In this document: positions 1 to 64,000 of the stretch, piece by piece | How positions within the stretch are numbered: position 1 is the stretch's first letter | Layout of the letters: every line of letters begins with the position of its first letter | From: Escherichia coli | Lineage (GTDB): Bacteria; Pseudomonadota; Gammaproteobacteria; Enterobacterales; Enterobacteriaceae | DNA: 64,000 nucleotides | Assembly: GCF_024700885.2 (NCBI RefSeq) | Contig: NZ_CP117016.1 | Reading direction: 5' to 3' (one strand) | The notes under the pieces: model-generated | The model's input: the letters and a program-made list of their open reading frames with translations, nothing else | Databases searched by the model: none | What the model was told of the DNA's origin: nothing | Translations under genes and position numbers: made by a program

Positions 1-640
1 TCGCGATCACGCCAAAGCGATGATTGACCTGTCCGTGACGGCGGGCAACGTGCTGGCTCCGCCGAAACGCTGGCAGGGTACGTTACGTGACGGCGTTTCC
101 TGGCTGTTGAATTATCTGCCGCCAGTAAAACGCTACTTCCTCGAAATGCGCTTCAAGCCGATGCCGCAATATTACGGCGGTGCGCTGGTGCGTGAGGGCG
201 AAGCGAAGCACTCTCCGGTCGGCAAGATGTTTATTCAGCCGAAAGTCACGCTGGAAAACGGCGACGTGACGCTGCTCGATAACGCGATCGGCGCGAACTT
301 CGCGGTAATTGGCTGGGGATGCAATCCACTGTGGGGGATGAGCGACGAGCAAATCCAGCAGTGGCGCGCGTTGGGCACACGCTTCATTCAGGTGGTGCCG
401 GAAGTGCAAATTCATACCGCACAGGATAACCACGACGGCGTACTACGCGTGGGCGATACGCAAGGTCGCCTGCGTAGCTGGTTCGCACAACACAATGCTT
501 CGCTGGTGGTGATGCGCCCGGATCGCTTTGTTGCCGCCACCGCCATTCCGCAAACTCTGGGTAATACGCTGAATAAACTGGCGTCGGTAATGACGCTGAC
601 CCGCCCTGATGCCGACGTTTCTGTCGAAAAGGTAGCCTGA
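1..640 (+). CDS. mhpA: 3-(3-hydroxyphenyl)propionate hydroxylase, C-terminal part (5' end lies outside the window)
   Basis: ORF 20..640 runs in from the window edge and is followed 1 nt later by mhpB; call by operon position and recollection of the flavin monooxygenase C-terminus. Confidence 0.8.
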
Positions 641-641
641 T

Positions 642-1586
642 ATGCACGCTTATCTTCACTGTCTTTCCCACTCGCCGCTGGTGGGGTATGTCGACCCGGC
701 ACAAGAGGTACTCGATGAGGTCAATGGCGTGATTGCCAGCGCCCGCGAGCGTATTGCGGCTTTCTCCCCTGAACTGGTGGTGCTGTTTGCGCCAGATCAC
801 TACAACGGCTTTTTCTATGACGTGATGCCACCGTTCTGTTTAGGCGTTGGAGCGACGGCAATTGGTGATTTCGGCAGTGCGGCAGGTGAGCTGCCCGTGC
901 CTGTGGAGCTGGCGGAGGCCTGTGCGCATGCCGTCATGAAGAGCGGAATCGATCTTGCCGTTTCTTACTGTATGCAGGTGGACCACGGGTTCGCCCAGCC
1001 GCTGGAGTTCCTGCTCGGCGGGCTGGATAAGGTGCCAGTTCTGCCTGTGTTCATCAACGGTGTCGCCACGCCGCTGCCCGGTTTCCAGCGTACCCGCATG
1101 TTGGGTGAAGCCATTGGACGTTTCACCAGCACTCTCAATAAACGCGTGCTGTTCCTGGGTTCCGGTGGGCTTTCCCATCAGCCGCCGGTGCCCGAACTGG
1201 CGAAAGCCGATGCCCATATGCGCGACCGTCTATTGGGGAGCGGGAAAGATTTACCCGCCAGTGAGCGCGAATTGCGTCAGCAACGGGTGATTAGCGCCGC
1301 TGAGAAGTTTGTTGAGGATCAGAGAACGCTGCATCCGCTCAACCCGATTTGGGATAACCAGTTCATGACTTTGCTGGAGCAGGGACGCATACAGGAACTG
1401 GATGCCGTCAGTAACGAAGAGCTTTCTGCTATTGCCGGAAAGTCGACACATGAAATCAAAACCTGGGTCGCCGCTTTTGCCGCTATTTCTGCGTTTGGCA
1501 ACTGGCGTAGCGAAGGGCGTTATTACCGCCCAATCCCGGAGTGGATTGCCGGATTTGGCTCGTTAAGCGCCAGAACAGAGAACTGA
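642..1586 (+). CDS. mhpB: 2,3-dihydroxyphenylpropionate 1,2-dioxygenase (extradiol dioxygenase)
   Basis: 314-aa ORF in the expected mhp operon position. Confidence 0.9.
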
Positions 1587-1603
1587 ATATGCAGGAGAAG
1601 ATG

Positions 1604-2470
1604 ATGAGTTATCAGCCACAAACCGAAGCCGCCACCAGCCGTTTTCTGAATGTAGAAGAAGCGGGTAAAACGCTGCGCATCCATTTTAATGACTGCGGAC
1701 AAGGCGACGAAACCGTTGTCCTGCTGCACGGTTCCGGCCCGGGTGCTACTGGCTGGGCGAACTTCAGCCGCAATATCGATCCGCTGGTAGAGGCGGGCTA
1801 TCGGGTGATCCTGCTGGATTGCCTGGGTTGGGGTAAGAGCGATTCGATCGTTAATAGTGGTTCGCGATCGGATCTTAATGCGCGAATCCTGAAAAGCGTG
1901 GTGGATCAACTGGATATCGCCAAAATCCACCTGCTGGGCAACTCGATGGGCGGCCACAGTTCTGTGGCGTTCACCCTTAACTGGCCGGAGCGCGTCGGCA
2001 AACTGGTGCTGATGGGCGGCGGTACGGGCGGTATGAGTTTGTTTACGCCGATGCCAACCGAAGGTATTAAGCGACTGAATCAGCTTTATCGTCAGCCGAC
2101 TATCGAAAACCTGAAGCTGATGATGGATATCTTCGTTTTTGATACCAGCGATTTGACCGACGCCCTGTTTGAAGCGCGCCTGAATAATATGCTGTCGCGC
2201 CGCGATCACCTGGAAAACTTCGTTAAGAGCCTGGAAGCCAATCCGAAACAGTTCCCGGATTTTGGCCCACGTCTGGCGGAAATCAAAGCGCAAACCCTGA
2301 TTGTCTGGGGGCGCAACGACCGCTTTGTGCCGATGGATGCGGGTCTGCGTCTGCTGTCCGGCATTGCCGGTTCTGAACTGCATATCTTCCGCGACTGTGG
2401 TCACTGGGCGCAGTGGGAACATGCCGACGCTTTCAATCAACTGGTGCTGAATTTCCTCGCACGCCCTTAA
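1604..2470 (+). CDS. mhpC: 2-hydroxy-6-ketonona-2,4-dienedioate hydrolase (alpha/beta hydrolase)
   Basis: ORF 1541..2470 trimmed to the internal MSYQPQ start (288 aa); GNSMGG nucleophile-elbow motif; longer ORF would overlap mhpB. Confidence 0.88.
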
Positions 2471-4232
<1,762 letters not shown>

Positions 4233-4236
<4 letters not shown>

Positions 4237-5246
4237 ACGGTAAAAAACTTTATATTTCGGACGTCACGTTGCGTGACGGTATGCACGCCATTCGTCATCA
4301 GTATTCGCTGGAAAATGTCCGCCAGATTGCCAAAGCACTGGATGATGCCCGTGTGGATTCGATTGAAGTGGCCCACGGCGACGGTTTGCAAGGTTCCAGC
4401 TTTAACTATGGTTTCGGCGCACATAGCGACCTTGAATGGATTGAAGCGGCGGCGGATGTGGTGAAGCACGCCAAAATCGCGACGTTGTTGCTGCCAGGAA
4501 TCGGCACTATTCACGATTTGAAAAATGCCTGGCAGGCTGGCGCGCGGGTGGTTCGTGTGGCAACGCACTGTACCGAAGCCGATGTTTCCGCCCAGCATAT
4601 TCAGTATGCCCGCGAGCTCGGAATGGACACCGTTGGTTTTCTGATGATGAGCCATATGACCACGCCGGAGAATCTCGCAAAGCAGGCAAAGCTGATGGAA
4701 GGCTACGGTGCGACCTGTATTTATGTGGTGGATTCTGGCGGTGCGATGAACATGAGCGATATCCGTGACCGTTTCCGCGCCCTGAAAGCAGAGCTGAAAC
4801 CAGAAACGCAAACCGGCATGCACGCTCACCATAACCTGAGTCTTGGCGTGGCGAACTCTATCGCGGCGGTGGAAGAGGGCTGCGACCGAATCGACGCCAG
4901 CCTCGCGGGAATGGGCGCGGGCGCAGGTAACGCGCCGCTGGAAGTGTTTATTGCCGCCGCGGATAAACTGGGTTGGCAGCATGGGACCGATCTCTATGCG
5001 TTAATGGATGCCGCTGACGACCTGGTGCGTCCGTTGCAGGATCGTCCGGTACGAGTCGATCGCGAAACGCTGGCGCTGGGATACGCCGGTGTTTACTCGA
5101 GCTTCCTGCGTCACTGTGAAACGGCGGCGGCGCGTTATGGCTTAAGCGCGGTGGATATTCTCGTTGAGTTGGGCAAACGCCGGATGGTTGGCGGCCAGGA
5201 GGATATGATCGTCGACGTGGCGCTGGATCTGCGCAACAACAAATAA
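4233..5246 (+). CDS. mhpE: 4-hydroxy-2-oxovalerate aldolase
   Basis: 337-aa ORF; 4-nt overlap with mhpF. Confidence 0.9.
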
Positions 5247-5289
5247 TGATGACTGCCGAGAACGTGCATTTTGTATGCCCATCCCAGCA

Positions 5290-5340
5290 CGACTGCCGGA
5301 TGCGGCGTAAACGCCTTGTTCGGCCTACATTTTCTTCGCC
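5290..5340. repeat. REP (repetitive extragenic palindrome) element between mhpE and mhpT
   Basis: gccggatgcggcgtaaacgccttgttcggcctaca matches the classic E. coli REP consensus. Confidence 0.7.
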
Positions 5341-5425
5341 TGTAGGCAGTCATTAAATGGTTCTGATTACGCGGCTGGCAATGTATCAGCCGCGATTCAC
5401 CTGCACTCGCAACGAGGTTCATCTT

Positions 5426-6637
5426 ATGTCGACTCGTATCCCTTCATCATCTTCATCCCGCCTGATGCTGACCATCGGGCTTTGTTTTTTGGTCGCTCTG
5501 ATGGAAGGACTCGATCTTCAGGCGGCTGGCATTGCGGCGGGTGGCATCGCCCAGGCTTTCGCACTCGATAAAATGCAAATGGGCTGGATATTCAGCGCCG
5601 GAATACTCGGTTTGCTACCCGGCGCGTTGGTTGGCGGAATGCTGGCGGACCGTTATGGTCGCAAGCGCATTTTGATTGGCTCAGTTGCGCTGTTTGGTTT
5701 GTTCTCATTGGCAACGGCGATTGCCTGGGATTTCCCCTCACTGGTCTTTGCGCGACTGATGACCGGTGTCGGGCTGGGGGCGGCGTTGCCGAATCTGATC
5801 GCCCTGACGTCTGAAGCCGCGGGGCCACGTTTTCGTGGGACGGCAGTGAGCCTGATGTATTGCGGTGTCCCCATTGGCGCGGCGCTGGCGGCGACACTGG
5901 GTTTCGCGGGGGCAAACTTAGCATGGCAAACGGTGTTTTGGGTAGGTGGTGTGGTGCCGTTGATTCTGGTGCCGCTATTAATGCGCTGGCTGCCAGAGTC
6001 GGCGGTTTTCGCTGGCGAAAAACAGGCCGCGCCTCCACTGCGTGCGTTATTTGCGCCAGAAACGGCAACCGCGACGCTGCTGCTGTGGTTGTGTTATTTC
6101 TTCACTCTGCTGGTGGTCTACATGTTGATCAACTGGCTACCGCTGCTTTTGGTGGAGCAAGGATTCCAGCCATCGCAGGCGGCAGGGGTGATGTTTGCAC
6201 TGCAAATGGGTGCGGCAAGCGGGACGTTAATGTTGGGCGCATTGATGGATAAGCTGCGTCCAGTAACCATGTCGCTACTGATTTATAGCGGCATGTTAGC
6301 TTCGCTGCTGGCGCTGGGAACGGTGTCGTCATTTAACGGTATGTTGCTGGCGGGATTCGTCGCGGGGTTGTTTGCGACAGGTGGGCAAAGCGTTTTGTAT
6401 GCCCTGGCACCGTTGTTTTACAGTTCGCAGATCCGCGCAACAGGTGTGGGAACAGCCGTGGCGGTAGGGCGTCTGGGGGCTATGAGCGGTCCGTTACTGG
6501 CCGGGAAAATGCTGGCATTAGGCACTGGCACGGTTGGCGTAATGGCCGCTTCTGCGCCGGGTATTCTTGTTGCCGGCCTGGCAGTGTTTATTTTGATGAG
6601 CCGGAGATCACGAATGCAGCCGTGCGCCGATGCCTGA
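5426..6637 (+). CDS. mhpT: MFS transporter for 3-hydroxyphenylpropionate
   Basis: ORF 5357..6637 trimmed to the MSTRIPSS start (403 aa); strongly hydrophobic multi-pass membrane protein. Confidence 0.85.
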   Translation: MSTRIPSSSSSRLMLTIGLCFLVALMEGLDLQAAGIAAGGIAQAFALDKMQMGWIFSAGILGLLPGALVGGMLADRYGRKRILIGSVALFGLFSLATAIAWDFPSLVFARLMTGVGLGAALPNLIALTSEAAGPRFRGTAVSLMYCGVPIGAALAATLGFAGANLAWQTVFWVGGVVPLILVPLLMRWLPESAVFAGEKQAAPPLRALFAPETATATLLLWLCYFFTLLVVYMLINWLPLLLVEQGFQPSQAAGVMFALQMGAASGTLMLGALMDKLRPVTMSLLIYSGMLASLLALGTVSSFNGMLLAGFVAGLFATGGQSVLYALAPLFYSSQIRATGVGTAVAVGRLGAMSGPLLAGKMLALGTGTVGVMAASAPGILVAGLAVFILMSRRSRMQPCADA

Positions 6638-6738
6638 CGCGCCTTATTAAGTAGGGGCGAAAGGGACTTGCCCCCAATACACCTACGGCGTTTACAGGTA
6701 TACTCGCTAAAAATTATTCAGCGGGTTTGGAAACAAAG

Positions 6739-7278
6739 ATGGCAAAACTTACCTTACAAGAGCAGTTGCTCAAAGCAGGATTAGTCACCAGCAAAAAAGC
6801 GGCGAAGGTCGAGAGAACGGCGAAAAAATCGCGCGTTCAGGCGCGTGAAGCTCGGGCGGCGGTAGAAGAAAATAAAAAGGCACAGCTTGAGCGTGATAAA
6901 CAGCTTAGCGAGCAACAAAAACAAGCGGCGTTGGCGAAAGAATATAAAGCTCAGGTGAAGCAGCTCATTGAAATGAACCGAATCACCATTGCCAATGGCG
7001 ATATTGGTTTTAACTTCACTGACGGCAATCTGATTAAGAAGATTTTTGTCGATAAGCTCACACAGGCGCAGTTGATTAATGGTCGTCTGGCGATTGCCCG
7101 CTTGTTGCTCGATAACAATAGCGAAGGTGAATACGCCATTATTCCCGCCAGCGTTGCCGATAAAATTGCTCAGCGTGATGCCAGCAGTATTGTGTTGCAC
7201 AGCGCGCTCAGCGCCGAAGAGCAGGATGAAGACGATCCGTATGCCGACTTCAAAGTGCCTGATGATTTGATGTGGTAA
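6739..7278 (+). CDS. yaiL: DUF2058-type uncharacterised protein
   Basis: ORF 6727..7278 trimmed to the MAKLTLQEQ start (179 aa); charged Lys/Glu/Ala-rich N-terminal region. Confidence 0.75.
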   Translation: MAKLTLQEQLLKAGLVTSKKAAKVERTAKKSRVQAREARAAVEENKKAQLERDKQLSEQQKQAALAKEYKAQVKQLIEMNRITIANGDIGFNFTDGNLIKKIFVDKLTQAQLINGRLAIARLLLDNNSEGEYAIIPASVADKIAQRDASSIVLHSALSAEEQDEDDPYADFKVPDDLMW

Positions 7279-7284
7279 ACATAG

Positions 7285-7400
7285 ATAAGTCGTGCGCAGA
7301 TGCCTGATGCGACGCTGCCGCGTCTTATCATGCCTACAAATTCCCGCGCCATCCGGAGGCCGGATAAGGCGTTCACGCCGCATCCGGCAATCGTGCACTA
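7285..7400. repeat. Pair of REP elements (BIME-like) between yaiL and frmB
   Basis: gatgcctgatgcgacgctgccgcgtcttatcatgcctaca followed by the inverted copy ggccggataaggcgttcacgccgcatccggca. Confidence 0.75.
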
Positions 7401-7403
7401 TTA

Positions 7404-8237
7404 TTAACGCATATTCAGTTTATTGGCGTGGTAGGCAATATGCTCGCCAATAAAACTGGAGACAAAATAATAGCTGTGGTCGTAACCCTCGTGATAACGG
7501 ATTAACGTCTTGATATTCATCGCCTGGCAGATCTTTTCAAGATTTGGAGTCCGCAGCTGTTCTGCGTAAAAATCATCACTCAACCCCTGATCAACCATGA
7601 TTTCCGCAACGCGTTGACCTTGTGAAATAAGACTCACCGGGTCGTAATCCAACCAGGCTTCTTTATTTTCACCAAGATATGCGGTAAAGGCTTGCTGTCC
7701 CCACGGTACTTGCGATGGGGAGACAATGGGCGAAAACGCTGAGACGCTGACATATTCATCTGGGTTACGTAACGCCAGCACCAGCGCGCCCAGCCCGCCC
7801 ATAGAATGACCTGAGATAGACTTTCTGGCCGTTGCCGGAAAATGTTGCATCACTAAATCCGGCAGCTCGTTGCGGATATAGTCATACATTTTGTAATGTT
7901 CATTCCACGGCGCTTGCGTTGCGTTCAGGTAAAACCCGGCACCTTGCCCGAGATCGTAACGGTCAGCATCTGCGACATGACTGCCTCGCGGACTGGTGTC
8001 TGGCGCAACAACAATAATGTTGTGCTCCGCCGCGTAACGCTGCATCCCCGATTTAGTAATGAAATTCTGCTCGTTGCAAGTCAGCCCTGAAAGCCAGTAC
8101 AACACCGGCAATTTTTCACTTGCGGCTTTTGGTGGGAGATAGACGCCGACATTCATTTCACATTTCAGTGATTGGGAATAATGCCGATACACATTTTGCC
8201 AGCCGCCAAAGCTGGCATGTTTTTCAATGAGTTCCAT
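7404..8237 (-). CDS. frmB: S-formylglutathione hydrolase (esterase D family)
   Basis: 277-aa ORF with GHSMGG serine-hydrolase motif; follows frmA. Confidence 0.9.
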   Translation of the reverse strand: MELIEKHASFGGWQNVYRHYSQSLKCEMNVGVYLPPKAASEKLPVLYWLSGLTCNEQNFITKSGMQRYAAEHNIIVVAPDTSPRGSHVADADRYDLGQGAGFYLNATQAPWNEHYKMYDYIRNELPDLVMQHFPATARKSISGHSMGGLGALVLALRNPDEYVSVSAFSPIVSPSQVPWGQQAFTAYLGENKEAWLDYDPVSLISQGQRVAEIMVDQGLSDDFYAEQLRTPNLEKICQAMNIKTLIRYHEGYDHSYYFVSSFIGEHIAYHANKLNMR

Positions 8238-8329
8238 CAGTCATTATCTCACGGTTAATCCCCCGGACGGCTGCCCGGGGAGAGTATTAAGAACCCCGTC
8301 TGAACTGGACGGGGTAAACCTGCGGGCAA

Positions 8330-9469
<1,140 letters not shown>

Positions 9470-9473
9470 TCAG

Positions 9474-9749
9474 CTATTTAAGATAGGCACGAACCAGTTC
9501 AATAGTGTCGTCAACGGATTGGCTGACTTCGCGGCTGTAGCAGTCATTTCGGTCAAACGTTTCCCGGATATGGCTTTCAAGCACTTCTGCCATCAGCCCG
9601 TTAGCCGCGCCCCGAACGGCAGCGATCTGTTGGAGTATGGCACGGCATTCGGCATCACCCTCCAGCGACCGTTCCAGAGCATCAATCTGCCCCCGAATAC
9701 GACGAACTCGAGTAAGGACCTTTTTCTTCTCTTCCGGAGTACTGGGCAT
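9474..9749 (-). CDS. frmR: formaldehyde-responsive repressor (CsoR/RcnR family)
   Basis: ORF 9474..9770 trimmed to [10 protein letters not shown] (91 aa); first gene of frmRAB. Confidence 0.85.
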
Positions 9750-9775
9750 TTCGCACCTCATCATCTGCACGCAAT

Positions 9776-9832
9776 ATACTATAGGGGGGTATGCTATATG
9801 TCAATGCATACCCCCCTATAGTATATAACACT
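9776..9832 (-). promoter_or_regulatory. frmRAB promoter/operator: near-perfect palindrome with G/C tracts
   Basis: atactatagggggg...cccccctatagtat inverted repeat immediately upstream of frmR; the G/C-tract-between-AT-arms architecture is typical of CsoR/RcnR-family operators. Confidence 0.6.
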
Positions 9833-9933
9833 GGAGAATAAAATTTATCCGGTGAATGTAGTCGGATAACAAAAAGTAAAGAGGGGCCTAATCGACAGGG
9901 AAGGCCGCCCCGGATAGCGGGCGGCAGAAGGAA

Positions 9934-10707
9934 TCAGAATTTCCAGGTCAGATGGGCTGCAAGTTGCAGACCGTTATAATCATCGGTTGGGGTGTCGTAC
10001 CACACTTTACCTGCCGTCAGCCCGAGATTAAGTTGCTCAGTCAGCGGTTGAATACGTTGCAAACTGACGCTCTTCATGCTGCCGTAGCGTGTTTCTGGCG
10101 TCCAGTCATAGGTGTAAGCACCTGTTCCGCGGCTTAGCCATAGTTGCGTATAACCAGTGCCGCGCGGGTCATTCAGACGCACGGAAATCATATTGCTGTA
10201 ACTACCACCTGCATCGCTGGAGTCATAATGGGTATAGCGGTAGCTGGAGATCACCGGGCCAGTATAGAGTGATACGCCGCCTTGCCAGGCATCGACTTCG
10301 ACATCATCGTAATATTTAGTGTAGCGATAACCGGTCGTGAAAAGCGTTTTTGGCAACAGTGCCAGGTTAATATCCTGACGAAAATCCTGGCGGGCAAAGA
10401 CCGGCGTATTATCCGCAAAGGCAATACCCGTTCGGGTTGTCAGCCAGTTATTCCATTTATACCAGACCGCACCCTGACCGCGAGTGGCATTGAAATGTTC
10501 AGTTTCATAATCACGACGCCCCTGGGAAAGATTAAAAAGCAGCGTTGCGTTTTCAACTTTCGCCACCAGTTCAGCATACGCTAAATTACGGTTGCCATGA
10601 TCACCAGAATAATCGGTAAAATCGTAGCCCGCGGTAATGGAAGTTAACCCGGCATAAGCGGGCAATGTGCTAAAAATTGCTGCCGCTAATAACGTCCGTT
10701 TTATCAT
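9934..10707 (-). CDS. yaiO: outer-membrane beta-barrel protein
   Basis: 257-aa ORF with N-terminal signal peptide (MIKRTLLAAAIFSTLPAYA), alternating aromatic beta-strand pattern and C-terminal ...WKF. Confidence 0.8.
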   Translation of the reverse strand: MIKRTLLAAAIFSTLPAYAGLTSITAGYDFTDYSGDHGNRNLAYAELVAKVENATLLFNLSQGRRDYETEHFNATRGQGAVWYKWNNWLTTRTGIAFADNTPVFARQDFRQDINLALLPKTLFTTGYRYTKYYDDVEVDAWQGGVSLYTGPVISSYRYTHYDSSDAGGSYSNMISVRLNDPRGTGYTQLWLSRGTGAYTYDWTPETRYGSMKSVSLQRIQPLTEQLNLGLTAGKVWYDTPTDDYNGLQLAAHLTWKF

Positions 10708-10708
10708 T

Positions 10709-11419
10709 TTAATCTCCTGTACGGATAAGTTCTTGTCGGAGTGAATAAGTTCCGGGAGGTAAATTACGTTCTACAATCACGCGCGGGCCAAGTTGCGTGT
10801 TCGGGGAAATAATTCGCCCAGGCAAAATAATAACTTGTACGCCAAGGCGTGAACGCTGCCCGATATAACAACCTAATTTATCGCATTCGGTAGCGATAAT
10901 TCCCTCTGGAGTTCGAACAGACACGGGCTGTTGATCCAGACGATGATTACTGGTACGTACTTGTGCGCCCAAATATGCCTGGTTTGCAACTACCGAGTCG
11001 GCGATAAAGCATTGCGGACCAATCGTTGCTTCCGCTTCAATAACCGCATTTTTAATTTCGGTGGCAAAACCAATTTTTACGCCATTGCTGATTATTGTGC
11101 CAGGACGAATAAACGCATAATTACCTATCAGGCAGTTTGCGCCAATCACTACCGGACCCTGAATAACGGCACCGTGACAAATACGGGTATTCGCGCCGAT
11201 AACAACTTCACCTGCAGTTTCATCAATAATTACCTGGTCTGCAATCTGAATATTTTTCTCTTTAACATTAAGCTTCAGAAAGTTTTTCAGTTCCTGTGAC
11301 AGAAGATTGGGAATAAGCGGTTGACGCTTCCACCAGTGCGGAATAGCGGGTGGGTTTGTCGCGCTGAGGTTCGCGTCCAGTAAAAAAGGCAATAAGTCCA
11401 TAAATAATCCAGATGGCAT
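10709..11419 (-). CDS. yaiX: hexapeptide-repeat (left-handed beta-helix) acyl/acetyltransferase; true start probably downstream of 11419
   Basis: Repeated [LIV]-G-x-x-x-x-I hexapeptide pattern; the maximal ORF overlaps the yaiP 3' end by about 150 nt, so a shorter start is likely; uninterrupted here. Confidence 0.65.
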   Translation of the reverse strand: MPSGLFMDLLPFLLDANLSATNPPAIPHWWKRQPLIPNLLSQELKNFLKLNVKEKNIQIADQVIIDETAGEVVIGANTRICHGAVIQGPVVIGANCLIGNYAFIRPGTIISNGVKIGFATEIKNAVIEAEATIGPQCFIADSVVANQAYLGAQVRTSNHRLDQQPVSVRTPEGIIATECDKLGCYIGQRSRLGVQVIILPGRIISPNTQLGPRVIVERNLPPGTYSLRQELIRTGD

Positions 11420-12464
11420 AAGCTAATAATACATACACAACGGAAAGCGGTGCTAAAGGCACCAACAACCAGCAACGATGAAACCAGGCGCTAAAAGCAC
11501 CAATAACACAAACTACGCCGACCCAGATAAGCGGAAACATTGCCAACACCACACCATGCGGCCCGGTGGTAATGAATTCATTAAACCAGGTAGTGAGATA
11601 AATCCCAACGCCATAAAGCACAACCAACAGCATAGGAAATATACTGAAGATACCGAAGCGGCTAAATAAAAGCCTTTTATGCAGGCGCATACAGACCGCG
11701 TAGCCCACAATCCAACGCCGCCAGCGACGCCACTCCTCACGCGGGCTGTTGCATTCCTGTGGGTATACGATGCAGCGATTCGCCTGCCGAATACGATAGC
11801 CGTTTGCCACCAATGTCCAGGTGAGATCAAGGTCTTCGACTTTAGTACGATCGGAGAAACCGAACTTACGCAATACATCAGTACGGAACATCCCGCAGGC
11901 ACCGCTGATAATAAACGGTGCGTCGCCCAGGAGCTGCTGTAGCGTGCGCTTCATAACAATCATCGGCAACTTTACGGTCGCGCGGATGTGCGGTAACAGA
12001 CCCGCGCCTTTCAACGCAGTAGAGGGAATGCCGCCTACGGCATCAGCACCGCGCTCTATTTCTGCCAGCATATAGCCCATTCCGTCTTGATCGGGCGGAA
12101 CATAGGTGTCGGCATCACTTAAAAAAACCTGGTCGCAGGTGGCGTAATTGAGGCCATTCATCAGCGCACCACCTTTACCGGTATTTTTTTGCGTGACGGC
12201 AATAAAGCGGTCGCCCCATTTGCGTTTGACTTCCGCCATGACCGCTTCGGTATTGTCCGTGGAGCCGTCGTTAACGCAAATTACCCGGCAAAAATAAGGG
12301 TTACGCAGTAGATTATCCAGTGACTGTGCCAGACACGGGCCTTCGTTATACGCAGGTATAATGGCGTCAATACAACCTTTTTTTTGGCTGGGCTTACGCC
12401 TTAACGTACTCAGGAACCATAGCAATATTGCTACGGCCATACATATAAATATCCAGGTTTTCAT
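11268..12464 (-). CDS. yaiP: family-2 glycosyltransferase with C-terminal membrane domain
   Basis: 398-aa ORF; N-terminal TM segment, GT-A fold signature (PAYNEG ... DAD) and multiple C-terminal TM helices. Confidence 0.85.
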   Translation of the reverse strand: MKTWIFICMAVAILLWFLSTLRRKPSQKKGCIDAIIPAYNEGPCLAQSLDNLLRNPYFCRVICVNDGSTDNTEAVMAEVKRKWGDRFIAVTQKNTGKGGALMNGLNYATCDQVFLSDADTYVPPDQDGMGYMLAEIERGADAVGGIPSTALKGAGLLPHIRATVKLPMIVMKRTLQQLLGDAPFIISGACGMFRTDVLRKFGFSDRTKVEDLDLTWTLVANGYRIRQANRCIVYPQECNSPREEWRRWRRWIVGYAVCMRLHKRLLFSRFGIFSIFPMLLVVLYGVGIYLTTWFNEFITTGPHGVVLAMFPLIWVGVVCVIGAFSAWFHRCWLLVPLAPLSVVYVLLAYAIWIIYGLIAFFTGREPQRDKPTRYSALVEASTAYSQSSVTGTEKLSEA

Positions 12465-12473
12465 GCAATTTGC

Positions 12474-13145
12474 TCAAAGAATCATTTTATGAATTACAAA
12501 GCCTTCACCCAGATCGCTATTGACCTGTTGCCCGCGAAATTGTGCAACTGCACGCAGGCGATCATGACGCATATAATCGCGTCGTTCCTGGCTTTTATGT
12601 TTTTTTAATGCAGCAAGTTTGGCTGTGAAATATTCTTCTTTAACGGATTCAAAAACCTGAGGCATAAATGAAAGCCAGGTACTCGGGGTTTCGTAGCCGA
12701 GAATTTGTGGAATAGTGCGGCAGGCAACCATTGAAGCTTGATAAACAGCGAGATGATCCTGATGGCGGTCGGCATCATGCATGGTATATACCCGCATGAT
12801 TTCAACATCAGAAGGAATTTGATTTTTAATGATATCTTCCAGGGCGGAAATCATATCATTGAGCTGTAAATGCGCGCGGGTGTCAGCAAAATTAAGATGA
12901 ATAGTTTGGTGGCACCCTAATATCTTTAGGGCGTTGCGCGATTCTTCATGGCGATCGATTATTCCATCTGTGCCAGAGTTGCCGGTAGTCATCACCACGG
13001 CTGCGATATAAATTCCTTTTTGCGCAAGACGAGCAAGCGACGCGCCACAGCCCAATTCTATATCGTCAGGATGTGCGCCAATAGCAAGGATACCCTTTCT
13101 TTTATTTGCCGAAGAAAGGATGGCTGAATCTAAAACCTTATCCAC
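12474..13145 (-). CDS. yaiS: LmbE/PIG-L family N-acetylglucosaminyl deacetylase-like protein
   Basis: 223-aa ORF with N-terminal AHPDDIELG motif characteristic of PIG-L/LmbE zinc deacetylases; exact start uncertain. Confidence 0.78.
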   Translation of the reverse strand: MDKVLDSAILSSANKRKGILAIGAHPDDIELGCGASLARLAQKGIYIAAVVMTTGNSGTDGIIDRHEESRNALKILGCHQTIHLNFADTRAHLQLNDMISALEDIIKNQIPSDVEIMRVYTMHDADRHQDHLAVYQASMVACRTIPQILGYETPSTWLSFMPQVFESVKEEYFTAKLAALKKHKSQERRDYMRHDRLRAVAQFRGQQVNSDLGEGFVIHKMIL

Positions 13146-13289
13146 TTAATGACACTCCATTTTATTTATTATACTACAAGCACAACGATGCCCGCAGAGA
13201 CGTAATCTCTGGCACAGACAGATGCTAATTTTTAAGTGTTAAAAATTACTGATAGCTGAAAAATAAGGGGCTTTCAGGTACGGGGATAC

Positions 13290-13753
13290 GACTGCGTAAT
13301 CTTTTATGTAGTTCATATGTTAAGTGTTTGTGTGTTTGGTTTGTATAGTTATTTTGTTTTATATATTGTATTTAGATGTGATTTAGTTTGTCAATTAATT
13401 ACATATTAAAAATATGTTCTAGGCACAAATATGGATTATATACATTATGTGAATGTATTATGTGGTTGATTGAGAATGATACAGTTATATATGCAATGTG
13501 AATATAATGATTTCATTATATGTATTGCTGTTAGTAAAATAAAAGACATTATGTTCTGCTTGTTTATGCATTAATAAAAATGAAGTGCAGTAACTTACTG
13601 AATTGTCAGAGTGGGTGTAATTGCATATTTAATCTTTCCTTTGCCGCTTTTTTGCTAAGAATAAAATCATCTGTGCGATAACGACTAATTCTTTTAATGA
13701 ATGTTTTTATTCCTGAATACTGCTCCTATAACAAGACAGGGGAGCAGACAATC
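13290..13753 (+). promoter_or_regulatory. AT-rich tauABCD promoter/leader region
   Basis: Long AT-rich tract with phased A/T runs directly upstream of tauA; tau operon is known to be sulfate-starvation controlled (CysB/Cbl); individual sites not resolved by eye. Confidence 0.5.
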
Positions 13754-14716
13754 ATGGCAATTTCATCGCGTAACACACTTCTTGCCGCACTGGCATTCAT
13801 CGCTTTTCAGGCACAGGCGGTGAACGTCACCGTGGCCTATCAAACCTCCGCTGAACCGGCGAAAGTGGCTCAGGCTGATAACACCTTTGCTAAAGAGAGC
13901 GGGGCGACGGTGGACTGGCGTAAGTTTGACAGCGGAGCCAGCATCGTGCGGGCGCTGGCTTCAGGCGATGTCCAAATCGGTAACCTCGGTTCCAGCCCAT
14001 TAGCGGTGGCAGCCAGCCAACAGGTGCCGATTGAAGTCTTCTTACTGGCGTCAAAACTGGGTAACTCCGAAGCGCTGGTGGTAAAGAAAACTATCAGCAA
14101 ACCGGAAGATCTCATTGGCAAACGCATCGCCGTACCGTTTATCTCCACCACCCACTACAGCCTGCTGGCGGCGCTGAAACACTGGGGTATAAAACCCGGA
14201 CAAGTGGAGATAGTGAACCTGCAGCCGCCCGCGATTATCGCCGCATGGCAACGGGGAGACATTGATGGTGCTTATGTCTGGGCACCGGCGGTTAACGCCC
14301 TGAAAAAAGACGGCAAGGTGCTGACCGATTCTGAACAGGTCGGGCAGTGGGGCGCGCCGACACTGGACGTCTGGGTGGTGCGCAAAGATTTTGCCGAGAA
14401 ACATCCAGAGGTCGTGAAAGCGTTCGCTAAAAGCGCCATCGATGCTCAACAACCGTACATTGCTAATCCAGACGCGTGGCTGAAACAGCCGGAAAACATC
14501 AGCAAACTGGCACGTTTAAGCGGCGTACCTGAAGGTGACGTTCCGGGGCTGGTGAAGGGGAATACCTATCTGACGCCGCAGCAGCAAACGGCAGAACTGA
14601 CCGGACCGGTGAACAAAGCGATCATCGACACCGCGCAGTTTTTGAAAGAGCAGGGCAAAGTCCCGGCTGTAGCGAATGATTACAGCCAGTACGTGACCTC
14701 GCGCTTCGTGCAATAA
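13754..14716 (+). CDS. tauA: taurine ABC transporter periplasmic binding protein
   Basis: ORF 13697..14716 trimmed to the MAISSRNTLLAAL signal-peptide start (320 aa). Confidence 0.9.
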   Translation: MAISSRNTLLAALAFIAFQAQAVNVTVAYQTSAEPAKVAQADNTFAKESGATVDWRKFDSGASIVRALASGDVQIGNLGSSPLAVAASQQVPIEVFLLASKLGNSEALVVKKTISKPEDLIGKRIAVPFISTTHYSLLAALKHWGIKPGQVEIVNLQPPAIIAAWQRGDIDGAYVWAPAVNALKKDGKVLTDSEQVGQWGAPTLDVWVVRKDFAEKHPEVVKAFAKSAIDAQQPYIANPDAWLKQPENISKLARLSGVPEGDVPGLVKGNTYLTPQQQTAELTGPVNKAIIDTAQFLKEQGKVPAVANDYSQYVTSRFVQ

Positions 14717-14728
14717 AAGGAGGCGCAG

Positions 14729-15496
14729 ATGCTGCAAATCTCTCATCTTTACGCCGATTATGGCGGCAAACCGGCACTGGAAGATATCAACCTGACGCTG
14801 GAAAGCGGCGAGCTACTGGTGGTGCTGGGGCCGTCCGGCTGCGGTAAAACCACCCTGCTGAATCTGATTGCCGGTTTTGTGCCTTATCAGCATGGCAGCA
14901 TTCAACTGGCGGGTAAGTGCATTGAGGGACCGGGCGCAGAGCGGGGCGTGGTTTTTCAGAATGAAGGGCTGCTACCGTGGCGTAATGTGGTAGACAACGT
15001 GGCGTTCGGCCTGCAACTGGCAGGTGTTGAGAAAATGCAGCGACTGGAAATCGCGCACCAGATGCTGAAAAAAGTGGGGCTGGAAGGGGCAGAAAAACGC
15101 TACATCTGGCAGCTTTCCGGCGGTCAACGTCAGCGGGTGGGGATTGCCCGCGCGCTGGCGGCAAATCCCCAGCTGTTATTACTCGATGAACCGTTTGGTG
15201 CGCTGGACGCCTTCACCCGCGACCAGATGCAAACCCTGCTGCTGAAACTCTGGCAGGAGACGGGCAAGCAGGTGCTGTTGATTACCCACGATATAGAAGA
15301 AGCGGTGTTTATGGCAACCGAACTGGTTCTGCTTTCACCCGGCCCTGGCCGTGTGCTGGAGAGGCTGCCGCTCAACTTCGCCCGCCGCTTTGTTGCCGGG
15401 GAACCGAGCCGCAGCATCAAGTCCGATCCACAATTCATCGCCATGCGCGAATATGTTTTAAGCCGCGTATTTGAGCAACGGGAGGCGTTCTCATGA
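14729..15496 (+). CDS. tauB: taurine ABC transporter ATP-binding protein
   Basis: Walker [13 protein letters not shown] signature LSGGQRQR, Walker B LLLLDEP. Confidence 0.93.
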
Positions 15497-16320
15497 GTGT
15501 GCTTATTAATGAAAAACTGCATTCGCATCGGCTGAAATGGCGCTGGCCGCTCTCGCGTCAGGTGACCTTAAGCATTGGCACGTTAGCGGTTTTACTCACT
15601 GTATGGTGGGCAGTGGCGGCGCTGCAACTGATTAGCCCGCTGTTTTTACCGCCGCCGCAACAGGTACTGGCAAAACTGCTTACTATTGCCGGACCTCAAG
15701 GATTTATGGACGCCACCTTGTGGCAGCATCTGGCAGCCAGCCTGACGCGCATTGTGCTGGCGCTACTTGCGGCGGTGTTGATCGGCATTCCGGTCGGGAT
15801 CGCCATGGGACTAAGCCCGACGGTGCGCGGAATTCTGGATCCGATAATCGAGCTTTATCGTCCGGTGCCGCCGCTGGCGTATTTGCCGCTGATGGTGATC
15901 TGGTTTGGTATTGGTGAAACCTCGAAGATCTTACTGATCTATTTAGCGATTTTTGCACCGGTGGCGATGTCGGCGCTGGCAGGGGTGAAAAGCGCGCAGC
16001 AGGTTCGCATTCGTGCCGCCCAGTCGCTGGGTGCCAGCCGTGCGCAGGTGCTGTGGTTTGTCATTTTGCCCGGCGCGCTGCCGGAAATCCTCACCGGATT
16101 ACGCATTGGTCTGGGTGTGGGCTGGTCTACGCTGGTAGCGGCGGAGCTGATTGCCGCGACGCGCGGTTTAGGATTTATGGTTCAGTCAGCGGGTGAATTT
16201 CTCGCGACTGACGTGGTGCTGGCGGGGATCGCGGTGATTGCGATTATCGCCTTTCTTTTAGAACTGGGTCTGCGCGCGCTACAGCGCCGCCTGACGCCCT
16301 GGCATGGAGAAGTACAATGA
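15493..16320 (+). CDS. tauC: taurine ABC transporter permease
   Basis: 275-aa polytopic membrane protein; 4-nt overlap with tauB. Confidence 0.9.
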
Positions 16321-17168
16321 GTGAACGTCTGAGCATTACCCCGCTGGGGCCGTATATTGGCGCACAAATTACGGGTGCCGACCTGACGCGCCCGTTAAGT
16401 GATAACCAGTTTGAACAGCTTTACCATGCGGTACTGCGTCATCAGGTGGTGTTTCTGCGTGAACAGGCCATTACGCCGCAGCAGCAACGCGCGCTGGCCC
16501 AACGTTTTGGCGAACTGCATATTCATCCTGTTTACCCTCATGCTGAAGGGGTTGACGAGATCATCGTCCTGGATACCCATAACGATAATCCGCCGGATAA
16601 CGACAACTGGCATACCGATGTGACATTTATTGAAACGCCACCCGCAGGGGCGATTCTGGCGGCAAAAGAGTTACCCTCGACCGGCGGCGATACGCTCTGG
16701 ACCAGCGGTATTGCGGCCTATGAGGCGCTCTCTGTTCCCTTCCGCCAACTGCTGAGCGGGCTGCGTGCGGAGCATGATTTCCGTAAATCGTTCCTGGAAT
16801 ACAAATACCGCAAAACCGAGGAGGAGCATCAACGCTGGCGCGAGGCGGTCGCGAAAAATCCGCCGTTGCTACATCCGGTGGTGCGAACGCATCCGGTGAG
16901 CGGTAAACAGGCGCTGTTTGTGAATGAAGGCTTTACCACGCGAATTGTTGATGTCAGCGAGAAAGAGAGCGAAGCCTTGCTGGGCTTTTTATTTGCCCAC
17001 ATCACCAAACCGGAGTTTCAGGTGCGCTGGCGCTGGCAACCAAATGATATTGCGATTTGGGATAACCGCGTAACCCAGCACTATGCCAATGCGGATTACC
17101 TGCCACAGCGGCGGATTATGCATCGGGCGACGATCCTTGGGGATAAACCGTTTTATCGGGCGGGGTAA
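16317..17168 (+). CDS. tauD: taurine dioxygenase (Fe/alpha-ketoglutarate dependent)
   Basis: 283-aa ORF; HxD...H TauD/TfdA-type fold; 4-nt overlap with tauC. Confidence 0.92.
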
Positions 17169-17175
17169 GGGGGAA

Positions 17176-17201
17176 ATGCCGGGTTGGATAACCCGGCATA
17201 A
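17176..17201. terminator. Bidirectional stem-loop between convergent tauD and hemB
   Basis: atgccgggtt-ggat-aacccggcat perfect hairpin. Confidence 0.6.
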
Positions 17202-17207
17202 TGATCA

Positions 17208-18182
17208 TTAACGCAGAATCTTCTTCTCAGCCAAATCCAGCGCAAAGTAGCTGAAAATCAGATCCGCACCCGCACGCTTAATCGAACCTAAGCTTTCGAG
17301 CACGACTTTCTCTTCATCTATAGAACCCGCCAGCGCGGCGAACTTAATCATCGCATACTCACCGCTCACCTGATACGCGCCAATCGGCAATTCAGTACGT
17401 TCACGCAGCTCACGCACGATGTCGAGGTACGCTCCAGCAGGTTTAACCATCAGGCAGTCTGCGCCCTGGGCTTCATCCAGCAGTGATTCACGAATCGCCT
17501 CGCGACGGTTCATTGGGTTCATCTGATAGCTTTTGCGGTCGCCTTTTAATGCGCTTCCGGCAGCTTCACGGAACGGACCATAAAAGGAAGAGGCGAACTT
17601 GGTCGAATACGACATAATCGCCGTATCTTTAAAGCCCGCAGCGTCCAGCGCCTGACGAATCGCCTGTACCTGGCCGTCCATCGCGGCGGAAGGGGCGATG
17701 AAGTCTGCACCTGCAGCAGCTGCAACCACGGCTTGCTTGCCTAAATTTGCCAGAGTCGCGTCGTTGTCGACGCCATGCTCGCACAGCACACCGCAGTGAC
17801 CGTGAGAAGTGTATTCACAAAAGCAGGTGTCTGACATAACGATCATTTCTGGCACAGTCTGCTTGCAGATGCGCGACATCCGCGCCACCAGTCCATCTTC
17901 CCGCCAGGCATCGCTGCCGGTTTCATCGGTATGGTGGGAAATGCCGAAAGTCATCACGGAACGAATACCGGCGTTGGCGATGCGTTCAATTTCGCGTGCC
18001 AGATGTTTCTCTGGAATGCGCATCACGCCTGGCATGGCTTCAACGGCTTTGTAGCCGTCAATTTCTTCTTCAACAAAGATCGGCAACACCAGGTCGTTAA
18101 GGCTAAGTGTTGTCTCTTCAAACATAGCGCGCAGCGCAGGAGATTTGCGCAGGCGACGAGGGCGTTGGATTAAGTCTGTCAT
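17208..18182 (-). CDS. hemB: porphobilinogen synthase (delta-aminolevulinate dehydratase)
   Basis: ORF 17208..18215 trimmed to [13 protein letters not shown] (324 aa). Confidence 0.92.
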
Positions 18183-18707
18183 GGTCTGCCTGATGTTTGT
18201 GGAATCGAGGGGCATAGTATACCTGAAGCAGGGTGGGGATGTTTTACGAAAGTTGTCGCGATGTTGACAAGAAGAGAATGGAAGAGAGGCCAGGACATCT
18301 TTGTAATAGAAATAGCAATAATTTCATATTCACTGAAAATATTTTTAATTTTTATTTATAGCCATAGATTATTGTTTTTGGGGATTTGGTGACGTTTTCA
18401 AAAAGTGAATAACTTAAAGTTCATTGCTTATTGATACATTATTTGTCTGTTTTAGTTGTTTTATATTTTCATGGTCTATGTTTTAAAATTAACGCTTTCA
18501 TTAACGTATTGAAATATTGTGTTTTTGTTATTTCTTTCTGTGTGTGTGTTCACGTGCTTTATATATGTCCGCAATCGGACTTAGGGGAAAGAATAATTGA
18601 ACCATTCCTCTATAACGCCGCATAATCGTCAACGCGAAACATAATATGTTTTCTATGCATTGATAATTGATGGATCAACTTATTACGTCCCTGAGGAGGG
18701 ATGACAA

Positions 18708-21668
<2,961 letters not shown>

Positions 21669-21682
21669 TGAAGAAATAGGTT

Positions 21683-22365
<683 letters not shown>

Positions 22366-23523
22366 TCAGGATGCGGGGATAACCAACGGTTTATTCCCGC
22401 TTAGCTCGGTCACCAGGTCATTGATGCCATCGCTCATATTTTTAAAGCGCGTCAACGGCGAACGAGTGACCACCACAAACGCGCCAATATTCTTCTGCGG
22501 GATCATCGCCATATAGGTAATGAAACCGCCACCACCACCTGTCTTCTGAATAATCCCCGGACGACCCTCTTTCGGGGCCATATATACCCAGCCTAAACCA
22601 AGCGCATCCGCTTTGCCGGGGACATCCATGCCAATCACTTTCGTAAACTGCGCGCGCTGATAAATCAACGTCTGCATGCGATCAGCCTGGTTACTGCGCT
22701 GATAAAAATCGGATGACAAATACTGCTGCATCCAGCGCATCATATCGCCAGGCGTGGAATAGACGCCGCCGCTGCCAATTGCCGCCAGCGTGTTATTGCA
22801 CGGACTGGCACCGCGCTCAGCAACCATTAAACGGCGGCACTGATCCGGTGAGGGAGTGTAGGTGGTGTCTTTCATCCCCAATGGACGGGTAATCTGCTCT
22901 TCAAACAACTGGGTATAAGGCTTGCCGGACGCATTCGCCAGTGCATCTGCCAGCAGGTCGAACGCAAGGTTAGAGTACGCCGCCTGACTGCCTGGCGCGG
23001 CTTTCAGCTTCGCCGTAGAAAGGTATTTCCAGCGTTGCTCGCGCGTTGGCCAGACAAATACCGGACGATGTGCCGCGCCACCGGGCTGTTCACGGGGCAG
23101 GGCGCTGGTATGGGTTGCCAGATTCACCAGCGTAATGGGCGTCCCATTGTAAGTCGGTACGCGTGCGCCTGGCGGAGCATATTTACTTAGCGGATCGTTT
23201 AACTTCACGGTCCCCTGGTCGAGCAATTTCACCAGCATCTCACTGGTCATTAGCTTGGTGAGGGAAGCAATACGTATGACCGAATCCAGCTGCGGGCGAA
23301 CGTTATTACCAGGTCGCGTTTCGCCATAACTGCGAAAGACGCGCTGGTTACCGTCGATAACAACCAGCGCCATCCCCGTGGCACCGCTGCCGTAAAAAAT
23401 ATGATCGGCATAACGATCGACAATATCAGAGGCGAACTCCGGTTCAGTGATCGGCTGCGCCGCATGGACGGAGGTCAATGACGCCGCACACAGCACGGCA
23501 GAAAAAAGCAGACAACGTTTCAA
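22366..23523 (-). CDS. ampH: class C penicillin-binding protein / D-alanyl-D-alanine carboxypeptidase-endopeptidase
   Basis: 385-aa ORF with signal peptide and beta-lactamase-fold active-site motif SLTK. Confidence 0.9.
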   Translation of the reverse strand: MKRCLLFSAVLCAASLTSVHAAQPITEPEFASDIVDRYADHIFYGSGATGMALVVIDGNQRVFRSYGETRPGNNVRPQLDSVIRIASLTKLMTSEMLVKLLDQGTVKLNDPLSKYAPPGARVPTYNGTPITLVNLATHTSALPREQPGGAAHRPVFVWPTREQRWKYLSTAKLKAAPGSQAAYSNLAFDLLADALANASGKPYTQLFEEQITRPLGMKDTTYTPSPDQCRRLMVAERGASPCNNTLAAIGSGGVYSTPGDMMRWMQQYLSSDFYQRSNQADRMQTLIYQRAQFTKVIGMDVPGKADALGLGWVYMAPKEGRPGIIQKTGGGGGFITYMAMIPQKNIGAFVVVTRSPLTRFKNMSDGINDLVTELSGNKPLVIPAS

Positions 23524-23874
23524 CGGTGGTGTCCATAGATTGAATGAAGGTAACTGAGCGTATTTATACTACTCATTGATGGATTGCAAAGGGCGAATTA
23601 GTGCAATAATAGTGTTAAAAACGTAACGGCGCGTAAACACGATCTTTTTCCTGCTCACTAATGCCTGCATTTGTGATCCTGCGCGTGTTAATCCGCTTAT
23701 GTAAACAATCTTTGGTTTGTGAAATCCGTCGAAACAATTCTTATGCTCAGGCTGGCGAACTAAGCGCCTTGCTATGGGTCACAATGGTCGGTTTCATTTG
23801 GCTGACGCTTTGTAGCGGTCATGCGGTTAATACACAGCAGTTGTTAAAACGATAAGAAGTTAGCAGGAGTGCAT

Positions 23875-25095
23875 ATGTTTAAGTCTTTTTTCCCAAAGCC
23901 GGGACCGTTTTTTCTCTCGGCCTTTGTTTGGGCATTGATTGCCGTTATCTTCTGGCAAGCCGGTGGGGGTGACTGGGTGGCGCGTATCACCGGAGCTTCC
24001 GGGCAGATCCCGATTAGCGCCGCGCGTTTCTGGTCGTTGGATTTCCTGGTTTTTTACGCTTACTACATTGTTTGCGTAGGACTTTTTGCATTGTTCTGGT
24101 TTATCTACAGCCCGCATCGTTGGCAATACTGGTCAATACTCGGTACTGCACTGATCATCTTCGTCACCTGGTTTTTGGTGGAAGTCGGGGTCGCCGTCAA
24201 CGCCTGGTATGCGCCGTTCTATGATCTGATTCAAACTGCGCTAAGTTCGCCGCATAAAGTCACCATCGAACAATTTTACCGCGAAGTGGGCGTCTTTCTG
24301 GGGATTGCGCTGATCGCGGTGGTGATCAGTGTGCTGAACAACTTCTTTGTCAGTCACTACGTGTTCCGCTGGCGTACGGCGATGAACGAATATTACATGG
24401 CGAACTGGCAACAACTGCGTCATATCGAAGGTGCCGCCCAACGTGTGCAGGAAGATACCATGCGTTTTGCTTCAACGCTGGAGAATATGGGCGTCAGCTT
24501 TATCAACGCTATCATGACGTTGATCGCCTTCCTGCCGGTGCTGGTAACGCTCTCCGCGCATGTGCCGGAGCTGCCGATTGTCGGGCACATTCCGTATGGC
24601 CTGGTGATTGCCGCTATCGTCTGGTCGCTAATGGGGACCGGATTGCTGGCAGTGGTAGGGATCAAACTGCCGGGGCTGGAGTTTAAAAACCAGCGTGTAG
24701 AGGCTGCCTACCGTAAAGAGCTGGTTTATGGTGAAGACGATGCCACGCGCGCGACGCCGCCTACGGTACGCGAGCTGTTTAGCGCCGTACGGAAAAACTA
24801 TTTCCGCCTCTATTTTCACTATATGTATTTCAACATCGCCCGCATTCTCTATTTGCAGGTCGATAACGTTTTCGGTTTGTTCTTGCTGTTTCCGTCAATT
24901 GTTGCCGGTACGATTACGCTCGGCCTGATGACGCAGATTACCAACGTTTTTGGTCAGGTTCGCGGAGCTTTCCAGTACCTGATTAACTCATGGACCACAC
25001 TGGTTGAGTTGATGTCTATCTACAAACGTCTGCGCAGCTTTGAACATGAGCTGGATGGTGACAAAATTCAGGAAGTAACCCATACCTTGAGCTAA
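23875..25095 (+). CDS. sbmA: peptide antibiotic/antimicrobial peptide inner-membrane transporter
   Basis: ORF 23869..25095 trimmed to [10 protein letters not shown] (406 aa); polytopic membrane protein. Confidence 0.9.
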
Positions 25096-25107
25096 AAAGG
25101 AGAAGTA

Positions 25108-26202
25108 ATGTCGCGCGTCAATCATCTATCTTCGCTGTCATTGTTGGCGGTTCTGGTTTTAGTGGGGTGTAGTAGTCAGGCTCCGCAACCGTTGAAAAAG
25201 GGCGAAAAAGCGATAGATGTGGCGAGCGTCGTGCGGCAGAAGATGCCTGCGAGCGTGAAAGACCGCGATGCCTGGGCGAAAGATCTCGCCACCACGTTTG
25301 AAAGTCAGGGGCTGGCACCGACGCTGGAAAACGTCTGCTCGGTGCTGGCGGTGGCGCAGCAGGAGTCAAATTATCAGGCAGATCCAGCCGTTCCGGGCTT
25401 AAGCAAGATCGCCTGGCAAGAGATTGACCGTCGTGCTGAACGGATGCACATTCCTGCTTTTCTGGTGCATACCGCGCTAAAAATCAAATCGCCAAACGGC
25501 AAAAGCTATAGCGAACGGTTAGATTCGGTGCGTACTGAAAAGCAATTGAGCGCGATTTTTGACGATCTGATCAGCATGGTGCCAATGGGGCAGACGCTGT
25601 TTGGTTCGCTTAATCCGGTGCGCACCGGTGGGCCGATGCAGGTCAGCATTGCTTTTGCCGAACAGCATACCAAAGGGTATCCGTGGAAAATGGACGGTAC
25701 AGTCCGTCAGGAAGTCTTCAGTCGTCGCGGCGGGTTGTGGTTTGGTACTTACCATTTACTGAATTATCCCGCCAGCTATAGCGCGCCGATATACCGTTTT
25801 GCTGATTTTAACGCTGGCTGGTACGCCAGCCGTAATGCCGCGTTTCAGAACGCGGTCAGTAAGGCCAGCGGCGTGAAGCTGGCACTGGACGGTGATTTAA
25901 TTCGTTACGACAGTAAAGAGCCCGGGAAAACCGAACTGGCAACGCGCAAACTGGCGGGAAAACTGGGGATGAGCGACAGTGAAATTCGCCGCCAGTTAGA
26001 GAAAGGGGACAGCTTCTCTTTTGAGGAGACGGCGCTGTACAAGAAAGTTTATCAACTTGCCGAAGCGAAAACGGGTAAATCACTACCCCGCGAAATGTTG
26101 CCTGGCATTCAACTGGAAAGCCCGAAAATCACCCGCAACCTGACTACGGCCTGGTTTGCGAAGCGCGTAGACGAACGGCGGGCGCGTTGTATGAAACAGT
26201 GA
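25108..26202 (+). CDS. yaiW: surface-exposed outer-membrane lipoprotein
   Basis: 364-aa ORF with lipobox LVGCSS; follows sbmA by 12 nt. Confidence 0.85.
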   Translation: MSRVNHLSSLSLLAVLVLVGCSSQAPQPLKKGEKAIDVASVVRQKMPASVKDRDAWAKDLATTFESQGLAPTLENVCSVLAVAQQESNYQADPAVPGLSKIAWQEIDRRAERMHIPAFLVHTALKIKSPNGKSYSERLDSVRTEKQLSAIFDDLISMVPMGQTLFGSLNPVRTGGPMQVSIAFAEQHTKGYPWKMDGTVRQEVFSRRGGLWFGTYHLLNYPASYSAPIYRFADFNAGWYASRNAAFQNAVSKASGVKLALDGDLIRYDSKEPGKTELATRKLAGKLGMSDSEIRRQLEKGDSFSFEETALYKKVYQLAEAKTGKSLPREMLPGIQLESPKITRNLTTAWFAKRVDERRARCMKQ

Positions 26203-26259
26203 TCAAACAGGAATGTCATGCCAGATAAGGCGTTTTAGGTCCTATCTGGCAAGTAAATC

Positions 26260-26568
26260 TTACTGGCGGCGATGTCGCCAGTGCAGCCATAGCGCCACTA
26301 CTGCAAAAATGAGGCAGCCAACTAAAAACGGGATCAGCCCGAAAATGGTGCCGACACCTAAACCAATTTCCACCCGTGGGCGACCTGTTTCCTGGACCTG
26401 CATTAAACGCTCATAGACGCCAGGCGCATGCACTAGCAGGTTCAGCAATTGCGCCCCAGCCCAAAAGCAAAACAGCACAAACAACGCATAGGCAATATTG
26501 CCAGGCGTTGAAGAGGCATTGCGATATTTTCCGCTAAACAGCGATTTTGACAGGGTGAAATCAGCCAT
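26260..26568 (-). CDS. yaiY: DUF2755 inner-membrane protein
   Basis: 102-aa ORF with two hydrophobic helices. Confidence 0.8.
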
Positions 26569-26827
26569 AAAAACCTCCGGAAGTCATCTGCTTCTCTTCT
26601 GGTGTGATACCAGCGGCTTATGGCAAGTTTGACAGGTCATTAAGATTGTCAATATCAGAATCATGGTAAATTGATGTTGGGAATATTCCCGAAGCGTGAA
26701 TCTTCGTCGTGAGTCACAAAATGACAACCTTAAGTTAAATGTATTAACAATTACGGAAATGTTGTCTACGCCACAGACGGATGTTGCAGAATATGCAAGG
26801 ATGTTGTTTTTCGTTAACGGAGCTGCC

Positions 26828-27040
26828 ATGAACTTGCCTGTAAAAATCCGCCGTGACTGGCACTACTATGCGTTCGCCATTGGCCTTATATTCATTCTTA
26901 ATGGCGTGGTGGGGTTACTGGGATTTGAAGCAAAAGGTTGGCAGACCTATGCCGTCGGTCTGGTGACGTGGGTGATTAGTTTCTGGCTGGCGGGGCTGAT
27001 TATTCGTCGTCGCGATGAAGAAACTGAAAACGCCCAATAA
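26828..27040 (+). CDS. yaiZ: DUF2754 small membrane protein
   Basis: ORF 26696..27040 trimmed to MNLPVKIRRDWHYY (70 aa). Confidence 0.7.
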   Translation: MNLPVKIRRDWHYYAFAIGLIFILNGVVGLLGFEAKGWQTYAVGLVTWVISFWLAGLIIRRRDEETENAQ

Positions 27041-27063
27041 GAATATTATCGGGCGTTTAAATA

Positions 27064-28158
27064 TTACATTGTGGTTTTCAATGCGTTATCCGCAGCGTGA
27101 CGCTCCAGCGCCAGCTCAATCAAACGGGTGATCAGGTCGGTGTAACCCAGACCGCTGGCTTGCCACAGCTTCGGATACATACTGATGTTGGTGAAGCCAG
27201 GCAGTGTGTTGATCTCGTTGATCACCACGTCGTTCTCTGGGGTTAAAAACACGTCTACACGCGCCATGCCTGCGCATCCCAACGTCTGATAAGCCTGAAC
27301 GGCAATCGCCCGGATCTTATCGTTGATTTCTGGCGCAATGGCTGCCGGAACTACCACTTTCGCGCCATCTTCGTCAATGTACTTGGTGTCGTAGGCATAA
27401 AAATCGCTGGTTAGTACGATCTCGCCACAGGTGCTGGCTTGCGGATTGTCGTTGCCCAGAACTGCGCATTCGATCTCACGACCTTTGATCCCTTGCTCAA
27501 CGATCACTTTATGATCGAACTCGAACGCCAGATCGACGGCAATTGCGTACTGTTCTTCACTGGTTACTTTGCTGACACCAACAGAAGAGCCCTGATTAGC
27601 TGGTTTTACAAACAGCGGTAACCCCAGTTTAGACTCCACTTCGGCAAAACTGATGTTGTGACGATTAGCGCGCGTCAGGGTAATAAATGGCGCAATGTTC
27701 AGCCCGGCATCGCGCAGCAGACGTTTGGTGACATCTTTATCCATACAGGCCGCTGAAGCCAGAACATCAGAACCTACAAACGGTAAATTGGCGACCCGCA
27801 GCATTCCCTGCAAGGAACCATCTTCGCCCAGCGTACCGTGGACAATCGGGAAAATGACATCCACCGTCGGCAACGGCTGACCGTTTTGCGCGTCGATAAG
27901 CTGATGTTCATGTTTACCAGGCACCTGCGCAAGGCTGGTCGCCGAAGGGCGCAACGCAATATGGGCAGGATCGTCTGCATTTAGCAGATAATTGCTGGCA
28001 TCGCTGACGTGCCATTGCCCTTGTTTATCAATGCCCAGCAGCACAACGTCGAAGCGACTTTTATCAATGGCATCGACAATGTTTTTTGCCGATTGCAGAG
28101 ACACTTCATGTTCCGCTGATTTACCACCAAAAACGATTCCTACCCGCAGTTTTTCCAT
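27064..28158 (-). CDS. ddlA: D-alanine--D-alanine ligase A
   Basis: 364-aa ORF; ATP-grasp ligase. Confidence 0.92.
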
Positions 28159-28620
28159 CTTAAAAACCTATCCCGTCTAACACAAAGTGCATACATTACC
28201 ACGACAAAACGGGGGATTCGCGGCCTTCTGAAAGATTGTTGCAATCTTCTGCTGACAAAGCGTGCAACGTACTGGTGAAGAAAGTGCGTTATCTCAAAGA
28301 TGTGCGCAAGATCACAAAAATGATGAACGGGAAGCTAATTTATTCCTGGCTTAAATGGCCATGCGGTGAGTTTTTTTCTCTTAATTATAAGTTAACGAAG
28401 AGAATATATTTCATAACTTTTATTTATAATAAAGGTTGATAATTAAAAGCCTATATTTTGTGTGGGTAATTATTTAAATAAGAGAAACGTTTCGCTGGTA
28501 ATCAAACAAAAAATATTTGCGCAAAGTATTTCCTTTGTCATAAAAATAATACTTCCAGACACTATGAAGTTGTGAAACATAATGTTAACTTCTCCATACT
28601 TTGGATAAGGAAATACAGAC

Positions 28621-28881
28621 ATGAAAAATCTCATTGCTGAGTTGTTATTTAAGCTTGCCCAAAAAGAAGAAGAGTCGAAAGAACTGTGCGCGCAGGTAGA
28701 AGCTTTGGAGATTATCGTCACTGCAATGCTTCGCAATATGGCGCAAAATGACCAACAAAGGTTGATTGATCAGGTAGAGGGGGCGCTGTACGAGGTAAAG
28801 CCCGATGCCAGCATTCCTGACGACGATACGGAGCTGCTGCGCAATTATGTAAAGAAGTTATTGAAGCATCCTCGTCAGTAA
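28621..28881 (+). CDS. iraP: anti-adaptor protein stabilising RpoS under phosphate starvation
   Basis: 86-aa coiled-coil [33 protein letters not shown] upstream of phoA. Confidence 0.85.
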
Positions 28882-28901
28882 AAAGTTAATCTTTTCAACA
28901 G

Positions 28902-28936
28902 CTGTCATAAAGCTGTCACGGCCGAGACTTATAGTC
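28902..28936 (+). promoter_or_regulatory. Pho box and -10 element of the phoA promoter
   Basis: ctgtcataaagctgtcac (two 7-bp CTGTCAT-type direct repeats) followed by tatagt. Confidence 0.8.
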
Positions 28937-28980
28937 GCTTTGTTTTTATTTTTAATGTATTTGTACATGGAGAAAATAAA

Positions 28981-30396
28981 GTGAAACAAAGCACTATTGC
29001 ACTGGCACTCTTACCGTTACTGTTTTCCCCTGTGACAAAAGCCCGGACACCAGAAATGCCTGTTCTGGAAAACCGGGCTGCTCAGGGCGATATTACTGCA
29101 CCCGGCGGTGCTCGCCGCTTAACGGGTGATCAGACCGCTGCTCTGCGTGATTCTCTTAGCGATAAACCTGCCAAAAATATTATTTTGCTGATTGGCGATG
29201 GGATGGGGGACTCGGAAATTACTGCTGCACGCAATTATGCCGAAGGTGCGGGCGGCTTTTTTAAAGGTATCGATGCCTTACCGCTTACCGGACAATACAC
29301 ACACTATGCGCTGAATAAAAAAACCGGCAAACCGGACTACGTCACCGACTCGGCTGCATCAGCAACCGCCTGGTCAACTGGTGTCAAAACCTATAACGGT
29401 GCGCTGGGCGTCGATATTCACGAAAAAGATCACCCAACGATTCTGGAAATGGCAAAAGCCGCAGGTCTGGCGACCGGTAACGTTTCTACCGCAGAGTTGC
29501 AGGATGCCACGCCCGCCGCGCTGGTGGCGCATGTGACCTCGCGCAAATGCTACGGGCCGAGCGCGACCAGTGAAAAATGTCCGGGTAACGCTCTGGAAAA
29601 AGGCGGAAAAGGATCGATTACCGAACAGCTGCTTAACGCTCGTGCCGATGTTACGCTTGGCGGCGGCGCAAAAACCTTTGCTGAAACGGCAACCGCCGGT
29701 GAATGGCAGGGAAAAACGCTGCGTGAACAGGCACAGGCGCGTGGTTATCAGTTGGTGAGCGATGCTGCCTCACTGAATGCGGTGACGGAAGCGAACCAGC
29801 AAAAACCCCTGCTAGGACTGTTTGCTGACGGCAATATGCCAGTGCGCTGGCAAGGACCGAAAGCAACGTACCACGGCAATATCGACAAGCCCGCAGTTAC
29901 CTGTACGCCTAATCCGCAACGTAATGACAGCGTACCGACCCTGGCGCAGATGACCGACAAAGCCATTGAATTGTTGAGTAAAAATGAGAAAGGCTTTTTC
30001 CTGCAAGTTGAAGGTGCGTCAATCGATAAACAGGATCACGCTGCGAATCCTTGTGGGCAAATTGGCGAGACGGTCGATCTCGATGAAGCCGTACAACGTG
30101 CGCTGGAATTCGCTAAAAAGGAGGGTAACACGCTGGTCATAGTCACCGCTGATCACGCCCACGCCAGCCAGATTGTCGCGCCGGACACCAAAGCGCCGGG
30201 CCTCACCCAGGCGCTAAATACCAAAGATGGCGCAGTGATGGTGATGAGTTACGGGAACTCCGAAGAGGATTCACAAGAACATACCGGCAGTCAGTTGCGT
30301 ATTGCGGCGTATGGCCCACATGCTGCCAATGTCGTTGGACTGACCGACCAGACCGATCTCTTCTACACCATGAAAGCCGCCCTGGGGCTGAAATAA
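28981..30396 (+). CDS. phoA: alkaline phosphatase
   Basis: 471-aa ORF with signal peptide and the DSAASATAW active-site serine region; the start is probably GTG. Confidence 0.95.
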
Positions 30397-30397
30397 A

Positions 30398-30442
30398 ACC
30401 GCGCCCGGCGGTGAATTTTCGCTGTCGGGTGGTTTTTTTGCT
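30398..30442 (+). terminator. putative rho-independent terminator after phoA
   Basis: GC-rich imperfect dyad followed by a ttttttt run. Confidence 0.5.
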
Positions 30443-30514
30443 GTTAGCAACCAGACTTAATGGCAGATCACGGGCGCAAACGCTCATGGTTAAAACATGA
30501 AGAGGGATGGTGCT

Positions 30515-30835
30515 ATGAAAATAACATTACTGGTTACCTTGCTTTTCGGACTGGTTTTTTTAACCACCGTCGGCGCTGCCGAGAGAACCTTAACCCCGCA
30601 ACAACAGCGTATGACCTCCTGTAATCAGCAGGCGACGGCGCAGGCGTTGAAAGGGGATGCTCGTAAGACCTACATGAGTGATTGCCTGAAGAACAGCAAG
30701 TCTGCGCCTGGTGAAAAAAGTTTGACGCCACAGCAGCAAAAGATGCGCGAATGTAATAATCAAGCAACGCAACAATCTCTGAAAGGTGATGATCGTAATA
30801 AGTTTATGAGCGCCTGCCTCAAAAAAGCCGTCTGA
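30515..30835 (+). CDS. psiF: phosphate starvation-inducible protein
   Basis: ORF 30497..30835 trimmed to MKITLLVTLL (106 aa); internal duplicated motif LTPQQQ(R/K)M..CN.QAT.Q.LKGD.R. Confidence 0.85.
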   Translation: MKITLLVTLLFGLVFLTTVGAAERTLTPQQQRMTSCNQQATAQALKGDARKTYMSDCLKNSKSAPGEKSLTPQQQKMRECNNQATQQSLKGDDRNKFMSACLKKAV

Positions 30836-30936
30836 TATCTGATAGTGCTAACGGGTGAGCTACGAAAATGGCTCACCCGAAATTTCATACTTCTGCCTTT
30901 AGCCCCGTCTCTATAATTTGGGAAAATTGTTTCTGA

Positions 30937-32052
30937 ATGTTCCCAAAAATAATGAATGATGAAAACTTTTTCAAAAAAGCGGCGGCGCATGGGGAGGAAC
31001 CTCCTTTAACTCCTCAAAACGAACATCAGCGGTCCGGGCTGCGCTTCGCCCGTCGCGTCAGACTACCCCGCGCGGTTGGCCTGGCTGGCATGTTCTTACC
31101 GATTGCTTCAACGCTGGTTTCGCACCCGCCGCCGGGCTGGTGGTGGCTGGTGTTGGTCGGCTGGGCGTTCGTCTGGCCGCATTTAGCCTGGCAGATAGCG
31201 AGCAGGGCCGTCGATCCGCTTAGCCGGGAAATTTACAACTTAAAAACCGATGCAGTATTAGCGGGAATGTGGGTAGGCGTAATGGGCGTAAACGTGCTGC
31301 CTTCCACCGCGATGTTGATGATTATGTGTCTGAATTTGATGGGGGCAGGCGGCCCCCGTCTGTTTGTCGCGGGTCTGGTGTTGATGGTGGTTTCCTGCCT
31401 TGTCACCCTCGAACTGACGGGCATCACCGTGTCGTTCAATAGTGCGCCGCTGGAATGGTGGCTCTCCCTTCCCATTATCGTCATTTATCCTCTGCTGTTT
31501 GGCTGGGTCAGCTACCAGACGGCGACTAAACTGGCGGAACATAAACGCAGGTTGCAGGTCATGAGTACCCGCGACGGTATGACGGGCGTGTATAACCGAC
31601 GTCATTGGGAAACTATGTTACGCAATGAATTTGATAACTGTCGGCGGCATAACCGCGATGCGACATTACTGATTATCGATATCGACCATTTCAAGAGCAT
31701 CAACGATACTTGGGGCCATGATGTGGGCGATGAGGCGATTGTGGCGCTTACCCGACAGTTACAAATAACCCTGCGCGGTAGCGATGTGATTGGTCGGTTT
31801 GGCGGCGATGAGTTTGCGGTAATCATGTCCGGTACGCCAGCTGAGAGCGCCATTACCGCCATGTTACGGGTGCATGAAGGGCTAAACACGTTACGTTTGC
31901 CGAATACGCCACAGGTAACATTACGGATTAGTGTGGGGGTTGCGCCGCTGAATCCACAAATGAGTCACTATCGCGAGTGGTTGAAATCGGCAGATTTGGC
32001 GCTCTACAAAGCAAAGAAAGCCGGACGTAACCGCACCGAAGTGGCGGCCTGA
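30937..32052 (+). CDS. dgcC: diguanylate cyclase with N-terminal MASE2-type membrane domain
   Basis: 371-aa ORF with GGDEF active-site motif (RFGGDEF); the adrA/yaiC orthologue position. Confidence 0.88.
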   Translation: MFPKIMNDENFFKKAAAHGEEPPLTPQNEHQRSGLRFARRVRLPRAVGLAGMFLPIASTLVSHPPPGWWWLVLVGWAFVWPHLAWQIASRAVDPLSREIYNLKTDAVLAGMWVGVMGVNVLPSTAMLMIMCLNLMGAGGPRLFVAGLVLMVVSCLVTLELTGITVSFNSAPLEWWLSLPIIVIYPLLFGWVSYQTATKLAEHKRRLQVMSTRDGMTGVYNRRHWETMLRNEFDNCRRHNRDATLLIIDIDHFKSINDTWGHDVGDEAIVALTRQLQITLRGSDVIGRFGGDEFAVIMSGTPAESAITAMLRVHEGLNTLRLPNTPQVTLRISVGVAPLNPQMSHYREWLKSADLALYKAKKAGRNRTEVAA

Positions 32053-32068
32053 CGTCCGGCAAAAATCA

Positions 32069-32878
32069 TCAGGATTTGCTGAGTTTTTCTGATTTTTCCA
32101 TACACTTCGTCATCGCTTCGATCACTGCGGCACGGAAGCCTTTCTCTTCCAGTACGCGTACCGCCTCAATGGTGGTGCCTCCCGGTGAGCAGACCATATC
32201 TTTCAGTGCCCCCGGATGTTCTCCCGTTTCCAGCACCATTTTTGCGGAACCCATGACCGCCTGAGCGGCAAATTTATACGCCTGGGCGCGTGGCATCCCG
32301 CCCAGCACGGCGGCGTCGGCCATCGCTTCGATAAACATAAAGACGTAGGCTGGCGAAGAACCGCTCACACCGACCACCGGGTGGATCATCGGCTCAGCAA
32401 TTACTTCCGCTTCGCCAAAGCAGCGGAAAATATTCAGCACATCAGCGGTATCTTCTGGGGTTACCAGCGCGTTTGGCGTTACGGAGGTCATCCCGGCATT
32501 AACCAGCGCGGGAGTGTTCGGCATGGCGCGGATAATTTTCCGGTCATGGCCCAGCGCGCGGGCAAGCTGGTCGAGTGTGATACCTGCAGCAATAGAAACG
32601 ACCAGAGAGTCTTTATTCAGGCTGGAGGTGATTTCGCTAAGCACTTTAATCATGATGCCAGGTTTAACGGCGGCAAAAATGATGTCGGCGATTTGCGCCA
32701 CTTCTTGCGCCGATTCTGCGGCGTTGATGCCGAACTGGTCATGCAGGGCGGCGACTTTATCCGGGGAGGGGGTATATACCCAGATTTGCCCTGGAAGCAC
32801 CTGACCGCTGGCAATCAGACCGCCGAGAATGGCTTTTCCCATATTGCCGCAGCCAATAAAACCGATTTTCTTTTCCAT
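32069..32878 (-). CDS. proC: pyrroline-5-carboxylate reductase
   Basis: ORF 32069..32986 trimmed to [14 protein letters not shown] (269 aa); Rossmann GxGxxG. Confidence 0.92.
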
Positions 32879-32997
32879 TGCCTCACTCCTGCCGTGAAAT
32901 TCATTGTTTTGATAATCGCTGGCAGAAGCATAAACAGAACTATGCCGGAAGGCAAAAGCGCGACACAATAGAGGATTACCCAACAAAGGATGACTTT

Positions 32998-33456
32998 ATG
33001 ACAATTTGGGTGGATGCCGACGCGTGTCCCAATGTAATTAAAGAGATTTTGTATCGCGCGGCGGAACGTATGCAGATGCCGCTGGTACTGGTAGCAAACC
33101 AGAGTTTACGCGTGCCGCCATCGCGATTTATTCGTACGCTGCGCGTCGCGGCAGGTTTCGACGTTGCCGATAACGAAATTGTCCGGCAGTGTGAAGCGGG
33201 CGATTTGGTGATCACCGCAGATATTCCTTTGGCTGCTGAAGCCATCGAGAAAGGCGCGGCGGCGCTTAATCCTCGCGGCGAACGTTATACGCCAGCGACC
33301 ATTCGTGAGCGCCTGACGATGCGCGATTTTATGGATACCTTACGTGCCAGTGGGATCCAGACCGGAGGACCAGATAGTCTTTCACAACGTGACCGCCAGG
33401 CCTTTGCCGCGGAGCTGGATAAGTGGTGGCTGGAAGTGCAACGTAGTCGTGGCTAA
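32998..33456 (+). CDS. yaiI: UPF0178/DUF188 protein
   Basis: ORF 32878..33456 trimmed to [12 protein letters not shown] (152 aa). Confidence 0.8.
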
Positions 33457-33600
33457 ATGTAATTTATTATTTACACTTCATTCTTGAATATTTATTGGTA
33501 TAGTAAGGAGTGTATTGAGATTTTCACTTTAAGTGGAATTTTTTCTTTACAATCGAAATTGTACTAGTTTGATGGTATGATCGCTATTCTCATGATACCG
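33456..33600 (+). promoter_or_regulatory. aroL promoter with TyrR boxes and a TrpR-type operator half-site
   Basis: tgtaatttattatttaca and tggaattttttctttaca fit TGTAAA-N6-TTTACA; gtactagtt matches the Trp-repressor operator core. Confidence 0.65.
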
Positions 33601-33638
33601 GCTTTCGCCGCATTGCGACCTATTGGGGAAAACCCACG

Positions 33639-34163
33639 ATGACACAACCTCTTTTTCTGATCGGGCCTCGGGGCTGTGGTAAAACAACGGTCGGAATGGC
33701 CCTTGCCGATTCGCTTAACCGTCGATTTGTCGATACCGACCAGTGGTTGCAATCACAGCTCAATATGACGGTCGCGGAGATCGTCGAAAGGGAAGAGTGG
33801 GCGGGATTCCGCGCCAGAGAAACGGCGGCGCTGGAAGCGGTAACTGCGCCATCCACCGTTATCGCTACAGGCGGCGGCATTATCCTGACGGAATTTAATC
33901 GTCACTTTATGCAAAATAACGGGATCGTGGTTTATTTGTGTGCGCCAGTATCAGTCCTGGTTAACCGACTGCAAGCTGCACCGGAAGAAGATTTACGGCC
34001 AACCTTAACGGGGAAACCGCTGAGCGAAGAAGTTCAGGAAGTGCTGGAAGAACGCGATGCGCTTTATCGCGAAGTTGCGCATATTATCATCGACGCAACA
34101 AACGAACCCAGCCAGGTGATTTCTGAAATTCGCAGTGCCCTGGCACAGACGATCAATTGTTGA
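33639..34163 (+). CDS. aroL: shikimate kinase II
   Basis: 174-aa ORF; P-loop GPRGCGKTT. Confidence 0.93.
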
Positions 34164-34203
34164 TTTTCGAGCGCCTATACTTAACGTTCATCCCGTGAAA
34201 TAA

Positions 34204-34404
<201 letters not shown>

Positions 34405-34661
34405 CCGCATCAGACTGCTCGGAAGGGATTCTGAGTGCCACCACAAGGGATCTGCGTCACATTTTTCACAATTCATGTTTTTCAAATAATTAGAATATTA
34501 AACAATAACAATCCATTACTGGAATCATTTGGAATCTTTACATTATGCCGTGTAGGTCTGCTGCTACGCTTTTTGTCATTTGTAGCACAGGTAAGTGTCA
34601 GCAGTGGTGCTTAGCGCTTGCCCGGTAATTAACGACGAAATAAAAGTAAGGTGGAAGAACA

Positions 34662-35339
34662 ATGAGTGCGTCGTTGGCGATCCTGACCATCGGCATTGTA
34701 CCTATGCAGGAAGTTTTGCCGCTCCTGACAGAATACATTGACGAAGATAATATTTCCCATCATAGCCTGCTGGGGAAGTTAAGCCGCGAAGAAGTGATGG
34801 CGGAGTACGCGCCAGAAGCAGGCGAAGACACAATTCTCACATTATTAAATGACAACCATCTGGCCCATGTTTCGCGTCGCAAAGTAGAGCGTGACCTGCA
34901 AGGTGTGGTTGAAGTGCTCGATAATCAGGGCTACGACGTCATTATATTAATGAGTACGGCAAACATTAGTAGTATGACTGCGCGTAATACGATCTTTCTT
35001 GAGCCGTCGCGGATATTGCCACCGCTGGTTTCCTCTATTGTTGAAGATCATCAGGTAGGGGTTATCGTACCGGTTGAGGAGTTGCTGACCGTTCAGGCGC
35101 AAAAATGGCAAATTTTGCAGAAACCGCCGGTATTTTCATTGGGTAACCCCATTCATGATTCAGAACAAAAAATCATTGATGCCGGGAAAGAATTACTGGC
35201 GAAAGGCGCAGATGTCATCATGCTGGATTGTTTGGGATTTAACCAGCGTCATCGCGATTTACTGCAAAAACAGCTCGATGTTCCTGTCTTGCTGTCTAAC
35301 GTATTGATTGCACGGCTGGCTGCGGAATTACTGGTGTAA
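34662..35339 (+). CDS. aroM: AroM family protein
   Basis: 225-aa ORF; aroL-yaiA-aroM order. Confidence 0.85.
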
Positions 35340-35410
35340 TTTTGCGTGACAGCCAGCGCCTCTGGCCCCTATAGTGAAGTAGATGTTCAACTACCAGACA
35401 GGGCCAGTTT

Positions 35411-35695
35411 ATGCTTCAAAGTAATGAGTACTTTTCCGGCAAAGTGAAATCGATCGGCTTTTCCAGCAGCAGCACTGGTCGCGCCAGCGTGGGGGTTATG
35501 GTTGAAGGCGAATACACCTTCAGCACCGCTGAGCCTGAAGAGATGACGGTAATCAGTGGCGCGCTGAATGTGTTACTGCCTGACGCGACCGACTGGCAAG
35601 TGTATGAAGCCGGTTCGGTGTTTAATGTTCCCGGTCACAGTGAGTTTCATCTGCAAGTTGCCGAACCCACCTCTTATCTGTGCCGCTATCTGTAA
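35411..35695 (+). CDS. ppnP: pyrimidine/purine nucleoside phosphorylase (DUF1255)
   Basis: 94-aa [20 protein letters not shown]. Confidence 0.85.
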
Positions 35696-35902
35696 TTCCT
35701 CGCCTTCCCCTTGAACGGGAGGGCATTTTTCTGAAATGTCCTCTCTTTAACCCATAATAATATTTCCTTTGCTGGGATTTTTTCGATTTCCGATATATTC
35801 ATAATTCATCAAGGTTGATATAAATATCAGCGAAGATCTCCAGATATTTTTGCGGAACTGGCCACGATAAAAGATAAATCAGATGATGAATGGTGGCGTG
35901 CA

Positions 35903-36232
35903 TTGCTGCAAAGTCGCAATGATCATTTGCGCCAAACGGCATTGCGCAACGCACATACCCCGGCGTCTTTGTTAACGACATTGACTGAGCCTCAGGATCG
36001 GGCGTTGGTTATTAATAATCCACAGTTGGCTGCCGATGTGAAAACGACGTGGTTAAAAGAGGATCCATCATTACTCTTATTTGTCGATCAACCCGATCTT
36101 TCGCTGTTACGTGATTTAGTGAAAACAGGGGCAACGCGGAAAATTCGCAGTGAAGCGCGTCACCGGCTTGAGGAAAAACAAAAAACGCATAATATTGCTG
36201 CGCTAAAAATTATTGCCCGCCGTAGCGAATAA
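35903..36232 (+). CDS. ykiA: hypothetical protein with leucine-rich-repeat-variant-like helical repeats; possibly a gene remnant
   Basis: 109-aa ORF with a TTG start; the frame stays open upstream to about 35819 with no ATG; AT-rich upstream; symbol from position only. Confidence 0.4.
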   Translation: MLQSRNDHLRQTALRNAHTPASLLTTLTEPQDRALVINNPQLAADVKTTWLKEDPSLLLFVDQPDLSLLRDLVKTGATRKIRSEARHRLEEKQKTHNIAALKIIARRSE

Positions 36233-36237
36233 TTATA

Positions 36238-36296
36238 TGCCTGGTGTAGCTTCGTACGCCGGATAAGACGCGGCAGGCGTCGCATCCGGCATTAAA
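36238..36296. repeat. REP element between ykiA-like ORF and rdgC
   Basis: gcctggtgtag...cgccggataagacgcggcaggcgtcgcatccggca. Confidence 0.7.
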
Positions 36297-36309
36297 GGAA
36301 AATCAGCAA

Positions 36310-37221
36310 TTAACGTTGTGCTTCGCCACCTAATCCTTCAATCAGGTTTTGAATTAACGCTGCCAGTTCACCAGTCATCAGGATGAAATCGGCATCAAAG
36401 CGCTGGGCGAAATCTTCACGGTCGATATCTTCGTTTTGATCGCGCAACTCGTCGCAGAACTTCAGACGCTTGAGCGAACCATCGTCGCACATCACAAACT
36501 GAATGCGCTGCTGCCAGTCGAGCGCCAGTTTAGTCACCACTTTTCCGGCTTCGATGTGATTGGTGATCTCTTCGCTGGTCAGATCTTGTTTCTTCGCGCG
36601 GATCACTCCACCATCTTCCAGCAGCGATTTCAGCTCGGCTTCATCAAGCAGCTGGAAGCCCTGTGCCGCGCTGCCGGAGCGTACCCATTCGGTCAGCGTC
36701 AGTTCAATCGGGTTTTCCATGCTCAATGGTACAACCGGTAACGACCCCAGGCTTTTACGCAGTAATGCCAGCGTATCTTCCGCTTTTTTGGCACTGGCGC
36801 AGTCCACCATAATCAAACCATTAACCGTGTCGATCCACATCATTGTCTGGCTAAAACGGCTGAAAGCACGCGGCAGCAGAGAGTGCAGCACTTCGTCTTT
36901 CAGCGAATCTTTTTCGGTTTTCTTCAGCTTACGCGCCTGTTCCGCTTCCAGTTTGGCGATTTTCGCTTCCAGCGCCTGTTTAATCACCGGAGACGGGAGG
37001 ATTTTTTCTTCTTTGCGCGCGCAGATAACAATTTGACCATTGGCAACGTGCGTTAACGCATCGCTGTGCGATCCCATCGGAGGAACCCAGCCCATCTTCG
37101 CCATGTCCTGGCTGCCGCATGGGGTAAATGCCATCGAGGCTAGCTGTTTTTCCATCTCTTCTGCACGCAACGAAATCTCGCGGCTAAGACGGTAAACCAT
37201 TAAATTTTTGAACCACAGCAT
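36310..37221 (-). CDS. rdgC: recombination-associated nucleoid protein
   Basis: ORF 36310..37293 trimmed to [12 protein letters not shown] (303 aa). Confidence 0.92.
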
Positions 37222-37345
37222 GATAATTTCCACGGCCTTGTCGTTAAATTTAGCGGGCATGATAACGAATTGTCGGCGGCCTTGCATTGCCAATCCAGTT
37301 GTCCGTCTCTACGCTATTGATATTGAAAAAAATAAGGAGAGTACC

Positions 37346-38254
37346 GTGCGTATAGGTATCGATTTAGGCGGCACCAAAACTGAAGTGATTGCACTGGGCG
37401 ATGCAGGGGAGCAGTTGTACCGCCATCGTCTGCCCACGCCGCGTGATGATTACCGCCAGACCATTGAAACGATCGCCACGCTGGTTGATATGGCGGAGCA
37501 GGCGACAGGGCAGCGCGGAACAGTGGGGATGGGCATTCCTGGCTCAATTTCGCCTTACACCGGCGTGGTGAAGAATGCCAATTCAACCTGGCTCAACGGT
37601 CAGCCATTCGATAAAGACTTAAGCGCGCGGTTGCAGCGGGAAGTGCGGCTGGCAAATGACGCCAACTGTCTGGCGGTTTCAGAAGCGGTAGATGGCGCGG
37701 CAGCGGGAGCGCAGACGGTATTTGCCGTGATTATCGGCACGGGATGCGGCGCGGGCGTGGCATTCAATGGGCGGGCGCATATCGGCGGCAATGGCACGGC
37801 AGGTGAGTGGGGACACAATCCGCTACCGTGGATGGACGAAGACGAACTGCGTTATCGCGAGGAAGTCCCTTGTTATTGCGGTAAACAAGGTTGTATTGAA
37901 ACCTTTATTTCGGGCACGGGATTCGCGACGGATTATCATCGTTTGAGCGGACATGCGCTGAAAGGCAGTGAAATTATCCGCCTGGTTGAAGAAAGCGATC
38001 CGGTAGCGGAACTGGCATTGCGTCGCTACGAGCTGCGGCTGGCAAAATCGCTGGCACATGTCGTGAATATTCTCGATCCGGATGTGATTGTGCTGGGGGG
38101 CGGGATGAGCAATGTAGACCGTTTATATCAAACGGTTCCGCAGTTGATTAAACAATTTGTCTTCGGCGGCGAATGTGAAACGCCGGTGCGTAAGGCGAAG
38201 CACGGTGATTCCAGCGGCGTACGCGGCGCTGCGTGGTTATGGCCACAAGAGTAA
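37346..38254 (+). CDS. mak: fructokinase/manno(fructo)kinase, ROK family
   Basis: ORF 37208..38254 trimmed to the GTG start [13 protein letters not shown] (302 aa) preceded by aaggaga RBS; ROK zinc motif CYCGKQGC. Confidence 0.88.
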
Positions 38255-38269
38255 AAAACGTAGGCAATT

Positions 38270-38385
38270 GGCGCATCATGCCTGATGCGATGCCGCGTCT
38301 TATCAGGCCTGCAAAATGTGCCGGAACCGCAGGCCGATAACGCGTTCACGCCTCATCCGGCAATAAGCAACGCGCACCGTGACAG
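38270..38385. repeat. Pair of REP elements (BIME-like) between mak and araJ
   Basis: gcctgatgcgatgccgcgtcttatcaggcctgca ... ggccgataacgcgttcacgcctcatccggca. Confidence 0.75.
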
Positions 38386-38389
38386 TAAT

Positions 38390-39574
38390 CTACCCCAGTG
38401 GTTTCGCCAGCACCGGACTATCCGCCGCTTGCTGGCGTTTATAGCGACCATACAGCAGCAACGACGACATCGCAGCAAACGAAAGCAGGGCGGCAGGCAG
38501 CGCCACGTAATTATATGCCAGCCCCAGCGTCAGCATCATACCACCGCAATATGCGCCGACGGCGCTACCGAGGTTAAACGCTATTTGCCCACCTGCGGCA
38601 CCTAATAACTCTCCGCCTTTGGCATTTTGCAGTAACAATATTTGCAGTGGTGCTGAAAGGGCAAATAATCCCGCGCAACAAATAAATGCAAAAATAAGCG
38701 ACGTTGTTTTCATGCCGCCGAAGAAAAAGAGCATCAGCAGTGCCAGCACAATAATAAAGTCAGTTACTGCCGCAATGCGCAGTGGTGAATAACGTCCTGA
38801 AATCCGGCCACTTAGCACATTCCCCAGCACCATCCCTAGCCCAACTAACATCATAATAAAAGTCATCGCCGTTTCCGAAAAACCGGAAATAAACATCATG
38901 TATGGCTTTACGTAGCTGAACCAGGCAAACACACCTGCGTTGCCAAACATGGTGGCGGCGAAAATTAACCACGGGGCCGGGCTGCGCAAAAAGTGAAATT
39001 GTTCGCGTAGCTTTCCTTTCGCCTCGTCGCGAATATCCGGCACCCAAAAATAGACCGATGCCATCACCGCAATATTAAAAACAGCGATCAATAAAAAGGT
39101 GTAACGCCAGCTAAATTCCTGACTTAAATACGTTCCCAGCGGAATGCCCAGCAAATTGGCGACTGTCATCCCGGAAACCATCCCCGCCACGGCGGCGGTG
39201 ACTTTGCCGGGTTTGATAATTTTTGATAACACGATCGCTCCGACGCCAAAAAATGCACCATGCGGAAAGCCGGAAACCAGCCGACCAATGGCGAGCATCA
39301 GGTAAGACGAAGAGAGCGTGAACATGGCGTTGCCAATGACGCACAACGCCACCAGAAACAACAAGATATGTTTGAGTGAGTAGTGGCTGGAAAAGAGTGC
39401 GATGATTGGCGCACCGACCACCACCCCCAGCGCATAATACGAGATCATATGTCCGGCAGCAGGAATCGAAATTCCTACGTTATGCGCCAGCTCCGTGAGC
39501 ACGCCCATAATGCCAAATTCGGCCATCCCCAAACCAAACGTGCCCAGAGCCAAAGATAAAATGACTTTTTTCAT
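38390..39574 (-). CDS. araJ: MFS transporter, arabinose-inducible
   Basis: ORF 38390..39658 trimmed to MKKVILSLALGTFG (394 aa); 12-TM profile. Confidence 0.88.
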   Translation of the reverse strand: MKKVILSLALGTFGLGMAEFGIMGVLTELAHNVGISIPAAGHMISYYALGVVVGAPIIALFSSHYSLKHILLFLVALCVIGNAMFTLSSSYLMLAIGRLVSGFPHGAFFGVGAIVLSKIIKPGKVTAAVAGMVSGMTVANLLGIPLGTYLSQEFSWRYTFLLIAVFNIAVMASVYFWVPDIRDEAKGKLREQFHFLRSPAPWLIFAATMFGNAGVFAWFSYVKPYMMFISGFSETAMTFIMMLVGLGMVLGNVLSGRISGRYSPLRIAAVTDFIIVLALLMLFFFGGMKTTSLIFAFICCAGLFALSAPLQILLLQNAKGGELLGAAGGQIAFNLGSAVGAYCGGMMLTLGLAYNYVALPAALLSFAAMSSLLLYGRYKRQQAADSPVLAKPLG

Positions 39575-39699
39575 ACCACCATCACAACCACCAGAACGGC
39601 TACCAATCACCGTAGCCAATAAAGTGATAGCTTGCAGGATAACGACCAGCAAGGCCAAGAGATAATTCGCCCCTCTGTATTCATTATCCTGCTGAATAG

Positions 39700-42600
39700 T
39701 TATTTCACTGCAAACGCACTTTCCAGTTTGCTGTAGCCCAGGCCGTTGATCTTCTTCACTTTGATCTGCACCGGAATACGCTCTTTCATCGCTTCAACGT
39801 GGCTAATCACACCGATGGTTTTGCCACTGGCATTCAGGGCATCCAGCGCATCAAGGGCGGTATCCAGCGTTTCGCTATCCAGCGTGCCAAAACCTTCATC
39901 GAGGAACAGCGAATCAATACGCGTTTTATGGCTGACCAGATCTGAAAGCGCCAGTGCCAGCGCCAGACTGACGAGGAAACTCTCGCCACCGGAAAGGGTA
40001 CGGGTATCGCGTACCGCATCTGCCTGCCAGGTATCAACAACCTCGACTTCCAGCGCCTCGCTGGCTTTGCGCTGTAACAGATAGCGCCCGTGCAGCCGGG
40101 TAAGTTGCTGATTAGCGAGATGGACTAAATTATCCAGCGTCAGTCCCTGGGCAAACTTGCGGAATTTATCGCCCTCTTTGGAACCTATTAGCGAATTCAG
40201 ATATCCCCAGTCCTCAACCTGCTGCGTCATTTGAGCAATTTGCTGCATTAAGGTTTGTTGTTGCTGACGGTTGTCTGCATCCTGCTTCAGCTGCTGGCGA
40301 ATCTCGCCCTGACTGGTGGTGTTTTCACGCAACTTTTGGTGAGTTTGCGCTAACTCTTGCTGAATCTGCTCCACCGTTACAGTGAGAGCCAACCCGTCAG
40401 GTCGGTGTTGCTGATGCTGTGCCAGCGTTTCTGCTGTCTGAGTGACCAGTGTTTGCACCTGACGGCGCTGGTTTTCCAGATTCTGCTTGAGCTGTTCCAG
40501 TTGCGTTAGTGTTTGTTCATCCATTAGCGCCGCAAGGAACGCCTGCTGATCGTCAAAGATGCTGGCCTGTAGCGCGGTGTCAAACTGCGCCTGGGCTTTT
40601 TGCAGACTTTGCGCCGCCAGAACGTCCTGTTGCTGTAACGTCTGCTGCTGGCTGTGTAATGCGAGACATTGTTCATGAACCTGCCGCCAGTTTTCCAGTA
40701 CCACAGTTTCTTCGCTGTGCGGGAGTTCATCACTTTGCGGCAACGTTTCCAGAATCGGCGTCAGCTGCTGCATACGGTTTTGCAGCGCGGTTAATTCGTT
40801 CTGGCGTTGCTGCCACCTCTGCGCTTCTTGCTGACGTGTCGCCAACCAGCTCTCTTCTTCATCTTCCTGTGGCAATGTCAGTGCATAACCCGCCAATGCC
40901 GTTAAGAGTTGCTGCTGGCGTTGTTCAATTTGCTGTTGATACTGAATAATTTGCTGATTATGCGCGGCAATCTGCCCTTGTAATTCATGCCGTTGGCTGA
41001 GTAACCGCAGCTGGCGTTCGTGCTCATCTTGTGCATCCAGCCACGGTTGAATATCGTCCTGTGGCTGCAAGGTGATATTGAGGCTGGCCGTGACGGCTTG
41101 CCATTGTTGAGTAAGTGCTTGCTCATCTTGTCGGAGGCTTTGCGCTTCGTTTTCATCACGCTGAAGTTGCTTTGTTAAGGCGTCCAGTTGCCCACGTAGC
41201 GTCGCACCTTCTTCACCGAGCTTTTTAACTTCGTTTTCCAGCGCCAGTAATCGAGACTGATTAACGCCAGGCTCCAGCGCCTGATACGCCTCGACCGCCG
41301 GGTGGCTGGTGGAACCACAAAGAGGACAAGGCTGACCCGCCTGTAACTGTGCACGCTGGGCTTCCAGCGTTTTGATGCGCGCTTCCTGCTCGCAAATGGT
41401 TTTCACATCGGCAAGTTGCTGCGTCTTTTCTTTATAACGCTGGCGCATTTCGTTAAGTGCGGCGTTACGTTGCGTCTGTTCTTGCGTGACATTCTGGATA
41501 GTGACCTGTAATTGCGCCAGGCGTTTTTGTTGGGGAACAATCTGTCCATGCAGCGCGACCAGGCGCTGACGCAGCGTGCGTTGCTCAGCATGTTGCGCCA
41601 GGGCGGTAGCAACTTCATCGGCGGTTAACGTCAACGTGATCGCCGCAAGCGCATTAAGTTTTTGCTCAGCATGGGTTAACTGTTGCTGCCATTGCCGCAG
41701 ATGCTCGCGATCGCTGGTTTGTTGGGAGAACTGCGCACGCCAACCCGCCAGTTCGTTGTTCCACTGACGGAAGCGGTCGTGTTCCTGTAACCAGGCATTC
41801 AGGCTTTGTTGCTGCTGCTGTAATTCTGCAGACTGCTTCGCCGCGTGGTGGCGAATGCTCGCCCGAAGCGCCATTGTGCTCTGTAAGCGAGTATTTACTT
41901 CTTCAATCTGCTGGCGAGTATGCGCCAGCGCCGCGCTGTGTTCTGCGATGCGTTCCCAGTGTGGACGAAGATTTCGTGCCGGTTGTGCCAGACTGAGCGC
42001 CGCCAGTTGAGGTTGCGCTTTTTCTTCTTCGGCTAACGCCTGTTGCAAGGCCTGTTGACGGCGGCTGGCTTCTTGCTGCAATTCGTCCAGACGCGTTAAC
42101 CAGTTTAGTGATTGTTGTTCTTGCTGCTGCGCGGTAAGTAACTGTTTTTCTTCGTCAGTAAGTACCTGCAAACTCGCTGTCAGCGATTGCACTTGTTCTG
42201 GCGTGAGCAACGCGACGCCGCTGGCCTGCGCTTGCAGCTTCTCCAGCTCTGTGCGGGCCGATTTGTGCTGCTCAAAAACCATCGCCGAGATTTGCCCGTA
42301 GATTTCAGTGCCGGTTAACTCCTCGAGCAATTCCGCGCGTTCTTTTGGTTTGGCATTCAGGAAGGCAGCAAATTGCCCCTGCGAAAGCAGCATCGAACGG
42401 GTGAAGCGCCCGTAATCCAGTCCGGTTAACGTCGCCGTCAGTTCCAGCTTATCTTTCACTTTGTCGGCGAGAATTTTGCCGTCGGCGCAGCGCGCCAGCT
42501 CTACGCGTGGCACCTGCAAATTACCGTCGGGCTGGTTACGCGCCCGATTCTGGCTCCAGAACGCGCGATACGCTTCACCTTTGACTTCAAACTCCACTTC

Positions 42601-42843
42601 CGCCAGACATTCGGCGGTATCGCGGGTCATGAGATCATTTTGCGATTGTGAAACGTTAGAAAGGCGCGGAGTTTCGTGATACAGCGCCAGACAAATGGCG
42701 TCCAGCAGGGTGGTTTTCCCCGCACCGGTTGGGCCGGTAATGGCAAACAGCCCGTTGCTGGCGAACGGCTCGCGGGTGAAATCAATCTTCCATTCGCCTT
42801 TTAATGAGTTCAGGTTTTTCAGGCGCAGGCTGAGAATTTTCAT
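39700..42843 (-). CDS. sbcC: SbcCD nuclease ATPase subunit (Rad50 homologue)
   Basis: 1047-aa ORF; Walker [10 protein letters not shown], long Gln-rich coiled coil, zinc hook PCPLCGS, C-terminal signature LSGGE and Walker B LFLDEGF. Confidence 0.93.
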
Positions 42844-44042
42844 GCTTCGTGTTCTCCTGCGAGGGTATGCAATGTCGTGGCGAAAAGATGCTGCAGACGT
42901 TGCTGCTGCGATTCATCCAGTTCTTCCAGTGCCAGACGGCGATTGAACACCTCTTCGACGCTGAGTTCGCTGAGGGTTTCACGCTGTTGGCTGGCTAACA
43001 CTCGCTCGCGCTGTTCACGACTCCGGCGTACCAGCAATACTTCGACAGGTAATGATTCGGTTAATGCCTGGATTTTGCGCTGAATATCATGCAGATACTC
43101 ATCAGTAGTGATTTCGATATCCAGCCAGACAGGTGGCTCCTGTGATACATCGCGCCACTGTTCCAGCTGTTCGGTAATCGACGCCAGATCGCCTTTCAGC
43201 ACCGCCATGGGTTGCGTTACCGGTACGTTCAGGTTTTCCACGCTCTCTAATTTGCCGTTTGAAAATGTCACTAGATGGACATATTTACTCTTACCGCATT
43301 CATCAAAACTCAGTGGAATGGGGGAACCGCAATAGCGAACATGTTCCATGCCGCCAATAATCTGTGCGCGGTGAATATGCCCGAGCGCGATGTAGTCGGC
43401 TGGTGGAAAGTTTTGTGCCGGAAACGCGTCCAGCGTGCCAATATAGATGTCACGCACGGCGTCACTTTTACTGGCACCCACGGTCGTTAAGTGTCCCGTG
43501 GCGATGATGGGCAGAGGCTGATCGCCGCGCAGTTTGCAGGCATCGGCATAGTGTTGTTGGTAATAATCGGTAATAGCTGCCAGCAAATGCTGCTGTTTTT
43601 CAATACTGTTAAGCCCCGCCTGGCTGGTAATAATGTCACGCGGACGTAAAAACGGAATAGGGCACAGCACTGCGCCTGGCGTCCCGTCGCGACGAGGCAA
43701 GATTTGCGGCGCATGTCCGGCGCTGGCGACCACGGTCGTATTGAGGAACGCCATGATATCGCGCGATTCATTCAGCGTGGCGACCGAGTCATGGTTTCCT
43801 GCCAGTACCACCAGATGACAGCCAGTTTGCTGTAAATTGACAACAAAACGGTTGTATAACGTGCGGGCGTAACTGGGGGGCGAGCCGGTATCGAAAACAT
43901 CACCGGCAACAATAATCGCATCCACCTGATGGGTTTGTGCTGTCTCCAGCAGCCAGTCAAGAAAAGCCTGATGTTCAGCTTCGCGGCTTTTACTGTAGAA
44001 GTTCTGGCCGAGATGCCAGTCTGAGGTGTGAAGGATGCGCAT
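42840..44042 (-). CDS. sbcD: SbcCD nuclease subunit (Mre11 homologue)
   Basis: ORF 42840..44084 trimmed to [12 protein letters not shown] (400 aa); calcineurin-like phosphoesterase motifs DWH, GDVFD, GNHD; 4-nt overlap with sbcC. Confidence 0.92.
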
Positions 44043-44149
44043 AACGGTTCCCTGGCGAAAAAGCATGGGCGCGATTATACCCAAACAGATGTGCCATTTG
44101 CTTTTTTCTGCGCCACGGAAATCAATAACCTGAAGATATGTGCGACGAG

Positions 44150-44185
44150 CTTTTCATAAATCTGTCATAAATCTGACGCATAATG
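44150..44185 (+). promoter_or_regulatory. Pho box of the phoBR promoter
   Basis: ttttcataaatctgtcataaatctgacgcat: tandem CTGTCATA-type repeats upstream of phoB. Confidence 0.8.
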
Positions 44186-44231
44186 ACGTCGCATTAATGA
44201 TCGCAACCTATTTATTACAACAGGGCAAATC

Positions 44232-44921
44232 ATGGCGAGACGTATTCTGGTCGTAGAAGATGAAGCACCAATTCGCGAAATGGTCTGCTTCGTGCTCGAA
44301 CAAAATGGCTTTCAGCCGGTCGAAGCGGAAGATTATGACAGTGCTGTGAATCAACTGAATGAACCCTGGCCGGATTTAATTCTCCTTGACTGGATGTTAC
44401 CTGGCGGCTCCGGTATCCAGTTCATCAAACACCTCAAGCGCGAGTCGATGACCCGGGATATTCCAGTGGTGATGTTGACCGCCAGAGGGGAAGAAGAAGA
44501 TCGCGTGCGCGGCCTTGAAACCGGCGCGGATGACTATATCACCAAGCCGTTTTCGCCGAAGGAGCTGGTGGCGCGAATCAAAGCGGTAATGCGCCGTATT
44601 TCGCCAATGGCGGTGGAAGAGGTGATCGAGATGCAGGGGCTAAGCCTCGACCCGACATCTCACCGGGTGATGGCGGGCGAAGAGCCACTGGAGATGGGGC
44701 CGACAGAATTTAAACTGCTGCACTTTTTTATGACGCATCCTGAGCGCGTGTACAGCCGCGAGCAGCTGTTAAACCACGTCTGGGGAACTAACGTGTATGT
44801 GGAAGACCGCACGGTCGATGTCCACATTCGTCGCCTGCGTAAAGCACTGGAGCCCGGCGGGCATGACCGCATGGTGCAGACTGTGCGCGGTACAGGATAT
44901 CGTTTTTCAACCCGCTTTTAA
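44232..44921 (+). CDS. phoB: phosphate regulon response regulator (OmpR family)
   Basis: 229-aa [20 protein letters not shown]; receiver plus winged-helix domains. Confidence 0.95.
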
Positions 44922-44978
44922 CGCCTTGCTCATCGGACGCAGAGCAGGGCTTATGATTTCTTAACTGGAGTATCTTAC

Positions 44979-46274
44979 GTGCTGGAACGGCTGTCGTGGA
45001 AAAGGCTGGTGCTGGAGCTGCTACTTTGCTGCCTCCCGGCTTTCATCCTGGGTGCATTTTTTGGTTACCTGCCCTGGTTTTTGCTGGCATCGGTAACGGG
45101 ACTGCTTATCTGGCATTTCTGGAATTTGTTGCGCCTTTCATGGTGGCTGTGGGTGGATCGTAGTATGACCCCGCCACCGGGACGTGGTAGCTGGGAACCG
45201 CTGCTATACGGATTACACCAGATGCAGTTGCGAAATAAAAAACGCCGCCGCGAACTGGGCAATCTGATTAAACGCTTTCGTAGCGGCGCGGAGTCGCTGC
45301 CCGACGCGGTGGTGCTGACCACGGAAGAGGGCGGTATTTTCTGGTGCAACGGTCTGGCGCAACAGATTCTTGGCTTGCGCTGGCCGGAAGATAACGGGCA
45401 GAACATCCTTAACTTGCTGCGTTACCCGGAGTTTACGCAATATCTGAAAACGCGTGATTTTTCTCGCCCGCTTAATCTGGTGCTCAACACCGGGCGGCAT
45501 CTGGAAATTCGCGTCATGCCTTATACCCACAAACAGTTGCTGATGGTGGCGCGTGATGTCACGCAAATGCATCAACTGGAAGGGGCGCGGCGTAACTTTT
45601 TTGCCAACGTGAGCCATGAGTTACGTACGCCATTGACCGTGTTACAGGGTTACCTGGAGATGATGGATGAGCAACCGCTGGAAGGCGCGGTACGTGAAAA
45701 AGCGTTGCACACCATGCGCGAGCAGACCCAGCGGATGGAAGGGCTGGTGAAGCAGTTGCTGACGCTGTCGAAAATAGAAGCCGCACCGACGCATTTGCTC
45801 AATGAAAAGGTTGATGTGCCAATGATGCTGCGCGTTGTTGAGCGCGAGGCTCAGACTCTGAGTCAGAAAAAACAGACATTTACCTTTGAGATAGATAACG
45901 GCCTCAAGGTGTCTGGCAACGAAGATCAGCTACGCAGTGCGATTTCGAACCTGGTCTATAACGCCGTAAATCATACGCCGGAAGGCACGCATATCACCGT
46001 ACGCTGGCAGCGAGTGCCGCACGGTGCCGAATTTAGCGTTGAAGATAACGGACCGGGCATTGCACCGGAGCATATTCCGCGCCTGACCGAGCGTTTTTAT
46101 CGCGTTGATAAAGCGCGTTCCCGGCAAACCGGCGGTAGCGGATTAGGGTTAGCGATCGTGAAACATGCGGTGAATCATCACGAAAGTCGCCTGAATATTG
46201 AGAGTACAGTAGGAAAAGGAACACGTTTCAGTTTTGTTATCCCGGAACGTTTAATTGCCAAAAACAGCGATTAA
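44979..46274 (+). CDS. phoR: phosphate regulon sensor histidine kinase
   Basis: 431-aa ORF; H-box [10 protein letters not shown]-box [10 protein letters not shown]; follows phoB. Confidence 0.93.
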
Positions 46275-46299
46275 TCCGCCTTTGTCATCTTTTATTGCC

Positions 46300-46330
46300 A
46301 TAAGCCAGCCGATGCTGGCTTATTTTCTTT
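46300..46330 (+). terminator. rho-independent terminator after phoR
   Basis: aagccagc-cgat-gctggctt hairpin followed by attttcttt. Confidence 0.7.
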
Positions 46331-46680
46331 GCAGTCAAAATACGGGCGTTAGATTTTACAACGGTTGGTGATTTTTTGTTCGCATGATTAGCCATGTCTT
46401 TTTCACGGAAATAGTGTTTTATACTGGTTGGTGATTTCTTATCGCTATATACCTCTGGTTTTTAGATCCCTTCTTGCTTTAAAACGTTATAAGCGTTTAA
46501 ATTGCGCTTCAGGTGCTGTCATACTGACTGCATTAACGCGGTAAATCGAAAAACTATTCTTCGCCGCGCCTGGTTGGGAGTATTTCCCGCTAAAATTGTT
46601 TAAATATACCGCTGTATCATCCCCAGGGATTGGCACAAAAATTTAACGTTACAACACCACATCCACAGGCAGTATGATTT

Positions 46681-48000
46681 ATGACCCATCAATTAAGATC
46701 GCGCGATATCATCGCTCTGGGCTTTATGACATTTGCGTTGTTCGTCGGCGCAGGTAACATTATTTTCCCTCCAATGGTCGGCTTGCAGGCAGGCGAACAC
46801 GTCTGGACTGCGGCATTCGGCTTCCTCATTACTGCCGTTGGCCTGCCGGTATTAACGGTAGTGGCGCTGGCAAAAGTTGGCGGCGGTGTTGACAGCCTCA
46901 GCACGCCAATCGGTAAAGTCGCTGGCGTACTGCTGGCAACGGTTTGTTACCTGGCGGTGGGGCCGCTTTTCGCTACGCCGCGTACAGCTACCGTTTCCTT
47001 TGAAGTGGGGATTGCACCGCTGACGGGTGATTCCGCGCTGCCGCTGTTTATCTACAGCCTGGTCTATTTCGCTATCGTTATTCTGGTTTCGCTCTATCCG
47101 GGCAAGCTGCTGGATACCGTGGGCAACTTCCTTGCGCCGCTGAAAATTATCGCGCTGGTCATCCTGTCTGTTGCCGCGATTGTCTGGCCGGCGGGTTCTA
47201 TCAGCACGGCGACTGAGGCTTATCAAAACGCTGCGTTTTCTAACGGCTTCGTTAACGGCTATCTGACCATGGATACGCTGGGCGCAATGGTGTTTGGTAT
47301 CGTTATTGTTAACGCGGCGCGTTCTCGTGGCGTTACCGAAGCGCGTCTGCTGACCCGTTATACCGTCTGGGCTGGCCTGATGGCGGGTGTTGGTCTGACT
47401 CTGCTGTACCTGGCGCTGTTCCGTCTGGGTTCAGACAGCGCGTCACTGGTCGATCAGTCTGCAAACGGCGCTGCTATTCTGCATGCTTACGTTCAGCACA
47501 CCTTTGGCGGCGGCGGTAGCTTCCTGCTGGCGGCGTTAATCTTCATCGCCTGCCTGGTAACGGCAGTTGGCCTGACCTGTGCTTGTGCAGAATTCTTTGC
47601 CCAGTACGTACCGCTCTCTTATCGTACGCTGGTGTTTATCCTCGGCGGCTTCTCGATGGTGGTTTCTAACCTCGGCTTAAGCCAGCTGATCCAGATCTCC
47701 GTACCGGTGCTGACCGCTATTTATCCGCCGTGTATCGCACTGGTTGTATTAAGTTTTACACGCTCATGGTGGCATAATTCGTCCCGCGTGATTGCTCCGC
47801 CGATGTTTATCAGCCTGCTTTTTGGTATTCTCGACGGGATCAAAGCATCTGCATTCAGCGATATCTTACCGTCCTGGGCGCAGCGTTTACCGCTGGCCGA
47901 ACAAGGTCTGGCGTGGTTAATGCCAACAGTGGTGATGGTGGTTCTGGCCATTATCTGGGATCGCGCGGCAGGTCGTCAGGTGACCTCCAGCGCTCACTAA
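46681..48000 (+). CDS. brnQ: branched-chain amino acid:cation symporter (LIVCS family)
   Basis: 439-aa polytopic membrane ORF. Confidence 0.9.
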
Positions 48001-48020
48001 ATCACTGAACATTTGTTTTA

Positions 48021-48052
48021 ACCACGGGGCTGCGATGCCCCGTGGTTTTTTA
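48021..48052 (+). terminator. rho-independent terminator after brnQ
   Basis: ccacggggc-tgcgat-gccccgtgg hairpin followed by ttttttatt. Confidence 0.75.
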
Positions 48053-48075
48053 TTGTGTTGATGGGTTAGGAATTG

Positions 48076-49449
48076 ATGGAAAGTAAGAACAAGCTAAAGC
48101 GTGGGCTAAGTACCCGCCACATACGCTTTATGGCACTGGGTTCAGCAATTGGCACCGGGTTGTTTTACGGTTCGGCAGACGCCATCAAAATGGCCGGTCC
48201 GAGCGTGTTGTTGGCCTATATTATCGGTGGTATCGCGGCGTATATCATTATGCGTGCGCTGGGGGAAATGTCGGTACATAACCCGGCCGCCAGCTCTTTC
48301 TCGCGTTATGCGCAGGAAAACCTCGGCCCGCTGGCAGGTTACATTACCGGCTGGACCTACTGCTTTGAAATCCTTATTGTCGCCATCGCCGATGTGACCG
48401 CTTTTGGTATCTATATGGGTGTCTGGTTCCCGACGGTGCCGCACTGGATTTGGGTACTGAGCGTGGTGCTGATCATTTGCGCCGTAAACCTGATGAGCGT
48501 GAAGGTATTCGGTGAGCTGGAATTCTGGTTCTCGTTCTTTAAAGTCGCCACTATCATCATCATGATTGTCGCCGGTTTCGGCATCATCATCTGGGGGATT
48601 GGCAACGGCGGGCAACCGACCGGTATTCATAACCTGTGGAGCAACGGCGGCTTCTTCAGTAACGGCTGGCTTGGGATGGTGATGTCGTTGCAAATGGTGA
48701 TGTTTGCTTACGGTGGGATCGAAATTATCGGGATTACCGCCGGTGAAGCGAAAGATCCTGAGAAATCGATTCCGCGTGCGATTAACTCCGTGCCGATGCG
48801 TATTCTGGTGTTCTATGTCGGTACGCTGTTCGTCATTATGTCTATCTACCCGTGGAATCAGGTTGGCACTGCCGGTAGCCCGTTCGTACTGACGTTCCAG
48901 CATATGGGGATTACCTTTGCCGCCAGCATTCTTAACTTTGTTGTGCTGACCGCTTCGCTTTCGGCAATTAACAGTGACGTATTTGGCGTAGGCCGTATGC
49001 TCCACGGTATGGCAGAGCAGGGCAGCGCGCCAAAAATTTTCAGCAAAACCTCGCGTCGTGGTATTCCGTGGGTCACGGTGCTGGTGATGACTACCGCGCT
49101 ATTGTTTGCGGTATATCTGAACTACATCATGCCGGAAAACGTCTTCCTGGTGATCGCTTCGCTGGCGACCTTCGCCACGGTGTGGGTGTGGATTATGATC
49201 CTGCTGTCGCAAATCGCCTTCCGTCGCCGTTTACCGCCAGAAGAAGTTAAGGCGCTGAAATTTAAAGTACCGGGTGGGGTAGCAACCACCATCGGCGGTT
49301 TGATTTTTCTGCTCTTTATTATCGGGTTGATTGGTTATCACCCGGATACGCGTATCTCGCTGTATGTCGGTTTCGCGTGGATTGTTGTGCTGTTGATTGG
49401 CTGGATATTTAAGCGCCGCCACGATCGTCAGCTGGCTGAAAACCACTAA
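48076..49449 (+). CDS. proY: APC-family amino acid permease (cryptic proline transporter)
   Basis: ORF 48073..49449, second Met taken as start (457 aa); 12-TM amino acid permease profile. Confidence 0.9.
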
Positions 49450-49469
49450 TCCTTGCGTTCTGTAAGCCG

Positions 49470-49540
49470 GTTCAGGAGGAAATCCTGATCCGGCTATTCC
49501 GAAAGTTATCCGCCCCCGTCCTCCTCCCCCAAATATCCTT
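49470..49540 (+). promoter_or_regulatory. malZ promoter region with MalT-box-like GGAGGA / TCCTCC hexamers
   Basis: ggagga ... cgtcctcctccccc upstream of malZ; malZ is known to be MalT-dependent; exact boxes not resolved. Confidence 0.45.
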
Positions 49541-49607
49541 CAGATGATGAGTGATCCTGCATTAGGCTATGGCAAGGTGATCAGATTTTCATCACAGGGG
49601 AATTATG

Positions 49608-51422
49608 ATGTTAAATGCATGGCACCTGCCGGTGCCCCCATTTGTTAAACAAAGCAAAGATCAACTGCTCATTACACTGTGGCTGACGGGCGAAGACCCA
49701 CCGCAGCGCATTATGCTGCGTACAGAACACGACAACGAAGAAACGTCAGTACCGATGCATAAGCAGCGCAGTCAGCCGCAGCCTGGCGTCACCGCATGGC
49801 GGGCGGCGATCGATCTCTCCAGCGGGCAACCTCGGCGGCGTTATAGTTTCAAATTACTGTGGCACGATCGCCAGCGTTGGTTTACACCGCAGGGCTTCAG
49901 CCGAATGCCGCCAGCACGACTGGAGCAGTTTGCCGTCGATGTCCCGGATATCGGCCCACAATGGGCTGCGGATCAGATTTTTTATCAGATCTTCCCTGAT
50001 CGTTTCGCCCGTAGTCTTCCTCGTGAAGCTGAACAGGATCATGTCTATTATCATCACGCAGCCGGACAAGAGATCATATTGCGTGACTGGGATGAACCGG
50101 TCACGGCGCAGGCGGGCGGATCAACGTTCTATGGCGGCGATCTGGACGGTATCAGCGAAAAACTGCCGTATCTGAAAAAACTTGGCGTGACGGCGCTGTA
50201 TCTTAATCCGGTGTTTAAAGCTCCCAGCGTACATAAATACGATACCGAGGATTATCGCCATGTCGATCCGCAGTTTGGCGGTGATGGGGCGTTGTTGCGT
50301 TTGCGACACAATACGCAGCAGCTGGGAATGCGGCTGGTGCTGGACGGCGTGTTTAACCACAGTGGCGATTCCCATGCCTGGTTTGACAGGCATAATCGTG
50401 GCACGGGAGGAGCTTGTCACAACCCCGAATCGCCCTGGCGCGACTGGTACTCGTTTAGTGATGATGGCACGGCGCTCGACTGGCTGGGCTATGCCAGCTT
50501 GCCGAAACTGGATTATCAGTCGGAAAGTCTGGTGAATGAAATTTATCGCGGGGAAGACAGTATTGTCCGCCACTGGCTGAAAGCGCCGTGGAATATGGAC
50601 GGCTGGCGGCTGGATGTGGTGCATATGCTGGGGGAAGCGGGTGGGGCGCGCAATAATTTGCAGCACGTTGCCGGGATCACCGAAGCGGCGAAAGAAACCC
50701 AGCCGGAAGCGTATATAGTTGGAGAGCATTTTGGCGATGCACGGCAATGGTTACAGGCCGATGTGGAAGATGCCGCCATGAACTATCGCGGCTTCACATT
50801 CCCGTTGTGGGGATTTCTCGCCAACACCGATATCTCTTATGATCCGCAGCAAATTGACGCCCAAACCTGTATGGCCTGGATGGATAATTACCGCGCAGGG
50901 CTTTCTCATCAACAGCAATTACGTATGTTTAATCAGCTCGATAGCCACGATACTGCGCGATTTAAAACGCTGCTCGGTCGGGATATTGCGCGCCTGCCGC
51001 TGGCGGTGGTCTGGTTGTTCACCTGGCCTGGTGTACCGTGCATTTATTACGGTGATGAAGTGGGACTGGATGGTAAAAACGATCCGTTTTGCCGTAAACC
51101 GTTCCCCTGGCAGGTGGAAAAGCAGGATACGGCGTTATTCGCGCTGTACCAGCGAATGATTGCGCTGCGTAAGAAAAGTCAGGCGCTGCGTCGTGGCGGC
51201 TGTCAGGTGCTATATGCGGAAGATAACGTGGTGGTATTTGGCCGCGTGCTGAATCAGCAGCGTGTACTGGTGGCAATCAACCGTGGAGAAGCCTGTGAAG
51301 TGGTGCTACCCGCGTCACCGTTGCTTAATGTTGCGCATTGGCAACGCAAAGAAGGCCATGGGCAACTGACAGACGGGATTCTGGCTTTGCCTGCCATTTC
51401 GGCTACGGTATGGATGAACTAA
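49608..51422 (+). CDS. malZ: maltodextrin glucosidase (GH13)
   Basis: ORF 49605..51422, second Met taken as start (604 aa); alpha-amylase-family motifs GVFNH and GWRLDV. Confidence 0.92.
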
Positions 51423-51454
51423 AGCATCTGTTTTATTTGTTACGTCGTTAGTCA

Positions 51455-51504
51455 TCAGCCCTGACACTACGCAGCGCAAAAAAGCTGCTCAATGTCAGGG
51501 CTGA
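51455..51504 (+). terminator. 12-bp perfect inverted repeat downstream of malZ; possible terminator or junction-associated dyad
   Basis: tcagccctgaca ... tgtcagggctga separated by about 26 nt; the loop is long for a classic terminator. Confidence 0.4.
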
Positions 51505-51609
51505 GTTTGTTAAATATTTGTCCCGTTCGATATGAGCGATTTTTGGTATTCTTTGCCCATGAGGTTATGTACAACCTGCTCCAGGATAACCCTGTATTGG
51601 AGCAAAGAT

Positions 51610-64000: not shown

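Follow-up and report, generated by a model that had tools for sequence, protein, structure and literature searches.

The closest described system to the sequence considered here is the frmRAB promoter (Pfrm) of Escherichia coli. Denby 2016 (PMC5146963) found a "large inverted repeat" centred at -29 in Pfrm and read it as tandem type I FrmR sites. Each site consists of ATAC and GTAT around a G/C-rich 9-mer. EcFrmR binds the MG1655 Pfrm fragment with a Kd of ~220 nM by BLItz, against 3.6 uM (3,600 nM) for the non-target PydhY (PMC5146963). Dissociation of FrmR from Pfrm depends on formaldehyde and is sped up by it, and formaldehyde also relieves the inhibition of frmRAB in vitro transcription by FrmR (PMC5146963). 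The same paper discusses two stoichiometries, namely two tetramers or one tetramer bridging both sites, and it cites Herring & Blattner 2004 for the finding that repression of Pfrm is not kept in a frmR deletion.

Other work is relevant too. Salmonella FrmR binds a C6 site with T/A repeats as two tetramers, and binding is abolished when one flank of the site is mutated (Osman 2015/2016; PMC4528141, PMC5016687). Osman 2016 also aligned the E. coli and Salmonella frm promoters and marked their G/C tracts and T/A inverted repeats. The RcnR operator has been given as TACT-G6-N-AGTA, with two type I sites (Iwig & Chivers 2009, as cited in PMC5146963). A 2024 study (PMC11127321) put two ATACN9GTAT sites into the constitutive promoter J23100, one upstream of the -35 and one in the promoter spacer, and obtained FrmR-dependent repression. 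When the frmR promoter itself was truncated so that both sites were kept and the upstream DNA was removed, repression was lost (PMC11127321). This suggests that flanking upstream DNA, or the dose of FrmR, also matters. The loss hints at a contribution of flanking DNA like that in the DNA wrapping proposed for RcnR.

The window, meaning the whole 64,000-nt (64 kb) stretch of DNA that was analysed, is E. coli chromosome with the gene order mhpT-yaiL-frmB-frmA-frmR-yaiO. A 601-nt query centred on the dyad described below is 100% identical in many strains, and the annotation in those strains reads mhpT, yaiL, fghA (frmB), frmA, frmR, yaiO, acetyltransferase and yaiP. The frmR product belongs to PF02583 (3.3e-23), scores 189 bits against the NCBIfam FrmR equivalog NF008464 (cutoff 133), and matches PDB 5lbm, 'Transcriptional repressor FrmR', over its full length (E 4e-55). 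Its accession, WP_001141271.1, is that of the K-12 protein, and it is identical to the FrmR used experimentally. The sensing residues Pro2, Cys35 and His60 can be read directly from the translation. A solved-structure search with FrmR returned no protein-DNA complex among its matches. It must be noted that the minus strand has two more hairpins between the yaiO stop codon and the dyad. One lies at 9904-9925 (GCCGCCC...GGGCGGC) and the other at 9845-9869 (TTATCCG, 11 nt, CGGATAA, then ATTTTATT). Neither passes the terminator scan, but they might be structure of the yaiO 3' end.

The dyad has two 21-nt arms, ATATACTATAGGGGGGTATGC at 9774-9794 and GCATACCCCCCTATAGTATAT at 9806-9826, which a repeat search found to be 100% complementary. 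They are separated by an 11-nt spacer, TATATGTCAAT, at 9795-9805, so the whole element reads ATATACTATAGGGGGGTATGC-TATATGTCAAT-GCATACCCCCCTATAGTATAT. On the plus strand a G6 tract lies at 9784-9789 and a C6 tract at 9811-9816. The dyad is centred on 9800 and occupies the interval 25-77 nt 5' of the frmR start codon. No other perfect inverted repeat in the 64 kb window is as long when loops of up to 20 nt are scanned. The longest arms in 30 Markov-1 random sequences of the same size were 9-11 nt. The arm length of the dyad is far beyond chance. The runner-up in the same palindrome scan has 13-nt arms around a 4-nt loop (21695-21724). The pattern ATACN9GTAT has just two matches in the window, one in each arm of the dyad.

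A first-pass annotation of this DNA had already pointed to a long palindrome upstream of frmR, and that palindrome is real. It was called near-perfect, which undersells it, since the arms are fully complementary in this strain. It was placed at 9776-9832. The strings quoted there do correspond to 9776-9824, but the end at 9832 is about 6 nt too far. The palindrome does lie between frmR and yaiO as was claimed. However, yaiO is not divergent from frmR. Both genes are on the minus strand, so the dyad separates the 3' end of yaiO from the 5' end of frmR and there is no divergent region. Table 1 gives the coordinates.

Table 1. Features of the frmR upstream region and of the neighbouring genes, in window coordinates.
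Feature	Position	Strand	Remarks
Whole dyad, perfect	9774-9826	.	21-nt arms and 11-nt non-palindromic spacer
Proximal FrmR site, ATAC-N9-GTAT	9776-9792	minus	sense strand ATACCCCCCTATAGTAT; C6 = 9784-9789
Distal FrmR site, ATAC-N9-GTAT	9808-9824	minus	sense strand ATACTATAGGGGGGTAT; G6 = 9811-9816
-35 hexamer TTGACA, consensus	9799-9804	minus	within the dyad spacer
-10 region TATAGTAT	9776-9783	minus	within the proximal FrmR site
Transcription start, predicted	9769-9771	minus	from the promoter scan and Denby's dyad centre at -29
frmR	9474-9749	minus	91 aa; opens the frmRAB operon; repressor binding the dyad
frmA, S-(hydroxymethyl)glutathione dehydrogenase	8330-9439	minus	regulated gene
frmB (fghA), S-formylglutathione hydrolase	7404-8237	minus	regulated gene
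yaiO	9934-10707	minus	co-directional with frmR

Each arm of the dyad contains a complete FrmR site, and a promoter is folded into the same DNA. The sense strand of frmR reads ...GTGTT-AT-[ATAC TATAGGGGG GTAT]-GC-A-TTGACA-TATA-GC-[ATAC CCCCCTATA GTAT]-AT-TGCGTGCAGATGATGAGGTGCGAA-ATG. The proximal site overlaps the -10 and most of the promoter spacer. The distal site is a mirror copy of the proximal one and sits directly 5' of the -35, in the position that an alpha-CTD/UP element would take. The centres of the two sites, at 9784 and 9816, are 32 bp apart, which is about three helical turns. The -10 can be read in two ways. TATAGT (9783-9778) would leave a 15-nt spacer, and TAGTAT (9781-9776) one of 17 nt. 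Our promoter scan reports TTGACA-17-TAGTAT with a 10/12 match. Genomic SELEX with the RpoD holoenzyme selected this intergenic DNA, and the frmRAB promoter was given there as TTGACA-15-TATAGT (Shimada 2014, PMC3946193). Since Denby's dyad is centred at -29, the predicted +1 falls near 9771. For a second, divergent promoter on the plus strand the result was negative, as the scan finds the minus-strand promoter only, both in the window and in K-12.

In the definition quoted by Denby 2016 (PMC5146963), a type I operator has an uninterrupted G/C tract of 3-8 bp. The G6 and C6 tracts are both of this kind, both are flanked by ATAC...GTAT, and the dyad overlaps the promoter of frmRAB, an operon that includes the gene for the cognate repressor. 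We are highly confident that the dyad serves as the operator for the formaldehyde-responsive FrmR and is fused to the frmRAB sigma-70 promoter. The first-pass annotation had also taken it for the FrmR operator, since a G/C tract between AT-rich arms matches the operators of CsoR/RcnR-family repressors. This identification agrees with the published Pfrm and with the comparative data given below. What has to be amended is the number, because there are two mirror-oriented operators here and not one. The annotation had named a failure of FrmR to bind this DNA in vitro as the result that would speak against it, and published promoter-fragment data show that FrmR binds (PMC5146963). A literature search with partial coverage found no base-resolution footprint or arm-by-arm mutagenesis of the E. 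coli dyad, so binding at the exact E. coli bases rests on fragment binding, transplant and conservation. The identity and function of the dyad are already known, and we claim nothing new in its identity.

Conservation was examined in 80 frmR loci, obtained by scanning one genome per species with FrmR and ranging from Escherichia to Brucella, Lysobacter and Pseudorhodoferax. A frmA homologue lies directly 3' of frmR on the same strand in 76 of the 80. In 65 of the 80, the 130 nt upstream of frmR contain an exact ATAC-N9-GTAT, and the sites are co-conserved with orthologous repressor genes. This pattern has 83 matches in the 10.4 kb upstream of frmR versus 3 in the remaining 243 kb of the loci, an enrichment of about 650-fold. 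The comparison shows the FrmR site travelling with frmR-frmA through the Alpha-, Beta- and Gammaproteobacteria. Most of the other loci have one-off variants, such as N8 spacing or an ATAC-N9-CTAT that overlaps the start codon.

In the frmR loci of many genera the proximal site keeps its place, -43 to -51 relative to the ATG. The consensus of the non-redundant proximal sites is cATACTCCcctatAGTATAtag, with the C-rich half toward the -35 and the TATAGT half toward the -10. Its ATAC/GTAT flanks do not vary among 60 non-redundant proximal sites. Another site, 32-35 bp farther upstream, is found in Escherichia, the plasmid-type loci, Providencia, Edwardsiella, Aeromonas, Serratia, Pantoea, Erwinia and Deefgea. 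TTGAC lies between the paired sites in all of these two-site lineages but Deefgea, which has TTGCA. The site is single in Tatumella, the Pasteurellaceae and most alpha- and beta-proteobacterial loci, where TTGACA often directly abuts it. We conclude from this distribution that the long dyad is a lineage-specific elaboration of a widespread single operator, which arose by duplication in mirror orientation. The two sites in Erwinia are direct copies, matching at 7/9 positions in direct orientation versus 2/9 when inverted.

Two unusual groups came up in the same survey. A frmR homologue 91% identical to that of E. coli, with no frmA-like gene downstream, is present in a Citrobacter MAG, Klebsiella grimontii and Maribrevibacterium. 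These three homologues are nearly identical across unrelated genera, and their upstream site is N10-spaced, ATAC-TACATGGGAG-GTAT. The homologue in these genera is probably a mobile cassette with some other regulatory target. In Lysobacter and other Lysobacteraceae/Xanthomonadaceae (L035, L036, L037, L054, L057 and L079) a variant, ATACTCCCCCCCACTATG, ends in the apparent frmR start. Either the true start is elsewhere or the mRNA is leaderless with an operator on its start.

The dyad is present as a single copy in 5,415 of 5,426 complete E. coli genomes. An 81-nt query covering it is 100% identical in 2,681 complete genomes, roughly half. Relative to K-12 this strain has two SNPs, at 9793 and 9770. 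Position 9793 is G on the plus strand here and T in K-12, and with the G the perfect arms reach 21 nt instead of 19. The other SNP is at or beside the predicted transcription start. The change at 9793 is of the kind produced by quasi-palindrome template switching. Upstream of about 9845 the context varies. The window and K-12 have yaiO there, O157:H7 has fbpC, and strain 300709 has an ISEc20 transposase. This strain-variable junction is the DNA at 9827-9933, and conservation starts about 15-25 nt upstream of the dyad (TTATTCTCCAnTGTT). A C10 homopolymer of K-12 is GCCCCTC in the window, near 9888-9894.

One can imagine that the palindrome exists for its own fold. It might act as an RNA hairpin, serving as a terminator or attenuator of yaiO read-through, or as a DNA cruciform, and recognition by a protein would then be secondary. 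The hairpin is very stable as DNA, with a single-stranded fold of -21.5 kcal/mol compared to -7.3 +/- 2.0 in dinucleotide shuffles (z = -7.1), and it dominates the RNA fold of the yaiO-frmR spacer. The arms are also perfectly mirrored in both Escherichia (GGGGGG) and the plasmid type (GTGGAG) despite their different tracts. However, a Rho-independent terminator also needs a T/U run directly after its G+C-rich hairpin. There is no T/U run after either arm (TGCGTGCAG follows on the minus strand and AACACTGG on the plus strand), and a terminator scan of 9400-10100 is without a match. Transcription of frmR is predicted to begin downstream of the dyad, which would leave the dyad out of the mRNA. 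A long hairpin is also missing from the many frmR loci that have a single site, and in Erwinia the paired sites are direct rather than inverted. Rfam 15 returns only eukaryotic miRNA-precursor models at 20-27 bits, far under their thresholds of 73-139, which is generic hairpin noise. The mirrored arms of Escherichia and the plasmid type looked like compensatory change. To test this, we joined the two 21-nt arms of 14 two-site sequences and compared them with 500 column-preserving shuffles. Arm-to-arm pairing is 83.7% versus 80.5% in the shuffles. The covariation score is 0.137 versus 0.117 and is reached in 60 of the 500 shuffles, and 6 pairs are changed on both sides versus 4.9, a count reached in 169 of the 500. 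Since pairing and covariation are not above the shuffles, we reject selection for a hairpin or cruciform as the cause of the symmetry, and a primary role for the fold is most unlikely. Two mirrored copies of one asymmetric protein-binding consensus would suffice to explain the symmetry of the palindrome.

The dyad could also have nothing to do with FrmR. It might be the target of another regulator, or a REP, MITE or IS-end repeat that landed beside frmR by chance. The strain-variable context (yaiO, fbpC or ISEc20) does make the region look like a recombination junction, but that junction is upstream of the dyad and the dyad is always beside frmR. The 81-nt query hits 5,417 places in 5,416 records, about one copy per genome, and ATACN9GTAT is absent from the rest of the 64 kb window. 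The motif accompanies frmR-frmA in three classes of Proteobacteria and on 487 plasmids. We reject a dispersed repeat or the end of a mobile element, as the median number of places per genome is one across 5,415 E. coli genomes. We consider the chance of such an accidental neighbour to be next to nil. A different possibility is that the inverted repeat is a substrate for recombination or template switching, so that inversion of the spacer flips the -35, turns frmRAB off and turns an outward promoter on, much like phase variation. There is one genome with exactly this arrangement. In E. coli FJ_Ec_21 (NZ_CP143627.1) the 15 nt between the 19-nt arms are exactly inverted relative to K-12, from GCATTGACATATAGA to TCTATATGTCAATGC (window-equivalent 9793-9807; about 330-345 in locus L083). 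TTGACA-17-TAGTAT is then on the opposite strand, toward yaiO, and just a 9/12 match still faces frmR. However, no second complete E. coli genome carries the full-length inverted form. The next match is 94.3% and in the ordinary orientation, and no invertase gene lies near the dyad. A role as a switch of this kind is highly improbable. The FJ_Ec_21 inversion has the look of a sporadic mutation mediated by the hairpin, though it may be an artefact of the assembly or consensus. A stronger version would turn the frmRAB promoter itself into a small invertible element, in which template switching flips the 11-15-nt spacer, shuts frmRAB off and creates a mirror promoter facing yaiO, giving reversible off cells at low frequency. 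That is very unlikely too. If it were true, the same template switching would also perfect the palindrome and could explain the polymorphism between the 19-nt arms of K-12 and the 21-nt arms of the window.

We return to the reading of the dyad as a double FrmR operator. Since the dyad encloses the -35 and overlaps the -10, we infer that FrmR acts at frmRAB by promoter occlusion and not at a later step. When formaldehyde is absent, FrmR tetramers would occupy both sites. One tetramer would lie over the -10 and the promoter spacer, and the other over the DNA just 5' of the -35. RNA polymerase would be kept out and frmRAB repressed, frmR itself included. Formaldehyde would then join Pro2 to Cys35 across FrmR subunits and reshape the DNA-binding face. 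The cross-linked FrmR would leave the DNA, and a strong promoter would become active. The exact stoichiometry at the E. coli dyad that this scheme implies is a putative one, and the position of the frmRAB transcription start is likewise a predicted one.

Formaldehyde detoxification in E. coli is controlled at this dyad. The frmRAB promoter is widely used as a formaldehyde biosensor in synthetic methylotrophy. Deregulation of frmRAB leads to formaldehyde and methenamine resistance and is of clinical relevance (PMC13029678). Our additions to what is known are modest. They are a cross-phylum footprint that sets the consensus cATACTCCcctatAGTATAtag, the two-site dyad around the -35 in Enterobacterales, Aeromonas, Deefgea and plasmids, and a rare natural inversion of the spacer that flips the promoter. 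A perfectly symmetric natural two-site operator would be a good substrate for solving structures of CsoR/RcnR-family tetramers on DNA.

It remains to set this dyad beside the other systems. The E. coli RcnR operator, between rcnR and rcnA, resembles it in having a G6 tract with short AT-rich inverted repeats on its flanks and two sites per promoter. Like FrmR, RcnR is an autoregulated PF02583 repressor. However, the RcnR sites are 19 bp apart versus 32 bp in the frm dyad, and the flank sequence and tract length differ. RcnR responds to Ni/Co and FrmR to formaldehyde. The RcnR region is also truly divergent, whereas frmR and yaiO are in tandem. Salmonella Typhimurium frmRA too has a C6 tract with T/A-rich inverted-repeat flanks 5' of frmR-frmA, and formaldehyde weakens binding there. 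But Salmonella FrmR is only 52% identical to E. coli FrmR, the promoter sequence is distinct, and a single C6 site that takes two tetramers stands against the long two-site dyad of E. coli.

The plasmid-borne frmR-frmA, as in Edwardsiella anguillarum (NZ_CP006665.1), has a similar dyad, with two mirrored ATAC-N9-GTAT sites and TTGAC between them. Its palindrome (locus L009, ~1420-1475) is perfect, with 18-nt arms, TATACTATAGTGGAGTAT, and a 17-nt spacer that contains the TTGAC. It differs in having the tract GTGGAG in place of G6, sites 34 bp apart centre to centre, and a FrmR that is about 90% identical. This plasmid type occurs on 487 PLSDB plasmids, mostly conjugative, in Klebsiella, Enterobacter, Citrobacter, Escherichia and Salmonella. 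The Pfrm of Denby is the same locus and the same element as the dyad in the window, with its inverted repeat at about -29, two type I sites and a 9-bp tract. The differences are small. The centre-to-centre spacing of the sites is 32 bp as counted here versus 31 in Denby 2016, and the arms of this strain are 21 nt and perfect, whereas those of K-12 are 19 nt with one inner mismatch.

Follow-up and report, generated by a model that had tools for sequence, protein, structure and literature searches.

A mobile yaiS-yaiP-yaiX-yaiO cluster of Escherichia coli as a candidate synthase-type system for a surface glycan

Introduction

Accounts of aggregation and biofilm formation by Escherichia coli usually invoke curli, cellulose, PNAG, colanic acid and Antigen 43. 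In PNAG systems of the PgaABCD/IcaADBC type, the deacetylases PgaB and IcaB have the CE4 fold and act in the periplasm, and the outer-membrane protein PgaA combines a 16-stranded barrel with TPR repeats. In the core of Nod-factor synthesis, NodC makes N-acetylglucosamine chains, the terminal residue of which is deacetylated and then acylated; NodB is a CE4 enzyme. The GPI, mycothiol and bacillithiol pathways employ soluble or peripheral GT4 enzymes together with a cysteine ligase, an inositol acyltransferase or other later enzymes. In PIG-L/LmbE enzymes, AHPDD-type and HxDH motifs supply the His/Asp/His metal ligands and the catalytic Asp. Those PIG-L enzymes that have been characterised use either a lone GlcNAc linked to an aglycone or, in chitobiose, the terminal GlcNAc; diacetylchitobiose deacetylase removes the acetyl group from the non-reducing GlcNAc of chitobiose.

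Here we compare with these systems the cluster yaiS-yaiP-yaiX-yaiO, located in a 64,000-nucleotide stretch of an E. coli genome (NZ_CP117016.1), hereafter referred to as the window. The cluster is best read as a minimal system of the synthase type for an aggregation glycan, silenced by H-NS and with cytoplasmic tailoring enzymes, and its product is most likely an amino-sugar surface polymer causing clumping.

Results

Organization of the cluster and its control regions

The window shows 100% identity to E. coli strain MLI114. An ORF scan found four minus-strand ORFs within positions 9934-13145 (Table 1), in agreement with the tight same-strand packing described in an earlier, sequence-only reading of the window. 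The yaiS and yaiP genes are separated by 9 nt, yaiP and yaiX overlap, and yaiX and yaiO lie 1 nt apart with an AGGAG Shine-Dalgarno sequence at their junction. No insertion sequence was found in the four-gene cluster of the window; as that reading had also stated, yaiX is unsplit here and carries IS2 in K-12. The 223-aa yaiS ORF of the window is the full-length form, and the K-12 reference YaiS (185 aa) is a truncated one, with a CAG to TAG (amber) change at codon 186 (window position 12590). Automatic annotation labels the intact yaiS a pseudogene, wrongly.

The start of yaiX is uncertain: the ORF of 236 codons (10709-11419) opens at 11419, an ATG is found at 11401, and PGAP takes a CTG at 11290. 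Comparison with orthologues, among which an MDLLPFLLD start and a WW motif are conserved, favours the ATG at 11401; the PGAP annotation shortens the gene. The start of yaiX overlaps the 3' end of yaiP at every locus, which suggests coupled translation.

Table 1. Features of the yaiS-yaiP-yaiX-yaiO region (window coordinates)
Feature	Position	Strand	Description
yaiS	12474..13145	-	223 aa, GTG start, GGAG upstream; predicted cytoplasmic PIG-L/LmbE-family de-N-acetylase, full length
yaiP	11268..12464	-	398 aa; predicted inner-membrane GT2 with synthase-like fold; one helix at the N-terminus, about four at the C-terminus
yaiX	10709..11401	-	predicted cytoplasmic left-handed beta-helix protein, relative of the GlmU-type N-acetyltransferase domain; overlaps the 3' end of yaiP
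yaiO	9934..10707	-	257 aa; outer-membrane 14-stranded beta-barrel; signal peptide ends AYA|G
yaiS-tauA AT-rich spacer	13146..13696	.	GC 0.29-0.35; probably controls the operon and is bound by H-NS
sigma-70-like promoter candidate upstream of yaiS	13365..13394	-	TTGACA, 18-nt spacer, TACAAT; 11/12 matches
GC-rich 7-bp hairpin directly 3' of the yaiO stop	9904..9925	-	possible operon end; no U-tract

The yaiS/tauA spacer of K-12 was described as a "promoter island" and is listed as H-NS-associated in three columns of Table 1 of that work (PMC3661553). The promoter candidate of the window is a pattern match from a consensus scan, and the region upstream of yaiS contains fewer sigma-70-like matches than shuffled sequence. 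The hairpin 3' of yaiO folds with -19.2 kcal/mol, a weak signal (z = -1.7), and in view of this value and the missing U-tract a canonical intrinsic terminator was rejected at this position. The search for known RNA elements in and around the operon returned only a chance match to a miRNA model, on the frmR operator palindrome, and PADLOC matched none of the four proteins to anti-phage defence.

Distribution, mobility and selection

The 3.9-kb region is covered by at least 80% in 4250 of 5426 complete E. coli genomes, and yaiP alone in 4819 (89%); the intact cluster is common, not exceptional, in this species. Outside E. coli, all 16 loci with a YaiP orthologue, found in Citrobacter, Salmonella, Acinetobacter, Stenotrophomonas, Pseudoxanthomonas and metagenome-assembled genomes, have the identical four-gene order, so the linkage is far beyond chance, and the cassette proved co-conserved when co-occurrence was examined. 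The flanking genes differ at each of these loci. A contig scan with YaiP alignment, in which VICV[ND]DGS, one of two patterns used, was generic, recovered at least eight true orthologous loci with identity of at least 60%, the next among the matches listed having at most 32%. In ST131 the cassette occupies a second chromosomal site, and it is carried by conjugative IncF plasmids, in one case at a distance of about 4 kb from cnf2. Purifying selection acts on each of the four genes, with dN/dS values of 0.06-0.25 that include comparisons within E. coli. In our view the four genes probably form a single operon that is transferred horizontally as a module, by which a hexosamine-based surface glycan would be made and exported for cell adhesion.

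The cluster is damaged or missing in several strains. Besides the IS2 insertion and the amber codon in K-12, these losses comprise an IS1-associated deletion in E. coli C, the absence of the cluster from O157-type strains and IS3 insertions in the region in some genomes. Together with the AT-rich, H-NS-associated upstream region (PMC3661553) and an antisense RNA originating inside yaiP (PMC4666370), they could indicate a decaying island of horizontally acquired leftovers, silenced by H-NS and functionless in present-day E. coli, the intact state of which would mean nothing. This explanation is very unlikely, being opposed by the low dN/dS of all four genes, by the presence of yaiP in most genomes, by catalytic residues that are invariant across families of Gammaproteobacteria, by the carriage of the cassette on conjugative plasmids and by a phenotype. 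Namely, repair of yaiX in K-12 resulted in YaiP-dependent clumping, according to a 2011 meeting abstract only, as cited in EcoGene 3.0 (PMC3531124). Since this clumping was seen in a background with truncated yaiS, YaiS may not be needed for it. The literature searched does not identify the product of the four genes, and the breakage of the operon in two places in K-12 may explain this; the earlier description of the product as uncharacterised thus holds, although with the clumping the locus is not wholly unexplored.

YaiP, a predicted membrane GT2

The proposal that YaiP is a membrane GT2 gained support from both motifs and fold. The motifs NDGSTD, DAD, VEDLD and RWRRW do not vary among 26 sequences, and in the alignment to PgaC, to the E. 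coli form of which YaiP is 27% identical, every PgaC catalytic motif is present. The D, DxD, (T/V)ED and Q/RxxRW signatures of processive membrane-integrated GT2 enzymes (BcsA, hyaluronan and chitin synthases, PgaC, NodC) are present, in a GT-A domain to which interface and transmembrane helices are appended. The PNAG synthase family PgaC/IcaA (TIGR03937) is the best sequence model for YaiP, with 99.6 bits versus at most 43 for others, but the score is far below its cut-off of 422.3 bits; NodC gives 29 bits versus a cut-off of 550. A profile search against PDB gave nothing beyond generic matches in the N-terminal half, the GT-A part, and fold searches were required. The structural model, of moderate confidence (pLDDT 73), matches hyaluronan synthase (HAS) and BcsA over 313-326 residues with a sequence identity of only 15-16%, and full-length processive synthases, membrane helices included, rank first by fold. 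By its model YaiP is a membrane GT2 resembling hyaluronan and cellulose synthases, although unlike class I hyaluronan synthases and BcsA it is smaller (398 aa) and lacks a PilZ domain or a BcsB-like partner. A predicted cytoplasmic motif at its C-terminus is conserved; the RxxxR inside it is only a hint of a c-di-GMP receptor.

YaiS, a predicted cytoplasmic de-N-acetylase

YaiS has the motifs of the PIG-L/LmbE family (PF02585), AHPDD (H25, D27, D28) and HQDH (H128, D130, H131), which align to the matching motifs of diacetylchitobiose deacetylase 8bgn, its best solved relative (48 bits, residues 4-218 aligned). All these His and Asp residues are invariant in 16 orthologues, as are H183, S185, Q186, R189, Y191, F203, R204, G205, Q207, E214 and F216. 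YaiS is predicted to be a PIG-L-type zinc de-N-acetylase with its metal and catalytic residues kept, and a loss of metal-binding residues, which would have spoken against the deacetylase of the sequence-only reading, can be set aside on this ground.

The likeness to GPI, mycothiol or bacillithiol synthesis that the same reading had drawn is loose. It is sound in so far as YaiS shares the superfamily and the HPDD and HxDH motifs with the deacetylases of the pairs PIG-A/PIG-L, MshA/MshB and BshA/BshB. It fails in that YaiS is below all the equivalog cut-offs: the best NCBIfam match, BshB1, reaches 80.3 bits (profile 4-223 of 226) versus 182.5, with BshB2 (27.5 versus 195), Mca (20.7 versus 277) and MshB (20.3 versus 224) lower still. 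Moreover, the gene lists of the yai loci contain no GT4 enzyme, cysteine ligase or inositol acyltransferase, and the adjoining transferase is a GT2. PgaC/PgaB, IcaA/IcaB and NodC/NodB/NodA are closer analogies. The yai cassette shares with PgaABCD/IcaADBC a membrane GT2, a de-N-acetylase and an outer-membrane barrel in one operon, as well as an aggregation or biofilm outcome, but YaiS is predicted to be a cytoplasmic PIG-L protein and not a periplasmic CE4 one. In this respect the arrangement would resemble the Nod-factor pathway, where a membrane GT2 is followed by a cytoplasmic deacetylase acting on the terminal residue and then by a cytoplasmic acyltransferase; the fold of NodA differs from that of YaiX, and an outer-membrane barrel stands in place of a NodIJ-type exporter.

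YaiX, a beta-helix protein of uncertain activity

YaiX is homologous to the C-terminal domain of GlmU and ST0452, a hexapeptide-repeat beta-helix. Its best solved relative is this domain of ST0452 (78.8 bits, residues 68-224 aligned without gaps to ST0452 241-397), the best NCBIfam match is Arch_glmU with 127.5 bits, below the cut-off of 292, and the Pfam matches are LbH_EIF2B, Hexapep and LbH_GLGC. In the alignment to ST0452 and GlmU (numbering of the 236-codon ORF), YaiX keeps R105, E121, K123, N158, R160 and D162, all of which are invariant in 15 orthologues. The position of the catalytic His (H308 of ST0452, H363 of E. coli GlmU) is taken by P135, also invariant in the 15 orthologues, and that of the neighbouring Tyr311 of ST0452 by F138, which is Phe or Tyr among them. 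Therefore, of the acyltransferase claimed by the sequence-only reading the GlmU-type homology stands and the GlmU-type catalytic His does not, and the assignment is uncertain. Mutants of ST0452 at H308 reportedly retain part of the GlcN-1-P acetyltransferase activity, so this His may not be essential.

The replacement of His by Pro also raises the alternative of a YaiX without enzymatic activity, which would structurally support or regulate YaiP in the manner of PgaD, IcaD or a nucleotide-sugar sensor and leave YaiS as the sole tailoring enzyme; the system would still be a synthase, with one tailoring step. The Phe or Tyr at the Tyr311 site, the non-catalytic beta-helix domains (LbH_EIF2B, LbH_GLGC) among the best Pfam matches and the coupled translation suggested by the overlap with yaiP agree with this role, for which the conserved C-terminal motif of YaiP could serve in docking. 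Nevertheless, YaiX matches the ST0452 domain, which is catalytically active, better than any other, the six substrate-binding residues are kept, and the His is possibly dispensable. We regard a purely non-enzymatic YaiX as somewhat unlikely.

Both proteins lack export signals (no signal peptide is visible in the YaiS sequence), so they must act in the cytoplasm. This location fits a substrate in the inner leaflet and thereby a glycolipid or lipid-linked pathway, in which a non-processive YaiP of the GT21, monoglucosyl-diacylglycerol-synthase or PcManGT kind would put one or a few GlcNAc residues on a membrane lipid at the cytoplasmic face, YaiS would deacetylate them, YaiX would re-acylate the amine, and YaiO would be a receptor or conduit for the surface amino-glycolipid. 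Such a pathway is the closest version of the GPI-like logic of the sequence-only reading, and also of Nod-factor logic. It agrees with the substrates of the characterised PIG-L enzymes and the nearest solved relative of YaiS, with the match of YaiP to Pfam Glyco_transf_21 (2.6e-7) and with the sugar-1-phosphate-binding residues that YaiX retains from GlmU/ST0452. We consider it quite unlikely, because PNAG synthase is by far the best sequence model of YaiP, the best fold matches of the latter are processive synthases, and no flippase or ABC exporter genes were found in the gene lists of the loci. In addition, clumping, as far as the abstract cited in EcoGene 3.0 describes it, is more typical of a polymer (PMC3531124).

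YaiO, an outer-membrane barrel

YaiO has been located to the outer membrane (PMC4453288). It matches TIGR04390/PF19413 over the whole profile (1-230 of 230) with 183.9 bits versus a cut-off of 32, its homologues carry PF19413, and its model is a high-confidence 14-stranded barrel without a plug; the barrel suspected earlier is thus genuine and travels with the enzymes. A sequence search found no solved structure for YaiO even at E = 10. The nearest fold relatives are CymA and OmpG, monomeric sugar channels with 14 strands (identity 8-13%), from which YaiO differs by very short loops and by its genetic tie to a biosynthetic and not an uptake operon; CymA also has an N-terminal plug segment. A crude in/out phasing of the strands gave a lumen rich in Tyr, Ser, Thr and Gly with mixed charge, too rough to infer the charge of a polymer.

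As in the Pga, Bcs, Alg and Pel secretion systems, an outer-membrane barrel is encoded next to the synthase, YaiO adjoining it in 16 of 16 loci. Unlike them, the yai cassette has neither a TPR scaffold nor a cyclic-di-GMP receptor or co-polymerase. The YaiO model consists of the barrel only, the gene lists of the loci show no TPR gene, and among 117 representatives of the family, nearly all full-length members of which have about 255-285 aa, no TPR-fused or N-terminally extended relative was found at the sensitivity of phmmer. No PilZ-, PgaD-, Alg44- or PelD-type domain was present in the Pfam/NCBIfam results of the four proteins, and these results and the gene lists revealed no periplasmic modifying enzyme in the cassette. 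In comparison with PgaABCD/IcaADBC, the cassette has no PgaD-like partner and has an extra beta-helix protein.

Discussion

In the synthase reading, transcripts would begin within the AT-rich spacer, bound by H-NS, that precedes yaiS, and their level would normally be low. YaiP in the inner membrane would polymerise a chain, probably from a donor of the UDP-N-acetylhexosamine type, and pass it through its own transmembrane helices, by analogy with hyaluronan, cellulose and PNAG synthases. For YaiS and YaiX, the latter a beta-helix protein with a predicted amino-sugar-phosphate-type pocket, the most plausible task would be to change the N-acyl group on the donor, on the primer or at the non-reducing end of the elongating chain, not on the finished polymer. 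The plug-less YaiO barrel could serve for exit of the chain or for its retention on the surface.

The packing, conserved order, mobility and selection of the genes speak for this reading, as do the modelled YaiO barrel, the invariant YaiS residues that suggest catalysis, the clumping reported in the abstract cited by EcoGene 3.0 (PMC3531124) and the H-NS-associated spacer (PMC3661553). On the contrary, parts of the known Gram-negative synthase systems are missing, YaiX lacks the canonical catalytic His, and the YaiP model is of moderate confidence. The role of YaiS and YaiX also counts against it, since a polymer translocated during synthesis is beyond the reach of cytoplasmic enzymes.

Tentatively, and with somewhat less than even chances, the cluster may represent an unrecognised minimal class of synthase-dependent surface-glycan systems, comprising a HAS/PgaC-like synthase, a scaffold-less 14-stranded channel and two cytoplasmic enzymes that swap N-acyl groups on the donor or primer. 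The resulting hexosamine chain would be N-acyl-modified or partly free-amine, unlike PNAG, chitin and hyaluronan. Plasmids and islands would disseminate the system as a factor in aggregation or colonisation. Such a class would have been hidden from E. coli genetics because of the IS2 in yaiX and the amber codon in yaiS of K-12. The Xanthomonas biofilm cluster xagABCD, described as a putative glycosyltransferase cluster with a BcsB-like gene in the xagA position in iron oxidisers, looks unlikely as a named equivalent; it was compared by published descriptions, and those consulted mention no PIG-L or beta-helix protein.

If the cluster makes a further surface glycan, most natural isolates, with yaiP in 89% of complete genomes, hold an adhesion factor missing from the K-12 model, and the same factor is present on some virulence plasmids and in the opportunistic pathogens Acinetobacter, Stenotrophomonas, Citrobacter and Salmonella. 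Its list of parts is unusual in that the PIG-L and beta-helix proteins are cytoplasmic and the 14-stranded barrel stands without a TPR scaffold, and it would then illustrate to what small size a Gram-negative system for polysaccharide export can be reduced.

PCR assays widely target yaiO as an "E. coli-specific orphan", although the gene belongs to a mobile cassette that also occurs in other genera and is missing from O157:H7.

Organization of the locus

The four genes yaiS, yaiP, yaiX and yaiO form an uninterrupted cluster on the minus strand, for which the coordinates and description of the sequence-only reading were correct. A gap of 9 nt separates yaiS from yaiP, yaiP and yaiX overlap, and yaiX is followed after 1 nt by yaiO, this last junction having an AGGAG. 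The cassette lies between frmRAB and tauABCD, and the 3.9 kb region around it matches strain MLI114 at 100% and K-12 at 96% identity. The 550 bp yaiS-tauA spacer has a GC fraction of 0.29–0.35, contains one strong promoter match, and is among the "promoter islands" for which H-NS association was recorded (PMC3661553). Downstream of yaiO only a GC hairpin lacking a U-tract was found. An antisense RNA originates inside yaiP (PMC4666370). A near-perfect long palindrome just upstream of frmR, overlapping a TTGACA-17-TAGTAT promoter match, is probably the FrmR operator and promoter; the miRNA-family match at this palindrome in the Rfam scan had a low score and was considered spurious.

Features of the cassette region (positions in the window)
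Feature	Position	Strand	Description
yaiS	12474-13145	-	223 aa, GTG start, GGAG upstream
yaiP	11268-12464	-	398 aa
yaiX ORF	10709-11419	-	
yaiO	9934-10707	-	257 aa
Sigma-70-like match	13394-13365		TTGACA-18-TACAAT, yaiS-tauA spacer
YaiP motif TGREPxRDKPTRY	11331-11378		residues 362-374
ykiC	12489-12608	+	39 aa
Palindrome	9776-9826		upstream of frmR

PGAP places the yaiX start at a CTG at 11290 (193 aa), and the ST131 annotation gives a 174-aa protein. Non-enteric YaiX orthologues start with M-W-W and enteric ones share MDLLPFLLD...WW, so that the CTG start would cut off the conserved WW. Because this conserved N-terminus lies upstream of the PGAP start, the alignment suggests that yaiX is misannotated and that translation would begin at ATG 11401, yielding a 230-aa protein. 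From this codon yaiX overlaps the 3' end of yaiP by 134 nt, and in the overlap the yaiX frame is conserved better than the YaiP tail.

Conservation and mobility

Loci were gathered from homologues of YaiO and YaiP, their surrounding contigs, and a genome scan. All 16 non-E. coli loci found with a YaiP orthologue of at least 60% identity (tblastn), two near-duplicate pairs included, carried YaiS, YaiP, YaiX, and YaiO in the same order. The hosts were Citrobacter, Superficieibacter, Salmonella, Acinetobacter, Stenotrophomonas, Pseudoxanthomonas, and several metagenome bins, and one C. braakii genome had two copies. Among the matches listed, the next YaiP-like proteins below the 60% level had at most 32% identity and no partner genes. 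The flanking genes varied from locus to locus. Citrobacter has hemB with a two-component system there, Salmonella a PapB-like regulator together with CcdAB and an integrase, Acinetobacter rpoBC, and a metagenome contig an MvaT-type gene.

In ST131 a copy with 91.5% identity occupies another chromosomal site (locus L089, NZ_CP051615.1, 2999-6205), where its neighbors are an IS66 remnant and PAPS-reductase/IbrB-like genes. This copy is a mosaic, with 63% identity to the window protein for YaiS and 94%–97% for YaiP, YaiX, and YaiO. The ST131-type allele was also found in E. coli on conjugative IncF plasmids of 115–184 kb. Matches in the plasmid database were typed as conjugative in 24 of 32 records, at least five of the 32 being megabase-sized chromosome-like sequences filed as plasmids. 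On the bovine plasmid KS-NP019_P1 (L092, NZ_AP024124.1) the cassette (6999-10197) and the toxin gene cnf2 are about 4 kb apart. Pairwise dN/dS for all four genes was 0.06–0.25. The cassette is a mobile, selected, four-gene module.

Status in E. coli and lesions in K-12

The absence of an insertion sequence from yaiX here and the interruption of K-12 yaiX by IS2 were both confirmed. DNA alignment revealed a second K-12 lesion, in yaiS codon 186 (12588-12590), which is CAG here and TAG in K-12, the changed base being 12590. Alleles were counted with 55-mer queries centered on this base, which each 28-base seed had to include; among genomes free of other differences nearby, CAG was found in 2,221 complete genomes and TAG in 355, of which the rows sampled were almost all K-12 laboratory derivatives. 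The amber codon sits at Q186 in the invariant HxSQ motif and makes the 185-aa reference protein of K-12 a truncated form. Since 38 residues, nine of them invariant, are deleted, this protein is probably crippled.

In 4,819 of 5,426 complete genomes at least 80% of yaiP was covered, at up to seven places in a single genome. From the allele counts, this coverage, and the K-12 lesions it follows that the intact cassette is the normal state of E. coli and that K-12 is a double mutant. The intact copy in the window is unremarkable by itself because it represents the common wild-type state; its value is that it reveals a widespread, mobile, and testable module doubly broken in K-12. E. coli C has a deletion associated with IS1. 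In O157-type strains the cluster is missing, and the neighbors of frmR are ferric ABC-transporter genes. The absence of yaiO from O157:H7 was also reported (PMC4453288). In the O157-like strain 350 (L090, 4110-8042) fbpC and other genes follow frmR, replacing yaiO through tauA, and the region adjoining frmR thus appears variable. As an "E. coli-specific orphan," yaiO is in wide use as a PCR marker, but it is missing in O157-like strains and occurs in Citrobacter, Salmonella, Acinetobacter, and others.

The small ORF ykiC, whose product differs from K-12 YkiC by one residue, is antisense to full-length yaiS and falls entirely within its 3' end. In a 100%-identical genome PGAP annotates ykiC and treats the intact yaiS as a pseudogene, labeled "incomplete," that spans only 12735-13145. 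The label seems to be an annotation artefact passed on from the truncated K-12 reference.

Properties of the encoded proteins

Pfam matches of YaiP were family-2 glycosyltransferase domains. Its top NCBIfam model was the PNAG synthase PgaC/IcaA with 99.6 bits, well under the cut-off of 422, the runner-up model scoring 43 bits. YaiP is 27% identical to E. coli PgaC over 240 residues, with the motifs NDGSTD, DxD, SGxxxxFR, (T/V)EDxDxxW and RW-xx-G in register; these shared motifs are invariant in 26 YaiP orthologues (61%–84% identity) from several families of Gammaproteobacteria. YaiP has the fold of membrane-integrated synthases, and the fold alone does not tell processivity. A cytoplasmic stretch at the end of the last membrane helix, TGREPxRDKPTRY, was present in all 26 aligned orthologues with most positions invariant. 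Its RxxxR spacing resembles that of cyclic-di-GMP-binding PilZ domains, and a role in docking YaiX or YaiS is equally conceivable.

The assignment of YaiS to PIG-L/LmbE-type deacetylases was borne out: AHPDD (H25, D27, D28) and HQDH (H128, D130, H131) are retained and invariant in 16 orthologues, as are H183, S185, Q186, R189, Y191, F203, R204, G205, Q207, E214, and F216. The top NCBIfam model, BshB1, matched end to end with 80 bits, under its cut-off, and the best solved structure was diacetylchitobiose deacetylase (48 bits, residues 4-218). No signal peptide was present in YaiS.

The closest relative of YaiX was the C-terminal amino-sugar-1-phosphate acetyltransferase domain of Sulfolobus ST0452 (78.8 bits), whose residues 241-397 aligned without gaps to YaiX 68-224 (numbering of the 236-codon ORF); the Arch_glmU model gave 127 bits, under its cut-off. 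Equivalents of GlmU R333, E349, K351, and N386 are kept as R105, E121, K123, and N158, and the motif VRTSNHRLD is invariant among orthologues. ST0452 H308 and GlmU H363, the catalytic histidine in each enzyme, align to P135, and a nearby tyrosine aligns to F138; an independent alignment with E. coli GlmU (offset 228) agreed with the ST0452 alignment in this placement. All 15 orthologues aligned keep P135 (motif GPQCF/Y), position 138 being Phe in most and Tyr in two. Given this proline and top Pfam matches to non-catalytic beta-helix families, YaiX may be either an acyltransferase of an unusual kind or a partner that is not an enzyme. The earlier acyltransferase label needs revision.

The YaiO family is small: a set of 1.84 billion proteins contained 117 representatives at the 50% identity level. 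Almost every full-length member has about 255–285 aa. Outer-membrane localization was shown experimentally by Marani et al. (2006), as cited in PMC4453288. A yaiO transposon mutant was recovered in a screen of uropathogenic E. coli for altered type 1 fimbrial expression (PMC6727828).

Proposed function

No paper identifying the product was found in the literature searched. According to a 2011 meeting abstract, as summarized in EcoGene 3.0 (PMC3531124), repair of the K-12 yaiX pseudogene causes clumping during growth, which requires YaiP. Restoring yaiX in this way would also lift the polar effect of IS2 on yaiO, and the strain background carried truncated yaiS.

The best-supported interpretation is a minimal synthase-type surface-glycan system. 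YaiP would make and translocate a hexosamine-based chain, and YaiO would provide passage through, or an anchor in, the outer membrane. YaiS and YaiX would be cytoplasmic and act on the donor, the primer, or the end of the growing chain, and H-NS would hold the operon quiet. The main rival, a glycolipid pathway with a non-processive YaiP, accommodates the cytoplasmic enzymes better but agrees less well with the sequence and fold matches and the clumping phenotype. The general logic proposed from sequence, a HexNAc glycoconjugate made and then modified, holds, while the comparison with GPI-anchor and mycothiol synthesis should be revised.

The proposed surface-glycan system works like Pga/Ica, but YaiP misses the PgaC cut-off, a TPR scaffold and a PilZ/PgaD partner are lacking, and YaiS differs from PgaB and IcaB in superfamily and compartment. 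The logic of cytoplasmic tailoring is shared with NodC/NodB/NodA, but the NodC cut-off is missed as well. Thus, the cassette is not a member of the Pga/Ica or Nod families; the kind of system is already known, and the combination of parts is new.

In the actinobacterium Mumia quercus (L019, 5287-7107 and 9948-11783), a PgaC-like family-2 glycosyltransferase (PgaC/IcaA model, 166 bits) is encoded about 3 kb away from a fusion of a response-regulator receiver and a PIG-L deacetylase adjoined by a histidine kinase, one distant example of a synthase-like glycosyltransferase paired with a PIG-L enzyme.

Follow-up and report, generated by a model that had tools for sequence, protein, structure and literature searches.

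Probable 134-nt overlap between the yaiP 3' end and the yaiX 5' end in Escherichia coli

The yaiP-yaiX junction and its products

The window, i.e. the whole stretch of 64,000 nucleotides of Escherichia coli DNA analysed here, carries the neighbouring genes yaiP and yaiX on its minus strand.

11268..12464, minus strand: yaiP coding sequence, a family-2 glycosyltransferase of 398 aa with an ATG start (ORF list; RefSeq label yaiP)
11270..11268, minus strand: yaiP stop codon TAA, read from the minus-strand sequence
10709..11419, minus strand: yaiX maximal ORF, 236 aa, ATG start (ORF list)
10709..11401, minus strand: yaiX coding sequence as proposed here, a predicted LbH (hexapeptide) acetyltransferase of 230 aa with ATG start M7
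10711..10709, minus strand: yaiX stop codon TAA, end of the proposed coding sequence
11425..11423, minus strand: TAG in the yaiX frame, just 5' of M1
11268..11401, minus strand: overlap as counted from M7, 134 nt on the same strand, with yaiX in the +1 frame relative to yaiP

Residue numbers (M1, M7, H28, W29, W30) follow the 236-aa maximal yaiX ORF. The two ORFs lie in different frames of one strand and share nucleotides, which makes this a same-strand overlap. The initial annotation had described an overlap of the yaiX maximal ORF with the yaiP 3' end, and had stated that no in-frame Met codon of yaiX clears yaiP. Both observations are borne out. The maximal ORF and yaiP share 11268..11419, or 152 nt, and the only two Met codons in the 236-aa translation, M1 (11419..11417) and M7 (11401..11399), lie inside yaiP. 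Between the upstream TAG and the double tryptophan W29-W30 (WW), M1, M7 and the TTG at L10 are the sole canonical start codons of the yaiX frame in the window. By itself, an alternative frame without stops over 50 codons is not significant, with a chance of ~0.09.

In a Pfam profile search, YaiP matched Glycos_transf_2 at 8e-28. YaiX matched Hexapep (PF00132) at 5.5e-18, above the cut-off, as well as LbH families. Its residues 62-218, counted from M7, align with residues 241-397 of 5z09_A (E = 3e-21), and the PDB entries 5z09 and 2ggo were both matched. As predicted from family profiles and similarity to solved structures, YaiX is a left-handed beta-helix (LbH, hexapeptide) acyltransferase, and its AF2 model has short regular strands with pLDDT values of 97-99. 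By sequence it is like the C-terminal LbH acetyltransferase domains of GlmU-type proteins, for example Sulfolobus ST0452 (PDB 5z09, 2ggo). Unlike these proteins, it is a stand-alone LbH, without the nucleotidyltransferase domain. For the N-terminal ~60 residues of YaiX, including WW, a sequence search found no counterpart among solved structures.

The yaiX gene is functional when intact: a repaired yaiX' is reported to facilitate vegetative clumping, for which yaiP is required (EcoGene 3.0, PMC3531124). This clumping note was the sole functional statement found in the literature searched, in which we found no discussion of the yaiX start or of the overlap. The two genes are neighbours for a cell-clumping surface sugar polymer, and yaiX is the IS2-disrupted clumping gene of K-12. 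At its other end, yaiX meets yaiO in a classical close-coupled junction (GGAG...TAAAATG, 10705..10720).

The WW motif and the junction in distant relatives

Four short elements of the overlap are best read against the corresponding bases in other genomes.

11348..11346, minus strand: Arg codon CGC, AGG in distant relatives
11338..11336, minus strand: H28 codon CAC, an ATG or GTG start in distant relatives
11330..11335, minus strand: TGGTGG, encoding W29-W30, the N-terminal motif shared across the YaiX family; the yaiP frame reads it as (C)TG GTG G(AA)
11327..11325, minus strand: GCG, the site of the ancestral yaiP stop

Alignment of orthologues, proposed in the initial annotation as a way to find the conserved N-terminus, placed that of the family at W29-W30 (11335..11330). 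TGGTGG was invariant in 23 junction sequences, and all 24 loci read encode WW in the yaiX frame. In YaiP, the residue encoded over the first three of these bases is L, V or M, a variation that TGGTGG permits; in these sequences, WW is the constrained reading. Homologues of 206 aa with ~50% identity begin with MWW, aligned to H28-W29-W30 (alignment A2). Among the best 120 homologues, 48 have exactly this MWW start, and seven more have a Met 2-4 residues before WW.

The distant relatives have a short coupled junction. All eight distant loci carry ATGTGGTGGnnTGA, with an overlap of 14 nt and AGG 8-9 nt upstream. Their YaiP ends in DKPTRYxxVV, one of E, D, A or G, and the stop, while YaiX begins with M or V followed by WW, its start codon, ATG or GTG, giving a 14-nt overlap with the TGA stop. 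This ancestral type of junction was found in Stenotrophomonas, Pseudomonas and several metagenome-assembled proteobacteria. The eight distant loci have a start within a few nucleotides of the upstream stop, with a Shine-Dalgarno (SD) element inside the upstream gene. The window has no such start: H28 reads CAC and the Arg codon CGC, the yaiP stop lies 134 nt 3' of M7, and the ATG of a TAATG is out of frame. This TAATG, at the yaiP stop, was rejected as a yaiX start, because its out-of-frame ATG (11268..11266) opens an ORF of 12 codons and is not conserved in Citrobacter.

Both the start adjoining WW and the SD-like AGG codon are lost in 16 of 16 enterobacterial-type loci, and the Arg codon at the AGG position is CGN in all enterobacterial loci examined. 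The yaiP stop has moved as well. Anchored on DKPTRY, it lies at D+13 to D+35 codons in 15 enterobacterial-type loci (L021 was read separately), compared to D+11 in the eight distant loci. Overall, yaiP runs 2-24 codons past the ancestral stop in 16/16 enterobacterial-type loci, with 19 codons in E. coli, where WW is positioned 62 nt 5' of the yaiP stop. Both genes are longer than their distant orthologues, YaiP by 19 codons and YaiX by 21-22, whereas the lengths agree with those of enterobacterial orthologues.

The overlap itself is conserved among orthologous pairs. An ATG equivalent to M7, a yaiX frame open from there to WW, and a yaiP stop 3' of WW were present in all 16 enterobacterial-type loci, with overlap lengths of 83-149 nt in the nine lineages measured. 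Because of this conserved ATG-to-WW frame, the open frame is more than chance, although the 16 loci reduce to ~9 lineages and shared ancestry inflates simple counts. In the same nine lineages, the nearby yaiP Tyr codon at position -20 is split 4:5 between TAT and TAC. Among the distant loci, the M7-equivalent position is Met in only four of eight, and three of the eight (L011, L016, L018) have stops breaking the stretch before WW. Within E. coli, a comparison of the overlap with two neighbouring stretches of 134 nt showed only that 4856 of the 4861 matching records reach at least 95% identity over the overlap; its identity bands are too coarse, and the window carries two private SNPs.

Selection along the shared bases and the yaiX start

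Along the shared bases, stretches with different constraints and the candidate start sites can be told apart.

11402..11419, minus strand: M1 stretch, six extra codons MPSGLF, probably not in the protein
11408..11410, minus strand: GGA, the sole SD-like element before M7, with a 6-nt spacer, formed from a conserved yaiP Trp codon and the next base
11375..11401, minus strand: dual-constraint island, yaiX M7..D15 (MDLLPFLLD) over yaiP Y-G-L-I-A-F-F-T-G
11387..11382, minus strand: T6 run within the dual-constraint island
11336..11374, minus strand: yaiX A16..H28 linker, whose sequence follows yaiP R-E-P-Q-R-D-K-P-T-R-Y-S-A
11268..11329, minus strand: yaiX K31..N51 under the yaiP tail past the ancestral stop, with yaiX-type diversity
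11288..11302, minus strand: CTG codons used as yaiX starts by PGAP, L40 at 11302..11300 and L44 at 11290..11288, both 3' of WW

Suppressed synonymous change in yaiP, a signature of selection in a second frame, was found and is limited to 27 nt. In the island (codons -14..-6) the fraction of synonymous differences is 0.15, compared to a mean of 0.62 elsewhere, and no window outside the overlap is as low (0/291 windows of nine codons, 0/297 of twenty codons). The suppression begins exactly at the M7 ATG codon, while codons -22..-15 just upstream vary freely. Per-position diversity in the island is 0.00, 0.04 and 0.13 at the three yaiX codon positions, and the tolerated substitutions are mostly at yaiX wobble positions: the YaiP changes L to F, L to P and I to V are silent in YaiX. 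This pattern, read from the aligned loci, is a protein-coding signature of the yaiX frame. Both Gly codons of the island are the rare GGA in 9/9 lineages, as opposed to 13% GGA in other invariant Gly columns. Among columns with an invariant residue, an invariant codon was found in two of 155 elsewhere in yaiP and in two of five in the island (Fisher p = 0.005).

Past the 27-nt island, 13 codons track yaiP alone, and the final 68 nt of the overlap track yaiX alone. In the A16..H28 linker, the diversities at the three yaiX codon positions (0.11, 0.56, 0.24) are of the yaiP type. At WW, the pattern switches from yaiP-type (0.16, 0.62, 0.32) to yaiX-type (0.33, 0.31, 0.58). Under the YaiP tail, synonymous differences in yaiX amount to 0.63, equal to those of non-overlapped yaiX (0.56-0.64).

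These observations suggest that the yaiP-yaiX overlap is very probably genuine, spanning 134 nt from the second ATG (M7, 11401). We consider it likely that yaiX starts at 11401, inside the yaiP 3' end and in its +1 frame, with 134 nt shared, and that this arrangement derives from the ancestral coupled junction. The curated K-12 record NC_000913.3 also starts yaiX (b4579) at M7, with MDLLPF... and a 134-nt overlap with yaiP. The predicted YaiX N-terminus is (M)DLLPFLLDANLS... The yaiP frame has to be translated as far as its stop at 11268, and ribosome initiation at 11401 is what we infer from the sequence. The GGA before M7 forms an anti-SD duplex of -3.1 kcal/mol, yet 39% of yaiP positions pair as well, and yaiP's own start is weaker (-1.9 kcal/mol). 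An SD search discriminates poorly among the candidate yaiX starts. The M7 region from -20 to +20 folds at only -1.6 kcal/mol, which places it among the least structured 2% of positions. Only this local folding energy singles out the patch with M1 and M7, and long-context unpaired probabilities did not differ among the candidate starts. Both the GGA and the M7 ATG are made of codons for YaiP residues (W, Y/H, G) that are strongly conserved, so that independent evidence comes from the wobble bases only. No promoter-like site was found near the overlap, and a single terminator-like hairpin equals the shuffle expectation. An Rfam scan of 11100..11600 gave a single hit, PYLIS_4 on the opposite strand, which at 23 bits stays below the 50-bit cut-off and is attributed to chance.

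An alternative start at M1 (11419), possibly used alongside M7, would give 236 aa and the full 152-nt overlap. M1 is the in-frame ATG directly 3' of the yaiX-frame TAG, shares its AU-rich unstructured surroundings with M7 (local MFE -1.9 kcal/mol, least structured 2%), and is kept in E. coli and E. whittamii. However, it is missing from all other enterobacterial-type loci, which read PTLSGLFMD, RTLSGLFMD and similar, and in seven of them (L008, L009, L028, L022, L025, L023, L021) a yaiX-frame stop lies between the M1 and M7 positions. The freely varying yaiP synonymous sites just 5' of M7 and the curated K-12 start argue against M1 as well, and we regard it as unlikely. The initial annotation had also considered a conserved ribosome-binding site and start at or beyond 11419. 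None was found there. M1 has no SD pairing (+0.9 kcal/mol) and is confined to these two species. Because of this confinement, and because stops occur 1-5 codons 5' of M7 in several lineages, the real overlap would be 134 nt and not the ~150 nt first proposed; the overlap stands, its length does not. Slightly less probable than M1 is a near-cognate codon just 5' of WW, such as the ATT at I26 (11344..11342), with ~211 aa and a 77-nt overlap. E. coli is known to use ATT as a start in rare cases (infC, pcnB). I26 aligns with ATG in L007, L022, L025 and L026 and in the protein clusters P0034, P0036 and P0054. The yaiP Tyr codon over it is TAT in 15 of the 15 loci with Tyr, so that the site there is always ATT, ATA or ATG. 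Nevertheless, the site is ATA in four lineages and CTT in one, and its conserved T is equally explained by a hydrophobic I, M or L residue. In the window it has no SD (+0.4 kcal/mol), because the ancestral AGG reads CGC, and it lies in strong local structure (-11.4 kcal/mol, 90th percentile). A start at I26 would also leave the conserved M7 ATG and the 27-nt island unexplained.

The initial annotation had offered the choice between a downstream non-ATG start and a genuine out-of-frame overlap. The evidence favours the overlap and disfavours the non-ATG start, which we consider very unlikely, despite its use in sampled PGAP annotations. This start would be the CTG at L44 (11290) or L40 (11302), or GTG V63 in B2 strains, leaving an overlap of 23-35 nt or none and making the upstream open frame accidental. 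PGAP places the start at L44 (193 aa) or L40 (197 aa) in the sampled RefSeq genomes, the NCBI-sourced 193-aa cluster P0009 holds 1845 member sequences, and position 44 is GTG in two Citrobacter loci. In general, most long same-strand annotated overlaps are start-codon errors (Palleja et al. 2008, PMC2478687). On the other hand, the CTG starts cut off WW and ~15 further residues conserved among homologues down to ~48% identity, a segment in which the yaiX-type codon-position pattern is already present (WW to L48) and the AF2 pLDDT is 83-88. They have no usable SD, with none before L40 and an AGGA only 1 nt before L44, and they too leave the M7 ATG and the island unexplained. A further point against them is that initiation at CTG is very inefficient in E. 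coli. Least probable of all is a reading with no separate yaiX start, in which a +1 shift on the T6 run would produce a YaiP-YaiX fusion. It is true that yaiX lies in the +1 frame of yaiP, that the near-invariant island holds GCC TTT TTT ACT, and that cluster P0031 (27 member sequences) reads IYGLIAF directly followed by LLDANLS, the product of a one-base loss in the T run. But for P0031, a sequencing error in the homopolymer or a mutation is the simpler explanation, and the T6 run is broken in five of 16 loci (TTTGTT in L004, TTTTTC in L026, TTCTTT in L021, L022 and L025). A programmed frameshift would have a conserved slippery sequence and a stimulator. Neither was seen, with no Rfam match at threshold and an unstructured region. 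In distant relatives, yaiX clearly has an SD and an ATG of its own, and a fusion would leave the conserved ATG unexplained.

With M7 as the likely start, YaiX has, as the initial annotation had asked, an N-terminal extension beyond the LbH domain. It consists of two unlike parts: W29..N51, which is family-conserved and ancestral, and M7..H28, which is an enterobacterial addition lying over the last stretch of YaiP that is conserved. The AF2 pLDDT is 83-88 from about WW on and 52-57 for residues 1-20, the 20-residue extension. Residues 16-28 carry no selection of their own, and therefore most of the extension may be a mere leader peptide. A shorter form of YaiX may be used in L007, L022, L025 and L026, four lineages that also have an ATG 2-4 codons 5' of WW.

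Public databases hold at least four yaiX starts, giving 230, 197, 193 and 174 aa. The widespread RefSeq version starts at CTG and lacks ~37 residues, including the conserved WW. Judged against the homologues, the sampled PGAP starts (11290 or 11302) are probably wrong, since they cut the conserved WW region, while the curated K-12 start appears correct and could be propagated. A correct 5' end is needed for the repair or expression of K-12 yaiX. Furthermore, mutations within the last 45 codons of yaiP also alter YaiX.

Origin of the overlap and comparison with known cases

The ancestral state was presumably a translationally coupled yaiP-yaiX junction with a 14-nt overlap, in which an AGG Arg codon served as SD element. 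In the enterobacterial line, the start adjoining WW and its AGG codon would have been lost, and initiation would have shifted 21-22 codons upstream, to an ATG formed from the yaiP codons for Tyr or His (TAT or CAT) and Gly (GGA). The yaiP TGA would also have been lost, extending YaiP by 2-24 codons (19 in E. coli) over the yaiX start. Thus, the ~134 bases would be shared because in enteric bacteria the yaiX start moved upstream and the yaiP stop moved downstream. The yaiP frame is probably under selection between 11401 and the DKPTRY Tyr codon (11345..11343), and the yaiX frame from WW (11335) onwards. Both frames would be selected in the first 27 nt past the new ATG, and the YaiP tail past the ancestral stop may be unselected read-through. 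Initiation at M7 probably proceeds via the AU-rich unstructured patch and the weak GGA SD, and probably without coupling to yaiP termination.

More tentatively, the island codons MDLLPFLLD could be a newly arisen N-terminal peptide under selection, a small piece of de novo protein, overprinted on the hydrophobic segment at the YaiP C-terminus, which was assigned by eye from the sequence. Besides a genuine 134-nt overlap, this would imply a function of the peptide's own, for example in docking YaiX, either at the membrane or at the YaiP synthase. This idea is plausible, but we lean slightly against it.

Short coupling overlaps (ATGA, TAATG) are of the same type as the ancestral yaiP-yaiX junction, which is a 14-nt version with an upstream SD. 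E. coli differs, with a yaiX start 134 nt 5' of the yaiP stop, and this distance excludes termination-reinitiation coupling for E. coli yaiX. In the model of Fonseca, Harris & Posada (2014, PMC3887535), unidirectional overlaps arise when a gene loses its stop codon and is elongated at the 3' end, and when a start codon is replaced and the gene is elongated at the 5' end. Both steps are present here: the yaiP TGA was lost in favour of the next in-frame stop, and the yaiX ATG was replaced by an ATG inside yaiP. Unlike in that model alone, both events took place at one junction that already overlapped by 14 nt. The new 5' end is also not purely neutral, because purifying selection acts over nine codons.

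A known enterobacterial overlap from a 2008 survey is like yaiP-yaiX in being on the same strand, out of frame, with a 3' end over a 5' end, and in being conserved across enterobacterial genera with a length that varies by genus. The yaiP-yaiX overlap is longer: it measures 134 nt in E. coli and 83-149 nt in relatives, and counted from the conserved WW alone it still comes to at least 68 nt. Its 134 nt are more than twice the longest co-directional overlap that the 2008 survey, which covered 338 genomes, accepted as real. Since both genes exceed their distant orthologues in length, the length-versus-orthologue rule of Palleja et al. 2008 would flag the case as a "5' & 3'-end extension" error. 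The extension seen here is conserved and carries signatures of selection, and yaiP-yaiX would run counter to the rule of thumb by which any overlap of more than 60 nt on one strand is an error. It offers a clean and datable example of a short coupling overlap that grew long by start relocation and stop loss, with selection mapped per frame. As such, it is a well-supported example of an already known kind of event, and a tidy case rather than a new principle.

Annotated starts of yaiX within its operon

Four genes form an operon on the minus strand of the window:

12474..13145, minus strand: yaiS, PIG-L-type deacetylase gene
11268..12464, minus strand: yaiP, family-2 glycosyltransferase gene
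10709..11419, minus strand: yaiX (maximal ORF), hexapeptide-repeat (LbH) acetyltransferase gene
9934..10707, minus strand: yaiO, outer-membrane barrel gene

The initial annotation reported a yaiX/yaiP overlap of about 150 nt, and the maximal yaiX ORF indeed shares 152 nt (11268..11419) with yaiP, in the +1 frame relative to it. Its remark that no in-frame Met clears yaiP also holds, as the 236-aa maximal ORF, by which residues are numbered here, has just two Met, M1 (11419) and M7 (11401), both inside yaiP.

Public annotations place the start differently. The curated K-12 record (NC_000913.3) begins the yaiX pseudogene b4579 with MDLLPF..., which is M7 and gives a 134-nt overlap with yaiP; the coordinates of this overlap are thus already present in the curated annotation. 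The NCBI pipeline (PGAP) starts yaiX at CTG L44 (193 aa; 11290) in the sampled genomes and at CTG L40 (197 aa; 11302) in one ST131 genome.

11288..11302, minus strand: PGAP CTG start codons in the RefSeq genomes sampled (position 2731 in locus L001, position 2663 in L002)

The 193-aa NCBI-sourced YaiX cluster alone has 1845 member sequences, and further database entries begin at GTG V63 (174 aa) or ATG M7 (230 aa). At least four distinct N-termini thus coexist in public data, which do not agree on where yaiX starts.

In K-12 an IS2 lies inside yaiX (in MG1655, IS2A after codon 94, counted from M7; annotated pseudogene). It is absent from the window, where yaiX is uninterrupted (10709..11401, minus strand). 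A repaired yaiX' is reported to promote vegetative clumping, an effect that requires yaiP (EcoGene 3.0; PMC3531124), and yaiX is therefore functional when intact. The window yaiS is also intact (223 aa; 12474..13145, minus strand), and a CAG-to-TAG change in K-12 cuts it to 185 aa; ykiC, a 39-aa ORF reported as a K-12 small protein, lies antisense within the intact yaiS 3' end (12489..12608, plus strand). Strain MLI114 is 100% identical over a 1871-nt stretch of the operon region, and PGAP labels its yaiS 'incomplete, missing C-terminus' although its aligned part is identical to that of the window.

Two kinds of junction and selection along the overlap

The 236-aa ORF was aligned with homologues down to 48% identity. 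Distant homologues (about 206 aa) start M-W-W, aligned to H28-W29-W30, and 48 of the 120 best homologues begin with exactly MWW. The WW motif (TGGTGG, 11335..11330) stands in the yaiX frame in all 24 loci read, and TGGTGG is invariant among the junction sequences printed. The YaiP residues above it are L/V/M, then V, then E/D/A/G, a variation confined to what the fixed TGGTGG permits. Therefore, WW is the constrained reading and YaiX starts upstream of 11335, which in turn makes at least 68 nt of overlap with yaiP real, independent of the exact start.

In eight distant loci (four Stenotrophomonas, L013, L014, L017 and L018; Pseudomonas L011; metagenome-assembled genomes L010, L012 and L016), which display the ancestral junction, YaiP terminates as ...DKPTRYxxVV[EDAG]*, 11 codons past the Asp of its conserved DKPTRY segment. 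YaiX starts with ATG or GTG immediately 5' of WW, the genes overlap by 14 nt (ATGTGGTGGnnTGA), and the DKPTRY Arg codon, AGG, provides a GAGG or CAGG Shine-Dalgarno (SD) element 8-9 nt upstream of the start. The 16 enterobacterial-type loci comprise E. coli, E. whittamii, Citrobacter (two paralogous types), Superficieibacter, Enterobacter, Salmonella, L009 (metagenome-assembled, labelled Candidatus Ignatzschineria), two metagenomic contigs and L028, a 200-aa form recovered from an E. coli contig; the L028 cluster and its close relative P0051, which is plasmid-borne, are named as E. coli proteins. Here, the start 5' of WW is gone, the DKPTRY Arg codon is CGN in all, and the yaiP stop has been displaced downstream by 2-24 codons (by 19 in E. 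coli). An ATG stands at the M7 position, with the yaiX frame open to WW, in 16 of 16 loci, not corrected for phylogeny. In the distant loci this position is Met in only four of eight, three of them with stops before WW. Because the M7 ATG is formed by yaiP codons for Tyr/His (TAT or CAT) and Gly (GGA), its T, a wobble base, is the only one that can vary; all 16 of 16 loci have T there, and a nearby Tyr codon is TAT:TAC 4:5 in nine lineages.

Synonymous differences were compared among nine representative lineages, using codons in sequence pairs with the same amino acid. Without phylogenetic correction, the yaiP mean was 0.62 outside the overlap vs 0.36 from the M7 ATG to the Tyr of DKPTRY, and the lowest of 297 twenty-codon windows outside reached 0.53. 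The first nine codons (11375..11401) showed 0.15, as low as none of 291 nine-codon windows outside. Among invariant-residue yaiP columns the codon is also invariant in 2/155 elsewhere vs 2/5 in this island; both of these codons are GGA, a rare Gly codon with a 13% share at the remaining invariant Gly columns. The few substitutions tolerated in the island are silent in yaiX and alter YaiP (L to F, L to P, I to V). Beneath the YaiP tail, yaiX synonymous differences (0.63) equal the level in the remaining yaiX (0.56-0.64).

Mean pairwise diversity at yaiX codon positions 1, 2 and 3 (yaiP positions 2, 3 and 1) in six lineages
yaiP-only sequence: 0.16, 0.62, 0.32; yaiP-type
M7..D15: 0.00, 0.04, 0.13; near-invariant in both frames
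A16..H28: 0.11, 0.56, 0.24; yaiP-type
W29..L48: 0.33, 0.31, 0.58; yaiX-type
yaiX-only sequence: 0.22, 0.12, 0.60; yaiX-type

The synonymous and codon-position patterns therefore divide the overlap into three parts. The first, short at only nine codons, is a 27-nt island under constraint in both frames. A 39-nt stretch comes next that is under YaiP control, with the YaiX sequence just following, and then a 68-nt stretch under YaiX control, in which the YaiP tail, variable in length and sequence, is unselected read-through.

Candidate starts of YaiX

Judged from these comparisons, translation of YaiX most likely begins with the ATG at 11401, and the 134-nt overlap is probably real. The SD before M7 is just GGA (11410..11408; -3.1 kcal/mol), no better than 39% of yaiP positions, and that of yaiP's own start is weaker still. 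The 39 nt upstream of M7 are AU-rich (28% G+C). Folding from -20 to +20 (-1.6 kcal/mol) places M7, like the yaiP start, in the least structured 2% of yaiP-yaiX positions. An AlphaFold2 model of the 230-aa YaiX has a mean pLDDT of 89.8, with 52-57 at residues 1-20, which few aligned sequences cover, 83-88 from about WW to the beta-helix start and 97-99 within the helix. The LbH part has a match in the acetyltransferase domain of Sulfolobus ST0452 (5z09, 2ggo; 3e-21); for the N-terminal 60 residues, a sequence search found no solved relative.

A start at M1 would use the longest frame, but we consider it improbable. M1 is confined to E. coli and E. whittamii, and a yaiX-frame stop lies 1-5 codons upstream of M7 in seven lineages. 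Initiation at a near-cognate codon near WW, where the distant homologues begin, is quite improbable; ATT I26 has no SD and lies in strong local structure (-11.4 kcal/mol). The CTG starts chosen by PGAP are very improbable: they throw away conserved protein sequence, L40 lacks an SD, and the AGGA at L44 is just 1 nt away. Hardly credible is a YaiP-YaiX fusion by +1 frameshifting on a T6 run (11382..11387, minus strand), as the run is broken in 5/16 loci. None of the four accounts jointly for the conserved M7 ATG and the 27-nt island.

Cluster P0031 (27 sequences from read-archive assemblies) holds an in-frame YaiP-YaiX fusion, ...IYGLIAF followed by LLDANLSATNPPAIPHWW..., of the kind expected when the T6 run loses one T; the source is either a sequencing error in the homopolymer or a genuine variant. 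The TAATG that spans the yaiP stop (11266..11270, minus strand) resembles a coupling motif but was rejected as the yaiX start: its ATG does not lie in the yaiX frame, leads into an ORF of just 12 codons (MLKRKIFRLQTR) and lacks conservation in Citrobacter. The overlap region yielded neither a promoter-like site nor a significant terminator, and no Rfam element.

With M7 as the start, the overlap would have originated from a 14-nt coupling overlap in an enterobacterial ancestor. The original yaiX start and its SD would have been lost, an upstream ATG recruited and the yaiP stop lost.

Related junctions and known overlaps

The yaiX stop and yaiO start are one base apart (TAAAATG; 10705..10720, minus strand), with a GGAG SD for yaiO within the yaiX end (-7.4 kcal/mol). 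This is a classical close-coupled junction, from which the yaiP-yaiX junction differs. In Enterobacter sp. PGRG2 (L026, 3141..3226), the called yaiX (241 aa) reaches into yaiO by 86 nt. This second long same-strand overlap within the operon may be another stop-loss extension. Citrobacter braakii ATCC 51113 carries two diverged yaiP-yaiX copies (L005 and L008; yaiX regions 79% and 63% identical to the window yaiX by tblastn), and 24-30 matches in the E. coli search were plasmid-located. The operon is therefore mobile or duplicated in some lineages.

Among 715 co-directional overlaps that exceeded 60 nt in 338 genomes, none was judged real, and holD-rimI (32-56 nt) was the longest genuine case (Palleja et al., 2008; PMC2478687). 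This length rule would place yaiP-yaiX among the errors that combine a 5' with a 3' extension. Its extension is kept across genera and bears signatures of selection. The proposed route of origin fits the model by Fonseca et al. (2014; PMC3887535) of stop loss and start replacement, and yaiP-yaiX would therefore be a well-documented new case of a known phenomenon rather than a new kind.

Follow-up and report, generated by a model that had tools for sequence, protein, structure and literature searches.

The phoA-psiF and phoBR promoters, with their Pho boxes, are already known and are the best-studied phosphate-starvation promoters in bacteria. In the textbook arrangement the Pho box replaces the -35 element and lies 10 bp from the -10 hexamer. 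Upon phosphate limitation PhoR phosphorylates PhoB, dimers of which, seated on the Pho boxes in place of a -35 element, recruit sigma-70 RNA polymerase to the promoters of phoA and, by autoregulation, of phoB. In E. coli K-12, phoA-psiF (b0383-b0384) and phoBR belong to the core Pho regulon, and phoA-psiF is given as one operon in both the literature and the databases. ChIP-seq in this strain revealed peaks of PhoB both at phoA and at sbcD/phoB, and RNA-seq showed PhoB dependence with log2 values of 7.6 for phoA, 5.4 for psiF and 6.8 for phoR (PMC10294691). The corresponding wild-type versus ΔphoB counts are 318602/301623 versus 1490/1607 for phoA, 36625/28610 versus 851/659 for psiF and 37697/46411 versus 374/403 for phoR (PMC10294691).

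Here, we analysed both units in a 64-kb stretch of DNA, hereafter the window, which is part of an E. coli chromosome. Several E. coli chromosomes match positions 28600-31000 at 100% identity, and this segment occurs in 5425 of the 5426 complete E. coli genomes, where the annotation reads iraP, phoA, psiF and adrA. The four genes under study all score above the curated NCBIfam equivalog cut-offs and carry the expected Pfam domains. PhoA is a full-length family match (PF00245, E 9.4e-138, 460 bits; NF007810, 895 bits against a cut-off of 540), and its translation begins with a signal peptide and contains the Asp-Ser-Ala active-site motif of alkaline phosphatase. PhoB (540 bits against NF007546, cut-off 471) and PhoR (889.9 bits against NF008235, cut-off 390) form a two-component pair, in which an OmpR-family regulator adjoins a PhoR-type kinase. 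No Rfam family reached its gathering threshold anywhere in the window. What we establish directly is which sequence elements are present, where they lie and how far they are conserved; Table 1 lists them.

Table 1. Genes, regulatory elements and protein parts of the phoA-psiF and phoBR units (positions in the window).
Feature	Position	Strand	Details and basis
phoA Pho box CTGTCATAAAGCTGTCAC	28902..28919	+	1 mismatch; two 7-bp direct repeats 11 bp apart
phoA -10 hexamer TATAGT	28930..28935	+	read from sequence; 10 bp after Pho box
phoA	28981..30396	+	alkaline phosphatase, 471 aa, GTG start; Pfam PF00245, NCBIfam equivalog NF007810, RefSeq annotation
Intrinsic-terminator-like hairpin and T-tract, phoA/psiF	30402..30439	+	hairpin 30402-30431, TGG, T7 tract 30433-30439
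Candidate psiF sigma-S-type -10 region CCAGACTTA	30451..30459	+	hexamer CAGACT 30452-30457; predicted start ~30464
psiF Shine-Dalgarno and start-codon region, predicted CpxQ pairing site	30498..30518	+	conservation and duplex prediction
psiF	30515..30835	+	106 aa; Pfam PF07769 (two copies), NCBIfam NF008560
PsiF signal peptide	30515-30577	+	basic residue, hydrophobic core and V-G-A at -3 to -1
PsiF repeat 1	30590-30691	+	Pfam and duplication alignment
PsiF repeat 2	30722-30823	+	Pfam and duplication alignment
psiF hairpin terminator	30852..30879	+	-20.1 kcal/mol, z -4.85; Term-seq
phoBR Pho boxes TTTCATAAATCTGTCATA	44151..44179	+	7-bp repeats TTTTCAT, CTGTCAT, CTGACGC at 11-bp spacing
phoB Pho box 1 TTTTCATAAATCTGTCAT	44151..44168	+	2 mismatches
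phoB Pho box 2 CTGTCATAAATCTGACGC	44162..44179	+	2 mismatches; overlaps box 1
phoB -10 hexamer CATAAT	44179..44184	+	10 bp after first Pho box
phoB	44232..44921	+	response regulator; NCBIfam NF007546, Pfam Response_reg and Trans_reg_C
phoR	44979..46274	+	sensor histidine kinase; NCBIfam NF008235, Pfam PhoR, PAS, HisKA and HATPase_c

When both strands of the window were searched for the Pho box consensus CTGTCATAWAWCTGTCAY with at most three mismatches, exactly three matches were found against 0.12 expected, and none of 100 shuffled sequences reached this number. Both promoters show the CTGTCAT-like 7-bp repeats, the 4-bp A/T-rich spacer and the exact 10-bp distance to the -10 hexamer. The phoB boxes are identical to the K-12 ChIP-seq site, whereas the phoA box is one base apart, position 12 being a C in the window (AAGCTGTCAC) and a T in K-12 (AAGTTGTCAC). 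This variant base brings the second half-site nearer to the consensus and is common to other Escherichia. We also examined 80 related loci of the Enterobacteriaceae, 63 of which have phoA upstream of psiF. In 57 of the 62 with enough upstream sequence, a Pho box (at most four mismatches) precedes the phoA start, mostly by 74-82 nt. Since the K-12 ChIP-seq and RNA-seq data match these sites, the regulatory reading is confirmed, and it was already known: both units are PhoB-activated operons with their Pho boxes in canonical position, PhoB binding and dependence being those of the K-12 orthologues. An earlier note on this DNA, made from the sequence, had proposed two Pho-regulon units with recognisable Pho boxes and had called the arrangement established knowledge; both statements hold, the published K-12 data placing PhoB at the two sites. 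The phoA and phoBR sites can therefore be taken as a positive control, in that real regulatory sites were recognised from sequence alone.

The same note had treated phoA-psiF as one Pho unit. The PhoB dependence of psiF in K-12 bears this out, but the description omits a terminator hairpin and a second, PhoB-independent route to psiF. Indeed, there is a conserved, predicted intrinsic terminator inside the supposed single operon. The hairpin between the two genes (-25.1 kcal/mol, z -4.2 on folding) was also picked up by a terminator scan; its stem has 13 pairs, eight of them G-C, and a run of seven T follows, as in a G+C-rich hairpin with a U-tract, the TGG between stem and T-tract being atypical for an intrinsic terminator. 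In an alignment of 62 distinct Enterobacteriaceae sequences (Escherichia, Citrobacter, Enterobacter, Klebsiella, Kosakonia and other genera), 97.8% of the cells are paired and compensatory changes occur in seven of nine pairs. This degree of pairing was reached in none of 500 shuffles, and controls in which the pairing was slid along the alignment were 31-59% paired. Term-seq of K-12 cells that were not phosphate-limited lists no 3′ end at this hairpin.

How much transcription passes the hairpin? The K-12 counts (PMC10294691) make psiF RNA 43-fold PhoB-dependent despite the terminator, and therefore part of the transcription must read through. From the psiF/phoA ratio, read-through would be about 10% if the published table is length-normalised and about 46% if it holds raw per-gene counts, a bracket to which the psiF promoter described below also contributes by adding to the psiF counts. 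Transcripts from the phoA promoter would thus meet the hairpin and T-tract, and a fraction of them would continue into psiF, giving the gene its PhoB dependence.

Just downstream of the T-tract, and at a fixed distance from it, lies an element CCAnnCTTA in which the C, C, A and the C, T, T, A are invariant in the 62 sequences, with variation at the two middle bases. Its spacing to the preceding GGTGGTTTTTT block is also fixed. The hexamers found at this place in the alignment are CAGACT, CATCCT, CATGCT, CATTCT and CAAACT. Such a pattern, with A(-11) and T(-7) fixed, C(-13) before and TA after, is that expected of a putative -10 hexamer; in the window, CCAGACTTA supplies C(-13), A(-11), C(-8), T(-7) and TA(-6, -5). 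A generic sigma-70 promoter scan returned no promoter upstream of psiF. In Klebsiella pneumoniae a psiF start site has been mapped at 368553 (PMC3415461); in the sequence upstream of it (...CACCGGCTGGTTTTTTTTCTATCTGCGTCCAGACTTACAACG), CAGACT occupies positions -12 to -7, just past the hairpin and T-tract. As this start lies 7 nt after the same hexamer, we infer by orthology that the E. coli start lies near 30464.

Both CCAnnCTTA and the GGTGGTTTTTT block are kept in loci devoid of phoA, namely in Salmonella, in Pantoea (CCAGAATTA) and in several other Enterobacteriaceae where iraP abuts psiF. In Salmonella the deletion has removed the 5′ arm of the hairpin, and everything from the loop onwards is kept. 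Published Salmonella counts for psiF are 361/475/327 in the wild type versus 3/4/3 in ΔrpoS (log2 -6.59), while iraP, located upstream, is low and unchanged in the mutant (PMC4014581). By these counts psiF is about 100-fold RpoS-dependent in Salmonella, where the interval from iraP to psiF contains no phoA and no Pho box. The RpoS-dependence ratio of psiF is 73 in E. coli O157:H7 EDL933 (PMC2907692), and the main text of that paper does not mention phoA. Taken together, psiF very probably has a second, candidate stationary-phase (sigma-S) promoter of its own. In E. coli the gene would also be transcribed alone from this conserved sigma-S-type promoter, the upstream part of which would overlap the 3′ arm and the T-tract of the phoA terminator; its use by sigma-S, like the start position, is suggested by the orthologues.

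The psiF message appears to be controlled at the level of translation as well. Its Shine-Dalgarno and start region hardly varies between genera (consensus AAGGATGGTGCWATG; GAGGGATGGTGCTATG in the window), and the 5′ part of the sRNA CpxQ, taken as single-stranded, is predicted to form a duplex of -28.7 kcal/mol with this region, a value matched by 3 of 1000 shuffles and by 11 of 2974 genomic windows. A duplex computed with the full sRNA was discarded, as the pairing was there made by the terminator stem of the sRNA. The prediction agrees with a 2025 preprint that reported CpxQ-psiF chimeras and a CpxQ-dependent repression of the PsiF protein. CpxQ, an envelope-stress sRNA, would damp psiF translation by pairing over the Shine-Dalgarno sequence and the start codon. 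Downstream, the hairpin that follows psiF coincides with the primary psiF 3′ end found by Term-seq at K-12 position 403649, an opposite-strand 3′ end being located at 403612; the psiF unit would end at this hairpin, and adrA is therefore a separate unit.

The related loci show that phoA has been lost several times from its position between iraP and psiF. In the E. cloacae complex, in a Leclercia and in C. sedlakii, an internal deletion has left the Pho box, or a remnant of it with three to six mismatches, together with the first phoA codons upstream of psiF, and in Salmonella the phoA promoter has wholly disappeared from there. Apart from such remnants, no separate Pho box with five or fewer mismatches lies directly upstream of psiF in E. 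coli or in the phoA-less genomes. Because the phoA promoter has been lost or reduced to remnants according to the lineage, PhoB control of psiF is lineage-dependent, unlike the psiF-proximal -10-like element, which is conserved throughout. The search for related loci, with PsiF as single query, retrieved Enterobacteriaceae only; the distant PsiF homologues, found mostly on short metagenomic contigs, have no Pho box and no informative context.

PsiF itself is a small exported protein made of two repeats, as the earlier note had suggested. Its N-terminus (MKITLLVTLLFGLVFLTTVGA) is that of a typical signal peptide, with a basic residue, a hydrophobic core and V-G-A at -3 to -1; the protein would be exported by this Sec-type signal, with cleavage probably after VGA. 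A local alignment of the two halves scores 131 under BLOSUM62, compared with 23.5 +/- 4.7 for shuffled sequences, and none of 5000 shuffles reaches this score. The duplication of a Cys-containing motif that had been noticed in psiF is thus real, except that position 7, read as identical, differs between the copies (R in the first, K in the second), and its extent had been understated: the repeat covers 34 residues (26-59, LTPQQQRMTSCNQQATAQALKGDARKTYMSDCLK, and 70-103, LTPQQQKMRECNNQATQQSLKGDDRNKFMSACLK) and holds two cysteines per copy instead of one. This repeat is already catalogued as Pfam PF07769, to which PsiF gives two matches (E 8.7e-34, 115.5 bits, cut-off 21), and the protein scores 233.7 bits against NF008560 (cut-off 165). 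The family is widespread, with 1205 clusters at 50% identity (E at or below 0.001), and its members carry one to five copies of the repeat, two being the commonest number (100 of the 150 best cluster representatives). In 69 two-repeat members C36, A40, G47, R50, C57, C80, A84, G91, R94, C101 and L102 are invariant, and Met33, Met54, Met77 and Met98, each located three residues before a cysteine, are at least 90% conserved.

The earlier note had also proposed structure prediction of the repeats. An AlphaFold model built on the family alignment shows four helices (28-42, 47-60, 72-86 and 91-104) arranged as two helical hairpins, with pLDDT values of 88-96 within the repeats and an uncertain orientation between the hairpins (pTM 0.39). 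PsiF would then consist of two 34-residue helix-turn-helix hairpins with one invariant cysteine per helix, the cysteines of each hairpin being most likely joined by a disulfide. A sequence search of the PDB gave nothing below E 0.4, and the modelled hairpins have no relative among the solved structures. We found no paper that establishes what PsiF does biochemically; the protein is mentioned only in expression lists and in two overproduction screens, where it was recovered for H2O2 resistance and for persister waking.

Taken as a whole, these results fit a scheme with PhoB-driven phoA and phoBR, a psiF gene fed both by read-through and by its own sigma-S-type promoter, damping by CpxQ, and an exported PsiF, to which we assign a probability of about 0.85. 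It can be weighed against other readings. One would be that the Pho box matches are chance likenesses to an A/T-rich consensus, devoid of any regulatory role in this strain. The phoA box is indeed one base off that of K-12, but the variant base lies nearer to the consensus in the second half-site and is common to other Escherichia. Moreover, the three matches far exceed expectation and all fall at the two known promoters with exact spacing to the -10 hexamers, the box is kept in 57 of 62 related loci, and K-12 ChIP-seq and RNA-seq back both sites. The match statistics and the published K-12 data together rule this reading out. A more serious contender is that phoA-psiF is simply bicistronic, with a single PhoB-dependent promoter, the hairpin serving mRNA stability or processing and CCAnnCTTA being a 5′-UTR or processing element. 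The one-operon description in the literature and databases, the 43-fold PhoB dependence of psiF RNA and the lack of a sigma-70 consensus promoter upstream of psiF all speak for it. Nevertheless, genomes lacking both phoA and the Pho box retain psiF and express it, and in Salmonella the gene is RpoS-dependent where iraP is not. The Klebsiella start 7 nt downstream of the hexamer, and the -10-like conservation with A at position 2 and T at position 6 fixed and the middle free, are likewise difficult to reconcile with a single promoter. Furthermore, if the K-12 counts are per gene, psiF retains about twice as many reads per nucleotide as phoA in ΔphoB. We thus regard a single-promoter operon as improbable.

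The other alternative concerns the protein. The four MxxC motifs could form two Met2Cys2 soft-metal sites instead of disulfides, which would make PsiF a metal buffer or chaperone, or an oxidant sink, in the periplasm. In exported E. coli proteins paired cysteines are normally oxidised by DsbA, and PhoA is a zinc and magnesium enzyme. The invariance of Cys36, Cys57, Cys80 and Cys101 and the conservation of the four methionines (69 sequences) would suit such sites, as would the position of each Met three residues before a Cys, which puts both on the same helical face in the AlphaFold model; the H2O2-resistance screen and the metal content of PhoA point in the same direction. On the other hand, the action of DsbA argues for disulfides, the methionines might just as well belong to a hydrophobic core, genomes devoid of phoA still carry psiF, and PsiF matched no metal-binding family or fold. 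Metal sites are thus unlikely, and disulfides within each hairpin remain our preferred reading of the cysteines.

A broader view of the locus can be offered tentatively. IraP stabilises sigma-S in phosphate starvation. It is possible, though we would not favour it over its negation, that psiF was ancestrally a sigma-S gene located beside iraP with a promoter of its own, on which PhoB control was laid secondarily only where phoA intervenes and its terminator leaks, and that the PsiF repeat, with one MxxC per helix, is an unrecognised periplasmic ligand-binding or redox module. If this were true, iraP and psiF would form a PhoB-independent route of phosphate-starvation response, from IraP through sigma-S to psiF, which would still work in Salmonella and Pantoea, where phoA is absent from the locus.

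In conclusion, the one-operon annotation of phoA-psiF hides a conserved internal terminator, a candidate sigma-S-type promoter and a predicted sRNA site. This refinement combines published data sets with the conservation analysis presented here.

Gene order and promoter geometry are those of K-12, where the terminator hairpin and the elements beyond it are found too, and the two strains are 97.4% identical over the 2060 bp from iraP to adrA. Besides the phoA box, two changes in the phoA-psiF hairpin turn a G-C and an A-U pair into G-U pairs in the window, and PsiF ends in AV there, versus AA in K-12; these differences are ordinary strain polymorphisms. A C at -13 and a TAA-like extension are typical of sigma-S promoter -10 regions. 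With the sigma-S-dependent enterobacterial promoters the psiF element shares C(-13), A(-11), C(-8), T(-7) and the TA extension, and the Klebsiella start lies as far from the hexamer as expected, but the element has C instead of T at -12 and a poor -35 region. Within PF07769 and NF008560, the PsiF of the window does not differ from the family, with two full-length 34-residue repeats and the invariant Cys, Ala, Gly, Arg and Cys. As for its predicted fold, the closest described counterparts of the PsiF model include the small Tim proteins and the alpha-hairpinins, which are helical hairpins stapled by disulfides.

Among the related iraP/psiF loci of other genomes, several lineages have each lost phoA through separate deletions. 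The gene is missing in four loci of the Enterobacter cloacae complex (L064, L067, L069 and L073), in one of Leclercia (L081), in Citrobacter sedlakii (L026) and in two Salmonella loci (L019 and L028). In some of these phoA-less loci, the region upstream of psiF still carries a Pho box, or a degenerate remnant of it with 3-6 mismatches, together with the first phoA codons. The Salmonella loci no longer have the promoter, and of the terminator hairpin located between phoA and psiF they lack the 5′ arm; the psiF-proximal elements, from the terminator loop onwards, remain.

Two further hairpins lie at or just before positions that correspond to RNA 3′ ends mapped by Term-seq in K-12. The psiF terminator hairpin (30852-30879) appears to be bidirectional, as 3′ ends were found there on both the plus (K-12 403649) and the minus strand (403612). 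The hairpin located early in phoA (see table) lies just 5′ of position ~29084, the equivalent of K-12 401850, where Term-seq places an ORF-internal 3′ end; it may mark a premature termination or a processing site.

Additional features of the window
Feature	Position	Strand	Description
67-aa ORF	28236-28439	+	between ddlA and iraP; RefSeq 'hypothetical protein'
phoA-internal hairpin	29040-29079		first 100 nt of the phoA CDS; -21.9 kcal/mol, z -2.6
Match to a K-12 intragenic PhoB site	44334-44351	minus	inside phoB; TATGACAGTGCTGTGAAT

The small ORF carries no annotation in K-12, unlike in the RefSeq genome of this analysis, and its product has no Pfam or NCBIfam match. It may not be a real gene.

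Within the PsiF family, three metagenomic proteins (P0206, P0232 and P0233) carry two or three PsiF repeats fused to a C-terminal domain of ~60 residues, which has Cys and contains …CGTDTVVWVNTDSHIYHF…GAYMCERDA…. Two records look like contaminated or mislabelled entries: an enterobacterial iraP-psiF locus in an assembly labelled Chryseobacterium sp. 18061 (L031) and a PsiF labelled Pseudomonas aeruginosa (P0047). In both cases the PsiF shares 88% identity with the E. coli protein.

The intragenic site in phoB is the reverse complement of ATTCACAGCACTGTCATA, which the ChIP-seq list of K-12 PhoB sites (PMC10294691) places within phoB; according to its authors, intragenic PhoB sites are a mostly transcriptionally inert class. 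The site was not among the matches of our Pho-box consensus scan of the 64-kb window with up to 3 mismatches. The phoA Pho box itself differs from that of K-12 at position 28913, which is C here and T in K-12 (AAGCTGTCAC vs AAGTTGTCAC), and the C brings the second half-site nearer to the consensus. Since the C is also found in other Escherichia loci (L006, L008, L010 and L011), the T of K-12 may be the derived state.

Follow-up and report, generated by a model that had tools for sequence, protein, structure and literature searches.

The aroL control region of a non-K-12 Escherichia coli: the known TyrR and TrpR sites and a possible second promoter beneath the Trp operator

The short spacer upstream of aroL raises two questions: whether the promoter-operator known from E. 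coli K-12 is preserved in this strain, and what a Trp-repressor operator might be doing well downstream of the main transcription start. The first can be answered with confidence. Identity with K-12, matching regulatory sites and a P1 transcription start lying between TyrR box 3 and boxes 2 and 1 together indicate that positions 33457–33638 of the window (the whole 64-kb stretch of DNA that was analysed) are, with a probability of about 0.93, the already known, characterised promoter-operator of the aroL-yaiA-aroM transcription unit. The second question leads to a tentative proposal, namely that the operator may chiefly serve a weaker promoter, P2, that lies under it.

The locus and its identity with K-12

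Positions 33457–33638 constitute the yaiI–aroL intergenic region of E. coli, a spacer of 182 bp with 34% GC. The TAA stop codon of yaiI occupies 33454–33456 (last base 33456) and the ATG start codon of aroL 33639–33641.

33639..34163, plus strand: aroL coding sequence, shikimate kinase II, 174 aa (assigned from the ORF, the RefSeq annotation under the matches and homologues named AroL)

Annotation under perfect (100%) matches in E. coli genomes identifies the locus as aroL. A 301-nt stretch surrounding the control region is present in 5,425 of 5,426 complete genomes and matches strains 1190, elppa4 and others at 100%. In order, the local genes are adrA, proC (minus strand), yaiI, aroL, yaiA, aroM and ppnP, which from proC to ppnP is the same as in MG1655. 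The yaiI stop codon, the aroL ATG, the annotation and the gene order thus all bear out the preliminary description, which had placed an aroL control region at 33456–33640.

The window is from a non-K-12 strain. Over 206 nt of the aroL control region it differs from K-12 MG1655 by only two SNPs, A for G at 33509 and T for C at 33596. Both fall outside the box arms, the operator and the −10 elements: the former is at −3 of the P1 start, 2 nt before box 2, and the latter is in the 5′ UTR. The three TyrR boxes, the TrpR site and the P1 start are all the same as at K-12 aroL, and no functional difference between the two regions is expected. The K-12 promoter-operator itself has reportedly been studied by DeFeyter et al. 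in 1986, Heatwole and Somerville in 1992, and Lawley and Pittard in 1994. Among the sampled E. coli variants, SNPs likewise sit in the N6 spacers or outside the motifs, those at 33517, 33519 and 33544 being within the N6 spacers of TyrR boxes. One strain, 18AR0366 (L048, 1680–2500), carries an IS1A between the P1 −10 element and box 2, flanked by a 9-bp target duplication, TAGTAAGGG. As a result, box 3 and the P1 −10 lie about 0.8 kb farther upstream, and what remains in front of aroL is box 2, box 1 and the TrpR/P2 block.

TyrR boxes around the main promoter

TyrR sites were sought with the consensus TGTAAA-N6-TTTACA. Their numbering, 1 to 3, follows the scheme attributed to Lawley and Pittard (1994).

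33458..33475, unstranded: TyrR box 3 (strong), TGTAATTTATTATTTACA, 11/12 (1 mismatch), G-N14-C kept
33496..33504, plus strand: P1 extended −10, TGgTATAGT, with TG at 33496–97 and TATAGT at 33499–504
33511..33512, plus strand: P1 start (known aroLp), from four public data sets, giving a 127-nt 5′ UTR
33511..33528, unstranded: TyrR box 2 (weak), TGTATTGAGATTTTCACT, 8/12, G-N14-C kept
33534..33551, unstranded: TyrR box 1 (strong), TGGAATTTTTTCTTTACA, 10/12 (2 mismatches)

By the definition in PMC4374768, a strong TyrR box has 10 or more of 12 matches and a weak one fewer than 10; the boxes have an invariant G and C 14 bp apart, and a weak box is expected beside a strong one. All three boxes keep the G at position 2 and the C at position 17, and the weak box 2 adjoins the strong box 1, as weak boxes require. 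The two good matches announced in the preliminary description were therefore real, at 33458–75 (11/12) and 33534–51 (10/12). Its count of two holds for the strong boxes but falls short of the published arrangement, which has three; the weak box at 33511–28 had been missed. An alternative register for box 2, 33509–26, also scores 8/12. It was rejected because 33511–28 has the 23-bp spacing to box 1 and is the register given in the PMC2760140 supplement (GGTGTATTGAGATTTTCACT). The RegulonDB-matrix scan in that supplement lists the aroL TyrR sites as AATGTAATTTATTATTTACA, GGTGTATTGAGATTTTCACT and AGTGGAATTTTTTCTTTACA, and its aroL sites are exactly these three TyrR boxes plus the TrpR site.

The boxes are arranged around P1, whose start sits between box 3 and boxes 2 and 1. 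The centre of box 3 is at −45.5 relative to this start, that of box 2 (33519.5) at +8.5 and that of box 1 (33542.5) at +31.5, the last two being 23 bp apart. P1 has no conserved −35 element, but its TG and TATAGT are invariant in our alignment, where only the middle "n" varies; the −10 of the known aroLp is given as "GGTATAGT" in the PMC2760140 supplement. Both P1 and the candidate promoter P2 discussed below have the features of sigma-70 extended −10 promoters, that is, TGn followed by a TATAAT-like hexamer with a start 5–9 nt downstream. The P1 start was placed at 405502 (U00096.2) by Kim 2012, with 136 reads and a 127-nt UTR, and at −127 by Mendoza-Vargas 2009 (PMC2760140 supplement), where it is labelled "known aroLp". 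Cappable-seq likewise gives 405502 (RRS 4.7), and SMRT-Cappable-seq gives 406277 (U00096.3), assigned to an aroL-yaiA-aroM operon.

This architecture is conserved among close relatives. A scan of species-representative genomes with AroL yielded 25 enterobacterial loci (6 Escherichia, 18 Citrobacter and 1 Winslowiella). Both strong boxes are present in 24 of them, 74–76 bp apart, and CTAG is found at −74/−75 from the ATG in 23. The box arms are invariant in the alignment while their N6 spacers vary, a pattern seen for box 3 across 22 aligned Escherichia and Citrobacter sequences and also for box 1; the block TCTTGnTATAGTA is invariant too. Box 2 is conserved within Escherichia only and is degenerate in Citrobacter and Salmonella. 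Further loci, in Salmonella, Intestinirhabdus, Kosakonia and Enterobacter, were reached via AroL homologues:

Salmonella enterica: whole architecture kept, box 1 being a 12/12 match
Intestinirhabdus: whole architecture kept
Kosakonia: box 1 and the operator block kept, P1 −10 missing
Enterobacter cloacae complex: one box only, CTAG absent

Box 3 is thus also found in Salmonella and Intestinirhabdus, and with these two included the spacing between box 3 and box 1 is 74–77 bp in every locus that has both boxes. Outside the Escherichia/Citrobacter/Salmonella group the architecture differs. Like the Enterobacter cloacae complex, Winslowiella has a single box and no CTAG. This pattern fits the distribution described in PMC5343134, where control of aroLM by TyrR does not extend beyond Enterobacteriales and control by TrpR is limited to a few close relatives. 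As to individual arrangements, the lone box of the Enterobacter cloacae complex, TGCAATCATTTCTTTACA, lies at −55 with no TrpR site accompanying it, and in K. pneumoniae the mapped aroL TSS is 3 nt after a similar box, TGCAATGATAAGTTTACA (Kim 2012). In Kosakonia, the stretch separating the two boxes contains a hairpin with a T-run after it. Overall, identity with K-12 at all motif positions, conservation and the RegulonDB-matrix listing uphold the earlier statement that the regulatory architecture of aroL is preserved.

How would such an arrangement work? The motifs, positions, statistics, conservation, transcription starts and K-12 identity were observed here, and binding, looping and regulation are drawn from the K-12 literature. 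P1, with its extended −10 (TGgTATAGT) and a start at 33512, is the main promoter. Box 3 lies just upstream of a would-be −35, and on the other side the start is followed by box 2, which is weak, and box 1, which is strong. TyrR carrying tyrosine and ATP would assemble into a hexamer contacting the upstream and downstream boxes together, so that the promoter core would be looped out and repressed. Tryptophan-bound TrpR at 33561–78, beside box 1, may add modest extra repression. Lawley and Pittard are said to have described three TyrR boxes in 1994, of which 1 and 3 were essential whereas 2 could be dispensed with, together with looping by a TyrR hexamer, a TrpR site adjoining box 1 and cooperation between TrpR and TyrR. 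Hexamer-mediated repression of aroLM is also the view of PMC10170061.

The Trp-repressor operator and a candidate second promoter

33561..33578, unstranded: Trp-repressor operator, GTACTAGTTTGATGGTAT, with a consensus left half-site and a degenerate right half
33553..33558, plus strand: P2 −35-like hexamer, TCGAAA (TTGGCG or TTAACG in Citrobacter, only T33553 being invariant)
33573..33581, plus strand: P2 extended −10, TGgTATGAT, overlapping the right half of the TrpR operator
33586..33589, plus strand: P2 start(s), from three public TSS data sets, 50–53 nt before the aroL ATG, giving a roughly 50-nt 5′ UTR

The sequence gtactagtt, in which the preliminary description had recognised a Trp-repressor operator core, is indeed present at 33561–69, but as a TrpR site it amounts to one good half plus a degenerate half. 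The left half-site, GTACTAGTT, matches perfectly, whereas CTAG is missing from the right one, TGATGGTAT. The site as a whole matches the trp-operator palindrome GTACTAGTTAACTAGTAC, which has a CTAG core in each half, at 13 of 18 positions, and the full 18-bp palindrome has no match in the window at three or fewer mismatches. The RegulonDB-matrix scan gives the aroL TrpR site as AATTGTACTAGTTTGATGGTATGA and scores it at 16.32, compared with 19.3 for mtr and 20–21 for trp (PMC2760140 supplement), although there is some circularity in this score, as the aroL site was probably among those used to build the matrix. According to the same supplement, natural TrpR operators vary in sequence. Dual control of aroL by TyrR and TrpR, regarded as established in the preliminary description, is stated in PMC5343134 and agrees with the matching RegulonDB-matrix sites.

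The position of the operator is another matter. It is centred at +58.5 from P1 and spans +50 to +67 of that promoter, which is an unusual place for the Trp repressor; other known TrpR operators overlap core promoter elements. Relative to P2 the same site is centred at −19.5 and overlaps the −10. A refinement compatible with the main explanation is that the TrpR operator is mainly a classical operator of a weaker promoter P2 (TCGAAA-17-TGgTATGAT), whose −10 would be occluded by TrpR. We give this nearly even odds. Just as likely, in our estimate a shade under one in two, is its corollary that the tryptophan effect reportedly needs TyrR since the output of P2 is visible only with P1 repressed.

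Transcription start data argue for P2. The 2009 data contain a "New" TSS at −53, which as a single read also counts among the points against (PMC2760140 supplement). Cappable-seq has a start at 405579 (window 33589) in an M9 glucose culture, with an RRS of 7.35, higher than that of P1, and a triphosphate enrichment of 3.9, and SMRT-Cappable-seq one at 406353 (window 33587) with full-length capped aroL-yaiA transcripts. The start thus appears in three independent data sets; against this, Kim 2012 lists the P1 start alone. Condition dependence is also in line with a second promoter: aroL is found in three transcript contexts in M9 medium versus one in rich medium. A consensus promoter scan reported a single promoter, TCGAAA-17-tgTATGAT at 33553–81, and the same −35/−10 pair had been proposed in the PMC2760140 supplement. 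Although its start is visible in three sets of public TSS data, P2 has, as far as we could find, not been discussed in the literature, and in the papers searched for "aroLp2" or a similar name only "aroLp" occurred.

Conservation points the same way. The operator lies in the best-conserved block of the spacer, TGTACTAGTTTGrTGrTATGAT, and across five genera no other part of the spacer is as well conserved as the 21-nt operator/−10 block. Within the P2 −10, T33573, G33574 and TAT-AT are invariant, and the one free position, 33575 (G in 21, A in 7), is G15, the would-be G of the operator's second CTAG core. Conservation extends 3 nt beyond the 18-mer on the right, whereas the mirror-image left flank (33557–60) varies. 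Two natural variants are informative: C. sedlakii has lost GTACTAG but kept TGGTATGAT, and thereby the P2 −10, and Kosakonia keeps the operator/P2 block without a P1 −10. These patterns have to be read with some caution. The proposed link between TrpR and P2 is drawn from sequence, and contacts with TrpR could still be what keeps the right half conserved; in addition, the anchored alignment forces part of the −10 invariance, though an unanchored alignment shows the same columns.

In 1994, Lawley and Pittard reportedly inserted 4 bp between box 1 and the TrpR site, whereupon repression by tyrosine increased and the effect of tryptophan was lost, the outcome that destruction of P2 would have. 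Box 1 at −46.5 from P2 mirrors box 3 at −45.5 from P1. We considered a tandem duplication of the box 3–P1 and box 1–P2 units and rejected it, since similarity outside the boxes was no better than in shuffles (P = 0.31). In its fullest form, the proposal gives aroL two extended −10 promoters in tandem, separated by 77 bp and both equipped with a strong TyrR box centred near −46, and makes the TrpR "site at +58" the classical operator of P2. This complete picture is possible, but we hold it to be somewhat less probable than the refinement on its own.

The opposite reading is that the TrpR-like site is vestigial or negligible and that aroL is in practice under TyrR alone. A 2025 preprint argues for it with single-cell CRISPRi and reporter data, concluding that "tyrR alone regulates aroL": tyrR knock-down raised aroL expression and trpR knock-down had no detectable effect, a result that equally tells against a TrpR-controlled P2. 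The single consensus half-site, the absence of the TrpR site from Enterobacter, Winslowiella and C. sedlakii, and the restriction of the TrpR–aroL link to a few close relatives (PMC5343134) point in the same direction. What makes this reading unlikely is the 21-nt block, whose conservation across five genera argues for selection. Earlier aroL studies are also said to include TrpR footprinting and in vivo effects. The lack of a detectable trpR effect in the preprint suggests to us that the TrpR input is weak or condition-dependent. The known dual arrangement is the preferred reading.

Chance resemblance in an AT-rich spacer could be invoked as well. Across the whole window, TyrR-like sites with up to three mismatches show no excess (28 found versus 26 expected), and GTACTAGT occurs once (33561–68) against 0.5 expected, which is not significant by itself. 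However, two boxes with at least 10/12 matches arise within 182 bp in just 0.02–0.03% of spacer shuffles (P about 3e-4), and with arms conserved around variable spacers across genera, in a region identical to the one studied experimentally in K-12, a chance origin of the motifs is refuted to near certainty. Sites with at least 10/12 matches number four in the window, two of them in the aroL spacer; the other two, both 10/12, are at 10758–10775 and 41882–41899 inside long ORFs (236 and 1047 aa) and are probably chance matches.

Leader RNA, neighbouring transcription and comparison with other promoters

33605..33618, plus strand: small 4-bp GC hairpin in the 5′ UTR, UCGC/GCGA with a 6-nt loop (RNAalifold consensus, weak evidence)
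33625..33629, plus strand: Shine-Dalgarno-like GGGGA, 9 nt before the ATG, in a GGGGAA block conserved in the alignments

A single pair of the predicted hairpin covaries, being U-A in 4 Escherichia but C-G in 12 others. Another stem is predicted at 33624–33636 (UGGG/CCCA) and would cover the Shine-Dalgarno sequence; Citrobacter keeps it only via G-U pairs. No Rfam RNA family was detected in 33300–34700 at E ≤ 1. A potential IHF site has been mentioned for aroL, but a search of 33440–33640 for WATCAANNNNTTR gave no match with one mismatch or fewer.

In the aroL–yaiA spacer, Cappable-seq places a TSS at 406178 (U00096.2; window 34188), 25 nt upstream of yaiA, with an RRS of 719, about 100 times that of the aroL starts; Kim 2012 lists starts at 406178 and 406145. 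yaiA therefore has a strong promoter of its own inside the "aroL-yaiA-aroM operon". Upstream, SMRT-Cappable-seq shows capped transcripts from the yaiI promoter (405741 in U00096.3, window 32975) running into aroL-yaiA and as far as b0392. We found no terminator after yaiI, and the aroL control region is therefore also transcribed from upstream. A minor antisense TSS on the minus strand at window 33550 (405540 in U00096.2, 4 reads), inside box 1, was assigned to proC by Kim 2012.

How does aroL compare with other promoters of the two regulons? The E. coli mtr promoter is the other one co-regulated by TyrR and TrpR, and it likewise has TyrR boxes and a TrpR operator (TTGTACTCGTGTACTGGTACAGTG, matrix score 19.3). 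The regulatory logic differs: TyrR is an activator at mtr, where the dominant repressor is TrpR, whereas at aroL TyrR represses and dominates. With the trpEDCBA operator aroL shares GTACTAGTT and, if P2 is real, the overlap with a −10 element. The trp operator, however, is a near-perfect palindrome with two CTAG cores (20–21), while that of aroL has one CTAG and matches at 13/18. Strong and weak boxes and tyrosine-dependent repression by the hexamer are features that aroL has in common with aroF-tyrA and other multi-box TyrR-repressed promoters. In those promoters the boxes are clustered over the −35/−10 region; at aroL one box lies upstream of +1 and two lie downstream, so that they flank the promoter core on both sides.

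For this strain, then, the outcome is a textbook regulatory region confirmed intact. Beyond that, TSS data combined with phylogenetic footprinting suggest that a second, conserved promoter of aroL lies beneath the TrpR operator, a point of modest specialist value. P2, if true, would align aroL with other TrpR operators and offer a simpler reading of the "TyrR-TrpR synergism" of the 1990s, explaining it without a TyrR–TrpR protein contact. With P2 visible only when P1 is shut and destroyed by the insertion, the tandem-promoter arrangement would also account for the dependence of the tryptophan effect on tyrR+ and for the effect of the 4-bp insertion. In strain engineering for aromatics, deleting TyrR control alone may leave a TrpR-controlled P2 in place.

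Follow-up and report, generated by a model that had tools for sequence, protein, structure and literature searches.

A rare allele of the Escherichia coli ykiA/DUF2773 pseudogene, fused to the tail of a neighbouring SF0329-family gene

The open reading frame (ORF) between ppnP and rdgC in a 64,000-nucleotide stretch of Escherichia coli DNA (hereafter the window) is a rare allele of the ykiA/DUF2773 pseudogene, already known, that carries the end of the adjacent SF0329-family gene as a fused tail. We consider it highly likely that the segment is a decaying accessory locus and not a working gene. A first-pass annotation, made from the sequence alone, had identified the ORF correctly as a gene remnant, but had missed the second of two deletions, the SF0329 tail, the terminator and promoter, and the known identity as ykiA.

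The ppnP-rdgC locus and its open frame

The source DNA is from E. coli, with the gene order aroL-yaiA-aroM-ppnP-(remnant ORF)-rdgC-mak. The 615-bp stretch that separates the stop codons of ppnP and rdgC (35696–36310) had matches in 5,424 of the 5,426 complete E. coli genomes, with 100% identity to strain 1190. The features of the locus are as follows.

35411–35695: ppnP, per the annotation of the 100%-identical genome of strain 1190
35702–35724, + strand: intrinsic ppnP terminator, in which ATTTTT follows a GC-rich hairpin (GCCTTCCCCTTGAACGGGAGGGC)
35725–35837, + strand: promoter and 5′ leader that survive from the former DUF2773 gene (ykiA promoter region), identified by alignment to the intact O145 locus
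35819–36232, + strand: longest open frame, 137 codons plus a TAA stop (36230–36232)
35838–35842, + strand: junction of deletion 1, where the filler CTCCA replaces ~1,939 bp (the ATG and codons 1–646)
35843–36181, + strand: 3′ remnant of the DUF2773 gene (ykiA pseudogene), codons 647–759 of the 759-aa ancestor, with LRV/HEAT-like short-helix repeats
36181–36182, + strand: junction of deletion 2, 404 bp lost (GAAAAACAA joined to AAAACGCAT)
36182–36232, + strand: SF0329-family tail, the last 16 codons plus stop (KTHNIAALKIIARRSE and stop), in frame with the DUF2773 remnant
36258–36290, strand not applicable: REP-type palindromic element (GCCGGATAAGACGC / GCGTCGCATCCGGC), an inverted repeat with 14-nt arms, 86% complementary
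36310–37221, minus strand: rdgC, per the annotation of strain 1190

Translation from 35696 showed that an in-frame TGA (35816–35818) bounds the remnant frame upstream, and that from 35819 onwards no in-frame ATG or GTG precedes the TTG at 35903, the only conventional start-like codon in the frame. From this TTG, which has a weak SD-like GGTGG (35892–35896) 6 nt on its 5′ side, the ORF listing gives a product of 109 aa (35903–36232, + strand). The first-pass description of an ORF with a TTG but no ATG, in a frame open upstream to about 35819, was therefore accurate, and the peptide it quoted (...TPASLLTTLTEPQDRALVINNPQLAADV...) is found in the ORF translation. The first ATGs on the presumed transcript, at 35883 and 35886, are out of frame; the 30-codon ORF that they open lies within the remnant and runs from 35883 to 35975 (MMNGGVHCCKVAMIICAKRHCATHIPRRLC). 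In strain 1190, PGAP labels window positions 35840–36232 as a pseudogene ('DUF2773 domain-containing protein; incomplete; missing N-terminus'), and the pseudogene label recurs in all remnant genomes inspected. The exact 109-aa product has already been deposited as a 'DUF2773 domain-containing protein' (ATC13725.1 and others; 51 contigs).

The composition of the segment had also been called AT-rich and atypical for its neighbourhood. The GC content was indeed low in 35696–35839 (36.8%) and, less so, in the remnant (45.8%): the window as a whole has 51.1%, ppnP 51.9% and rdgC 51.5%. The deviation is modest and lies mostly in the intergenic/promoter stretch. This AT-rich segment consists of the ppnP terminator and the retained ykiA promoter and leader. 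A terminator scan placed an 8-bp stem (GC at 6 of the pairs), followed by a T run, 7 nt past the ppnP stop, and the hairpin is kept in every aligned structural allele. By blastn, window 35696–35837 was 96.5% identical to the 142 nt upstream of the intact-gene ATG in O145, and the window promoter region differed from that of K-12 at ~7 of 142 positions. In K-12, the ppnP-ykiA intergenic fragment carries a promoter that is activated by the BglJ-RcsB heteromer, with the start mapped by 5′-RACE and a mutagenesis-confirmed BglJ-RcsB binding site centred 79 bp upstream (PMC3950696). By analogy with K-12, transcription from the retained promoter probably still goes on in the window allele.

At the other end of the segment, the single REP-type palindrome sits between the stop of the remnant ORF and the convergent stop of rdgC, and is kept in every aligned allele. 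Against the Rfam model of the REP-derived naRNA4 it scored 27.8 bits at a permissive threshold, below the gathering score of 59.5.

The intact 759-aa gene and the loss of its 5′ part

The remnant ORF matched Pfam DUF2773 (PF10971) over model positions 1–81 of 81 with 145.7 bits (E 4.5e-43), exceeding the gathering threshold of 25 bits. With the remnant as query, a word-indexed protein search yielded nothing but short E. coli fragments (≤152 aa). On such short database matches alone one would suspect a small-protein family; the long relatives came to light in an exhaustive HMMER scan of 1.84 billion representatives, in which the ORF corresponded to the extreme C-terminus of much longer proteins. 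These long relatives comprise a contig-truncated protein of 342 aa (91% identity), which adjoins SF0329, rdgC and mak and so represents the same locus as the window, and others of 746–766 aa (36–43% identity), and DUF2773 lies at the very end of each.

Intact 759-aa DUF2773 proteins are encoded at the ppnP-rdgC locus of O145 RM9872 and O157:H7 F8797 (WP_122986368.1 and WP_120795310.1). The intact gene is 2,280 bp long, begins 143 nt after ppnP, and overlaps by ATGA with the SF0329-family gene behind it, which encodes 151 or 149 aa (O145, O157:H7). The SF0329 assignment comes from the intact 151-aa gene of the H2 allele, which matches Pfam PF25753 and NCBIfam NF049912 (80.7 and 93.7 bits); the O157 version has a different end (...AALKNYCPP, 149 aa). 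The 5′ part of the big gene was present in 447 of 5,426 complete E. coli genomes, the intact state (O145:H28, O157:H7) in about 8% of them, and the SF0329 interior is still present in 921. Beyond E. coli, a search of one genome per GTDB species with a 4-sequence alignment profile found full-length copies only in E. whittamii and Escherichia sp. E1V33, at 72–74% identity and likewise between ppnP and rdgC. The full-length ancestor that the first pass had proposed to look for in Enterobacteriaceae thus exists, and its view of the ORF as the remnant of a larger protein was upheld. A conserved orthologue of the small size with a defined start was not among the homologues found: the short ones are all E. 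coli fragments, flagged by PGAP as 'missing N-terminus'.

With a GC content of 42.5% for the big gene and 45.2% for SF0329, the module has a composition consistent with horizontal acquisition in the Escherichia lineage. The DUF2773 family is narrow, since a word-indexed search with the 759-aa protein returned only six relatives. A 746-aa relative with 49% identity lies at an unrelated locus of another enterobacterial genome, between sprT and a galP-like MFS gene on a Logan contig (SRR28530750; L007, 6001–8241), and has no SF0329 gene beside it; the big gene therefore moves independently of SF0329. Aligned to the 759-aa protein (L009, 2316–4595), the 81 positions of PF10971 are residues 679–759. 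The family definition appears to have been built on a pseudogene fragment and not on the full protein.

A blastn comparison with the O145 locus resolved the segment into three collinear blocks, the first two being window 35696–35837 (O145 1–142) and 35843–36181 (O145 2082–2420). The second block was 95.6% identical to the 3′ end of the intact gene, and DNA homology runs directly on across the junction of deletion 1. At the sequence level, a match to DUF2773 from end to end with this DNA identity is homology and not chance. In the intact allele, GA(A/G)GAT flanks both sides of the junction. The junction itself (GAAGAT-CTCCA-GATATT) is identical in the window, K-12, H2 and H37 alleles, and because K-12, H2 and H37 share it we regard deletion 1 as one old event common to most E. 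coli. A 70-mer across this junction was found in 1,210 genomes, an undercount, since nearby SNPs break the 28-nt megablast word; the 4,539 genomes in which at least 80% of the 615-bp query was covered give the better estimate.

The window remnant fits the ykiA pseudogene (b0392) of K-12 by its position between ppnP and rdgC, by the shared 5′ junction, and by the absence of a start codon and of the N-terminal 646 codons relative to the intact orthologue. The two also share the promoter region and the PGAP label, with a DNA identity of 96.6%. The window codons are residues 647–759 of the intact O145:H28/O157:H7 protein, at the same locus and behind the same upstream region.

The lost sequence encoded a putative signal peptide, a beta-helix domain and most of an alpha-solenoid. 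An AlphaFold2 model of the 759-aa protein (9-sequence alignment; mean pLDDT 88, pTM 0.75) has a beta-helix domain at about residues 68–176 and an alpha-solenoid of HEAT/ARM/LRV-like repeats at residues 186–758; the part retained in the remnant is helical with pLDDT >90. Residues 1–21 are hydrophobic and of low model confidence (MNRINILVICMVVFFMTGNACA/TEW), and presumably form a signal peptide. The Foldseek matches of the full-length model, at its solenoid, were the PP2A-A subunit, importins and designed armadillo proteins (TM-scores low, 0.13–0.27; E ~1e-6). Among models of anti-phage defence and phage protein families, PADLOC gave no matches for either gene of the intact module, and PHROGs only insignificant hits of unknown function.

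The first pass had also called the helical repeats LRV-like, and this held in part. Pfam LRV (PF01816; gathering threshold 21.6 bits) had no match in the remnant at E≤1. At the homologous repeat of distant full-length relatives, the same model matched residues 674–698 of P0057 (18.8 bits), residues 675–697 of P0067 (20.9 bits) and, above the gathering score, P0065 (28 bits). Moreover, bona fide LRV-repeat proteins were among the significant phmmer hits in several stretches (P0063, E 7e-7, in 7 stretches), hhalign aligned the domain to P0063 with 79.5% probability (E 1.5e-5), and short helices build up the alpha-solenoid of the AlphaFold model. Searches of PDB sequences, whether with the remnant or with the profiles of the C-terminal and N-terminal domains, turned up no LRV structure and nothing else of significance. 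The remnant resembles LRV (PF01816 and LRV_2, PF25591) and HEAT/ARM alpha-solenoids in its short-helix motif (...LRxxAxxNxHTPxxxLxxL...), but the low Foldseek TM-scores indicate a generic solenoid fold and no specific relationship to these families. 'LRV-like' would therefore be a fair description of the repeat type, short of membership of the remnant in PF01816.

The second deletion and the SF0329 tail

Alignment by blastn and of the alleles placed window 36181 at O145 2420 and window 36182 at O145 2825. The deletion between them removed the DUF2773 stop codon and everything from the TG of the SF0329 ATG through SF0329 codon 135, joining the last base of codon Q759 to SF0329 codon 136. The SF0329 tail lies in the DUF2773 frame because the two genes overlapped by ATGA and because of the 404-bp length of the deletion, and this explains the C-terminus of the ORF. 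The origin of the 16-codon tail was established by DNA alignment to intact SF0329 genes, the piece being too short for the SF0329 model. A 70-mer spanning this junction was found complete in only 25 of the 5,426 genomes.

K-12 carries a different lesion in SF0329, where 372 bp have been deleted in frame between imperfect direct repeats (AGTTAC(A/G)GCG), leaving the 27 codons of ykiD; the K-12-type junction was present in 3,491 genomes, so that the window allele, at 25, is rare by comparison. The 27-aa YkiD (MTQRPWSKLQRKTHNIAALKIIARRSE) was detected via a chromosomal epitope tag in rich medium (PMC6001520), from which it follows that the K-12 locus yields a translated mRNA. In the K-12 sequence (L002, 1986–2069), ykiD joins the first 11 codons of the 151-aa SF0329-family gene to the last 16. 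YkiD and the 151-aa SF0329-family protein end in the same 16 residues as the window ORF. They have a start codon of their own, however, whereas in the window, which has none, the tail is a C-terminal extension of the DUF2773 remnant. K-12 thus keeps the ykiA stop and the overlapping ATG of its 27-codon SF0329 relic. The hallmarks of YkiD, namely an ATG overlapping the ykiA stop and a 27-codon ORF, are absent from the window, where the ATG and first 11 codons are deleted; having lost both stop and ATG, the window ORF runs 16 residues further than ykiA, into the SF0329 tail.

The flanking SNPs of the window match an allele with intact SF0329 (H2-type) at 97.9% and K-12 at 96.6%. Since they are closer to the intact-SF0329 allele, the 404-bp deletion appears to have been a single event, independent of the 372-bp deletion of K-12. 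A route from a K-12-type allele by a further 32-bp deletion, with the same endpoints, was judged less likely, as the flanking SNPs match the H2 type.

In E. whittamii (L011, 7277–7342), and likewise in Escherichia sp. E1V33 (L012), all that is left of SF0329 after an intact DUF2773 gene is a 21-codon mini-ORF (MRSRRKTHNIAALKIIARRSE); the endpoints of the E. whittamii deletion differ from those of K-12 and the window. Three separate SF0329 deletions (K-12, window and E. whittamii) therefore keep the same 16-codon tail in a translated frame. If the deletions were neutral and independent, the chance of all three doing so would be about 1/27, and the shared retention is probably a coincidence.

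Allelic variation, alternative readings and meaning

Several alleles document further decay at the locus. The H2 allele carries a nonsense codon in the remnant; in strain UID2309220009 (L003, 1648–1989) the internal stop, TGG to TGA, falls at the codon equivalent to window 36050–36052, with the downstream SF0329 intact. A 3-bp deletion in the remnant occurs in L014 and L018. The H37 allele has lost the DUF2773 remnant wholly: in JE86-ST02 (L004, 1501–2201), a 320-bp deletion takes the remnant exactly up to the SF0329 ATG and leaves a frameshifted SF0329 directly behind the ykiA promoter. H40 is an IS1 replacement; in VL7S7 (L005, 1748–2445), IS1A replaces the entire ppnP-rdgC spacer.

We also estimated selective constraint. 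Between intact copies (O145 versus E. whittamii), dN/dS was about 0.19. Pairwise dN/dS on three remnant alleles was too sparse, and eight more were added; polarised against O145, these 11 alleles carried 19 synonymous and 29 non-synonymous changes, giving an omega of ~0.47, together with one nonsense codon and one 3-bp deletion. The ratio of 29 to 19 departs from the neutral expectation of 76% non-synonymous changes (one-sided p = 0.009). Constraint on the remnant is thus relaxed relative to the intact gene (~0.47 versus ~0.19), with omega still below neutrality. The frame was open in 10 of the 11 alleles, none of the strictly invariant family residues was changed, and divergence among remnants was small (dS 0.03–0.12). 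Some of the variants are probably older than the deletion or were brought in by recombination. An omega below 1 may reflect residual constraint, or a young age of the remnant together with polymorphism inherited from intact alleles.

The following history accounts for the window allele. The ancestral state was a low-GC 759-aa gene between ppnP and rdgC, overlapped (ATGA) by a 151-aa SF0329-family gene. A deletion of ~1.94 kb took the start and codons 1–646 while sparing the promoter and leader, as found in most E. coli, K-12 included. In the window lineage, the 404-bp deletion brought the remnant into one frame with the 16 terminal codons of SF0329 and removed the YkiD-type ATG. The resulting transcript would lack the original start codon with its ribosome-binding site, the export signal and the sequence for 85% of the protein. 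Translation from the TTG at 35903 would yield, if anything, a 109-aa cytoplasmic piece of a repeat scaffold that ends in a foreign tail and most likely has no function; residual function of the remnant is unlikely.

A contrary reading sees the remnant as a small protein retained for its function, a stand-alone LRV-like C-terminal domain of ~93–109 aa translated from TTG 35903 under the BglJ-RcsB-controlled promoter. It draws on the frame being open in most alleles, on the omega below 1, on the unchanged family-invariant residues, on a retained promoter that is inducible in K-12 (PMC3950696), on the SD-like GGTGG ahead of the TTG, and on the 92–93-aa products that gene callers predict in many strains. 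We nevertheless regard it as improbable. A start at ATG or GTG is lacking, and the transcript's first ATGs are out of frame. The remnant has been lost (H37, IS1), interrupted by a stop (H2) or given a foreign tail (window), with no state preferred. At a dS of only 0.03–0.12, an open frame would be expected even without selection. Lastly, according to the structural model, the remnant would be a fragment of a continuous solenoid with its export signal gone. The related idea that the remnants are not junk, in the sense that translation of the LRV-like domain and of the 16-residue SF0329 tail has been maintained for some function, for instance as a BglJ-RcsB-induced small protein, could invoke the three independent SF0329 deletions with the tail in frame behind a start codon or upstream ORF, as well as the omega of ~0.47; we give it slightly less credence still.

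It is very improbable that the segment matters as DNA or RNA instead, either as a promoter driving transcription convergent with rdgC, or with the leader and remnant acting as a regulatory RNA. All structural alleles share a conserved promoter and leader, and transcription heads towards the rdgC 3′ end with only the REP element between. Against this, no Rfam family reached its threshold, the terminator scan found no + strand terminator-like site after the ORF, a strain with the IS1 allele is viable without the region, and the intergenic/promoter identity of 95–96% equals that of the neighbouring remnant, with no extra conservation. That the locus is a bona fide small DUF2773 gene that was never larger, as the end-to-end match of the ORF to the 81-position Pfam model and the many database entries of 92–113 aa could suggest, has practically no probability left and is already refuted, given that the same 81 positions form the C-terminus of the intact protein in E. 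coli, E. whittamii and Escherichia sp. E1V33 and of the 746–766-aa relatives elsewhere, and that DNA homology is continuous over the deletion junction.

The decaying accessory locus is thus the reading that we retain. It carries little weight for biology at large: this is ordinary gene decay, a textbook example in which a low-GC accessory module, presumably acquired horizontally, decays step by step, and the object was already known through the pseudogene flag of the NCBI pipeline and as ykiA in K-12. For annotation, however, three points emerge. First, the 81 positions of Pfam DUF2773 are the C-terminal end of a 759-aa beta-helix and alpha-solenoid protein that is intact in O157 and O145. Second, YkiD, described in K-12 as a 'new small protein', is what deletion has left of an SF0329-family gene. 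Third, the window ORF is a chimera of two gene remnants, and database entries for the 109-aa 'DUF2773 protein' should be treated as pseudogene products.

Follow-up and report, generated by a model that had tools for sequence, protein, structure and literature searches.

An imperfect direct repeat upstream of Escherichia coli brnQ may reflect a phased array of Lrp-like sites

An imperfect direct repeat lies between phoR and brnQ in Escherichia coli, and the question it raises is whether its two copies form a regulatory element in their own right or are the by-product of some other feature of the brnQ upstream region. We analyzed a 64-kb stretch of E. coli DNA (the window, to which all coordinates refer) with the gene order sbcD-phoB-phoR-brnQ-proY, where phoR (44979 to 46274) and brnQ (46681 to 48000) are separated by 406 bp (46275 to 46680). 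The intergenic region is 100% identical in strain 1190 and was found in 5424 of 5426 complete E. coli genomes; in K-12 MG1655 it carries zero annotated features. One of the 5424 matching records bears a plasmid label where a chromosome would be expected, probably because the replicon was mislabeled or is a large chromid. A scan of one genome per species yielded 80 Enterobacteriaceae loci, from which 79 sequences were aligned; phoR-brnQ synteny and an intergenic length of approximately 400 to 420 bp are retained in nearly all 80. In Escherichia sp. MOD1-EC7003, phoR is separated from the conserved sequence upstream of brnQ by about 740 bp of extra DNA (approximately 1350 to 2090 of that locus), which includes the REP-like GCCGCATCCGGCATG.

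The window contains exactly two copies of the 12-mer GGTTGGTGATTT, starting at 46363 and 46426 and thus 63 bp apart, and these 12 nt constitute the exact core common to both copies (46363 to 46374 and 46426 to 46437). An earlier note on this DNA had placed the repeat within 46360 to 46445, with copies about 63 bp apart; we confirmed both the location, with ggttggtgattttttgttcgc at 46363 to 46383 and ggttggtgatttcttatcgc at 46426 to 46445, and the spacing. Ungapped extension gave 20 of 24 identical positions (46354 to 46377 versus 46417 to 46440), and extension with one gap to approximately 30 nt gave 24 of 30 (46354 to 46384 versus 46417 to 46446). No further copy of the 12-mer with up to one mismatch was present in the 64-kb window; it is therefore not a repeat family. 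Repeat pairs at distances of 15 to 150 nt were scored +1/-1 against first-order shuffles of the window (n = 15). The brnQ pair scored 16, and the shuffles contained a mean of 0.13 pairs of at least this score per window, with one or more such pairs in 2 of the 15. Two further exact 12-mer pairs at 15 to 150 nt are found in coding DNA of the same window. The repeat is thus real and unusual, with a significance across the window that is borderline.

Other repeats were observed elsewhere in the window. An internal duplication with 132-nt spacing lies in a coding region at 30576 to 30693, which we take from the gene order to be probably psiF, with a repeated domain. A 507-amino-acid open reading frame (ORF) between malZ and acpH (51532 to 53055), annotated as hypothetical and having no Pfam match, contains an A-rich 24-nt tandem repeat (52440 to 52506) that encodes a Lys/Glu-rich segment; of the 5426 E. 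coli genomes, only 1126 carry this ORF at a coverage of at least 80%.

The position of the repeat relative to the transcript was fixed by published start-site data. Kim et al. 2012 (PMC3415461, supplementary file 2) list one brnQ start, at NC_000913.2 position 418645, with a 5' untranslated region (5'UTR) of 170 nt, and print the 51 nt that end at this site; this 51-mer places the start at window position 46511, and transcription start data put the Klebsiella pneumoniae brnQ start at the equivalent position. The features defined by the repeat and the start site, with minus positions counted from 46511, are as follows.

46300 to 46330, plus strand: phoR intrinsic terminator from a terminator scan; stem-loop at 46300 to 46323, then a T-run
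46354 to 46384, plus strand: repeat copy 1, TTTTACAACGGTTGGTGATTTTTTGTTCGC; -157 to -127
46417 to 46446, plus strand: repeat copy 2, TTTTATACTGGTTGGTGATTTCTTATCGC; -94 to -65; its core forms the spacer between the predicted -92 and -61 sites described below
46458 to 46510, plus strand: core brnQ promoter block, from start-site data; 90 to 100% conserved
46511 to 46680, plus strand: brnQ 5'UTR (170 nt); conserved hairpins; C/A-rich stretch ahead of the start codon (ATG at 46681)

The pairing of the terminator stem is kept through compensatory changes in other genera (AAGCCAGC/GCTGGCTT versus GACCAGC/GCTGGTC). The two repeat copies, at -148 to -128 and -85 to -66 in the extents of the earlier note, are upstream of the mapped start and outside the brnQ transcript; therefore, the description of the region as a brnQ leader, and any reading of the repeat as part of the transcript, fails. 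The A/T-rich segment downstream of the copies is the core brnQ promoter. It consists of a -35 element, TTGCTT (46474 to 46479), an 18-nt spacer, a -10 element, TAAATT (46498 to 46503), and a GCGCTTC discriminator, with a T5 tract at -51 to -47 in the upstream part of the block. This promoter was missed by a sigma-70 promoter scan because it matches the consensus at only 7 of 12 positions, a score that fits dependence on upstream factors; the same scan called no promoter in the repeat region. The idea that the repeat is a duplicated promoter element could not be sustained: the mapped promoter is downstream of the repeat and unlike it, the rest of the 63-nt unit is dissimilar between the copies (P = 0.89), and Tandem Repeats Finder (TRF; minimum score, 30) returned no array. 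Within the promoter, an invariant near-palindrome, TTTAAAACGTTATAAGCGTTTAAA, was noted in the spacer (46478 to 46501) as an inverted repeat, and an invariant GATC lies just upstream of it (46465 to 46468); this palindrome is a possible operator that would overlap the brnQ promoter.

Downstream of the start, the 5'UTR is highly conserved and contains three to four hairpins with compensatory changes (46537 to 46541 with 46564 to 46568, 46575 to 46579 with 46585 to 46589, and 46619 to 46622 with 46627 to 46630), as well as an invariant loop, AAAAACTATTCTT. In a manually drawn structure, 71% of cells pair, compared to 31 to 55% in slid controls, and changes on both sides occur in 27 cells, compared to 15 ± 3 in shuffles; pair counting of this drawn structure gives moderate support for the hairpins. 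RNAalifold returned no structure for the leader, for which the alignment is gappy, and a search of the 5'UTR against Rfam matched no family. The C/A-rich stretch at 46631 to 46668, just before the brnQ ATG, includes the invariant CAACACCACATCCACAGGCAGT. This stretch is likely to be the GcvB R1 target and a translation-enhancer region; brnQ is a published target of GcvB R1 (PMC9299463), and the best predicted R1 duplex (-23 kcal/mol; P of about 0.04) falls at 46631 to 46657.

The earlier note had named lack of conservation in close relatives as the first of two observations that would speak against its proposal, and the repeat is indeed not kept there: outside E. coli, the two 12-mers match at 10 of 12 positions in Escherichia albertii, 9 of 12 in Escherichia sp. 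E1V33, and 8 of 12 in two further Escherichia lineages. Within E. coli, both 12-mers are kept in most genomes, including those of ST131 and O6; K-12 has a G-to-A substitution at 46364 that reduces the match to 11 of 12, and copy 1 occurs as the window allele in 3851 genomes and as the K-12 allele in 362. In the 79-sequence alignment, the 5' half of copy 1 (GGTTGGTGA) varies between genera and the 3' half (TTTTTTGTTCGC) is nearly invariant; copy 2 is only 40 to 60% conserved outside Escherichia, and few parts of the region are conserved less. The two copies are thus not both kept in relatives, as those of a conserved paired operator would be. Across 39 Enterobacteriaceae lineage clusters, the similarity of the copies within a species did not exceed that between species (Wilcoxon P = 0.93). 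Escherichia and Kluyvera alone stand out in the similarity of copy 1 to copy 2, and the sequence that the copies share is specific to each of these lineages. These comparisons indicate that the repeat as such is not a conserved feature; as read from the alignments, two spacer segments have come to resemble each other recently, and in E. coli only. Concerted evolution or gene conversion of the copies was considered and rejected, since there is no general within-species excess and the E. coli state needs only two to three substitutions.

If the 12-mer is not conserved, what is? We scanned 46335 to 46475 with the 15-bp SELEX consensus for the leucine-responsive regulator Lrp, YAGHAWATTWTDCTR, which is reportedly that of Cui et al. 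1995. Matches with up to five mismatches are centered at -157, -138, -124, -92, and -61, and all except -138 (five mismatches) fall on a ladder with spacings of 33, 32, and 31 bp. Such phasing of about 30 to 33 bp, or three helical turns, is needed for cooperative binding by an oligomer. The predicted sites, together with the most conserved upstream block (Block C), are as follows.

46347 to 46361, no strand assigned: weak Lrp-like site, unit 1, centered at -157; CGTTAGATTTTACAA, four mismatches
46371 to 46405, no strand assigned: Block C, TTTTTTGTTCGCATGATTAGCCATG..TTTTTC; -140 to -106; near-invariant
46380 to 46394, minus strand: weak in-phase Lrp-like position at -124, inside Block C; four mismatches
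46412 to 46426, plus strand: Lrp-like site, unit 3, centered at -92; TAGTGTTTTATACTG, two mismatches
46443 to 46457, plus strand: Lrp-like site, unit 4, centered at -61; degenerate in E. coli (CGCTATATACCTCTG), five mismatches

The summed mismatches of the ladder were 15, compared to 22.2 ± 1.4 in shuffles (0 of 300 as low), for a consensus that is AT-rich and degenerate and a phasing statistic that was devised after the first matches had been seen; this score was the best among approximately 64,000 start positions in the window. K-12 positive controls gave 16 for the ilvIH upstream region, which includes the classic TAGAATTTTATTCTG site with one mismatch, 16 for the livK upstream region, and 19 for livJ. 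The ilvIH control and a qualitative description in 10.1101/276808 were the only checks on the consensus itself.

The array is more widespread than the repeat. In 78 Enterobacteriaceae species, the best ladder was always at homologous positions, with P values of 0.05 or less in 68 of the 78. Furthermore, in a motif-free autocorrelation, the top family-wide lag was 31 bp (mean Z score, 1.55; above 2 in 12 of 40 lineages), and lags of 63 and 62 were on top in E. coli only. By a rough count, matches with two or fewer mismatches are expected about 0.1 times per 400 bp. The -92 site is the sole good match in E. coli; across the 78 species, its logo, T-R-G....C-T-R, is kept through 59 distinct sequences. 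The family majority at -61 is TAGTATATTCATCTG, with two mismatches, and a match with three or fewer is found in 58 of 79 sequences; the -61 logo, Y-R-G-y-A-T-A-w-T-s-w-T-C-T-G, is approximately invariant at A5, T6, A7, T12, C13, T14, and G15. Both logos keep exactly the end positions that define the consensus, and the interior varies. In Enterobacter there are two Lrp-like sites, with two mismatches each, 31 bp apart, and in other genera the best match for unit 1 is at -154/-155 and ends in CTG. Consensus matches and a phasing of 30 to 33 bp, two of the marks of an Lrp multisite region, are therefore both present at the level of sequence. Units 1 and 3 are each followed by a spacer that holds a 12-mer core, and two units together span 63 bp. 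The suggestion of paired sites for a regulator, with Lrp as a candidate, consequently stands in part: phased Lrp-like 15-mers that score like those of ilvIH and livK are found here, but GGTTGGTGATTT is outside the Lrp-like motif.

We give a probability of roughly 0.55 to the explanation that copies 1 and 2 correspond to each other as segments of a conserved four-site array (units 1 and 3) of Lrp-like sites, with a period of about 31 bp, upstream of a weak sigma-70 promoter. Each unit would comprise a 15-bp site ending in CTG or ATG, followed by a T-rich spacer. An Lrp oligomer (an octamer or larger) would occupy the two sites with the strongest support, -61 and -92; the weaker in-phase positions at -124 and approximately -155 would be filled cooperatively, and the DNA would wrap around Lrp over about 125 bp, with the result that promoter activity is set in response to leucine. 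The 12-mer, as part of the spacers that follow units 1 and 3, would have no sequence-specific role; its exact identity would have arisen in the E. coli lineage by two to three point substitutions on a weaker ancestral resemblance (TCTG plus a T-tract). The similarity of the copies in both Escherichia and Kluyvera counts against this view, in that drift fits two such cases less comfortably than it would fit one. That the protein is Lrp, and the direction of regulation, are inferred. A passage in PMC4474525 that cites Cho et al. reports that Lrp affects brnQ-proY, and PMC10127797 reports that regulation by Lrp requires oligomers larger than dimers and that leucine lowers Lrp binding. The supplements of PMC10127797 and 10.1101/276808, in which we sought Lrp chromatin immunoprecipitation coordinates for this locus, contained no brnQ entry, and neither did that of PMC7815308.

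The position of the copies also bears on chance as an explanation. That the repeat is a pure coincidence in T-rich intergenic DNA, with no link to the site architecture, is doubtful but carries some weight: the shuffles gave an expectation of 0.13 per window and an equally good pair in 2 of 15, and two to three substitutions suffice to lead from an ancestral match of about 8 or 9 of 12 to the E. coli state. It leaves unaccounted for that the copies occupy equivalent positions in a phased array and that in a second genus, Kluyvera, these two segments likewise resemble each other. A rather unlikely alternative is that the repeat is the relic of an ancient tandem duplication, in which a site-plus-spacer unit built the phased array and E. 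coli and Kluyvera have retained or reacquired more of the similarity. All four units share a "(C/A)TG plus T-tract" pattern, the 31-bp period is family-wide, and the family majorities of copies 1 and 2, read by eye, share roughly TCTGNTNNTNTTTT; however, the 63-nt units are unrelated outside the match of about 30 nt, the similarity does not run across the whole 63-nt period as it would in a tandem duplication, and no lineage has a clean one. A shared functional constraint, namely, a site end followed by a bendable T-tract, explains the resemblance equally well. A simple tandem duplication in E. coli was rejected on the same dissimilarity and on the TRF result.

The two copies, each containing GGTTGGTGATTT, might instead be the recognition sites of a single regulator, Lrp or another, bound six helical turns apart on one face of the DNA. 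The exactness of the 12-mer, the 63-bp spacing, the overlap of the 5' extension of copy 2 with the good -92 site, and the retention of both 12-mers in most E. coli genomes would all agree with such a paired operator, but we regard it as improbable: the core is outside the 15-bp matches, copy 2 is poorly conserved, the match falls to 8 to 10 of 12 in other Escherichia and is broken by substitution in K-12, the comparison over 39 lineages gave no within-species excess, and the window holds no additional copy of the 12-mer with up to one mismatch. Least credible of all is a coding or RNA feature, be it two small ORFs (46312 to 46371 and 46384 to 46434) that both end in F-Y-x-G-W-stop, a leader peptide, or an RNA structure. 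Both copies do read TTT TAY xxx GGT TGG TGA in the same frame, and the second ORF has 16 codons; against this, transcription starts downstream of both copies, a Shine-Dalgarno sequence is lacking, several genera have lost the ATG, and neither peptide is conserved. Among the small ORFs, the plus-strand 46384 to 46434 and minus-strand 46395 to 46285 ("MANHANKK...") frames were both rejected, with starts lost, lengths ranging from 7 to more than 44 amino acids, unconserved tails, and no Shine-Dalgarno sequence. RNA folding of the upstream region gave no signal on either strand (z scores, +0.2 and +1.5), and Rfam at an E value of 10 or less gave no relevant match, the single subthreshold hit being to tmRNA at the phoR end and terminator (7.5 bits versus a gathering threshold of 47; E = 1.4). 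The repeat thus lies outside the transcript and has neither the conserved structure or leader ORF nor the covariance model match of a leader or cis-regulatory RNA.

The phased Lrp-like array is not the whole of what is conserved. In 74 species outside Escherichia, Block C has a majority conservation of 80 to 99%; it exceeds the end of phoR in conservation and is single copy in 5423 E. coli genomes. No conserved ORF was found in it on either strand, and it gave no RNA-folding signal. This block, the most conserved one upstream, is not clearly Lrp-like, so that another factor may dominate the brnQ upstream region. When the repeat and Block C were compared by eye with patterns for CRP, sigma-54, the PhoB box, Fis, IHF, FNR, ArcA, GlpR, PurR/Cra, and the marbox, there was no convincing fit, and inspection by eye revealed no Pho-box-like sequence in the brnQ upstream region. 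We consider it unlikely that Block C is the operator of an Enterobacteriaceae-wide brnQ regulator, with the E. coli partial copy at -85 to -66 as a second, weaker site.

One genome records what the repeat can do. In strain A39 (NZ_CP028737.1; assembly GCF_022493155.1), exactly 63 bp, equivalent to 46363 to 46425 of the window, have been deleted, with the junction inside the 12-bp identity (...TTTTACAAC joined to GGTTGGTGATTTCTTATCGC). The strain has lost one repeat copy and the intervening DNA, including two units, Block C, and the -92 site, and brnQ is intact. A39 is the sole genome with this deletion among the 5424, and the deletion could in principle be an assembly artefact. The event resembles RecA-independent replication slippage between short direct repeats in that one copy and the intervening 63 bp were lost; it differs from such deletions in having been observed in just one genome of the 5424. 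The only demonstrated consequence of the repeat is therefore mutational, as the substrate for a 63-bp repeat-mediated deletion. The A39 allele, which is devoid of the two units and Block C, could serve as a ready-made natural test.

In conclusion, the brnQ upstream region has the ordinary promoter architecture of a gene known to be affected by Lrp, and the repeat is a lineage-specific by-product rather than a new element. The value of the analysis is modest: a statement at the level of the gene, that Lrp affects brnQ, becomes a model that can be tested site by site, in which predicted sites at -61 and -92, joined by positions in phase at -124 and -155, precede a weak promoter. The analysis also indicates that mutagenesis should not be aimed at the eye-catching 12-mer. 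Room for something new is left in Block C and in the structured 170-nt leader, which has no Rfam annotation.

Two groups of known systems invite comparison. Operators of the PhoB/OmpR/PhoP/ArcA type are also built of direct repeats, and the brnQ copies are direct repeats that adjoin the phoBR operon; however, the half-sites of response regulator operators are 10 to 11 bp apart and conserved, whereas the brnQ copies are 63 bp apart and not conserved. The other group comprises the multisite Lrp promoters of ilvIH, livK/livJ, and pap. Unlike those, brnQ has a single close site in E. coli, its most conserved block (46371 to 46405) is not Lrp-like, and its Lrp sites are predicted only. As in those promoters, degenerate 15-bp matches lie upstream of a weak sigma-70 promoter; as in the ilvIH/livK type, they would be phased at about 31 to 32 bp over more than 100 bp, with comparable scores (15 for brnQ, 16 and 16 for the controls). 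The gene itself also fits this company, since brnQ encodes a branched-chain amino acid transporter reported to be affected by Lrp.
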